A DNA stretch of 63,721 bases, counting the filler, from Reticulomyxa filosa (lineage: Eukaryota; Protista; Foraminifera): NCBI GenBank assembly GCA_000512085.1. It is 17 parts of 17 records of this genome, joined end to end, with 100 filler letters (N's around TTAATTAATTAA, not from the genome) between each part and the next. Parts side by side here need not be neighbours in the genome. Positions count along the whole stretch, not along the records: positions 37,854 to 38,892 come from ASPP01028420.1; 16 more parts are not named here. One strand, 5' to 3'. Both the position numbers and the translations under genes were made by a program. Below the pieces are notes generated by a model. That model was not told where the DNA came from and made no database searches. It saw only the letters and a list, made by a program, of their open reading frames with translations. Below are positions 1 to 63,721 of this stretch, piece by piece. How positions within the stretch are numbered: the stretch's first letter is position 1; every line of letters begins with the position of its first letter.

Positions 1-271
1 TTCTTTTTCTTCTTTGGTCTCTGCTTTTGTCTTTCCCTCTTTCACCGCTCGTGGCGTTAACAATTCTGCTAGTTTGATGTTCGACGCTTGGAAAAACGTC
101 TTTGGTGAGTTGTACCATGACATTATTGCCGGTATCTAGTATTTGCATCGGTCGCTATTCTTCGCCCTTGCTTTACCCTTGTGTTTTTCTTCTTTTGGAA
201 ATATATGCACACTAATTCCACTATTTGAATTGCGGCACTTACCTCATGGTTGAAGCCAAGAGAGAGAAGGC

Positions 272-502
272 TTGATTCCATTTGTTCTATTTATAGTGAT
301 GACGCTTTATTCTTTCTTTCCACTTCCCTTAGAATTTCAAGTTTTTGATTACGAACACAAAAGCTTTGCCCTTCATATTTTATCAGTTGGTTATTTAGCT
401 ATTTTATTCACAATATTCAAACATATACGTCATCAAAAAATTCCTTATAGATCATTAAAAAAAGTGAATGAAAGTATATCGATTTATGATAGATTAAATT
501 AG
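272..502 (+). CDS. Possible 3' end of a membrane protein gene (fragment)
   Basis: 76-aa ORF with two hydrophobic stretches (IPFVLFIVMTLYSFF; ALHILSVGYLAILFTIF), convergent with EngA; no clean upstream frame. Confidence 0.25.
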   Translation: MIPFVLFIVMTLYSFFPLPLEFQVFDYEHKSFALHILSVGYLAILFTIFKHIRHQKIPYRSLKKVNESISIYDRLN

Positions 503-982
503 CATTTTTCAATTGATTATAAAACTATTTTGATCAATCAAATTGAAAGGTTATTGCCTTCTGATTATTATATTTCAAAATTATATTGCAGTTTCTATTT
601 ACCGACAAAAAAAATCATTACTCAATTAGATGACATTTTTTGTTAGATATATACAGTTTCACTAAATGTGACGACAAATATATTATATTGTTTATGTGTT
701 ATAATAATATAAAATATATTATATATATGTTGTATGTTTATTTAAGATATGGTATTTTGCGTTGACAACGCTAAATTGTATTTATAAGTAAGTAATTTAT
801 TATGAATATTACAAAATTTGTTTGGATGAATGTGAATATATTGAATTATATAATTTGATTATGAGTGGTAATTATTTTTGGTTTAAAATGGAATTAGTTT
901 TTTCTGATAAAGAGAATAAGATTAGTTAAGTAACAAATGATGAATAATTGAATAAAAAAGAAATGTATTAAGTTGATGATGA

Positions 983-2434
983 TTATTTTTGGAATCGATC
1001 AACAGTAAGTTTTTTAGTTTGAATATGTTTGAAAGATTCTGTATTGTCTGTAATCTGTTTTTGTTGCTGTTTGTTTTGTTTTTGAAGTAATCGTAATTGA
1101 ATCCAATCTTCTTTGCACATTTTACCTCCAAGACCAGATCCTTGAAGTTGTTTAATTTTTCCAGTTTGATCTCTTAAATATTGTCGATTATGTTGAACTT
1201 GACCTGAAGACCATAATTTAAGTTGTTTATTATAATTATCTTGTAATAAATCTTCCATTGAACTACGTAATTTAATTCTAATAGGAATTCCAATAAGACC
1301 AAATTCTTGACGTAAAAGTCTTCGAACTTTATAAAAATAATAATCACTAATTAAGCGACTTCCACAAAATCCAATAAATGAAGGAGGACGAATTGTATAT
1401 TGTGTAATATAACGTATTTTAGGATATATATAATTAATGAATCGTCCATGTCGACGAATAATACGAACAAAAGGAGGTGGATAAAGTTTTTGCATTTCAT
1501 AAATAAATCGATTAAGAATAGGTGTTGAAATTCTTGAATTCCATTTTTTATGAATATCAATAACACGTTCTAATAAATTATTAATACCTTTTTTATATTT
1601 AGCTGATGTAATAATAATTGGTAATCCACCAGTTTCTTTAAATACATAAGGTAAGGTATGTTTTAATAAGATGAGTATTTCACGATGTTTTTTAGTCATT
1701 TGATCCCATTTATTAATTACTAATACACATCCTTTTCCTTCATTCATTACATATTCTATAATTTGGCGATCAAATTCATTTATTAAAGTTTTTGCAATAC
1801 GACTTGCTATATTATGAAAATTTTTTCGAATTTTTTCAGTTTGATTATCTTTTAAGATAGAGGATTCTGAATATTCCATTTCTTATTATTTAAAACATAC
1901 AAAATTTATTTAATATTTTTATCAGAATATGAGAGTAAATAAATAATATATATATATATATGTATATATAATATTTATAAGTTTAATTAACCATCTTCAT
2001 TTAAACCAATAGTTGAATCTTTTTCATCATCTTCTTCTACATAATTAAGAAAAAATTGCTTGCCTTTCTTGATATCACCTTCATCAATAACATCCAAGAC
2101 ATCAGGATTAATATCAACAACTATAGCACATACATTACTATGACGAATAGAGCGAAGACATTCTTTCATAGTGAGAAGATTTAATTTTGTTGCTTGATTT
2201 CTTCGTATATATTCACTTCGACGAGTTCCAAGGATACCTGCAGTGTCAATAAGTCGAAATGAGGTTTGTGTAGGAGCATATATCATTGGTACGGCAATAC
2301 TATCTCTTGTGATGCCTGGCATATCTGCAACCAAGCAGCGATCTTCACCTAATATGGCATTCATTAAAGAGGATTTACCAGTATTGGGTCGTCCTATAAT
2401 ACATAATCGTAATTCAAAGTCTTTGGCAATAACA

Positions 2435-2486
<52 letters not shown>

Positions 2487-2828
2487 CATTGTCATTATTA
2501 TTATCATTGTCATTATTATTATCATTGTCATTATTATTATCATTGTCATTATTATTATTGTTCATATCATTTTGTTGCAAATCTTTAACTTTTTCATAAT
2601 CTGCCATTTTCTCATATTTCTCCATTTCCTCTTCCGTTATTTCCACAACATCATTATTATCGTCTTTGGAAATTATCGATTTTAATGTCTTGAATTCCAT
2701 ATTTGCAAATAAATCTGTATTATCTATCCCATAATATTTTGGATCACTCCAATCAATTGATGCAAAATTCTTTTCTTTATTATTTTCATTTGGATCAAAT
2801 TCTAATTGTCCTATCATTTGTTCATTGT
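983..2828 (-). CDS. engA: EngA/Der double-GTPase, ribosome assembly factor (5'-truncated: linker, GD2 and KH-like domain); intron 1882..1991
   Basis: GD2 motifs G1 [12 protein letters not shown]2 PGITRDSI, G3 LIDTAG, G4 VINKWD, G5 ITSAK; C-terminal [10 protein letters not shown]...PKIRYITQ...RPPSF...[14 protein letters not shown] typical of the Der KH-like domain. A GT..AG intron (1991 to 1882) joins the two ORFs in frame (G|AA ATG). Confidence 0.92.
2437..2560. repeat. (ATT)n / (ATTATCATTGTC)-type microsatellite encoding a poly-Asn/Asp linker in EngA
   Basis: Directly visible; translates to NNNNDND repeats on the minus strand. Confidence 0.95.
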
Positions 2829-2928
2829 NNNNNNNNNNNNNNNNNNNNNNNNNNNNNNNNNNNNNNNNNNNNTTAATTAATTAANNNNNNNNNNNNNNNN
2901 NNNNNNNNNNNNNNNNNNNNNNNNNNNN
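2829..2928. other. Artificial contig spacer (N44-TTAATTAATTAA-N44); first of 16, others start at 4871, 8627, 10583, 13839, 15227, 16692, 22112, 28953, 36101, 37754, 38893, 52861, 54684, 56526, 61822
   Basis: Identical 100-bp block repeated 16 times; the 12-mer gives TAA stops in all six frames, a standard concatenation linker. Confidence 0.99.
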
Positions 2929-4970
2929 ACAGCAACAAAGATTCAGTGTTGCAAGTTAAATGGAACATCATCGAACAGATACAACAAGTAAAAAAGTAAA
3001 CTATTTGCGAATTGAAGTGAACAGTATCTAGATACAATCGCGAACTCAAGGTACGGAGTTGCCCAATATTGATTATAGTGAACATATCCGTTAACAATTG
3101 TGAGTGGCGCAGAATTATTGAAGATAAATTGTGCCGGCAGATAGCGACAAGTTTTCAAGCGTGAAGAAAGATGAAGATCGTTATTATCAATGCATAAGTG
3201 GGCCAGTCTTTTGCGCAACAAGAATCGGCACATTACGTTTTGCAGTGCCAATCGGGGCAGTTTTGAGTGTGGGCTATTCTTTGTTGATATTTACGTGAAT
3301 ACCAGAGTCAAGCGAATGTCGTCTTGAATATTATGTACAAATATTTTTTGATTTGTTGTCATTCTTTCACGTGCGAATCACATATCGTCGAAGAATGTAA
3401 TTTCTTATTTCAATTCAAAGTCAAGTCGTGGTCCACATTCTTGTAAAACATTGTTATCGATTTGATTTGAGATATTAAAAATGTTTCAAATGGATTATCG
3501 AAAAGAATTGCACAATGCAAGGATTTATTGCTTGTAATACAGTATATAATGTATCATTTTTGCTATGTGCGTTTAATTTAATTACTGCCCCATTGCCACT
3601 ACACTTTTTTATCGACGCCAACTATTGGGTATAAATGCATCGAAAGTATATGGATATTGGTTGATTATACTTCCGGACTCACTTCCAATTTGATGACCGA
3701 TCATACAATATCGCGCAAAGATTTGGCTTTTTCTATTCTCGATCAAGCAAGAAATATCAAAATTGACAAGCAGCTCAAGCACGTATTACAGAAAAAGCCG
3801 CACTCAATCAAAAGAACACACCCATCGATATTTGCAATCAGTGGTCTCAATTATCGCATCTCCTTAATATCTCTACATGTTCAAACATCGCCTTCAAATA
3901 TCGTGCTAAGATACCTGTGGATAGTCATTGTCATATCTTGAAGACAATCAATCTTATTTCAGACAAATAACCCTCCAGACAACGACATAAATTCAAATTT
4001 AACATGGTCTAGTATTACCTTCGAATAGAAATGCGTACGCAATCTCACTTGATGCAACATAGCGGGACGACAATAGATCAATTGCTGTCATTTTTATATC
4101 GCATCCATGCAATGCGCACAACTAAGTCATTCGAGCCAGTGGTGAACTGTACGATATGACAACACAGCTCACAGCATTGAATATAGACTATTTTATCTAT
4201 CAGATCAATGGATGTGGTCGCCGTTATCATTGACACGTACGGAAAAGTAATTGACGTATCATTGTTTGGCTCTTCTCCTGCAGCTGTATATTCCAATCAC
4301 AAGACAAAAGACAGCAACCCAAAAGATTATATCCAATTGAGACATTGGGACCCACATGAAAGCGTCAGATATTGTGAACAAGTGGTTAAAAGCCGCTCAC
4401 CGGGCATATGTAATAAGTATTCCATTGGATATTGCGTCTTTGGTTGTTGTGCAAGAATTGAATACCTTATTCTCGATTACATGTGGTATTGAGTGCTTTT
4501 CGCAGACACTTGGGCACCTCCAACAATGGCGCTGCTCGAATTAACTACATCTAAATTTGTGTTACCACAGGAAGAAAGCCATGATCATATCAACGGACAT
4601 AAATGTAACTGTGTACGAGTCATCGAGAATAAAGAAAGTGATGTGAATCAGTATCCATTAACTGAATACATTTGCAACAGTGTGATTGCCCAATTCTGGT
4701 AAATATCGTAATTATATCACAAAAAATGGATTGCTTCGTGGTGAATCCACAAATCGATCCATACAATTAAAGAAAGGAACGAGAAAACCTTTCTGTGATT
4801 GTAGTGAATGTAATTGTGATTTTACCATTGGATAACGGCAGCATAAAATTATGGAATAGTGAATTGGTCGNNNNNNNNNNNNNNNNNNNNNNNNNNNNNN
4901 NNNNNNNNNNNNNNTTAATTAATTAANNNNNNNNNNNNNNNNNNNNNNNNNNNNNNNNNNNNNNNNNNNN

Positions 4971-7900
4971 ACTTATCGAAAAGATTGGAAAATATGAGCG
5001 CGAAATCGATAACAAAGGCGTGGGCTACATATTCGATATACTCAATGCTCCAAGAGCTGAAAAAGTATTACATTATTTGAAAAAATGCAAAGAGACTACT
5101 TTTTCTTTTACAGACATTGTGACAGTCAACGATCAAAGCGTAGAGAAAAAGCAAAGTACATTGAGACAAGATCTTGCCGCGATATTATGTTTGATAGAAC
5201 GCTATTTGCAATGTTACGGTGAATTTGTTCAAAATCAACTCCGATCGTTGGATTATACGGAAATCTCGTCAGCACTCGATACAGATACGAATGAGTTTAT
5301 GGAAAAAGTGGAGGTGATTGTGAATCGATTGTATGAGATAAATAAATTAGAAAAGAATCACCATGTGATATTTGCATTTTTCCCTCAGGACATGATGAAA
5401 CAATTCCACAGCAAACTTGAAAATATTTGGTGGAACTTGTCCGATGACATGATGAAATTGGAAAAACAAAGTAATCTACCAGAATTGAAATCCAAACTAT
5501 TTGTAATCAAGACATTAATTGCCTTGGATGACTACACCAAACCCAATTGTAAATTTCGTGATTTATTTTTTAAGCATCAAGAGGCTCTATTTAATAATAT
5601 CATCGACACTAGCAAAGTGTTTAAAGCCATGGATGAGCATCGTTACATTGATGTCGCTGCACAAATGTTCAAAATCAATCAACGCAAAGATGGAGATGTG
5701 CAAGTGGAAAGAGCCTTTGAGGAGCTCAAAAACTCTCTGTCACGTTCGTTGAGAGCTTTGGCCAAAACTACAATGATGAAAGTGTTGACTCTGGGCGATA
5801 ATGAAGTGGATTTAGAAAATGCGATCAATTTAGAGGCACAATTGCAAGCAATCGAAGATGCCAAAAATTATGTGTTTGACTATGTAGGGGAAAATACTAT
5901 GAAAGAAATCGAAAAGATAGAGTCTGAAACGAAATCATCAATCGAAAGGTGGCTGTTTAAAGTGGTGGCGATTGTGAAGGCTGCCATCAATTGCTACAAT
6001 TTCGAGGAAGCGGAGGAGAAGATCAAACTGATCCGAAAATTTACTCGCATTTTAGGGAACCGTTTCGAGCAAACTTCCTTTGATGACAACAAAGAAGAAA
6101 AGACGAAGGAAGAAACCGACAAAATTTCCAATAGTATCGATCAATTGGAACGACAACTGCAAAAAGTATTGGAAGAAGTTATCGAAAAATATAAAAAGAT
6201 TAATTTAAAGACATCTGATTTTAACCCATATGCTTCCAATCCACCCAAGAATCTGTATACCAAATTGGAAAAAGTGATGCATACTGCCTCCACGTATAAT
6301 TACAAAGAGTCATGGGATGCAGTTGAAGAGGACATTACCCAGAAAGTCCGAGAGCAATTACAAGAGGTTCGCAAACAAGTGAAAGACCTCAATTCGCGAG
6401 AAGTAGAGGCACGTATCCGAGTTTGTGAATCAGTGTTAAATTCGTTGCCCAAACACATGCAAGAAATACTTAAAGAAGAAATCAAACAATGTCATGATGA
6501 TATAAAGTGTGACCTCGAACATAGTTCAAAAGAAGTAGAACAAGTAATTCAGAAAAAAAATGCACAGGAGATAAAGGAATTACTTAGTCGTAGTACTCAA
6601 AGTCAAAAGAAAAAGATTGAACTTGGTGTGGATAAAATAGTGCAAGATATTGTATCACGAATGGACAGACAATGGACGGAAGAGGATACAGAAGGAGCAC
6701 TCAAAAATTTTGTTGAGTTAGCTTGCTTTACCAATACGTTAAAAAGTGAAGTAGATCTTGGTCGATACTTTAGCAATGCTCGCAACAACTTGGAAAATAT
6801 GTTCAACAAATATCAAAAAAATATTATCACCAATTTTGATTCGCTTGATCAAGACACGAGTACGTTGAAATGGATGGAAAAGGCATTTACCTTTATAATT
6901 TCCTGTATCGAGTTGAAAACAGCTAATGGCATTAATGCAAACGCATTGCTGCCATCCAATTTTAACATAAAGATTAAAGAATTGGATGACAAAACCTGGG
7001 ATTATTTCGCTTCATTTCAGGAACGATATAAAAAGAGTTTAAACGCCACACATGCCGCGGAATTAAATACCGTGTTGAACACGCTGAAAATAGTCGGCAG
7101 TGAGGGTCCATTTTTGCAAAAAGTACGAATATTTATGAGGAAAAAAGTGGAGTGTGGTATCCCCGAAGACTTTCCAACTCGCAAATTTTTTCAATATTCT
7201 GAAATGATACTTGATCTTAATGTACACTTGGAAAATATGGTGGATGATATAACCAACGAAGGAATTGTCAATGGAAAGACTAAAAATAGCGACGTGGAAC
7301 GAGATCGATATTTTAGTCAACTCAGAGAAAAAATTGACTTTCTCAAACAGGTGTCACAATGGAAAAGTTATATTACCAATCCCCAAAAACTAACTAGTTA
7401 CGAATCTGCTCTGGAAAAGGAGGTAGAGGGCCTTATGAACCGTATTCGAGAAATCACAAAATGGAGTCGGGAAGACTGTAGTCAGATCGTCCAGTGTTAC
7501 TATTGTTTTATATCAATGAAAAAAAATGGAATCCTTTTGGGTGTTGTGAAATCGCAAATTGACGCCATTGATAGAATGGTGCAAGACCGAGTGCTGAAAC
7601 TGAAAAACGAAGCTATCAACAACTTAGATATTGATCATATCATACCTCATTTGGTGTCCATGAAAATGATATCGATATGTATATTCAGCTTCAAAGAAAT
7701 GGTAAACAAACACATTGACGATCTCTTGAATATTTACAAAAGACAACACAAAGATGGCGTTAGTATTTCCAAACTTGCACTGAAGTTGGAAAAGGATCCA
7801 AGTGGAATTGGTGAAACTATTGTTGCTGAACACAACGCATTTAAAGGATATAATGTGGCTCTATTCAATGTCAAGACCAAGTCACATGGGGTTGACTACG

Positions 7901-8626
7901 TGTTAGAAAAAATTGATGGTAAAGGTGACAAAATAATGATCGACAGATTAAATAGAAAATATGTTGCATTTGAAAAGTGTTACAAACGTTTGATAGAAGA
8001 GAATTTACGAGAAAGTAATCTCAATCTCTCTATTTTGGTGAATAATGCCAAACGATCTGCTGGTGGTATCGAACAAAAACAAATGAGTGTCAAATGGGAT
8101 GCCAACATTCGTGACAAATGCCTGAGTTAATGGCCCATATTTTTGCAGTATGGACATTGCAAAATGCACATTTTTATTTCGATGCAAAAGGAGTGCAAGA
8201 TCAAGATTCTTATCTGTTGCAACCACATGCAGCACAAGTAATTGCAATCTTTCGTATGTTGGGGATTGATGAAAACAAGCCAGGATTGACAAATAATTTG
8301 GTTCAAATCGGAACTGGTGAGGGTAAGTCTGTAACTCTGGCAGTTACATCTTGTGTGTTGGCATTACTGGGCTTTGGTGTGAGTTGTGCATCATACAGTG
8401 AATATTTGAGTTGCAGAGATTTTAAAAGTTTTGAGTCACTGTTTAATGCATTTGGTGTTGTGGATCGCATTCATTATGGTACATTCAACAAACTCTATGA
8501 GCGTATCATCAACGAGGGAGGTGATGTTCGCAGACTTGTGGAAAAGTTGATTTTTTCTGATGATGAAAAAAAGGGTATGGACACACCACGTGTCACTCGT
8601 GCTAGAGTGTTATTGATTGATGAAGT
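4971..8626 (+). CDS. Large alpha-helical protein with C-terminal SecA-DEAD-like (SF2) ATPase domain; truncated at both ends; 1-nt frameshift at ~8116-8118
   Basis: >1000 aa helical ORF followed, after a frame change, by LLQPHAAQVIAIF (Q motif), VQIGTGEGKSVTLA (SecA-type Walker A TGEGK), SYSEYLSCRD (SecA TVNDYLARRD-like), IHYGT and LLIDEV (Walker B). Confidence 0.8.
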
Positions 8627-9029
8627 NNNNNNNNNNNNNNNNNNNNNNNNNNNNNNNNNNNNNNNNNNNNTTAATTAATTAANNNNNNNNNNNNNNNNNN
8701 NNNNNNNNNNNNNNNNNNNNNNNNNNAATAAGTTGGTATTGCGTTTGTGTTAATCGAACAGCGGATAAAATATTTGAAGCTGTAAAGCAAAATATGGAAA
8801 CAAGATTAAAGAAGTCAAAGAGCAAACCGAAGGATTACTCTGTTAACGATTAACAAGCGAACTCATTATTATTATTATTTTTTAATTGTTATTTTGTAAG
8901 AATTCATATGTGTGATGTCATAGTGATGAATATAAAATTAAAAAAACAGGGGGAAATTGCAACATTGGATGATACAGATCAAAAGAGTATTACAAGCTCC
9001 GTTTTAATGGAAACATCTCCCAGGTCAGC

Positions 9030-9650
9030 CAAAAGACCCAAAAAAAGTATGAATCGACGTATCGACATTGGAGACTCCATTGTATAAAGGTGTATTGAGT
9101 GTAGGTGCCATCAAGTAAAGCACATTAGAAGAACAAAAATTATAAGAACTAAATTTGGAAGTCAATGATATAGTAACCATATCACAAGATCGTGTTGGAA
9201 TTGTATGATACATTGGCGAAGCAAATTTCTTTTGGGGAACAGTCGCTGGTCTTGAATTACAAAAAAATTCAAAAGGAAAGAATAGTGGACACATTGACAA
9301 AATCAAATATTTTGAATGCAAACCTTCAAAAGAGTTGTTTATCAAATCAATGGCCATTACAAAAGCAGAAAAATCAAAACAAAAAAAACAACAACTCCAA
9401 ATCGCAGTAATAGCAACATTAATAACTCTAAAAATCCTGGAGAAAAACGAAAATCGGAAAATGACCACTCGTAAAGATAATGCCGATTTACTCAAAGATT
9501 TGAATCGAAAACAAGATAAATTAATACCATGGGAATGGCCCGGAAAATTTAAACAAAAAACGGAACAGGAAAGATTGGATCGTTTTGGAATTGATGTCGG
9601 AGATTGTGTTCAATTGAACAAACGAGAAAGACCGGTCATTATGTTATTGG
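9030..9650 (+). pseudogene. CAP-Gly domain protein pseudogene
   Basis: From 9155: LEVNDIVTISQDRVGIV*YIGEANFFWGTVAGLELQKNSKGKNSGHIDKIKYFECKPSKELFIK, a CAP-Gly domain (GKNDG-like GKNSG, KYFEC) with in-frame TGA at 9206-9208 where Arg is expected; more stops upstream; a second CAP-Gly start (IDVGDCVQL) breaks off near 9640. Confidence 0.8.
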
Positions 9651-10280
9651 AGCGCTGGGAGGCTCATGTTGGTAGACACTTGTGGATTTGCTTTGCATTT
9701 ACTTATGCTTTGCTTCCTCACAACTCGTATATCGCTGTCTGTGCAAACTGTTTCATTACTGCTGTGCACGCTATTGTGTTGGAGTGTTCCTCCAATGCTG
9801 CGCTTGGAAATGCTGTGACTGCGATGCTTGTGTCCTTCCTTGCTGGGTTGTCGGAGATGATGGGCCTTCTTGGGAACCTGCGCCGAGCAATAAAAGTGGC
9901 ACAAATATCAGTGTTAAGAAAGACAACGAACGTGAACAGTTCTATGATATTGAAATTTAAATATTCTTGCTCTGACTGTTGTTGTTTTGTTTCATTTGTG
10001 ATTTAATACATTTGAGGCGCAAGTGCAACCATTTTTTTTTCTTTTTTTGTTTTTGTTCCTCTCGCGAATGTTTGGTTTTTAAAAAAATTTTTCTTTGTTA
10101 ATGGAATTATTTTTATGTATTCAAAGACCAGCCTGTAGTTCAACTTTCTTAAAAAACTCATACTTTTCAAGTTAGAACCAAAAGGAGGGAAGAGGAAGAT
10201 AATGGATTTAGTTTTGTTTATCCGATAAATCGAACAATCTTTTTGCTTTGCAGACTTGAGAGATTTAGTTTAGACAAGAC

Positions 10281-10582
10281 ATGAGTGCGCCAGAGACACC
10301 AGAAGCGCTTGGGTCAGCAAAAGGTATTATCGACGCAGACTGGAGCAAAGAGCGTAAGAAACTGTCGTTCGAAGAGCTTGCCAGCCAATCAAAAAACGGA
10401 ATATTCTATTGCCAAGTGGTAATACGATTGCTAACAAAAGTGTGCGAAAGTTACGATGGACTGGCAAAATCCATCGACTCAATAATGAAGCAAGAGCTCG
10501 TAACAATCAAAAAGTACAGCTCTACCAACAGCAGCAGCAACAATAACAATAGCAATAACAATAACAATAACAATAACAATAA
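10281..10582 (+). CDS. 5' end of a gene, N-terminus resembling an FCH/F-BAR domain
   Basis: ATG-initiated ORF running to the contig end; FEELASQSKNGIFYCQVVIRLLTKVCESYDGLAKSI resembles the FCH helix pattern (F..L....K.G...C..L...L......Y.K.L). Confidence 0.4.
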
Positions 10583-10682
10583 NNNNNNNNNNNNNNNNNN
10601 NNNNNNNNNNNNNNNNNNNNNNNNNNTTAATTAATTAANNNNNNNNNNNNNNNNNNNNNNNNNNNNNNNNNNNNNNNNNNNN

Positions 10683-12300
10683 ACACGATTCAAATCCAAA
10701 ACTTGCGCATGTGCGTACGCACACAATCAGTTTCAATTATTGTTCTGAGTTGATAAAATTAGCGCTATATTTCCACTACAACCAAGTTTCCATTGTTCGT
10801 TCGTTGGCACCAGTAGCTCGAAATTCGACACCATCTTTGCGTCTAATTGTTGGCGTGGTACAGCGTCAGAGACTTGTGTCTGTTTACGTTGATTGTAAAC
10901 CAGTTCTTTGCAATACTTCGTGCCATCACTGCTAGACATTGCCCTATTTGTTTAATACTTTACATTAGGGCGCTATTTGAAGTTGGTCTACGTTCCCAGG
11001 TGGCGATTTTGCGCGTTTCGAGACTTAAAGAGCAAATCAATTACTAATTTCAATAAAGCATGCCAACTGCTTTCTTTTTTTTCTTTGAACAAATTCAACT
11101 TGAACGGGTTTGATATTATCTTTCTTCTTTTCATCGTCATCTTCATCTTCTTTCTTGCAGGTGTCTTGGAGTTTCGGCACAACTAAATTGGACCATTCTT
11201 ATATATAATGATTCTCCCGATGTAGTTGTTGATCCGGTTGCAACGTCGATTATTTTATAACAATGTTCACGTTCTGTCCTTCTTCGTCTTCCACTTCTTG
11301 CTTTCTTGAGTACTACCCAACACGTCATTTGTAGTTCATGGCTGATCCAGAGGCAGTTCGGCAAAGATAGCAGACGTTTGTTCGACAAACGCAAGGCAAA
11401 CATCTCTTGCAGTGACGGACTTGGAAAATGCAACTAGTATCTTTCTTCGACGATTAACAATGGCAAATGTTTCACGAGCTCAAGGCCTCTTCATCAGTGT
11501 ACGCACGATCCAAATCCAAAGTTGCGGATGTGCGCGCGCACACACAACAAGTTTTGGAATGATGGCCAATTTATGCGTTAAAAAAATTAGTGTGATTTTA
11601 ATAACTCCAATTGTTTACTGTTCATTGACCCTATAGATCCAGTTTGACACCCTTTGGTGCTGTGCCGCGCCAACTATTATCCGTATAAACTCTTGTGCGC
11701 TTGTGTTGATGCCAAACGTTATTTACAATGCTTCGAACTGCCATTGCTTGAAATTGCCGCACTCGTTTCAAGTTTCCCATTGTGGTGCGATATAAAAGTT
11801 GGTCCACGCCCGCGAGTGGAGACTTTGCGCGTTCCTATGTATAAAGAACAATTCTATACCAAAACTCAACAAATCCGTCTGACTGATTATTTTTTTAAAA
11901 AAATTCAAAGCGACACGTACTTACTATTTTGTTTCTCTTCATCATCCTAATCATCACAACCTTTTTTTTCTTGCTTGCCACTGTGTTGATTGAGTTTCGC
12001 CATAACTTCTACACCACTTTTCACGATATATCACGTTCTTTTTTTCTTCTTGGGAAACTTGCTTTCATCTCTGTTGGCACTAACGATTATTCACATCGGC
12101 ATACTCAAATTAAAAACCAAAGTCGCAAATGTGCACACGCACACTACCAGTTTCGACACTAGTATTTTGATCTATTTTTTAACACCTGAGTTTCCATTGT
12201 CTTTGAATTTTGTAAACCACAGTTCAACGCAATCTTTGCGGATAATTGTTGACGTTGCAAAGCGCCAGACACTTGTGTAAAACTATGTTGATTGGCAAGT
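10683..12300. repeat. Degenerate tandem duplication, ~820-bp unit (two copies plus a partial third)
   Basis: Shared anchors at 10683/11503/~12100 (CACGAT.CAAATCCAAA..TTGCG.ATGTGCG..CGCACAC), 10981/11797 (AGTTGGTC.ACG...G.GTGG.GA.TTTGCGCGTT), 11169/11992 (GAGTTTCG.CA.AACT) and 10831/12230; no intact ORF. Confidence 0.75.
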
Positions 12301-13949
12301 ATTTTCACTTTTTCAGATTACCACTGGTTGACGTTTCCACAATTTATTTATTATCTTTGGCTGGCACGTTCTATTAAAGTATTTTATGTCTCGATCGGCG
12401 TAATTGTTTCATGAACTTCCAATATATTTTTCATCAATTTACACACATTCTCTGTCGCCGTTGCGACAACACACTTTTCTACTTTGTGTATTGCAACATT
12501 TTCTTTTTTTCTTATTGGTGATTTTTCTTTCGCCGTTTAGCTGCACCAAATCCAACTTCCCGCTTGATCGAACACCAATATCTGCGTTTCGATTGCCATG
12601 AGTCTCTAACGTCTGCTCCATTTTCACAACGGCCGAGTTAGCTTGTTCGTTGCTCATGTAGCTCAAATTTCGCGTCTTCTTTGGCGCTTTGCAACTCCAA
12701 TATTTTTCTTTTTTTTTCATTCTTGAGCGCTATCACTTGCTGCGCTTTTTCTTCTTCTTTTTCCCATTATTCTCCCCTTTTTCCATTTTCCCCTTTTTCC
12801 ATTATTTTCCCCTTTTTCTATTTTCCCCTTTTCTATTTCCCCTTTTTCCATTCTCCCCTTTTTCCATTCTTCTCCACTTTTCCCTTTAACTTTTTTCATC
12901 TTTTTAAATCTTTTTTTATTTTTCTATTTTTAATCTTTTTTACATTGTCTTCTTTTTTCATTTTATTTTCAACATTCTCTTGTTTTTTCATTCTTTTTTA
13001 ATTTTTCAATTTTCTCAAAAAAAAATTTTCAATCATTTTTTCCCATTTTCCAATCATTTTCACTCCATTTTTTTTTTCAATTTATTTTTTCCCAATCATT
13101 ATTTTCCCACCCTTTTTTCTACTTGACTTTTCCAATAATTTTTTTTTTCTACACCCACCCAATTTGCACTCCCTCTCATCTCAAATATAAATAAAATATA
13201 AAAAAAAAAATAAATAAAAACTTACAATATTGCTTTGATCTGGACTCCTATTTACAAATTCACAAAGTAAAATTTTTTATTTAAAAAAAAAAAACAAACA
13301 TACTTTTGATTTGGAGCTCGAAGCTCTATTCCATTTTTCTATAATTTTTTTTCTTTTGCACGAATAGGGGGGGGGGACAAACGTTTATTTTTGATGGGGG
13401 CATGCCTATTCACAAACAACGTATACTTTTTATTCAAAAAAATAAAAAAAAATAAAAAAAAGAAACCTTTTAATTTTTGTTTGAACACGGGGTTGGCTTC
13501 GACCCCGAAGTTTTGCTTTGGAGGTTGGATACGTATACATTTTTTTTTTTTTGCGTAGGGCTGCGGCTGTGACGAAAAAAACACATAATGTCCTGTCAAA
13601 AAAAAAAACAAATTAAATAAAAATAGATAATACAAACTGTGATTTCTCCTTGTGGAGACGGGGGGCCTTACCCCATTTTCTTTTTCTTTTGTTGAAGGAC
13701 GCACGGCATCCGAAAAAAAAAGACATTTTTTAAAAGTGGACGACTGTTGAAAACCAAACCACTTTTGTTTTTTAAGTTGAAAAATATTAAAAAACAAAAA
13801 TAAAAAAGAGATACCAGTGAAAGAGGGTGCAATCACCCNNNNNNNNNNNNNNNNNNNNNNNNNNNNNNNNNNNNNNNNNNNNTTAATTAATTAANNNNNN
13901 NNNNNNNNNNNNNNNNNNNNNNNNNNNNNNNNNNNNNNAATAATAACAG

Positions 13950-14768
13950 TTGTGTGGTCCTGGTCGATCTTATATCGCGAGAAAGGTGGCTGAATTCTTT
14001 AGTCGCAATTGGTGGGAAGCCAAATTTGATGGAGGCATATTGCACGTATCTTGCGCAGGCAAAAAACTCGCCGACTTAACGAAACTCATCAACAACGAAC
14101 AAAAACGCTTAAATACCTTATTTGACATTCGAAAGGACAACTCCGACGTAGAAGTTCAAGACGCTAGTATTCCAAACATTCATAAACAAGAACGAGTACT
14201 TTTGATCTTGGACGATTTGCATGGAATGGTGCATACCGACGAAGATATGAAACAATTTGTTACTTCTTCCATTGCAAGTATTTTCAAATGTTATTACAGC
14301 AGGGACCATTTGAAACTTTTGCTGTTAATGTCAGAGGAATTTGCTGACAAATTTGAAGCCACGGCCAATGAGGCAAAATTCAAAGATTATTACAAGTATG
14401 CTGTGAAAAAAAGCTCGAATAAGGAATTGCTAGACTTCCTTTGGGAACAATTCTCCTGCAAAACAGATATTGTGGGCATTGACAATTGTTTAAATTCCAT
14501 TCGAAGAGCAAAAACGGATCTCTTAAATAACAGCCTGGATCCGGCCACTGCCGAATTCTTAAACGTTTGTTCGAGCGCACCAAAATTACTGCACTTATTC
14601 CAACAGATGCATCAGCCCTTTTTCACCCAAGGCTTTGGTATACAACATATTAGTGATTGGTGTTCATTTGAAACTGAGGAAGAGCTGCTGGAGGATTTAA
14701 ACGATGGTGTCGAGGGTCTTGATTGCAAAAAGAAAATCCGCGAGTTTGTAAAACACTCAAAGAAATGA
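13950..14768 (+). CDS. Last exon of a STAND/NB-ARC-like P-loop NTPase, possible C-terminal SAM-like domain
   Basis: Acceptor CAG before 13950; LCGPGRSYIARKVAEF (Walker A remnant, K to R), FDGGILHVS (NB-ARC RNBS-A-like), ERVLLILDDL (Walker B); C-terminal FTQGF...ETEEELLEDL...CKKKIREFVK is SAM-like. Confidence 0.6.
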   Translation: MCGPGRSYIARKVAEFFSRNWWEAKFDGGILHVSCAGKKLADLTKLINNEQKRLNTLFDIRKDNSDVEVQDASIPNIHKQERVLLILDDLHGMVHTDEDMKQFVTSSIASIFKCYYSRDHLKLLLLMSEEFADKFEATANEAKFKDYYKYAVKKSSNKELLDFLWEQFSCKTDIVGIDNCLNSIRRAKTDLLNNSLDPATAEFLNVCSSAPKLLHLFQQMHQPFFTQGFGIQHISDWCSFETEEELLEDLNDGVEGLDCKKKIREFVKHSKK

Positions 14769-16947
14769 AAAGAAGTATATTGCAATTTAACGTTTGATTG
14801 TTTTGCATTTTTTCGTCTCCCATTTTCTTTCGCTAGTATTATAAAGCCATTTTTCGAATACTCAAAACAACAATATACAGTATCACAAAAAAGGGGTCCA
14901 AAATGATCATATGAACATCTGCAATTTTATCCGTGAAAATTTTTTAAAAATTTTAATTTTACAGCTTGAAGTTTACGAAAAGAACAAAATAACATTGACA
15001 ACTTTCAATTTACATTTTTTTCCTATGTTTTTTTATTGATCAGATTTAAGTGGTGCTGCCTTTTCAGCAAACAGTCATATTCGTAGTGTTTCATTTGAAA
15101 TTTTTTTTTACGACCATGTTGTTAAATTTTGTACAGCCAGGAAACAATCCAACTATCGACACAAACACTACATTGTAGGACAAGCCTTATCACACATGGC
15201 TGAACTCTTATGGAACTGAGGAGCTCNNNNNNNNNNNNNNNNNNNNNNNNNNNNNNNNNNNNNNNNNNNNTTAATTAATTAANNNNNNNNNNNNNNNNNN
15301 NNNNNNNNNNNNNNNNNNNNNNNNNNACTGATTATGACATCATTTTTCAACAAAGAAAATCTTCATAAAAATTTTGTTGTTTTTTATTTTGCATTGGTTA
15401 TTTCTGTTTCTAAGTCTCAAATATTTTTGTAACATTCAATGGATTCAATGAATTACTTTGATCACAAAAATATTCTCTCATTTCATAAGCAATTGGATAA
15501 TAATTTTGTTTGATTTGCTAAATCAAAAAAAAATTTGAAAAAAAAATAAAATTAACAATATCTGTAATTGTTCAAAATCGGAGTTTGGTGCGTAATTGGA
15601 AACCAGTTTTGATAAAATCTTTTCTATTGCTTTTAAATTTGGATGGAGATGTCAACATCTATTACTTTGTTAAGTTATTTTCATTGCAAAAGTATATGTT
15701 TGCAATTTTTTAACGTATAATTTGCACATCTACTCACATGCCCATCTGATTGCAGTCAAAAATATAGATGTCCTTGCTTTAACAGCATTTATAATGGATA
15801 AAAGTGGGAAATAAAAATAAATTGTATTTGATGAAAGAAGATTATGGAATTTGCATCATTGAAAAAGAAATAAAGCAAAATATTCCACCACGTTGTTTAT
15901 GTGAAGCTGTTTCTTGAGAATGTATCCCATATCCAAATAGTACTATCTTCTGAAAAAGGAAAATTGATTATGCATATTCTCCGAGTAAATGTCATTCATT
16001 TTATTTTTTTATTCATTTTTATGAATATTGGCTACAAATATATCATTGGTGTTGTTATATTTTTTGGATCAATTAAAACATGTTGAATATATTCTCATTT
16101 AATACATGAACTCGACATGTTACTATTATTTTTTTATTCCATTTATTTAATCTGTCATCTTTTTATTGATTTATTTCATTTGTAAAGCTTGAAAAAGGAT
16201 TATTTTTCATTTTTGTATTATCATTATTGTCTATATATGGATAATTATTTCTTGCAATGAAATATATGTTTCAAATACTTGTCCTTCTAATTCTTTTTTT
16301 CTTGATTTTTCAATATCAGTACAACTTGCTGAATTCATTTCATCCATAATATATTTCTTAAAATATTCAATAAAATTACATAAATATTTCCTTTGGATTT
16401 GTCAATGACAAATGTTATAAGACTCTTCAATGCTACTTGCGTTTCAATACACACATCATGCTTTGGAAACATATAATTTAATATTATCAAAGAAGTCTTT
16501 ATCTTCAAATACAAACAAGTTGAATTGTTATGCCTTTTTTCATACTATTGCAACAGCAGTTTATAATTTGATTGGATTATCACATAACATTGTAAATCAA
16601 ACGTGATTTCGTATTTCTTAATTTCAATGCTATTTATTGCGTGTTTACTCATTTCTCTCAAATCTTCAATATTCTTAGCATATTGTCTTATNNNNNNNNN
16701 NNNNNNNNNNNNNNNNNNNNNNNNNNNNNNNNNNNTTAATTAATTAANNNNNNNNNNNNNNNNNNNNNNNNNNNNNNNNNNNNNNNNNNNNAAAAAAAGA
16801 GCACAAAACAAAATCCACAAACAGATCTAAAAAAGGAAAAAAAAATACTGCTCAAAAACCCAAGAACCAGTGTTTACAATTGTTTTTATTTCTTGTTGAT
16901 ATTTTTTTTTTTTTTTTTAATCAAAAAGAAGTGGGAAGGCAATTGTT

Positions 16948-19530
16948 CTATGAATGAACAATTTTCTTATTATTTTTGAAATCTTTTTCATGGTTGTATT
17001 GTTCCATCTCAGGTGTTTCATTTCCATCTTCATCATTGACTTCCAGCAGTTCTAATAAAGGCAAAAACCCACGTGATTGGGCAATGGTGCGAGCTTGCCG
17101 CACTACTGATTTGGGATATTTGAACCGCTGCATCAAATATTTGACAACCTCAATGGACCCACTTTCCACCCCATAGACCAGCAACGAGTTGTTTTGTTTG
17201 TCCACCGCGTCCAAACGTGCACCACTACGTGCCAGCAAATCTATACATGGGACCGAGGCAGATAAAGCCGCCAGCATCATTGGAGTTCGGCCATTGATAT
17301 CCGGTGCATCCATTTCAATTGATTCTTCATCCAATAAGATCTATTATATACATATATACATATATATATATGTATTATTTATTTGAAAGAAATGATAAAG
17401 TTTCAACAAAACTTTTAAGCACTGATCACTACTGGTAGCACAAGCTTCATGGACGGCCGACATCTCATTAAAGTCTTTATGATTGAACAACTCCTTTTTT
17501 CCATTTTCGAGAATGTGTCGGACGAGCCAGACCAGATTTCCAACGACGGCAACGGACAACAATGCATATCCATCAGTGCCCACCACGTTGATGTCGGCCC
17601 CTGCTTTGAGCAGTATGGCCACGCATTGGTCTTCGCCGGCTGCAGCTGCGTGCATCAAGGCGGTCCATCCGTTTTCGTCTTTGTTTTCCAAATCTTTCTT
17701 TCGACTTCGTGTGAGCAGATACACGACAAAATCTTGCAAGCCGCCCGAAGAGGCTGCCATCAAACAGGTCAGCTTCGCTTGCGACTCCATGTGTATCGAT
17801 GCGCCCGCTTGCAACAATACGTCCACGCACTCTTGAGATCCTTCACTGGCGGCAAACAATAACGCCGTGAATCCATTGGTATTCACTGCATCCACCTCCA
17901 CGCCATTGTCGATCAGCAATTGAGCCACTTGATGGAGTCCTCCATAGCACGCCGCCATCAGCAAGGTCGTGCCGTCCACGGTTTCCACGTCGATGGCTGC
18001 CCCACTCTTCAGCAGCTTCTGCACACATTGAAGCTGTCCACGATAGGCCGCATGCATTAGTGCGGTCCTCTGCGCGTCGTCAGGTGCGTCAATGTCTATT
18101 CTACCTGTGTTAAATTGCCTTGTTTTGTTTTGTTTCGAAACGCAAAGTTCGGTTGTTGACACACAAAATCCAATTGAAACCTCCCCCCCTCCCTCTTCCA
18201 AAAAAATAATAAAGAGGAATTACCACCTTTCTACAAACAACTCAAAAATTTAAAAACCAATCACTGGTCATGTCACACGTGCACACCCAATCACAAACAA
18301 CACAAAAAAAATAATCGAAATGATACCCCGAAAGTGCAAACCTGATTGAAGCAATGCTTGCAGACATGCCAATCGACCTTCTCTGGCAGCAAGCATCAAT
18401 GGTGTGATGCCATCTTTTCCACGGACGTTTACATCCATTGGAGACTTCCCATGTGCTAGTGTTAATATGACGTGAGGCCAGTCTCGACGTACGGCTAACA
18501 ATAACAATCGGTAGTCCACACGTATGCCTGTGGAAACAATCACTTCCAGCAGCTCGGCTACTTTTTGTGGATCCACATTGATCGCTTCATCAAATACGAC
18601 ATCGTTCGCTTCATTGTCTTCTTCTGCGGTTAAATAGTCAAATGCAGATGAGTCACTAAATATAGTACGAACATCTTCCGACATGTTCCGGTTCATGTGT
18701 TTTGGACCATTAGTCACACTTTTTTTTTTTTTTTCGTTTTACAGTTTTTAAAGTCATTCAAGAGAAACATTACAAATTTGATTGGTTGAGGACATAATTT
18801 TTTTTTATTTTAAAAAAAAAATGATATGGAACACCTAACCTCAGACTTTTATGATTGAACAAGCCATGGAAGCGCTCACTTCGAAAGCTAACCATGTTTG
18901 ACAATACTGAGCTCCCTTTGCGCAAGTGAGAATAAAAATCATTGGGATCACCATTGCCGTTGCTCAAAACGGATCCCTTGCAAATGAAGAAAGACATTTT
19001 GGAAGGGCCACTGGGCAATGAAGGACCCAATGTATTTGATTTTTCTTTGTCTTTGTTATGGATGCTTTGCTTGATGACTTTCAACCCGATTCCTTCGATC
19101 ACATAATCAACCGCAGATCGAAAGTCGTTGTCTCTTGCCTTCAATGAACTTCCGTGCTGCGCTAGCAGACGAAACACGTCACTATTCAAATTGATGCCAG
19201 CATAATGAATAGCAGTTCGGTTGTGAATATCGGACGCGTCTTTGTTGCAGTGCAGCCCTAATAAATATTGTGCCGAATTGACGTGATTTCGTTTCGCACT
19301 GACAATCAGCGCAGTTTCGTGGGACTCGTTGTGAAAGTAGTCGATGTGAATACCCTCATCGATGCAAGTGCGCAATATTCCAACATCACCTTTGTTGGCC
19401 GCATCAAACCAACTGTCAATTAAATGAGGTTTGAGCCAAGGAGGGGGACTGATATGCATCATTTCACTGGCCAAGCTGCGATGATTTTTCGACAACGCAA
19501 TATCCAATGCTGAATGTGTGTATTTTATTA
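16948..19530 (-). CDS. Multi-exon ankyrin repeat protein (more than a dozen repeats), 5' end disrupted or missing
   Basis: ORFs 18770-19585, 18268-18717, 17344-18201 and 16948-17334 all carry ankyrin consensus (GRTPMMLAA, GWTALMHAAAAG, GFTALLFAASEG, GITPLMLAAREG, RTAIHYA) and are separated by AT-rich introns. Confidence 0.9.
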
Positions 19531-19699
19531 CTTGGCAACCAATCAAAAAAAACACACACATACACACACATACCAGTTTGACCATAAGTCATCTTTGGCA
19601 GACAACTTTGGTTACAACGACAAAAGAATTTCGACAACAAAGGGGTTGTTAGATTTCAATTCTTTTGAGTACTCTGTACTTTGCATTTTGTACTGTTGC

Positions 19700-19799
19700 T
19701 TGGCTGTGGAAACAGTTTTGAAAGATCCAGAATTATCTGATGCACTTTTCAAGTTTATGCAACGAACCCATTGCGAAGAAAATTTGGAATTTACTCAAG
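19700..19799 (+). CDS. RGS (regulator of G-protein signalling) domain exon, fragment
   Basis: VETVLKDPELSDALFKFMQRTHCEENLEFTQ matches RGS helices 2-4 (L..VL.DP.....F..F...E.SEENL.F); followed by donor GT at 19800. Confidence 0.7.
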
Positions 19800-19885
19800 G
19801 TTTTTTTTTTTAAAAAAAAAAAAAAATATTTTTACAATGTGTTTTGCAAATTAATAATATGTCCATATGCATGACGAATAACCTA

Positions 19886-20380
19886 GAACTGTGTGAAATG
19901 TGAATGGATGTCGGCCACTGACAAACCAAAAGAGGTACGACGGGTTCGAAAGAAGGTCAAGCAATACGAAGATAAAAAAGTGGCGGACCAGGAAATCATG
20001 CTTTCTCTGAGAGGATTAAAATTCATTCCTTTGTCTAGCAAAACTAATATTGGCACTTTAACTCCAACCCTTTTTTTAATGTTTTCTAAAAAAAAAAAAA
20101 AGATGAAAAAATGGAAGATGAAGATAGTAACGAAAGTGATGAGGAACTGAAAACAGCAACGATTAGTATCGAAAAAGCCGAATTCAAAATAAAAGCCAAA
20201 ACAAAAACAAGAGCAAAAGCAACAACAAAAGCAAAAGCGAAAACGCAACGATCAGCAACGGTGGCTACAGTAGTCCGAACACCAAAAGCATTAACAACAA
20301 TAACAGTAACAATAACAAACGTGGCTGCAATAACAAATACAAATACGAAATCGCCTTCGACAAAGACGGTGGTAACGTAA
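19886..20380 (+). CDS. Terminal exons of an unidentified gene (Lys/Glu/Thr-rich)
   Basis: Two short open exons (NCVKCEWMSA...; DEKMEDEDSNESDEE...stop 20380) flanked by AT-rich intron-like DNA; phase does not fit the RGS exon. Confidence 0.35.
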
Positions 20381-21180
20381 GACTGATCTGAGTGATCTTG
20401 TTGTGTGTATTTCTCTATTTTTTTTTAAGACTTTTTTTTCTGTGAGTTGGGTTTGACGAACAGAAATTTTTAGTTTTTCTATGATTCTTATTTATTTGGT
20501 GTGTATTACTTTTCTGTTTTTAGACGAGAATTATCATTTGTTTGTTCTGTCTAGTTTTGTTTTTAATTTATTTATTTTTTCTTGTTATATTCTGTGCTTA
20601 TGGGTTTCAGTATTATGGTCTTTGCTTATATTTCCCTTTGGTGAATATTTCAATTAACAAAACAAGACATAACAAATATACTAATACAGTTGATGAATTT
20701 ATGTTCATGTCATTATGTAACTCTATCCAATCTTTATTTCCTTACTGTTGTCAGCACAGTAAGATAAATGTGTAGATAATAATTCCATATCTTTTTTTTT
20801 CATTGTATGGTGTTCCACTCTAGCTGCAACAATGCAGATATTATTAACATATATTTTATTTGATTGGAGATAAAACATAATAAAGGAACGATATTTGTAT
20901 TTATGCATTAATGATTATATCATTTTGTTTGGTGATGCTAATGGGTTGATTTCTATTGAAACAATTTATATCTATTCAACAAGCAAATATGCTTGGATTA
21001 AATCGCAACACAGTCTACCAAATTGTGTGGCAAATTCTAAGCAACTCTATTGTCAAGGTAATGCTGTAAATCTATCTACAATCTTTTTGTTCACAACAAC
21101 AGACATGTTGTAATTACACATGTACTGGAATTAGTTGTGTTAAAAAAAATTGTAGCCCTTTTTTTTAACATTGAATGATA

Positions 21181-22111
21181 ATGTCTTCGATTTTTGAGAA
21201 TATTGTACGAAGATTGCCAAAGACCGAGCTTCATTTGCACTTAGTTTGTACTTATTTTTCTGTTCAATTTCTCTCCTTTCGTTGATATTTTTTTTTGACG
21301 ACGCGGGTAGGATGGATCTTTGTTACCTGGTTTTATTTTGTCACGTGCAAAAGCAAGAAATTTGGTGGTTCCATTTAAAAGTGAAAATGAAGTGAGACCG
21401 TTTTTGATGGATTTGAAATTTAAAGGTATGGGTTCACAGAACGCAACTAGTGCAATGTTTGCAGTTAGTGTCAAGTCAAATTGGCCAGTATTTGATTTTT
21501 GCAATCAGTTTTTACAGACACAACAAGAGCTATATAATGCCACTCGTGACTTGGTGACATACCTATGTACCAATCACAATGTACGTGTTATCGAAATTCG
21601 ATTTTGTCCAGAATTGCACACATTGGAAGGACTTACGCATGACGATATTGTTCAATCTGTTGTCAAAGGCTTTCAAGCTGGACAACAGAGTATGGCTACG
21701 AACTTTTAAAAAAAATCAGAGGCGGTACGTAACTTTGCTATATAAAATACTTCGCCAAGCAACGTATGCAAATATAAAATAAAATAAAAATAAAAAAGGG
21801 ATAATTATATGTGCATTACGATCATATCCTGAATCCTATTCACTGCAAATGGTGGAATTGTGTAAAAAGTACTTAGGAAAAGGAGGAATTATTGGATTTG
21901 ATATTGCTGGGCATGAAAGTGATTATCCCTTATCAATCCATAAAAAAGCATTGGAATTAGCAAATGATTTGGATATTCCTATCACTGTTCATATTGGTGA
22001 ATTTCCACAAACATTGAATAATTTTCCATTTTTGTTGCAAAATTGGAAAATTTGCAAGGTGCAAAGAAATGTCACATTGCATTGAACTGGGAAAAGATCA
22101 TCAAGTATTAA
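21181..22111 (+). CDS. ADA: Adenosine deaminase (3'-truncated; introns 21244..21310 and ~21725..21798; homopolymer frameshift at ~21705)
   Basis: MSSIFENIVRRLPKTELHLHL|DGSL (metal-binding HxHxDG across a GT-AG intron), IEIRFCP, IICALRS, GFDIAGHE, ITVHIGE. Confidence 0.9.
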
Positions 22112-22211
22112 NNNNNNNNNNNNNNNNNNNNNNNNNNNNNNNNNNNNNNNNNNNNTTAATTAATTAANNNNNNNNNNNNNNNNNNNNNNNNNNNNNNNNN
22201 NNNNNNNNNNN

Positions 22212-24857
22212 AAAAAAAAAAAAAAAAAAAAAGCGTCCAATGAAAGCATATGTGGAACCTCCCTTGACGAGTTTGAATGAAAGTGACAATGACTATCTGC
22301 CGATGGATGGCAACGGTATGCTTCCAAAGGCACACGACGGGACAGGACTGTTTTCGCACAAGAGCAATGACGAGATAATGCTAAATGGAGGGGATGAGGA
22401 CGATCAGTACCACCACTCGCATGTGTTTGGCGAGAGAAGACATTTGACGATCCATCCGATGGAAATGCTGGAGAATGCGAGTAAGCAAGAATCCTTTCTA
22501 TTACAAGCGACAGGTGTGAAAAAATCACAAAAATTCCGTGGTGATAATGGTGGTGGTAGTAGTAATAATAGTGGAGGAGGAATGGAAAGCAATGAACATG
22601 TGACAGTCGAGGATGTGCTCGGCCCATTGACGATGACGCTGGCCTCCACGCATGAAGAAGGTCATTTCAATTCTCCCACTCCGACGCCTGGCTCTTCCGC
22701 TGCCAACTGTTCCATGACCATTGCCAAGGATGACTCCAGCCACAATCCTTTGCAACTGCATTCCGACAAGGATGCCCTCGTCGACCCTTCACGCCCCATT
22801 CGTTCGGGATCGGGTCGTCACGTCGACAATTTTTTAGTCACGTCTGTTAAAGGTGATCTGACAGCCACCCATTCAACCGTCCCTATCACCACCACACCAG
22901 CAACAACATCCGCGTCGACCATCTTACCCACGCCCGTTGTAACGGTAACACTAACATCACCAACATCGACATCGACATCGACATCGACATCGACAGCAAC
23001 GGCGATCACAACAGCAGCAACAACAACAACAACAACAACGACAGCAAAATCACTAGCTCCAACAACAACGACAACAACAACGGCAGCAGAGACGACTACG
23101 ACAGTACCTACCATCGCCACGACAACGGCAATCACAACGACCACACAAACAAAGTCGGAACATGCTCACAATACCATTGGCAACGACTTGCTGCTCGTCG
23201 ATTCTTCAAAGCCGCTAACCAAGACGGAAAAACAAATTGCAATCTCCGATACCAATGAGGGTAACAAGCGCACCATTCCAAATATGAATATAAGTGCAAT
23301 TACAAATGTAAATGCAAATACAAATACAAATACAAATACAAATACAAATACAAATGTAAATCCAAATGCAATATCAAATGTGAGTGCAAACGTATCAAAA
23401 AATCTGAATCTAAATATAAGCCTTCCCCCGAACACGAATGCAAGTGCGAATCTAAGCGCGACAGAACTATTGAAGCAGCCAGGAGGGGACTTGTTGGGAG
23501 CATCTGCATTGGGCAATCGCAACAGCATTGCCAATACGAGCAACAACAACTTGCAAGACATGCTGCAAGCATTGCAGCGCAGTGTGTCGATACTAAGCAA
23601 CTTGAGTGTCCCCAATCCGACGACAATGGCGAGCATTCCAATGCTCAGTCGAAACACGTCTGTCAATTCCATCGATGCAACTGCAGGGATACCCCCTACC
23701 ACGACTGCGACGACTACCGGTACCACAGCCGCCAGCACACTATTCCTGCCTCCACTCGTCAATTATCCCATGTCGGGCTTTAGTGGCGGCAACTGGGGCT
23801 TGGAGTCTGCCATGGGTTCCAATGTCAACCTCCAGTCCTCCACCACGACCCTTGCGGCCGCCATCGCCACAGTCCCGACCACTACCACTATCACCACCAC
23901 CACCACCACTGGTGCAAATCCCATCTCCTCTTCTTCATCTTCCATTGCCACTGCCACTGCTGCGTCTGCAACTGCAGTCCCTTCGGCAGCTGCAACGGGC
24001 ATGTGGAATAACCTGTTGATCCCAAATTCGTCAGGTATGACATCTGCGTCTGGTTATTCGTATTTCCCTCATCATCATCATCATCCTCATCATCCTCAGT
24101 ATCCTCATTCTCATCATCCTCATCATTCTCATCACCATCAACAAGCCTTCTATCCGCATCCTTCGCTGATGTGGGCAGATGCACCTTCCAGTGTTCGCAA
24201 TAATCACTCGGAGGGACTGTTTCATCATCCATCCTCTTCCACTTCCAATTTCAATATCCCAAGTCCGGAACTTGAGCGAAGCGCAGGGGGAAACGGAGGA
24301 GGAGGAGGAGGGAGAGGCGGAAATGGAGTAGATCTGAAACACGACAATGATCTACATGCCTCCAATCTTCTCTATTCCAATCCCAGCCAAATTCATTTGC
24401 CACTGCATCCCACATCGCAACTCTTGCCTCAGTATTCGCAGCCGTACATGTTTCTCCCGTCACCTTTCCCTGCAAGTACGGGCGTCGTTGGTCTATCCAA
24501 TGATGATGCCACTGCTCCTCTGTCACTTCCTCTCTCTCTTTCCCTTCCTCAGGCCAACAGCGACCCTTATCAGCTTTCTATCGCCACTGCCATTCCCAAT
24601 GCACACGCAAAGCCTGTTTCGGCCACACCCAGCGCCGCCACCACACCCGTCGGCACAAATGTCAATGCAAGCACTAATGCACCTTCTTCTCTTGTTGATC
24701 CCAACAACCTGTTCGGCAATTCCAGGCCCAATGGAAGTGTTCCCATGCTTCCAAATGCTTTTCCAAATGGTATCTGTTTATTGTTGTTGTTGTTGTTGTT
24801 GTTATCTTTTTTGTTTGCTTACTTGTTTCGTTCTACAACATGTAGATGACAACATAT

Positions 24858-24888
<31 letters not shown>

Positions 24889-26366
24889 CAGATCCTTGGG
24901 GGAATGTTTGGAAACACAATTTGATGACGATGCCAACATTGCCAGGAATTGTTGGTCGACCAAATGATATGAACAGCAGCAACTTGAACATGGAGTACAA
25001 TCCGGAAGATATGTCGTCAATGTTCCCTGGCAGCTACGCATACAATCCCTACGTTCCACTGCAAGGGTCATACCCATTCGACGCTAACAAGTCCTCGACG
25101 ACAGACACGCGATTTGGCTTGGGTCTTTCTTCTGCTGCCAATAGTACTAATGCACAAGAATTGGGAGCGGCAGCAGTAATCACCGTCGGTGGCAATTCTT
25201 CCTCTTCTTCTTCGGGTCCTTCGGCCTCTTCAGCATCTTCTGCTTCTTCTACTTCCGATATTCCCTCTCTTTCGACTGGACAGACGCAACGAGAACAGAG
25301 TCATTTTGTCGTTGGTGACGAGGTTATATACGGAAAAGAACTTGGCAAAATCGTTTCCTTGGATTGGAATCGCACACCACCACAAGCTGAAGTATGCATG
25401 GACGCATCCAATTTTAATATGAACATCCCGATTTCACATTTGACATTATCACAACGAAAAGGAAAACCAGTTCCATCATCATCACAACAACAACATTTGA
25501 TGGACAAATCCATATCAAAAGACCGAACTTTCTACAGTCAAAAGTTCACTTTAACAAAAAAAAAAAAAAAAGAGAGAATGTTAAAATTAATGCTAGTATC
25601 TCTTTATTCTCTTTTTTTTTTGCTGTTGCTGTTCACAAAGGGGTTTTCTGCGTGCGTATACGTGTACACGTACACGTATACGTCCAGACTTGTGTATGTT
25701 GAGAATAGTGAGGGAAAAGACGTCCCAAAATCGCGTAAGAATCATTTTCAGCGGCTCTCAGAAGAAACACTGATGAAACTACCACATTTACGTAAAGTTA
25801 AACAATATATCAAAGCAATCAGTATTGATGATGGCCCCAGAGCGTACAGTACATTTCGTGAAACACTGAATGGTAATACCAATGCGAATGAAGGTACCAA
25901 TCGCCCTGCTACGGACGATAATAATACCAGTAATGTTATAAACAAAATGCCTTCTAGCAATGATCACGAATCCACGAATACTAATACTGCTGGCAATAGC
26001 AATAAGCACTCTCGTCGTCGTAATAGAAGAAAAGGCTATCCTCAAGAAAAATCAGATTTGTACAAGACCGAATTATGCGAAAATTGGGTTATGAAAGGAA
26101 ATTGCACTTATGGACGAAAATGTCATTTTGCACATGGGCATGACGAGATCCAGTATCGTGCTCGAGTCGCCAACTACAAAACGCAACCTTGTTGTGATCC
26201 TGCACGAAGTGATTCCAGACTCTGCTTGTTTGGAAAGCGTTGCAATTATGCTCATCCTGGAGAACCTTTACGTTGTGGTATGCCTGATGAATATGTTGAC
26301 GAAGAATACTTTGACAAAATTTGCAGAGAGTACGTGGAAGAATTCCCCTTCGGAATTTATTTGTAA
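22212..26366 (+). CDS. TIS11/ZFP36-type tandem CCCH zinc-finger RNA-binding protein with a very long low-complexity N-terminus (introns 24770..24891 and 25544..25687)
   Basis: LYKTELC-x8-C-x5-C-x3-H, 18-aa linker, NYKTQPC second finger; intron 1 joins the two big ORFs in frame (G|AT CCT TGG); Thr/Ser/Asn/His-rich disordered regions. Confidence 0.88.
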
Positions 26367-27024
26367 AAAAAAACAAGTTGTATGTTGTTTCTTGGATTTT
26401 TAATTGAGTTTTTCCTTATCTGTGAAAATCATTTCAAAAATGCTTTTGATTGCTTTGTTCTTTTTTTGTCTAATCAATGCGAGCAGAATTTTTGAAGTGG
26501 TGTAGAGAAATGCATCTTTCTTCTTTCTCTCTCAGCCTTCTTGTTCCCTTTGTTTGTCTGGCGGTACTGTTGAAGTGTTTTTATTTTGCTTTGTCTTTTT
26601 TATTTTTGATGTTTCCCAGCATTGGATCCACTAAATGTTTTTTTACAACGTAAATCAAACATAATATTCACAAATAAAGCTCCCTCATTGATAAAAAGAA
26701 CAATTGGTCTCAGATATGTTGGCATGAAAATGTCACGAAAAAAACTTGTAGAAATTCAGAATTTTGCATATTCAGTGTACACGGCAAAATATTTGTCTCA
26801 AAAATGAGGAAGAGGAAAAAAAAGTCCAAAAAAAAAACAAGCAGAACAACTACAACCTTTCCTCATCATGAAAAACTCAAACAAAACAGTCAGGAGCCTA
26901 CCCACTTCTTTTCAAAATAGGAAGCTTAAAAAAACATACAAACAAACAATAAGGAACTGTTCCTATTTCAAAATTCTTTGGCCTTTTTTCGGAAAGGTAT
27001 GCATTTTTCTGTTTTGCTTTTCAA

Positions 27025-28815
27025 TCAAAACCTTTTTCTACTTTGCTTGTTGGTCCTGACTTGGTTCCACTTGTGTTTCTTTGATGTTTTCCTGTTTTTC
27101 CCATCACAATCATTCCAATTTTCGGTTGATATTAGCAACAAATATTCGACAGTTGTTTTTTTTAAGAGAATTATTTTCCTTTTGAAAAACAAAGCAATAC
27201 CTGCACCAGTTCGTTTGCACTTGTCCAACAAATATTGCAATACTGCTATCTTCATATCGCAGTCAAAGACTCCGTTGTAGTTTGAATCAAGTTTATCCAA
27301 CTGCATCAAATCTTGATATATTTTGAGTCTTTGTTCCAACCGTTCCTCTTTACTGGCCATCCATCCATATTGCATAGCTTCTTTTTCTAACACTGGATTA
27401 TTGATCAATTCAGGCGATTTATGTAAACACCAATTAATGATATCTTTTTTCTGGATTTGACCAATCTTGGCCACATCTAATCCACGAAGGGTGATATCAG
27501 CTTCCTGACCAGTTACTCCCATTTCTTTTAAAAATTCTTCTGTTTGTTGAATCGTTAAAAAGCCTTTATTTTCTTCGTCAAATTGGGCATAAATTTCGTC
27601 TAATTGCGTTTTGTGTTCTCCATATACCGTGCTAAATGCTCGTTGACGACCAAACGATTCCCTCACTGGTTCACGTTCTTTGGTATCAGTAACTGGAGTT
27701 GCTCCGCCTGTTTTTGTCGGCAAAGATTGGTTTACTGGGAATTGATCTGCGCTTTCCTCAGCTTCTTCTTTTGCATCTTCAGCATCTTCTTGTGTTGTGT
27801 CTGTTGGCTTTTCCGTTTGGATTTCTTCGTTGCCAGTTGTTGCTTCTACTTCCTTCGCGTCATTTTTGTCCTGAGATGTGTCTGTTCATTTGGTATTATT
27901 TATATGAATTCGATTTCAATCAAGTGAAACAAAAGCAATGTAAATGAAATGTTTAATCAATTAATAAATCATTATTATTATTTGGCAATCAATAAAATAA
28001 CTGTTAAAAGTATTTTTGGCTTTGGCGTACTGTTCGAGTAACTCAGGACTTAGTTTCTTCAAAAATGGAGCAGCTTTGGTCGGTTTCATCGTATCGAAGA
28101 CCATTAAAGTGTGAAAGGCGCGCAATTTGACATCGGAATCGGAAAGGCTGATTCCCTCGGAGATGGCATCTTTAATTTTCTCCCAAAACTCCTTATCGTC
28201 ATTGACATCAACATTTCGCTCAATGAAAACGCTGAGCGAATCAAAGCACGTGATTTGAACTGCATTGAAGCCTTTCAACAAAGCACCTTGAATGACCGTT
28301 TTGAAAATTGAGCGATCGGGGCTGTCCGGAACAAAACGAATCAACATGGTAACGCATTGGTGAGCACAATGTAATATCAATGGAGAAGTTGCATCCAACA
28401 GTTCCCAAAGAACTCGCAACAACTTTCCAACTTGTCCCTTCATGTTTTCAGTAGCAGCTTTACTCAATCGGGCCAACGTGTAACACGCAGCAAAGATAAT
28501 TCGTTCGTCTTGACTGCGCAACGCATCCATGAACCCTTTGGTCACTTTTTTGATCATATTTTGTTGGTCCGCACTCTTCAGAGTAGTTTTTGTGATTTCG
28601 TCCAACACCACACGCATCGCACGCGTTTTCTCTCGCCATCCAACTCCGGTGTCTGCCAATGTCATGTTAATGTCGTCAATGCCCATGCTATTGTCATTAT
28701 CAAAGCACTCCATGTGTTGGAATTTGCTGGTTTTCAGTTCGTTCCACAACAAATTGTACGTGGGTTCGCATATATGAAGTCCAGTCACAAAGCCCTCCAA
28801 GTCAATCACTAGTTT
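27025..28815 (-). CDS. TOG/CLASP-like HEAT domain protein with EF-hands (5'-truncated; intron 27882..28001)
   Basis: W(REKTRAM)...DALRSQDERIIFAAC...ISEGISLSDSDVKLRAF is a CLASP_N/TOG HEAT pattern; spliced in frame via an acidic linker to DEIYAQFDEENKGFLTIQQTEEFL and LDVAKIGQIQKKD (EF-hand pair) and DSNYNGVFD. Confidence 0.75.
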
Positions 28816-30873
28816 ATTTTGTTGTATGTTGTTGTTAGATTTTTGAAACGTTGGGAAGACAAAAAAACAAACGACTCACATAAATAGATATATGCTAAAT
28901 AAAGAAATGGCAATACATAGAAGCATATATGTACACACACACACACACACACNNNNNNNNNNNNNNNNNNNNNNNNNNNNNNNNNNNNNNNNNNNNTTAA
29001 TTAATTAANNNNNNNNNNNNNNNNNNNNNNNNNNNNNNNNNNNNNNNNNNNNTATATATCATAATACATTAGTATATGATATATCAGTTATTATCTTTAT
29101 AATTTTTGTGTGAAAATTAAAATTTTATTCGAAAAAATGAAAATGAATATTTTTATCAAGTCGTTGAACAAACTTGTATTAACCTTTTTGTTTGAACAAC
29201 AAACTTTGCACAAATCAAAATTAACAAGACTAGTTTTGTGCATGTTAAAAGAGTAAGCCAAAGATTACTTGTTTGTTCTCATACTCATTCTCTTATCCAA
29301 AACGAAAGCACACCAAAGTAAAGTACACTGGAGCGAAGCAAAAACATACATTTGGTGTGCAGTTTCTTTTGAATTTGTGATTCAACAGAAATCAAACAAG
29401 AAAGCATCTTCAGAGATCCGAATACCTTGGTGGCAACACCTAAAAAAACTTGAAAGGATATCCGAGTGTTGTTTTGGACTAATGACAAAAGAATTTGTTG
29501 AGATGATAACAAAAAAAATTGGAAATGACGAAAGAACTAAAGCAAATCAAATTTGTCATTTACGTTTTTTATGACGAAATAATTGTCAATACCACAATAC
29601 TTTTTGACATTTTTATCATGATTGTGTTTACTCTGTTGCAATTCTCGAAAAACTTTGATCACAACATCTTGATTTATATCTACGATTGTGCAATTTTCAA
29701 AAATGTTCATAGCTACTGGTAAAGTTACTGCACACGAAACTCAATTGTTTTTTTAAAGATCTATAAACTGTGAGCAAGGGATATTGGAAATTGCTTATCT
29801 ATGTGCCTTTTTGTCTATTTTTCTAATCCACTTGAATTACTTGAAAATATCAGGCAAAAAAAGGCTAACATTAGATTGTTAAGTTTAAAAACTAAAAAAT
29901 GCATTTGAATGCACAAAAAGCCGGGGTTTGAGAGTTTGTATTGAACATTTGGTAAGCATATTGGGCGCTATGTATTATTTGGCTGTTATTTATAACAAGA
30001 GGACACCTGGAAACCACCAAAAAAAATTTGCAAAAGATGTCAATTGACAAAGCAGTACACTCGATCGACAACACAACTGGTGGCGTCTTCCTTGCTTAAA
30101 AATGCTTTCAACTGCAAACTTAAAAAACAGTTTTCTTCCGCAAAAATATAACAACTGTTTTCTACGTAAAACATTAGTAAAAAATCTTTTTCGAAGAAAA
30201 AAAGTTATAGAAAACAGTTTTTTGATTCTGTTTTTAATTATGTATGCACCCGAAAATAGCGAGGTAATCTTTTTGTAATATGAAAAAGATTTGATGTCGA
30301 AGATGTAGTTTTAAATTTTTATTAAAACTAATTTTAGAAAAAGGCCAAAATTTAATTTTTTTATGAGCTGGATCCTAAATTAAAAAATGTATATAAAAAT
30401 TTATTAGCATTTTCGGACGCGTGCATCAATTAAAACAAGAGCAAGGATTGTTTGAGAACTTTTTAAAATGTTTAGCAAAATTATTATGAATAACCAAAAC
30501 CCAACCATGGAAATGGTCCAGAGATTTTTTTCTCGTTTAGTTCAACTTTTACCAAACCAAAAAAGCTATTGCTGCAAAAAAATCTACGACAAACAAGACT
30601 GTTTTTTAATAGCATTTTTAACGCAACAAGTCCGTGTTCGGGCTTTCAAAAAGCCTCAGCAAGTCCAAAAAGGCACCTAAAATAAAAACTCCCCTCGTCC
30701 GTTCGTAAAAAAAGGGCACAAACAAAAACGACGGAAAAAGCCGCTAAATACGTATACGATCGAATGTAAATCAATTTTTTGTTTTTCTGTTAAAAAATTA
30801 GGACATTAAAGTATTATATATGTCAAGGCACAAACGAGTGAAACTCAGGCCTTGCCTTCATCATGCTTGAAAA

Positions 30874-33800
30874 ATGAACAAATCTCAAGATTATGCACAA
30901 AAAAAAAGGGCAAATGTTTTGTTATTAAATAAAATTCTATTAAATCTGTGCAAAAATAATAAAATTTGCACTTCTTGTGAACCCATAAAAAGTGTACTCC
31001 AGTTTGAAAGCGTTTTTTTTAAAGAATCATCTATGGAACAAATTCAAGATATCTTCAGTATAATTGAAAAAGAGCTTATTTCGAAAGTATGGGACCTGTG
31101 CGAAGGAGATGTGGACGAGGTAACGACGCTCCTGAATTTCATCATAGAGAATCCGTTAAAACTAACACTAATACAAACACATTTGACAACAAGCTTATCA
31201 CAGTTCCTTTTTCTAAAACTAATTTCCAACTATACAAATTTATTATAGCAAAAGTTACCAGCAAGAACTGTACTTAAGGCAATTATTAAAAGAATTTGGT
31301 AATAAAATGGACAAAACAATTATTTTGGAGGAATGGAAGCAATGTAATCGAATTTATTGGGATACGCATATTAAACTAACAGAATTTTCTTCTATTTATG
31401 ACATCAATGCGTTAAATACTTTGTGAACAATTTTTAAAAAGTTAAACTAGAGAAAAAAAATATGTTATTGTGTATCTCATAGAATTGAAGAAAAGAGAGA
31501 ATTGAAAATAGTAAGAGAAATGTGTTTGCATATACTGTGGAATATCTTATCGTACCCCAAAGTTATTAAATATCGGCAAATTAATACTATTTCATTACTT
31601 CAAAATCTAAAACGTAAATGTGATTTATTACGTGCAAATGTAGCTCAAGTATTTATGGAAATGGAAAATTTTTTTAAAAAATATGGATTCCAAAAAGGAA
31701 ATGATGAGAATTGGTATTATCTGGATCACATTCAATTGTTATTGTTGTGGGAATGTTATCAAATATGGATTTATCTACAACCAATGTATTTTCATGTCTG
31801 AGCTGTTTTATTTATAAATGACAAAATCTACAAATGATTTGAAAATAAAGTGTGTATTCTTAATAATTATATATTCAACATAGCTACAAAACAAGAGTGA
31901 ATATTCCAACGACGGTATGTATGCTATCGAATGGAAAGTGGAAAGAATTTGAGATTGTATTTGATTATGAATATCGAAGAATTGTATTATTGAATAAAAA
32001 TAATTTGAAAGTAAAAACATTACAAGTTGGAAATCCAAAGAAATCATCATTGGAATTCAATGTTCATATCCAATGGTACAACGATTCTAAAATTGAAATA
32101 GATTGTATCAAATACTGTTGCCTCATTCTTAATCATTCTTGGCATTTTCGTACAAATGATTCTAGAAAAAGAGATTACTTATCAAATTATTGCTCAGTTA
32201 ATGATTTCACATTTCATACCCACAAAATTTGTCAATTACGTGAAATATGAAATACATTTCTATTTGTAGATTTGTTTGACATTCATTTATCAATAGGAGT
32301 TCAATTCATTCCAAGTTTTTTGTGAGAATGGTAGAAGCATACTTAGAAATTCGTATAACCCTTATTCAATTACTTTGAAACAAGGACTGCAACATCTCAA
32401 AGATCAATTTCAAGTGAGGCAAGAGTCTAATGGCTGTGGAGATGAATCGATAACATTTGAATGTAAATTTCATATGTGTTGTCCACAAATTTCATCGGAT
32501 ATGAATGAAGATATGCTATTGAATGATATTTATAAAGATTTTCATTATTTAAATAGACAGGTTTATTGGAAAATAAGTCATTATTTCATAGTGCCTTACA
32601 GAAATACAATTAATATTAGCACAATAAGAACTAACATACCAGAAGATAGAGATAGCACTATTTCATCAAATCGAAAACCTAAATTCAATCCGTTACTGTA
32701 TGAGTGTAATTTTATCAAACTTAGAATTATTCAAGATACTGTGTATTCGACTGCTTTATTAAATAATAACGCATTGAAAGAACTCTTGCACGAGGTAATA
32801 AAGAACGGTTATTTAATTGATTTGATCCCGAAGAAATTACTATCAAAGGGTGAAAAAAAAATCAAAAAACAAATTAATTATAATGAAAATAATGGAAATG
32901 AATTAATATTAAATAATAAAATATTAACAATATTAAATGAATTGAAGATATTATATTATAATGAAATTCATAAACAAATGGGATATCCACTTCAGTTACA
33001 TCAAATTTGTGCAATTTTACTATATTGTGGAAAATCATGTAATGCTGAATTTAGTTATGATCAAACAAAATTTCAATATTCCAAATGGAAGTATTTGGAT
33101 ACGTGGTCGCAAGATACTATTGTAATTTTGCATGGTCATGAAAGGAGAGAAGAAGAAAGTATAGAATTATATTGCGGATTGAAAAAAGTAAGATTAGAGA
33201 ATGAAAAAGAAATAAAACAAGGATTTTTCATAAGTCATGTAAGTACTTCTGATGATATTCAAGTTGCCAGAATGTTTAGAAGTGCTCAAGGATGTATTTT
33301 ACACTTTCATCCTTCAATGAGAAGAGCACAACGAATATATAGTTGTGATGTATCATGGATATCTCCATTTAAACATGAAAGGGAAATATTGTTTTCTAGA
33401 TCTAGTACATACATCTTTGATGAGGAAAGAGCAGTGGCATGGCGTGCAAAAATAGAAAGTGAAGATGAAAATACACAAATGATATTATTGACATGGGCAA
33501 AATATGATACATTTGTCCAACAAACTATGTATATTAGTAAAATGCAGAATTATTTGATTGACCTAAATCTCATCTATCAGGTTTTATTGGGTTTCAGAGG
33601 AAACATTGATGTCGCAATCATAAGTTTAAATTTATTTGAAGAATGGAAAAAGCAGCCAAATAATGTAAAAAAATATGAAGAAAAAAAGAAAGAATTTATC
33701 GAAAGACGTTGTTGTAATCATCATATCAATTTATTTATGATTTTTTTAAAAGAACATCTTCCCCATTTTAAAATTAACCATAATAAAGCGTGGAGTTATA

Positions 33801-33913
33801 AGTGCACTCCTATTGAATGGGCAACAATAGTCACTGCCAAATATGGCTTGCCATTTGTTGAAAAGACAGGAGAGATAATAAATAACAACAAAAAATATGC
33901 CTTTGTTAAATGA
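30874..33913 (+). CDS. Multi-exon protein: CUE/UBA-like x2, PUB, PH-like, ADP-ribosyltransferase (R-S-E clade), UBA-like
   Basis: EQIQDIFSIIEKELISKVWDLCEGDVDEVTTLL (CUE-like); LHILWNILSYPKVIKYRQIN...FFKKYGF (PUB); AILLYCG helix, LYCG (33167-78), HVSTS (33236-50), A.MF, GCILHF and DVSWISPFKHEREILF (ExE at 33377-85), the mono-ART catalytic signature. Start codon and exon borders approximate. Confidence 0.75.
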
Positions 33914-34724
33914 AAAACGAACAAATAAAATGTACAAAAACCAAAAAAAGTATCTAATACAGCTTAAATTGTAATTTTTTTCATCGAAACAAATACTAAA
34001 AAACTAGTGATTCGTTCGACATAAATTTTTAGATATTATTTGTTTTGCTAGAGATCTGAAACTTTGAAAGCTGACAGTATGTATGCTTTGACAATTCAAT
34101 CATGATAAAATATTTGCATACACGGAATAAGATAGGATTAATCTTCATTAACTCCTTCTTGATCAGGTGCATAAAATTTGAGTTAAAAAATGCTACGTTT
34201 TCATTAATTAATGAAATATGTGCATGACAAATTGAACCTCCGATTTCACTGGATAAACTTTAGTCATAAAAAACATTGCACTTTTTCTGGTCAATTGGAA
34301 GTTGTAAATATTTTTTTAAATAAATAATTGTGGGACGTCTGCTGATAGTATTGGTGCACTAACTGTAATACGAGAGATGTTTACTTAGAAGAGAATAGGA
34401 GTATTCGTAAAACGAAAGCGGTTTAAATAATAAATCAAAATAACAAAAGGAAAGTAAAGAAAAGTAAGAAAGTAAGAAGTAGGTTTGTTGAGAAAGTTTA
34501 ACCTACTGGGGATTCCTCTGTTCCTTTAATGTTCAGATACTTATAATAGGGACTTGCCCTACATAATTGATAAGTTTTTGTCTCTACATTCAAATTCAAT
34601 GTGTTCGTTTATACTTGGAAAAAAGTTGTGTTGAGTTTTTTTTATTAAAAAAAATCCTCTTTTCAAATACATTTCATCCCCATTGACAAGACCAAGGAAT
34701 TAATCTTTTCTTGATCCTTTGACC

Positions 34725-36100
34725 ATGACATTTCTATTCAAAAGATGGTCAAGTCAGAACAATTGTAAAGTAATTTTTTTTTTCAGCTTTTTTTTAACAA
34801 TAAAAAAAAAATATCAAATAATAAAAAAAGTCAACACTGACGGTTCGCAAAGTATCGATGAAAGGAAATTTACTGTAAATTCTGAGCAATTACTCAATAT
34901 GATTTTTGAAGGTACACGCATATTCGCGTATTTGTGTTTCCATTTCTTTTTTTTTTTTTTTACTAAAAAACTAAACGAAACGTGAAAACAGATTTGCAAG
35001 AAGCAATTATGCCAATGCAACTGGATATAAATGAAATTAAAGTTAACAATGATGGACTACTACTACTTGTAGAAACACAGGATAATATATACATTAAAAT
35101 TGCATCCTTCTGTTGCTCTTTTTTTCTATTAAAAAAAAATGAGCAATTTGTGTAATAATATCAATTGACTAGACTGAAGAAGTAATGCATATAAGTGCAA
35201 ATACACTGCCTCTTATTGGTAAATTACCTGTCAAACTTGCAGGAGGCATGCAAAATGAGTCAAAGACAGTAAATTATGAAGGAAAAGTGAAGGCATTGAT
35301 AAAATTGTACGGTGACGTGGCAAAAGAAGATGTGTTGAAGAAAAAGCTCGAACAAAGCAATGGAAATGTATTAAATGTAGTCGATCAGATGACAGTCACA
35401 TTAAATCAAAATGTTATGTTCACTTTTACATAACAACAAAAAATACAATATATATACAAGATATCACTTTTACAATATGTAGACTGCTGTTCAACATTCC
35501 ATTGAAGAAATCAAAACTGAACAAGTTAAGACCATTGACATTCTTTTTTTGACATATGTATAATAACACGCATTTTACTAACGATATGGAAAAAAGAAAA
35601 CAAATGATGATGCTGGAGTAAATTCTGGACTGGTACAAGAGCCAGATAAATTGAAAAAAGAAGAGGAAAAGGCAGAAATTGGAGAAATCAAACCGGGAAT
35701 TAATTTACAAGGCTATTGCACAAATATAGATTGTTTGGCTTCGAAAGCAAAGTTATTAGTATGGATAAATATTGGATTTTGTGATATTTCATTCAACTCA
35801 GAAAAGACATTATATAATTGTCCAGACTGTGGACAATTAACTGTTACATCCATTATAAAGGCAGTGATCTTTAATTCAGAGCATGTCATCAGCTCAAATG
35901 ATAACCCAATTCCTGTGAAAGATAATCATTACCAAAGCCTTTATGCAATCAAATTAGGGTCATCTTATGAAATAAAAGCCAAAAGAATAAGACAACATGC
36001 AACAAGCTTGGAAGATTTAATTAATCGAAGTGAAAATGCAATGACGAGTAATGAGATAATCAATTTGGTGTCTGAATTACAAAAATATCTTATAACAGTG
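34725..36100 (+). CDS. Multi-exon protein (3'-truncated): ubiquitin-like domain ending LAGG, UBA/CUE-like, Cys4 zinc-binding domain
   Basis: [20 protein letters not shown]...[15 protein letters not shown] (35236-47) resembles a beta-grasp fold with di-Gly; [36 protein letters not shown] is UBA/CUE-like; [14 protein letters not shown]...INIGF...CPDC is a C-x4-C...C-x2-C module. Confidence 0.6.
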
Positions 36101-38384
36101 NNNNNNNNNNNNNNNNNNNNNNNNNNNNNNNNNNNNNNNNNNNNTTAATTAATTAANNNNNNNNNNNNNNNNNNNNNNNNNNNNNNNNNNNNNNNNNNNN
36201 AGTTTGAGAGTGTCGACTTTGTTCAGTTTCCCTTTTAGTTTGCTCGGCCATGTCGTTAATGTTTAGGAAGTTTTTTTAAGTTTAATTTTTTTTAAAAAAG
36301 GGGCTGTGACCTAACCCTTTTTGAAAAACAAAATATTTTACATTGGCATTTTTTATTTGGTTAAACATAATTTGGACAATGAAAATTAAAATGCATGAAA
36401 GGTTAAATTATTTGTATCGAGAACTTTAATGAAAAAATAATATAATTGTTACGTGGCAGTCTGAAATGAAAGTATCAAAAACATGGATGTTGTACCTTTC
36501 TTTTTGAAATTAGTGATTAAGAATCTTGAAATGTTTATAGTCTTTGCCACGTTAAGACTTACAAACAAGTTCTTTTTTAGTGAAATTTAAAAAAAAAGAG
36601 AGTTCTATGAATTTTATCCTGCTTATAAATGATTGGAGTTTTTAATGATGTTTTTCACTAGTTTTTTTTGTCCTAAAACTTTTTTGTAAAGTTATGCAAC
36701 TTGTAATCTCTGTCCAATCAACATTTTACAAAAAAAATAAATGATTACGTATGTGACTCGTACCTCCATAGATCGTTTATAGGTTTTTTTATGAACCAAA
36801 CAAATCGGATTAAATTATGTTTCTTTCAACAAAGTTGTACTCCTACATTCCAATGCATTCAAGAAACATTGCATATTTGTCATTCTTTGGAGGAATATGC
36901 AAAAACAATTTGAAAACGTTAGAATAGTATTTTTAAAAAATTAAAACACATTCATTTTTTTTTCTGCATTTGGGAAAATATCAACTTTTTGACATATCAA
37001 CAAAATTACTTGTGATAATAGATCCTTAGAACAATGATTTTAAATTATAAAAATGTATACAGTTGAAGTCAGTTCAAAACTGATGTTACAAGCAAAATCT
37101 CTTTTTTAAACAAAGGAGCCAAAATTAAATTTAAAAGAATTGAGACAAATACATTCTCCTTGTAATATACATATATTCGCATGTTATTTGAAACCTAAAA
37201 TTATCTAAAAAGTTGACGATGAAGGAGCAAAAAAAAGTTAGCCAATTTTGACTCAAATCCAAATATTATAATTTAATCAAAAAGAACATTTGCAGTTGAG
37301 CACTAATACGGACGGCACGTTGGGAGTAAAGGCCCTGTTTGGGAGGTATGCTTGGTGTGCGTTTGGTATGTTTTGTGAGGGAGTGGAGCTATGCATACGT
37401 AAATGAAAGAAATAGTGTGATGATATTGGGTGATCGATTTGAAGTCGAATTGGAAGAAAAAATAAGTAAAATCAGTGGACATAATAATGAGTTATTAGTG
37501 GTGAAAGTGTAGTGCGAGAAAGATAAGTGAGTGGAGGTCGTTATTTCAATAAGGGCAATGGCGTGGTACTTGCGAAGTCGAATGAAATAATGGTGTGCCT
37601 GGTGAAAGACCTGATCGATAAATATCACAAAGAGCTGGATGGAACAGGCAAGGACAATCGCATCGGAATGGGAACACACAAACTCAAAGTATGCAAGCTA
37701 CTACAACAATATGAACAGCAAGCAAACGGGCATGAAAATAACAGAATTGAAATNNNNNNNNNNNNNNNNNNNNNNNNNNNNNNNNNNNNNNNNNNNNTTA
37801 ATTAATTAANNNNNNNNNNNNNNNNNNNNNNNNNNNNNNNNNNNNNNNNNNNNCTTAAACTTGGTGTTCAACACATCATTGATTTTTTTTATGAATGAAA
37901 ATTTGTTTAATTTTGTCACTTTGTTTTCAGGTTAGAAATTATTGAAACACAATTACTGAAATGCTAAAGATTATTTGAATTGAAAGAGTAAGACAATAAA
38001 AAAAGTTGAACTGAATGTTTTTTTCCCTTTTCCCGAAACCGTTCGTTTGGTTTTTTGGTCCGGCGTCAGTGGTGGAGAGCTTAATCCTGATATCTAGTGC
38101 CGCCTTCGTTTGAAAAAGTTAAATAGGCACATTTTCTTTTCTTTTTTGAAGATTGAAAGTTTGGAGTCTAAAACATTACTACAAATAACAATAGGCGGCG
38201 ACGAGTTATTTATTGGAGATCGCAGTTGTGGATTCGTAATCGTGTCGATCGTGTGTCGTGTCGTGTCGTGTCGTATCATATCATGTCGTTGTGATTGTGG
38301 ATGGATAATGGGATTATAAAGTTGGATTATTTTGCTGCAGATTGTGGTCTATGATGGTGGTATTGATAGTCGTTTTTGGTGGTG

Positions 38385-38724
38385 GGTTCCAGCAAATAAG
38401 GAGCCAGTCAGCCGCTAGCGCATGAATGCGCTAATTATGCGATGTATCATCGCAAAGATGCGTGCAACGGGCGCGTCGGTAGATAGCAGCAAACCAAGGT
38501 CACTGTTTGCTTGATTGCATCACCGACATTTGAGAGCTTGCAGGACTGGTATGGTAGTGTCCATCTGAGGATGGACATTAAAAATAACGTTCCTCCCCCC
38601 TCCCTTGGTGTTACAGGCCAGTGATGGTCGTGTCAACACAAGGTGAAGAGAGGACATACCATAACATGAAATGCGCCCATCCGGCTGACGACGGTCGTTT
38701 TGCGATATTACTCCGTATTCGCAA
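38385..38724 (+). ncRNA. Putative large structured RNA element, family unknown
   Basis: About ten mutually nested helices in ORF-free, GC-elevated DNA, with G-U pairs and a GUGA (GNRA) tetraloop on the plus strand; see findings. Confidence 0.55.
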
Positions 38725-39039
38725 GTTATTTTCTATTTAATCAATGTTCATTTTTTCATAATACTAAATTACTTGCGTGTTTTGTTTAAACAGATTTCGT
38801 TTGATTATGGATGGATCTGTGGAATTGATTGGTGTGGGATGTATTGACCCAGTTGCAATTTTATCCAGTTATTTATTATTGTTATTATTATTNNNNNNNN
38901 NNNNNNNNNNNNNNNNNNNNNNNNNNNNNNNNNNNNTTAATTAATTAANNNNNNNNNNNNNNNNNNNNNNNNNNNNNNNNNNNNNNNNNNNNAACAACAA
39001 ATTAAAAGATGACAAAATATTTAAAAGTTTTAAGTTAGC

Positions 39040-39500
39040 TTAAATTTGTTTTCCATTTGATACAACGAACTTTGCAAGTTCCTTGACAACTTTGATTCTT
39101 ATTTCGGGATCTAATGACTTGTCTCCAACTACCAAACTTATCATGTTCGCTGTCTTGAATTTGAAATAAGGCAACAATATATTGATTGATGCTCGCCATG
39201 TTTCTATATGTATTTCATAATGTGGGCATTCCATTAGAAAATGTTCAACAATTTCTTCTTCATCTTCACACCATTTGCATGCAGGAGACTACGCTACTTT
39301 GATCTTGTATATGAAAGAATTTAATCTAACTTTACCAGTAATGATTCTGCACAAATATCTGCCCAATCGATGCAAGATAATCTTTTCAAATAATTGAGCT
39401 TCAATCAGATTACGTAAATACTGTTTGGGACACTTGTGTGGTTCCATTTCATTTCCTTCATTTGTCCAATGACGATGTGTTGACAACAACACAAAAGAGA
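39040..39500 (-). mobile_element. Non-LTR retrotransposon (LINE) ORF2 3' end remnant with CCHC knuckle
   Basis: Same-frame ORFs read CRIITGKVRLNSFIYKIKVA*SPACKWCEDEEEIVEHFLMECPHY, the post-RT TG...LN...SP.C-x2-C-x8-H-x4-C motif of LINE ORF2, with an in-frame stop at 39289-91. Confidence 0.78.
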
Positions 39501-42500
39501 ATTATCCATCGATTTGGTGTAAAAGTAAGATTTCTTATCTTAAACTTTGTTTAAAAAAACATTGAGTTGCTTATTATCAACAAATACTGAAGTAAATGGA
39601 ACACTTGAATATCTGCAGATAATGTTCAAAAAAATTGAAAACTTTGTTTGCTTACACCTGCGTCGACTACGTGTTACATGTGTATCAAGAAATGCATCAT
39701 TGTATTATCAGCGTGGATTGTTGATGACAACAACAAACTCGAAGCTAGTTATTCTCGTTGTGACTACACACAACGAAAGCTGTTCCATTGTCAATGATCA
39801 TCTAACAATAATTACAAGTGCCCTTTCACAGTCTTCACTACTTCATTGAGTTCCTTTTATTTGCATAATCCCATTGCCTGTTTTTTTAAATGTAACTTTC
39901 ATTAGTTTATTTCGACACTTGCGATGTTTGCGGATTTGCTACAGTTAGTAAGAAGTTTTTCGTGTATGACGTCTTGGTTTTATTGCGCTCTCCTTATGTA
40001 TGATCACAACATATGTTGTCACTTGCAAATGAAAGGACACAAGTTGTTTGCAGGACACTTCGGAACACAACAAGCCATTATATTTTCTAGTTTTTTTTTT
40101 AGGTACAATCTCTGTTTCCCAACCAATTTTGAAGAAATTAAGTACACATTTTCTGTTTTTTCATTTTAACCAAAAACTTAAAAAATTTTTGCATTATTTA
40201 AAAAGCATTTATAAGATTAAAAACAAATTATTCTTAAATGTACAAAGTAATTCAGAATTTGAAGTACCAAAAACTACTCAAAATGATTGCTGATTTGTTG
40301 AGCATCATTTATCAATGTAAAAAATACGAATCAATTGACAATATTTTGATAATGGCTTTGCGTTTATATTTACATTTGCCAACACATCGATATCAATTGT
40401 GTTGACTTCAAATATCGCAATCTGGTTCAGCATTTATCCTATTTTTCAAGATTCAGTATGTTTTCATCAATTAAAGTCCACTGCAATTGAGTTAAAAAAA
40501 GGACTATGCATTACTCTTTTTTGATAATCCTTACATACTTATTATATTGACTTTCAATACAATCCAATTTGATTCCAGTACTCATTTGTTCATCCGGTCC
40601 ATTTATATATTTTTAACGAATTTCTTTGACCACATGTTTGAGTCCAAGCAGTTATCCACAACTGTCATTCTACTGTGATTTTGAAGACAATTACTTTGAA
40701 ATTTTGTCCAGTGCTGTCCTAATGAGCAATCACTCGACAACTGATGTCTATAACGTACATGAAGGTGTAAACGTATACAAACATAATAACATCTTTAAAA
40801 AAAAACAAACTACAAATTAGCGTATAAACTTTTTTAACGATTTGCTACTAGCTTCGAGTTTATTGTTGTTGTGGTGATCAACCAAATGATTTTAGTATTT
40901 AATTATATAAATTCATATAATTTGAAAAAGAAGATTATATTATATTATATAAGTATGCTAAATGTGAATAAAAGGAACGGTGAACGGAACAGTCAGCAGA
41001 AAAGATGAGATATTACACAAGACAGACAAGCCCTTGGAGTGAGGCAGTACCAAAATAACAGTGGATTGAAGTTGTCGATGGGATCATACGCGACAACATA
41101 GCGGGCAACATTTACTCAGTTGTCGCAAAAGAGTTATTTCATGCTTGATTTTTAAAAAATTGTTTATGATTACTGATTTATTGAACATTACTTATCAATG
41201 TAAAAATACAGCAAATGATGAAAATGAAAAAAAGAAATTAAATATAATCTAGTTTAATTTTTGAAATAATTACTTCTCAATACGTCTTGTAATACTCCAA
41301 TTCTTTGTCCATATTATTAGTCTGTATATTAATCTTGTAACTTTAAAACAGAATATCGAAAGAGAGAAAGTTATCAAAAAGTAATTAATTAAATATTTTT
41401 GTTATTTTAAGATTCTTCATAATTGAATCAGTTATTATTTTGAATACTATGATTTATTCAAAACTTACCTTAAATGAGCAAGTATCAATCGACAACTTTG
41501 ATGAAAAGCACATTTTTGCTGGTTCGAAATAGGCAGAATAAAAATCAATTCATTTTTAACATTTTTTTTTTAAATTACAAAGTTTTTAGTGAATTTTTTG
41601 TGATAAGCATCTTCGGACTCAATTTCTTTTGTAACCTCTGCAAAAGTTTCTATATTCGGGCTGATGTTTCAATATCCATGATTTCAAAAACCTGTTGGTT
41701 TCTTTTTTCATTTGTCAAACCATTGAACGATTGAAGCATATGTTTCTGCAGAAATAAGTGTTCTCCATTTTGACTGTATTTCTTTAAATTTAATTGCTCA
41801 GATTTCATTTGTGGCTCAATCGCATCATTTACTATTACCTCCACTGCTTGTGGTCTTAGTATATTCTAGTTCTTGTAGCTTTAGAGCGAAAACAACAACA
41901 TATTAATTTGAATTGCTTAGAAAAAAACACAACAATAATACATGTTTAACTTCAATCAATACAATGTCATCATCTTCTCACTTTCATAGATCCATTACTG
42001 CTTAATTTTTTTTCTCTCTCCATTCCCTTAAATAAAAATTAAAACAACTCACAGTGAAGTGATCCATGCTACATTGCTTTGCTGGATATATATTATAACC
42101 ACTGAAAATATGACACAAACAATATACATCCACATCTTCAAATAGAGCTTCTATCATTCTCTTTTTCTTATTTCCTTGCATTTCGTGGTTTGGATAGCAT
42201 GTCCATTATTTGAATAACGCATACCACAAGAAAAGCTTTCCGTAGAATATGCATCCACTCGTATATCTCTCTGTTGCCATTGTATAAAGGTATAATTCAT
42301 TGAAACTCTTTTATTGTGTAAACTTACCACGAGGCAATCTACTTTTGAGATTTAATTGCGATAAGTTGGGCAATTGCGCAGTTGCGTTGCATTCTGTCGA
42401 TAGACATGGACTCACATTATCTCCTTTATTCTTAGTGTAATCAGACATGAAATTGCTGCTTGCTCATAAGATAACAATTGACCTTTATTGAAAAGTTCAC

Positions 42501-43599
42501 AAAATATATGAGCTAATTCCGATCATTTGTTTACCGATGTTGCCACATGCAGTTATATTCAGTTTTCCAAAAGTGTTTTAATCCAATAATACACATATTC
42601 GACGACGACATCGACGAATTGGAATTGTGTAATAATAAGTTGGTTTGATCACATTCAATATTGATTGCTTGTGTGGCAACATTGAGCAGCTGTATTGTTG
42701 AAGATACTCAAATGTCCTCAAACAGCACTAACCGCTGACACCTTCACTGCACCGGTACGGTTTTGTGATATGTGTTGTCATATTACACAGTCGGCTGCGG
42801 TCCGAATGAATCGAATGTGATGTTAAATGGAAAATAGCAAGCTATTGTTTAGTACTTCGTTGTTCCAGATATATTTGCAATACATTGTAAGATTGTGTTC
42901 AGAGAATCCGCAAAGTACAAATGATGTCAATGTGTTGGAAGTTAATGATTTTGAACACGAATTAATCTTTGAAAGTTAGTTCTTAGCGTCAGATAAGTAA
43001 AGCATAGAGATGAAGAAATAGTACGATATATTTCCACCAATTTGAAAGGTGGACAATCATGTCCAGGAACCAAAGATCTGACGATAGATAAGTTTTTTTT
43101 CTTTTTTTTTGCGCGTGCAAACGAAAATGTTTTTATTAATTGTGTTAAAGTTAGATAAATACCCGAATGAATCAAATGCTTGTGGCGGTAACGGAAGATA
43201 GAAAAAGATGATCCAAAGAATGAAATATAACAAACTAGTAGTTTTTATTGCTTAAATCTGCGTCGATTAAATGTGTGTCAAGAAATACATCATTTTATCA
43301 TCAGCGTATATTGTTGATAACATTCTTTGCACAATTTTTTTTTCAACAAAAAAAGTTTTTGTTTATTTGAATTTTGCATCATTATTTTTTCAAAAAAATG
43401 AACAAAAACATTATGTCTTTGAATTGCATTTCATAAAAAAATCTTACTTTTCAGCTATTTTTTTTGTTTCACTTTTTTGGAATATGTATATGTTTTTTTG
43501 TATAATTATTTCAATTCGTTTGTAAATCTTTTTTTTGTAAAATAAGCAAACTGTCGGATTGAGTTCATGATATAACTGTCATCGAAAGCTTTTGCAGAA

Positions 43600-44213
43600 A
43601 TTGATTTCACTGTCATTCAATACCTTTGGGACGGCCTATCCAATGGGTCAAAATCCAACATTCACAAAAATGTCGTCCATCTTGAATCGATTTGATTTTG
43701 TTATGTGAGCAGTTCTGACCTGGATTTCCGCACCATATTCAAGCACTTTAGGGCCATGAGATGACAAAAATATCTTGATCAATTGAAGTCTCAGAAATTG
43801 ATTATACAACGAATTGGCCGAAACATCTTTTCAAAATAAAAATATCTTTTGTTTTGCTATATATGAACAACTAACCTCCAACAGGTGAATGGATCAAAAT
43901 GTCCAATCCACTAACTTTCAGACTGTTGTTTACAGCAGAAAGCGTTTTATTGTGTCCGTGGTTATCCGACCACAACTTGCTTGTTAGAGTATATCTTCTC
44001 GACTCACATTTTCGATAATTTTTTTTACAGTACGATGAATACCTTCACCCAGTCTATTTTCATTTTCATAAAATATTGCAGTGTCAACGTGTCGACATCC
44101 TGCTTGCACCATTTGACTACACGCTTGTCTTTCAAGAGAAACATCCCAAAACCTAATTGAGGAAGTGTTTGACGTGAGTTTAGTTCCACATATGAACATT
44201 TTCCTACTTTCAC
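43600..44213 (-). pseudogene. Aldo-keto reductase pseudogene
   Basis: VELNSRQTLPQLGFG then, after a frameshift, AGCRHVDTAIFYENENRLGEGI...SREDI: AKR N-terminal motifs (LGFG, G.RH.DTA..Y.NE..GE, RED); stops and frameshifts downstream. Confidence 0.8.
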
Positions 44214-44371
44214 TGCATGAGTCTTGAATCAACTGTCACCTCAAAAGTTTTACTGAAGAACAACAGTTGACAACTGCAAAAAGAGTATTTTTCCTTTTCT
44301 CTAGTGCCCTTGTAATTGTTAATTATCTGCTGGCGACATTGACGCATCAGTTGTTCAACACCGAGTAAAAC

Positions 44372-45904
44372 ATGGGTAGTTTATGTACGGCAGGTGCAGG
44401 CACGGCTGCTGACCAGAAAGTGGCCAAAGATATAGAAAAGAACTTGATTCGCGTGGAAAAGGTGGACAAAAAGGAAAACAAGTTACTGTTGTTGGGAACA
44501 GGAAGTTCTGGTAAATCGACTCTATTTAAGGGGCTACGTCTGGTAAATGGCAGTACATTTGATACGAAGGAGCAAATAGATACACGGCACGTAATCCGTT
44601 CAAATATTGTTGCTGCAATAATGACTTTATTGCAAAAATCACAAGTAATTTTTAAAAAAAATCTACATTGCGTTTTTCTTAGTAAAAAATGAACAATAAT
44701 AAACAATGAAACAGATGTTGTATGAGAAAGATCCAGAACAATTTGGAGATTGCCAAGTGAATATAAACGATCAAAATATAGTTAAGGCGATCCAAGTTGT
44801 GGTATCGTTCGCAGATGAATCTTTCAATGACGATGCTAACATGCCACCAACACGTTTGGAAGCCTTGGGCAACTCTGTTTCAAGCTTGTGGTTGCTGCCT
44901 GCGTTGCAGCAAACTTATGAGAATAGACAAAAGTATACCATTTTTAAATGAACCCTCTTTCCTTTCAAACCTCCCCCCCTTCCAAAAGACGTATACTGTT
45001 AACTGTTTTTTTTTTGCTCCCCCTTTCCTCATTCTTTTCTATCTTTTGCAAATTTTTTCCATTTAAAATAAATAAAGTCGCTTTTCATTTTTGGATAACA
45101 TGGAACACTATTTTGGCAAAGTTCAAGAGATAATGAAACTGGACTATATCCCATCAGATGAAGATGTATTGAAATCACGCATCCGCACAACGGGTGTAAT
45201 TGAAATGATATATGAAAAAGACGATAATATCTTTAAGATTTGTGATGTCGGCGGACAGCGAAGCGAACGCAAGAAATGGATTCATTCGTTTGAGCATGTT
45301 GCTGCCGTCATATTTGTCACTGCCTTGAATCATTACTCGTGTGTCTTGTTTGAAGATGAAACCAGGAACGCAATGCATGAAGCCATGGAATTATTTGATG
45401 ACATATGTAATAGCAAATGGTTTCGAAAATCGGGTAATTGTAATTTTTTATTTTTTTTTATGTATGCGCATCCCCTACACTTTGCTTGCGGTTTATTACA
45501 TGTATTTATATGCATATGGCGAAATGCAATGTATTGTTTGAACAGAGATGATATTGTTTTTGAACAAAGAAGATCTCTTTAAAGAAACACTAGGAGGAGG
45601 ACATTCACTAAGCCCGTGTTTTAGTAAAAAGGCCGGTTGGGAGGGAGACCAATGGAACTCAACATTAGATTACGTTACAAAACCCAATGTGCAGTACACA
45701 GACGATCCTGATTTTCTTCCTTGTTATCAAGCTGCTTTGGAATTTATTTTAGACCAATTTTTGAAGATTAACAAAGATCCAGAAAAAACTGTTTATCACC
45801 ACGTCACTTGTGCTACTGATTCAAATAGTGTTGAGTACGTCTTTTGGGATGTTCAAAATTTCGTTATTCGTGCCAACTTGAAACGAGGTGGCCTTATGGT
45901 CTAG
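44372..45904 (+). CDS. Heterotrimeric G protein alpha subunit, complete; exons 44372-44644, 44715-44932, 45078-45433, 45546-45904 (~401 aa)
   Basis: MGSLC lipidation site, LLLLGTGSSGKST, SRIRTTG, DVGGQRSERKKW, LFLNKED, TCATD; three GT-AG introns splice in frame. Confidence 0.97.
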
Positions 45905-46587
45905 CCTTTTTTTCCAATCTGTTAATACTAGAAACTCTTTCGGAAAAAAAAATACTAGTGTATTTTATTCTTTCAATTTTAATTACATTTTTCTGATCAA
46001 AAAAACACGCTTTACGTAACATTATACTAGCTTGAATTGCTGTTCATTCATTTTTAGGGACTATCTTGTTTCATCTTTGGAAATTTTCTGTAGGAATATC
46101 TTTTTCAATAAAATAATAATTGTTGTGTTTCAATTGATTTACTTAAAGATCTTTCTCCAATTAAATTGATTTTTTTAAAAAGAACATTATTACAATTATA
46201 TCAATTTATAAAATGAAATAACATCGACAACGGTTGCATCCTGAGAAACATATGTCAAATATGATGTGTAGGATAGCTTAGTCTACTAAGATCGTAATAA
46301 TAATGTCTTAATGGCTGTGCCACTTAACATTGACATTATCTCACTCGATGTTCTTATTCATTTTTAATATAATCGATTGAAATGTGCCAGAGTAAAAATA
46401 ATTTATGTGAGAATATATTTTTCAAGCACAGTTCGATGTATTGTTTTCCTTTTGGTTGAGATTGTAAATATTAATAAGATAACAAGAAAATATTCTGCTC
46501 CTACAGCATTTGCAAGATATATCCTGAAAGAACAACACACTTTCAACCAAAATCGTTATTATTATTAATTTTGTTTCATCTCTTGTC

Positions 46588-49500
46588 TCAAAAAAAAGGA
46601 TTCCAAGACGGAGGCATTTGGCAATAAGCTTCAGGTGAACTCAAGCTTTGGATGATTGCATGTACTTTTTGATCAATGGGCTCAGCTAAATACGCATTGG
46701 TATAACGTTCATTATTTGAATTATTGGCATTGGATTGTGATTGTTCCGCATTAACGACAGACCCGATATGATTTGGCTTGTTGATGGAATGGTCACGGAC
46801 ACTTTTGGAAATGAATTCATCGTACAGACATTTATCAAGAACTTGTGATTGTTTTGCTCTCATTTGTTGTAAGTATTGTTGGAAATAGTATTCATTTTCC
46901 AGAACTTCTCTTTGACCATAAGGAATAGCCAAGCCACCCAAACGCTGTAATATGGCTTGTACATTGTCGTGCATTTGTGGCATGACCGCTTTAGGGGTTG
47001 CCCATTGGCTGTTGTTCATGGGCAAAGGTTCTTGATAAAAAATGCTTTTTTTTTTATGGCTGAAAGCCTGATGAGCCAAGGGCGGTACTTTCAAAACCCG
47101 GTCCAATTCCGTGCGATATAAATACTCATCTCGTAAGAATAAGAGCAATAAATGCCTCAAATAACAGCGATAGTGATTCAAAGCGGTGGCCATGGACAAA
47201 AAGGATGACTCTAGCACGCCCTCCACAAAATTGGGCTCCAAGAAATGTTTCAAATTCGGAGTCAAGCGGATTGGAAATACATGAGTGGCCCAAGGAGCAT
47301 CTAAAATTTTTCCAGTGATATAATCCATAGGAACGTGGAATCCATGTGTATACAAGTTTCCCACTTTCATATTCAGTTTCAGTTTGAATGGGAAATTGTC
47401 TCCGTAATTAAACAATATATTCAGCAGATTGTGATATGCTAGCCCAATGCTGAATTGTCTTTGAAATTCGAACAGCTCAATGGAAGTGAAGAAGTTGGTC
47501 AAACTGCTTCCCATCAGCGATTTGCGAACATACTCATCCAACACTTTTGGAGATAAGCAATTCAATTGCTGGTCTTTGAACTTGGATAATTTCATTTCCA
47601 TGTTTTTCGGACCGCACTTTGTCCACTCATTGAAATAGCTAACCAAATCACTAAAAGGGTGTTGGGACTTGTGCATTGCAAATTGGCTGTAAATATCATG
47701 CAAGGAAATGACATTGTTGTGAGGCAGTTTGCGCAAGTACACACGTTCCCACGCATATGTTTCGGTGACAGGCGGCTGGATGAATCTCTTTCGCGTTTGT
47801 TGATGTCTCAAAAATATCCTATTGAATTGTCTCATCACAATTCGCAATCGATGATCCGATAGCGTATGACATTCGAACCGTTGTCGCAATGTCTGTGAAA
47901 TGTGCAATGCGACAGGCGCCATGGGATCCAACATCAACGCCGGCATTTCACGTTTGTTGGCATTTTCGAAACAATATAGCATTGGCACATCCAAACGAAA
48001 TGGATAACTGCGACGTCCAAACTCATATCCATAGATTTGTCCATCGGTCGCAAGAAAGCTAACTTTTTTCACACGTCGAAAAGAGTCCACACTGCCTTCA
48101 TTTGTCGTTTCCGGAATGACTTGGACAATGTATGGAAAGTCTTGATTCAAATCCAAGCCATACTTAATCTGGCAAAATCCAAAGTACGTATCTTCATCGG
48201 TCCAATCGCGATGGCTGCTTCCACCGGCCATGGAGTTGCTGGCGCTGTTATCCACGTCAGCGTTGGGATGGTCATACGTAGAAGTGGAGCTACTTGGAAT
48301 GGAGCCGGTATGGCTACCAGGAACAGAAGAGGGAGCGGAAGAAGAAGAAGAAGAAGAAGAAGAAGAAGAAGAAGAGGAAGAAACAGAAGTAGAAGAGACA
48401 GACGCAGAGATAGAAGTGGAAGCGCCGGAGGCGGATGTCGACGAAGGATTGTGTTGCATTTTGGTCGGCGGGTTGTCTACATATTCGACACAGCGAGCAA
48501 AGTTTTCGTGATACATATACTTGCCAGGAATGGTGACATGATGACCGGTCCTTTGGAGTGACATAATGATCTTTGGATTTTGATGGTAATTACGATTTTG
48601 TTGAGTCATGACCACACTGCCCAACATGCGACAGCTACCTTCGATATGCTTCTTCCACATAAGTAACTTTTCGGCAAAGTATTGGATAAGCTGGACGGAT
48701 TGTTGCGCATTCAAATGCTGCTGCATGTACTCCTGGGTCACATAAGGTGCAAAGTCCTTTTGGTACTGCTCGTCATAGAATTTGTTCACACGCAATCCTA
48801 ATCGATCCGAGTGCCAGCGACTATTAAGATTGAACTTGAATGACCACACGTACTTCATGTATTGGATGGTTAATAGGATATCCTCCAGTCGATCTCCGTT
48901 CAACACCAAATACAATGTCTCGTCCACCACCTCTAAGATTTCGTGCAAAAATCCCAACACGCTATTGTCGACGTGCAAGCTATCCAATAACCGAGTCAAA
49001 CTTTGCAATTCCAGTGCTCGGTTGGATATGACCGGCGTTTGGTGCACAGACTTACTCAATCGACATAACTGCTGATAGCGATCATTTTGTTCAATGTTTC
49101 GGTATTGTGGCATGATTCGGTTGATTTCACTATCAATTTGTCTCATATTTTGTTTCATCAAGTGCAATACGTCTTGGAGTGCGCTGTGTTCATTTCCATT
49201 ACTGTCATTCGCCGTCTTATTGCTCTGCGAAGCCTCATAAGCTTCCAACCATTTTTTGCATTGCTTCGACACAGAGTCCGGGTTTCTTATGTTGTAACTG
49301 AGCCAAGAATCGTAATCATGGGTTCGAGAATACAGTTCGGATAACGCCGGTTGTGTAAAAAAACTCAACAATCGTCCAATCAAATACATAACCAAATCTG
49401 ACGTTGCACCCAACGCTGAGAATAAATGGGGCACCCAATCCAAAAATGTGTGACTTGGCAGCTGTTGGACCAATCCATTGAGCGTTATGTTATCTTGTCC

Positions 49501-63721: not shown

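Follow-up and report, generated by a model that had tools for sequence, protein, structure and literature searches.

When a predicted ADP-ribosyltransferase (ART) is found to have replaced its signature arginine, a simple question arises: does such a domain still use NAD+? Currently, the arginine of strand beta1 counts as the NAD-binding residue that defines this enzyme class, and the Arg-less proteins ARTC4 and XopAI are considered either inactive or unproven. The Reticulomyxa filosa gene considered here, which lies in a window of 63,721 nucleotides (the whole stretch of joined genomic records that was analysed), belongs to a clade that comprises at least 120 sequences, reaches into distant foraminifera, drops this arginine and keeps the STS and ExE motifs, so that the dispensability of Arg can be put to the test, with Arg-bearing and ExE-less paralogues as natural comparators. 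Active domains would mean a protist system of ADP-ribosylation linked to ubiquitin, inactive ones a large family of ART pseudo-enzymes. Here we argue, at a probability of roughly two in five, for an atypical intracellular ART that likely still uses NAD+, with an activity that would be low or tightly regulated, and that would be steered by ubiquitin- and membrane-directed modules.

The original prediction envisaged one spliced gene, beginning at position 30874, in which an ART is fused to other modules. When exons are placed by their GT-AG sites and by tblastn of 78 homologues, a five-exon model with 838 open codons is obtained (Table 1). The introns, of 94, 72, 98 and 100 nt, are all GT-AG, and if any one of them were retained, a stop codon would follow within 5-31 codons. 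The full-length paralogues P0003, P0036 and P0083 are colinear with the model; P0003 aligns over residues 1-784 (54%) and P0083 over residues 1-823 (35%). The public R. filosa model RFI_30523 represents the same locus (its match in the PUB-exon search is 100% identical, and P0202 likewise has 100% identity across this exon); it starts at 30874, uses different splice sites that disrupt the PH region and, like our model, links the N-terminal exons to the ART exon. Since the whole gene is contained in one contig of 7048 bases (29053-36100), a chimeric assembly was rejected. A single transcript joining all five exons, as proposed, is very probable on these sequence grounds. The start, by contrast, has to be moved: the ATG at 31033 appears more likely than 30874, the equivalent methionine being the start in nine of the ten listed paralogues that have the first helical bundle. 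The 53-codon extension implied by the upstream start, despite its use in the public model, found nothing better than E 0.1 among the collected proteins and was rejected. Hydropathy reveals no signal peptide, membrane helix or hydrophobic stretch, in line with the intracellular location originally suggested and at variance with the vertebrate-type ecto-ARTs (PF01129), which are marked by a signal peptide or membrane anchor.

Table 1. Features of the predicted five-exon gene, in window positions
Feature	Position	Strand	Basis
Whole gene, 838 aa, five exons	31033..33913	+	predicted, GT-AG model, 2517-nt open frame
Exon 1: likely ATG and CUE-like helical bundle 1 (aa 1-41)	31033..31154	+	
Exon 2: CUE-like helical bundle 2 (aa 45-92)	31249..31410	+	
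Exon 3: PUB-fold domain, p97-tail pocket degenerate	31483..31785	+	
Exon 4: PH-fold domain	31884..32196	+	
Exon 5 (last): ART exon	32297..33913	+	gene model
Possible beta-grasp (ubiquitin-like) domain, aa 301-405, beta-beta-alpha-beta-beta order	32297..32611	+	secondary structure of model
ART domain, ART2.2/HopU1/ExoS structural group, aa 432-702	32690..33502	+	model, fold searches, ExoT alignment
Third UBA/CUE-like bundle (aa 700-756)	33494..33664	+	HHalign, weak structural matches
C-terminal helical region, kept in Reticulomyxa paralogues	33665..33913	+	model; 64 profile matches among collected proteins
Stop codon	33911-33913	+	

Does the last exon encode an ART at all? Sequence comparison gives a faint answer: no PDB sequence was significantly similar to the last exon, to the PUB exon or to either of two wide alignments, a tighter ART alignment reached ExoT at E 0.021, the Pfam ART profile gave no match for this gene at E <=1, and its cut-off was passed by 3 of the 78 first-round homologues. 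The structural model of residues 432-838 (pLDDT 92, pTM 0.91) is a clear one. Its top Foldseek matches are ExoS, ExoT and ART2.2, with the best E, 2.4e-5, for ExoS, and a wide structural search returned ART2.2 at Z 15.1 (rmsd 3.1 over 197 residues), followed by HopU1 (Z 14.7), chain 6drh (Z 13.8; named Tre1 in the accessible text of PMC6829252), XopAI (Z 13.6) and ExoS (Z 12.7); the first match outside the ART group scored Z 6.0. In the model, the anticipated ART fold is borne out and clearly belongs to the cholera-toxin-like group. The predicted fold, including the N-terminal helical lobe, is shared with the R-S-E mono-ARTs ART2.2, HopU1, Tre1 and ExoS/ExoT, as are the STS motif, the ARTT aromatic residue and ExE; unlike these enzymes, the present protein combines several domains and is predicted to be intracellular, with neither signal peptide nor membrane helix, and it has no beta1 Arg and no alpha3 Asn or Arg.

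It is at the active site that the assignment to the R-S-E family breaks down. The motif letters on which it had been based are indeed in place: LYCG at 33167, STS (S616-T617-S618) at 33242-33250 and E-R-E at 33377-33385, with E661 at 33377, E663 at 33383 and F658 upstream as the ARTT aromatic. Their reading as an R-S-E signature is not sustained, because the x of LYxG, Cys593 (33173), aligns with the beta1 signature Arg of ExoT (family profile, E 0.021), a register that is backed by two homologues with Arg in this column. In the accessible part of PMC6628389, CT-like toxins are said to share this NAD-binding arginine without exception, and toxins outside the PT-like group to conserve an alpha3 Asn absolutely. 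The same weak ExoT alignment (E 0.021) puts Ser553 at the position of this Asn, and Thr557 stands at that of the alpha3 Arg. By this alignment, the protein is not a strict R-S-E family member: it keeps STS and ExE, and the NAD-binding Arg is absent. With Cys593 at the signature Arg, it is highly improbable that we are dealing with a canonical Arg-directed R-S-E transferase recruited to p97/Cdc48 via its PUB domain, even though both the ART and the PUB folds have clear predicted matches, ExE and STS are present, and the PUB pocket retains N115, K124 and Y125.

The relatives of this gene provide the comparison. The last exon, used as a query, collected 78 proteins, of which 73 carry the name R. 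filosa, at identities of 36-66%. The ART region, searched against cluster representatives, drew 330 matches, with the best 150 listed; the 30 matches that were looked up comprised 6 from R. filosa, 8 from Bolivina argentea, 3 from Nonionella stella and 13 without a name, so that all named relatives, within this sample, are foraminifera. Bolivina argentea and Nonionella stella are rotaliids known from transcriptomes. Pattern scans of prokaryote genomes, viral contigs and JGI metagenomes produced no confirmed relative, such scans for short exact motifs leaving absence unproven. Of 138 aligned sequences, 127 cover at least 80% of the ART core, namely 47 Reticulomyxa copies (this gene included; pairwise less than 90% identical), 77 distant homologues (sharing less than 45% identity with this gene) and 3 intermediate sequences, which stand outside the two-group counts below. 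The paralogues, which the original prediction had proposed to count, number at least 47 in Reticulomyxa with the ART core. Except for P0099, the Reticulomyxa copies fall into a single clade of 51 (support 0.94), and the present gene is a family-typical member, differing at only 4 of the 93 conserved positions. In UniRef, the automatic name is ADP-ribosyltransferase for two paralogues and CUE protein for three.

Across this family, replacement of the arginine is the rule. In 117 of the 124 sequences of the two groups (45/47 in Reticulomyxa, 72/77 among the distant homologues), the beta1 column holds Ser, Thr or Cys; it holds Arg in 2 of the 127 aligned homologues. At the alpha3 Asn position, as placed by the weak alignment to ExoT, 64 of the 77 distant homologues have Cys; at the alpha3 Arg position, Ile is found in 34/47 Reticulomyxa copies, and the distant homologues keep Arg in 70/77. 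Among the distant sequences, with a median conservation of 0.56 per column, 74 of 77 retain the serine and both glutamates (S+E+E); so do 35 of the 47 Reticulomyxa copies. The other 12 have lost part of this set, and the losses cluster in two clades, one with 9 members (support 0.59) and one with 4 (support 0.89), plus one singleton. In the 31-member clade of this gene, STS and E661 are kept in 31/31 and E663 in 30/31; by itself, the conservation of the glutamates there is not diagnostic, since 40% of the columns are equally conserved. In addition, the positions of K596, R599, R628 and R642/R643 are occupied by basic residues in 40-47 of the 47 Reticulomyxa copies, a fixation that is weaker among the distant homologues; in the alignment, these residues are candidate substitutes for the missing arginines. 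The idea that Ser/Thr/Cys at beta1 serves as a nucleophile was dropped because XopAI also has Thr there.

How, then, should a domain of this kind be understood? The retention of STS and ExE, the presence of S+E+E in nearly all distant homologues and the fixed basic residues support an NAD+-using enzyme, and the absence of both the beta1 Arg and the alpha3 Asn and Arg counts against it, as does the incomplete S+E+E in 12 of the 47 Reticulomyxa copies. Close behind comes a tentative alternative, that the domain is a pseudo-enzyme in the manner of XopAI: NAD+ would be excluded, and ExE would bind an Arg-bearing peptide or an ADP-ribosylated protein, making the protein an adaptor or a decoy. XopAI of Xanthomonas, as portrayed in the accessible part of PMC6829252, has Thr at beta1, an intact ExE and a cleft unsuited to NAD+, and the accessible text of PMC8150971 gives its activity as unshown. 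It shares with the present protein the ART fold, a small residue with a hydroxyl or thiol group where the beta1 Arg would be, the loss of the second Arg and the retention of ExE, and its position among the top structural matches fits this alternative, as do the loss of both NAD-phosphate arginines and of the alpha3 Asn in this gene and the likewise degenerate PUB domain on the same protein (see below). However, XopAI has AAS for STS, an acidic cleft and an acidic residue at the second Arg, whereas STS is invariant in the clade of this gene and the extra basic residues around the site are fixed in the Reticulomyxa clade; moreover, most distant homologues retain the alpha3 Arg. XopAI is also a secreted effector, and the Reticulomyxa proteins constitute an expanded eukaryotic family. 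The precedent of ARTC4 (G-S-E) is not unanimous either, for, as far as the accessible parts of the two sources go, it is listed as inactive in PMC11088682 and tabulated as mono-active in PMC7955679. On balance, we slightly favour some NAD+ turnover by the ART domain.

The N-terminal half of the protein bears on the question of where such an activity would be directed. It was modelled on the paralogue P0072, which is 49% identical to this gene. Residues 99-198 of P0072 match the PUB domain of PNGase at Z 11.1 (rmsd 2.0 over 85 residues) and that of UBXD1 at Z 9.0, and the Pfam PUB profile finds this gene at E 1.8e-4, under its cut-off. While the proposed PUB fold is upheld by this model, the p97 binding that had been attached to it is not. 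According to the accessible text of PMC6995525, the motif YxxN(x)9Y is essential for binding of the p97 tail, and K/RxxN binds the carboxylate of this tail. The pocket of this gene consists of I112, N115, Y125, N129 and S132, with three of the five key residues missing; the fold, N(x)9Y and the preceding Lys, K124, are shared with PNGase and UBXD1. In 24 aligned copies, the first Tyr position holds Ile (19), Val (4) or a gap (1), the Asn is kept in 22 and the second Tyr in 23; K/RxxN occurs in none of the 24, with neither K/R nor Asn at its positions, as mapped by counting from the conserved Tyr. With neither the first Tyr nor the K/RxxN pair present in any of the 24 copies, recruitment to p97 is unlikely, and binding of p97 by this domain has to be judged improbable. 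Its closer counterpart, given these absences, would be not a p97 adaptor but the non-PIM-binding PUB domain of SPATA2, which, in the accessible text of PMC6995525, has Val for the first Tyr and was not found to bind such tails.

The adjacent exon had been described as PH-like, and a PH fold is what the model gives: residues ~199-305 of P0072 match PH domains at Z 8.0-10.1, these domains filling most of the top 50 structural rows. The helical bundles proposed to be CUE- or UBA-like are less secure. The helices themselves are there, three in bundle 1 and further ones in bundle 2 of the paralogue model; their identity as CUE or UBA domains is weakly supported. Pfam CUE was found, under its cut-off, in 2 of the 78 homologues. 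HHalign relates bundle 1 to bundle 2 (58%, E 1e-4) and to bundle 3 (78%, E 1.9e-5), the probability for bundle 2 against bundle 3 being under 1%. The structural matches of bundle 3 (HBS1-like, Z 5.5; the N-terminal part of EF-Ts, Z 4.5; the UBA domain of TAP, Z 4.4) lie below the bar of the tool for helical bundles. Bundle 1 of this gene has Phe-Ser where most paralogues have Phe-Pro. These sub-threshold calls and the Phe-Ser pair count against steering by ubiquitin; considering the weak CUE-like similarity together with the ubiquitin-system fusions of the relatives, we regard ubiquitin binding by this protein as possible, at slightly less than even odds. A complex prediction between the N-terminal and the ART halves of P0003, made without an alignment, scored 0.01 and gives no indication either way.

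The fusions in question come from 89 of 122 new homologues that were scanned with Pfam, where a ubiquitin domain in 2/89, a PH domain in 3/89 and an RZ finger in 1/89 exceed the cut-offs. Other homologues carry SAM domains or WD40, TPR or Kelch repeats, and some of the repeat fusions in Reticulomyxa may be artefacts of gene models. In addition, the distant homologues contain 62 regions of tandem Cys/His fingers just before the ART domain, of which 55 match the pattern C-x5-C...H-x3-[YF]-x-H and 32 a stricter one. These fingers, which are not present in this gene, resemble the PBZ consensus as given in the accessible part of PMC4756826, with a longer spacer, and Pfam PBZ produced one match, under its cut-off. 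Judged by their sequences, such fusions appear to tie the ART clade to the biology of ADP-ribose and ubiquitin, and do not imply activity itself.

Dozens of paralogues at 36-66% identity, many of them partial, also bring up the view that the family is mostly a by-product of growth in copy number, through neutral drift or as a selfish toxin-derived element, and that the present copy has no special role. The models joined to Kelch, WD40 or TPR repeats and the loss of catalytic residues in 12/47 copies are what this view would predict. We consider it quite unlikely: the 838-codon frame of this gene is intact across four canonical introns, with few of the conserved positions altered; no terminal repeats were seen in 28900-36200, the repeats there being short A+T-rich chance matches; and the clade has conserved members in both Bolivina and Nonionella. 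An example of such a selfish element, AACRNL of free-living animals, as presented in the accessible text of PMC12957317, is likewise a toxin-like ART that is amplified in free-living eukaryotes and tied to ubiquitin signalling, but its ART is of the diphtheria type, unlike that of this gene, and neither its Crinkler ancestry nor its transposon context was found here. Recruitment of toxin ARTs by eukaryotes is reported to have occurred several times (accessible part of PMC3417536). Within the literature that was searched, we found no description of this family, which the R. filosa genome paper and a 2015 review on the natural history of ARTs may mention; in their accessible parts, PMC4245714 mentions Reticulomyxa only for PARPs and bioRxiv 10.1101/2024.07.30.605764 does not mention Rhizaria. 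Among ESM Atlas clusters, auto-named PF01129 ARTs from rotifers and haptophytes are likewise ARTs of microbe-eating eukaryotes, some with TPR or WWE domains; with low scores (0.78), they serve as leads only.

For the preferred reading, an atypical ART that still uses NAD+, the following sequence of events can be envisaged. The CUE/UBA-like bundles and the PH domain would dock the protein onto ubiquitinated proteins or membranes, and the PUB domain would offer a protein-binding surface for a partner other than p97, as in SPATA2. NAD+ would be held by the clade-fixed substitute basic residues K596, R599, R628 and R642/R643; Glu663 would cleave it, and Glu661 would direct the transfer to arginine, or else the reaction would stop at hydrolysis of NAD+. 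A role in defence would account for the expansion of the family; this is the weakest step of the scheme, suggested only by family expansion and domain shuffling, and we hold it to be doubtful. In its broadest form, the scenario would give foraminifera their own class of active intracellular ARTs, [C/S/T]-S-E, which use NAD+ without the signature Arg, are coupled to ubiquitin through CUE, PUB, ubiquitin and RZ-finger domains, have their mark read by PBZ-like fingers in rotaliids and expand as a defence against engulfed microbes; taken as a whole, this is unlikely.

Two minor observations concern the remaining parts of the protein. A match to EAD9 (E 0.05) is weak and is regarded as due to chance. 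Between the PH and ART domains, there is a domain of ~105 residues that was missed in the original prediction and is possibly, to judge from the model, a beta-grasp domain. HHalign found no match between aa 301-405 and two ubiquitin domains or the equivalently placed domain of distant homologues, the Atlas gave nothing, and the fold searches were dominated by PUB and PH; one paralogue matches Pfam E1_UFD at E 0.003.

In the R-S-E ADP-ribosyltransferases (ARTs), the NAD-binding signature arginine occupies the beta1 position, where the main gene (RFI_30523) has Cys593. Arginine is found at this position in three natural homologues, namely, P0081 (RFI_27877), P0106 and P0186, the first of which is a Reticulomyxa paralogue that lies close to the root of the expanded clade.

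In distant homologues, the ART is immediately preceded, on its N-terminal side, by tandem Cys/His fingers (residues 213-312 of the homologous protein P0142 and 61 other regions), which, judging from their sequences, resemble the ADP-ribose-binding PBZ fingers; such tandem fingers are absent from the main gene (31033-33913). An unnamed domain of approximately 100 residues is found repeatedly on the N-terminal side of these fingers (residues 112-212 of P0142 and 41 other regions), and up to three copies of it are present in a single protein, P0167. Comparison of this domain revealed no link to ubiquitin. P0148, from Bolivina argentea, combines an ART of the clade with a zinc finger of the RZ type, which exceeds the cut-off at 49.8 bits, and with a weak RING match. 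RZ fingers are linked to antimicrobial E3 ligases.

The window consists of short contigs chained by 100-base spacers of N at 16 places (e.g. 28953-29052 and 36101-36200). The genes on either side of a join are not true neighbours. Both spacers that were inspected contain a 12-base stop-codon linker. Other features of the window are listed in the table.

Other features in the window
Feature	Position	Strand	Remark
Next gene, same contig as main gene	35173-36100	+	Truncated by contig end
HEAT-repeat ORF, contig preceding that of main gene	27961-28875	-	CLASP_N match just above cut-off
Match to C-terminal extensions in the gene models of five paralogues	53115-53510	+	P0030, P0032, P0048, P0054, P0067

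The truncated gene comprises a Cys-rich ORF with weak zinc-ribbon matches and a short helical stretch that, by eye, looks UBA/CUE-like. The region matching the paralogue extensions probably belongs to a second expanded family, often adjoining genes of the ART family; Kelch matches were found in two of these five paralogue models.

Follow-up and report, generated by a model that had tools for sequence, protein, structure and literature searches.

A statistically exceptional predicted RNA fold without an Rfam family in a short contig of the foraminiferan Reticulomyxa filosa

Introduction

What kind of molecule, if any, is specified by a GC-rich island of ~300 nt that gives a multi-branched predicted fold inside AT-rich, apparently non-coding DNA? 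The question is raised by record ASPP01028420.1 of the Reticulomyxa filosa genome (GenBank assembly GCA_000512085.1). The record supplies positions 37854–38892 of the window, a stretch of 63,721 nt (filler included) in which 17 parts of 17 records of this genome are joined end to end, and the scope of our analysis is this piece only. All coordinates are those of the window. An earlier note had read positions 38385–38724 as a nested RNA structure that could not be assigned to any family.

Among RNAs this large and this ordered, most are ribozymes or form the cores of essential RNPs (RNase P/MRP, telomerase, SRP, 7SK), and in many eukaryotic lineages several of these have yet to be identified. 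If transcribed and conserved, the element would represent a large, highly ordered RNA without family assignment. Its present status is that of a strong structure prediction from a single sequence.

Results and Discussion

Folding energy and extent of the structure

The minimum free energy (MFE) of 38385–38724 on the plus strand is −129 kcal/mol (RNAfold). Comparison with dinucleotide-shuffled controls, which the earlier note had proposed as a check on its reading, places this value far outside the shuffled distribution (−98.8 ± 5.3 kcal/mol; z = −5.66), with 0 of 100 shuffles as good. The minus strand of the same segment reaches −130.4 kcal/mol (z −6.36, RNAfold), an energy that is again matched by none of 100 shuffles. 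Domain D, the three-way junction within the fold, gives −47.3 kcal/mol by itself (z −4.6). When the energy is followed in sliding 120-nt windows, z turns negative only within ~38334–38693, the flanks staying at z >= 0. The fold signal at ~38380–38700 is the island itself, with 48–54% GC against 23–40% in its surroundings. Structural RNA genes of AT-rich genomes usually stand out in this way, as GC islands between AT-rich, poorly folding flanks.

The partition function of the plus strand provides a greater level of detail. The nested architecture proposed earlier is recovered by RNAfold with pair probabilities of 0.93–0.99 for the main helices, and a scripted check found each of the seven helices named in that proposal to be an exact reverse complement at its coordinates (7/7). 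The layout of the plus-strand MFE is nested and includes the long arm capped by GUGA as well as both flanking hairpins (Table 1). The nested structure is thus confirmed as an observation and lies well beyond chance; it and its statistical significance are what the calculations give directly. Among the unpaired segments of the fold we found no credible pairing that would form a pseudoknot.

Table 1. Predicted structural features of the element and its flanking repeat (window coordinates; p, probability)
Feature	Positions	Strand	Description
H0, 5′ flanking hairpin	38385–38405	+	6 bp including one U-G; 9-nt loop
P1, closing helix, 8 bp	38407–38414 with 38682–38689	+	exact complement; p 0.98
Hairpin HA	38416–38433	+	7 perfect bp; UGAA tetraloop; p 0.94
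Hairpin HB region	38438–38466	+	two mutually exclusive folds
P2, second closing helix	38469–38474 with 38673–38678	+	p 0.95
Arm C, irregular hairpin	38475–38527	+	6+3+3+6+2 bp; p 0.81–0.99
J1, junction, 19 nt	38528–38546	+	mostly unpaired; p 0.4–0.99
Domain D, three-way junction	38547–38661	+	7-bp stem 38547–53/38655–61
Hairpin D1 in domain D	38555–38580	+	11 bp; UGAG loop
Long arm D2 in domain D	38591–38654	+	C-rich internal loop 38596–38600; GUGA tetraloop 38621–38624
J2, junction, 11 nt	38662–38672	+	unpaired; p 0.72–0.99
3′ strands of P2 (38673–78) and P1 (38682–89)	38673–38689	+	pairing and exact complement
T4 run	38698–38701	+	8 nt after P1; could be a Pol III stop
3′ flanking hairpin	38700–38724	+	RNAfold MFE
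Direct repeat, left copy	38282–38306	.	24-nt, imperfect; partner 38793–38816
Direct repeat, right copy	38793–38816	.	24-nt, imperfect

At least eight independent and mutually compatible helices, each with its own complement, are packed into the one GC island. The weakest of the predicted helices is H0, with a mean pair probability of 0.62. The arms of HA (38416–23/38426–33) are exact reverse complements, as is the core of D1 (38558–65/38570–77). P2 is stacked directly onto arm C, which is interrupted by single-A bulges and by a 5-nt bulge on its 3′ side (38511–15), while its outermost strands (38475–80/38522–27) form an exact complement. The hairpin loops read UGAA, UAU or an 8-nt loop, GUCA, UGAG and GUGA, and two of the helices (UGAA, GUGA) therefore carry tetraloops of known stable types. 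A single inverted duplication at the DNA level is an unlikely source of this arrangement, because it would yield one long hairpin rather than many helices. The many independent helices instead argue for selection at the level of RNA, or of a single strand, over a simple DNA palindrome.

Coding potential and flanking sequence

Open reading frames reach at most 69 aa in the piece and at most 45 aa inside the element. The longest open frame running across the element, of 70 aa, found no credible protein relatives in an exhaustive phmmer search of 1.84 billion representatives. Its two weak matches (E 1.6e-5 and 6.7e-4), both to long multi-stretch proteins, were judged spurious. Exact look-up of four ORFs in the collection searched likewise gave no match. 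At the right edge of the piece, a plus-strand frame opened by the ATG at 38808 exits through (TTA)n, which is read as poly-Leu, and on the minus strand seven codons are followed by a stop (N6-K-stop). Either of these right-edge frames (38808–38892) may belong to the terminus of a genuine gene or may be no more than low-complexity sequence. An AATAAA is present on the minus strand at 38213–08, downstream of the structure on that strand.

The element is set in a G/T-rich region of strong GC skew. A G/T-rich stretch at 38204–38403 shows a GC skew of up to +0.64; a (TCGTG)n microsatellite of ~10 copies occupies 38240–38289, and a TTGTGGAT-like motif recurs at 38226, 38295, 38340 and 38805. The two copies of the 24-nt direct repeat differ by 2 mismatches and 1 indel and bracket a 486-bp unit (38307–38792) that holds the structure. 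The repeat scores 31 against 18.9 ± 2.3 in shuffles, i.e., 5 sd above them. A second, smaller GC-rich patch further upstream (38055–38110) contains a string resembling a tRNA D-arm or A box, GGCGTCAGTGGTGGAGAGC. No tRNA is predicted in this patch, and the fold of 38030–38112 is no better than that of shuffles (z −0.2 and +0.5).

Searches for relatives

The search of Rfam that the earlier note had called for returned no relevant match in Rfam 15, either with the whole piece at E <= 1 or over 38370–38710 at E <= 10. The only matches stay far below their family thresholds: Ysr197 scores 16.5 bits, in the flank, versus a gathering score of 167 bits, and SNORA13 scores 13.8 bits (E 8.5) versus 53. 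ARAGORN predicts 0 tRNA or tmRNA genes. Exact 21–34-mers taken from four parts of the element have no match in viral contigs, nor do such 21–34-mers match any of the metagenome and prokaryotic genome contigs scanned. Neither phages nor plasmids are matched by the whole piece in blastn, and a full-text search with 15–16-mers brought up one unrelated primer match only. The collections searched are mostly prokaryotic, viral and metagenomic, and missing matches in them do not mean that no relatives exist. Judged from these searches, the element may be called novel in the limited sense of belonging to no Rfam family.

Strand and Pol III signals

The earlier note had also used G-U pairs as an argument for the plus strand. 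The counts do not bear this out, as 6 of 109 pairs are G-U in the plus-strand MFE and 10 of 109 in that of the minus strand. Mirroring either strand's helices onto the opposite strand costs ~7–8 kcal/mol. Because both strands fold equally well, this strand argument is not supported, whereas the structure that the earlier note described is real, statistically exceptional and without an Rfam family. Locally, the evidence is divided: the G-U pairs at 38387–403 and 38617–628 favour the plus strand, and the polypurine/polypyrimidine part of D2 favours the minus strand. Hardly any G-U pairs or mismatches interrupt the core helices. In an RNA gene of great age more G-U pairs would be expected, and their scarcity would suit a young element or a constraint acting on both strands.

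The distribution of T runs offers a further comparison of the two strands. On the plus strand, no T4 run occurs between the T5 at 38373–77 and the T4 at 38698–701, while the minus strand has an internal T5 (38580–84 in plus-strand coordinates). This pattern resembles that of a Pol III transcription unit, in which internal T4 runs are avoided, a T run ends the transcript and a TATA box is expected at about −30. Lack of a T4 run inside the element is not significant, as 56% of composition-matched shuffles also have no T4 run (P = 0.56), and T4 runs are common in the flanks of the element. No TATA-like box was seen by eye at −30 from the structure; the nearest one (38313–20) is ~70 nt upstream and separated from the structure by a T5 run. 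A dictyostelid affinity, prompted by the poly-Asn-like (AAT)n edge and an A-G(1–8) telomere repeat, was dropped: the DUSE ([AT]CCCA[AT]AA, PMC3188802) is absent, its only near matches having 1 mismatch and lying on the minus strand, and the GC content of the flanks is too high. On balance, we mildly prefer the plus strand, an orientation that we infer.

Comparison with known RNA classes

RNase P/MRP RNA was examined in detail because the order of helices on the plus strand matches it. Read in that direction only, the element presents P1, P2, a hairpin, a junction, a branched domain, a second junction, P2′ and P1′. Its length of ~300 nt is also similar, J2 leads straight back into P2′ and P1′, and D2, with its helix-internal loop-helix build and pyrimidine-rich loop, resembles the eukaryotic P3. 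Such a helix order is generic and insufficient alone for membership. A hallmark of RNase P/MRP RNAs is the CR-I motif GNAANNUC(NGNG) directly 3′ of P3. The plus strand has no match to GNAANNUC, and the two matches on the minus strand are not in the required position. P4 is a pseudoknot that joins the junction after P3 to the junction before P2′. For P4, which carries a conserved 'GAA' in RNase P (PMC2996960), no complement of at least 5 bp exists between J1 (38528–46) and J2 (38662–72); by eye, at most AUUU/AAAU can be paired. RNase MRP is further characterized by a GARAR pentaloop on P8, a 3-bp P5 adjoining CR-I and a 6-nt CR-IV (PMC13184271). In the element, the GARAR pentaloop is absent from all hairpin loops, and a CR-IV of 6 or 8 nt is absent at the right place. 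The element differs additionally in having no CR-V, in having no CR-II or CR-III where these belong and in carrying two extra hairpins between P1 and P2. The RNase P/MRP-like topology hence fails on CR-I and P4.

The likeness to telomerase RNA of the Pol III type (ciliate, plant or Hymenoptera style) is of a different kind. It includes the size, a hairpin that is enclosed by a closing stem and leads into a single-stranded linker, and a U run at the end. In addition, a C-rich tract on the 5′ side and internal loop of D2 (38592–38604) shows an exact 7-nt period over 13 nt, or 1.9 repeats, which makes it template-like for an A-G6 repeat. Telomerase RNAs contain a single-stranded template of at least 1.3–1.5 telomere repeats with a pseudoknot on its 3′ side, together with a closing helix and an element that marks the template boundary. 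The closing stem (38547–53/38655–61) and the upstream hairpin D1 are present, but the search for partners in a pseudoknot or triple helix gave none. Most of the candidate template is engaged in helices, 8 of the 13 nt of the tract being paired with p > 0.9, and the structure contains no canonical telomere template. A PSE/USE plus TATA at the correct spacing is also missing.

Other classes were rejected as well. Hammerhead ribozymes are recognized by CUGANGA followed by helix II and GAAA. Two such heptamers occur here, CUGAGGA (38565–71) and CUGACGA (38685–91), both without the adjoining helix II and GAAA, and no self-cleaving ribozyme family gives an Rfam match at E <= 10. For 7SK, the hallmark is a 5′ hairpin with paired GAUC motifs, and no GATC is present within 38340–38730 on either strand. 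The element has neither the long helix 5 rod nor the helix 8 motif of SRP RNA. A group I intron is countered by the 8-bp clamp of the 5′ and 3′ ends, the fully nested topology and the absence of an Rfam match. SRP RNA and group I introns were both rejected because their architectures are incompatible with a nested, end-clamped fold. Motif tests and Rfam together agree with the earlier note that the hallmarks of RNase P/MRP, SRP and hammerhead RNAs are missing.

Interpretation

The island can be best explained if ~38380–38700 specifies all, or one domain, of a stable, structured non-coding RNA that belongs to no class in Rfam and acts as an RNP scaffold; we put the probability of this reading at about 0.45. 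It presupposes transcription and some function, both of which we infer. In such an RNA, the 8-bp helix P1 would clamp both ends and might shield the molecule from exonucleases. Inside the clamp, two small perfect hairpins and the second closing helix P2 would be arranged. P2 would in turn carry the irregular arm and the three-way-junction domain with its C-rich internal loop and GNRA tetraloop. The 19-nt and 11-nt junctions, the C-rich loop and the tetraloops could serve as sites for proteins or tertiary contacts. A bolder form of the same idea is that the element is the founding example of an undescribed ~300-nt class of structured non-coding RNA, possibly catalytic or the telomerase RNA of the lineage, and encoded by a stand-alone gene in an AT-rich eukaryote. 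We regard this stronger form as unlikely.

Several other explanations have to be weighed against the RNP scaffold. A mobile or repetitive element whose RNA, or single-stranded intermediate, requires such a fold might have the island as its structured body; a SINE-like retroposon, a satellite monomer and a viroid-like retro-element are examples. SINEs are known by their many copies, their target-site duplications, Pol III boxes inside the element and a tail that is A-rich or made of simple repeats, and the repeat bracketing the 486-bp unit, so far above its shuffles, could be an old target-site duplication. A branched fold whose stability is the same for both polarities, with nearly pure Watson-Crick core stems, is expected for young or double-sense elements; SINEs and viroid-like RNAs such as retrozymes typically measure ~300–340 nt, and the host contig is very short. 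If the repeat were such a duplication, since diverged by ~12%, the near-perfect internal helices would even hint, speculatively, at selection on structure. However, the repeat may not be a target-site duplication, because it is located inside the G/T-rich, degenerate TTGTGGAT repeat region, which runs past the supposed boundary. Moreover, neither end of the 486-bp unit bears a tail of poly(A) or simple repeats, terminal inverted repeats are absent, and by eye no Pol III A and B boxes occur in the right order. The element also differs from SINEs, satellites and retrozymes in having no hammerhead or other self-cleaving motif, no tandem arrangement in the 1-kb piece and no known copies. An origin in a mobile or repetitive element strikes us as doubtful. 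We consider it quite improbable that the element belongs to a universal RNA class and has diverged so far that Rfam models miss it, telomerase RNA being a likelier candidate than MRP/P and 7SK the other possibility. The plus-strand topology with its P3-like D2 would agree with this, as would the tract 38592–604: enclosed by a closing stem and situated 3′ of a hairpin, it recalls the core formed by a template and its boundary element. Yet CR-I is missing from the plus strand, J1 and J2 offer at most 4–5 A-U pairs and no P4, the template-like tract is mostly paired and 7SK has no GAUC to build on. None of these families gives even a weak Rfam match at E <= 10, although telomerase RNAs are routinely missed by covariance models (PMC9841428, PMC12133305).

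Two further explanations were weighed. As a cis-acting structured UTR element (IRES-like, or for stability or localisation) it would serve a flanking protein-coding gene, and either the frame from ATG 38808 on the plus strand or the minus-strand N6-K-stop with its AATAAA would place it in a UTR. A leader of −129 kcal/mol would be unusual for a 5′ UTR, and flanking genes are not established, because the 7 to 28 codons visible lie in low-complexity (TTA)n; we hold a role of this kind to be very unlikely. The same low estimate applies to the possibility that the island is non-functional, either a chance formation or a recent DNA-level cluster of palindromes never selected as RNA. The symmetry of the fold between the strands and the derivation of all evidence from a single sequence are in line with it, while the failure of all 100 shuffles to reach the observed energy on either strand, and the confinement of at least eight separate compatible helices to one GC island, speak against it.

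Alternative pairing in the HB region

Within the predicted fold, the HB region is where two arrangements compete. The first is a hairpin at 38438–54 (38438–44/38448–54) with seven perfect bp and a triloop, and the second extends over 38438–66 with ten bp, including two U-G pairs. Apart from this, 38449–38456 in HB is an 8-bp perfect complement of 38699–38706, the 5′ arm of the 3′ flanking hairpin including the T run. Pairing of these two segments would give a pseudoknot across P1, and ~1 such 8-mer is expected by chance per 340 nt. The GCGAU/AUCGC motif has 5 occurrences across the element and its trailer.
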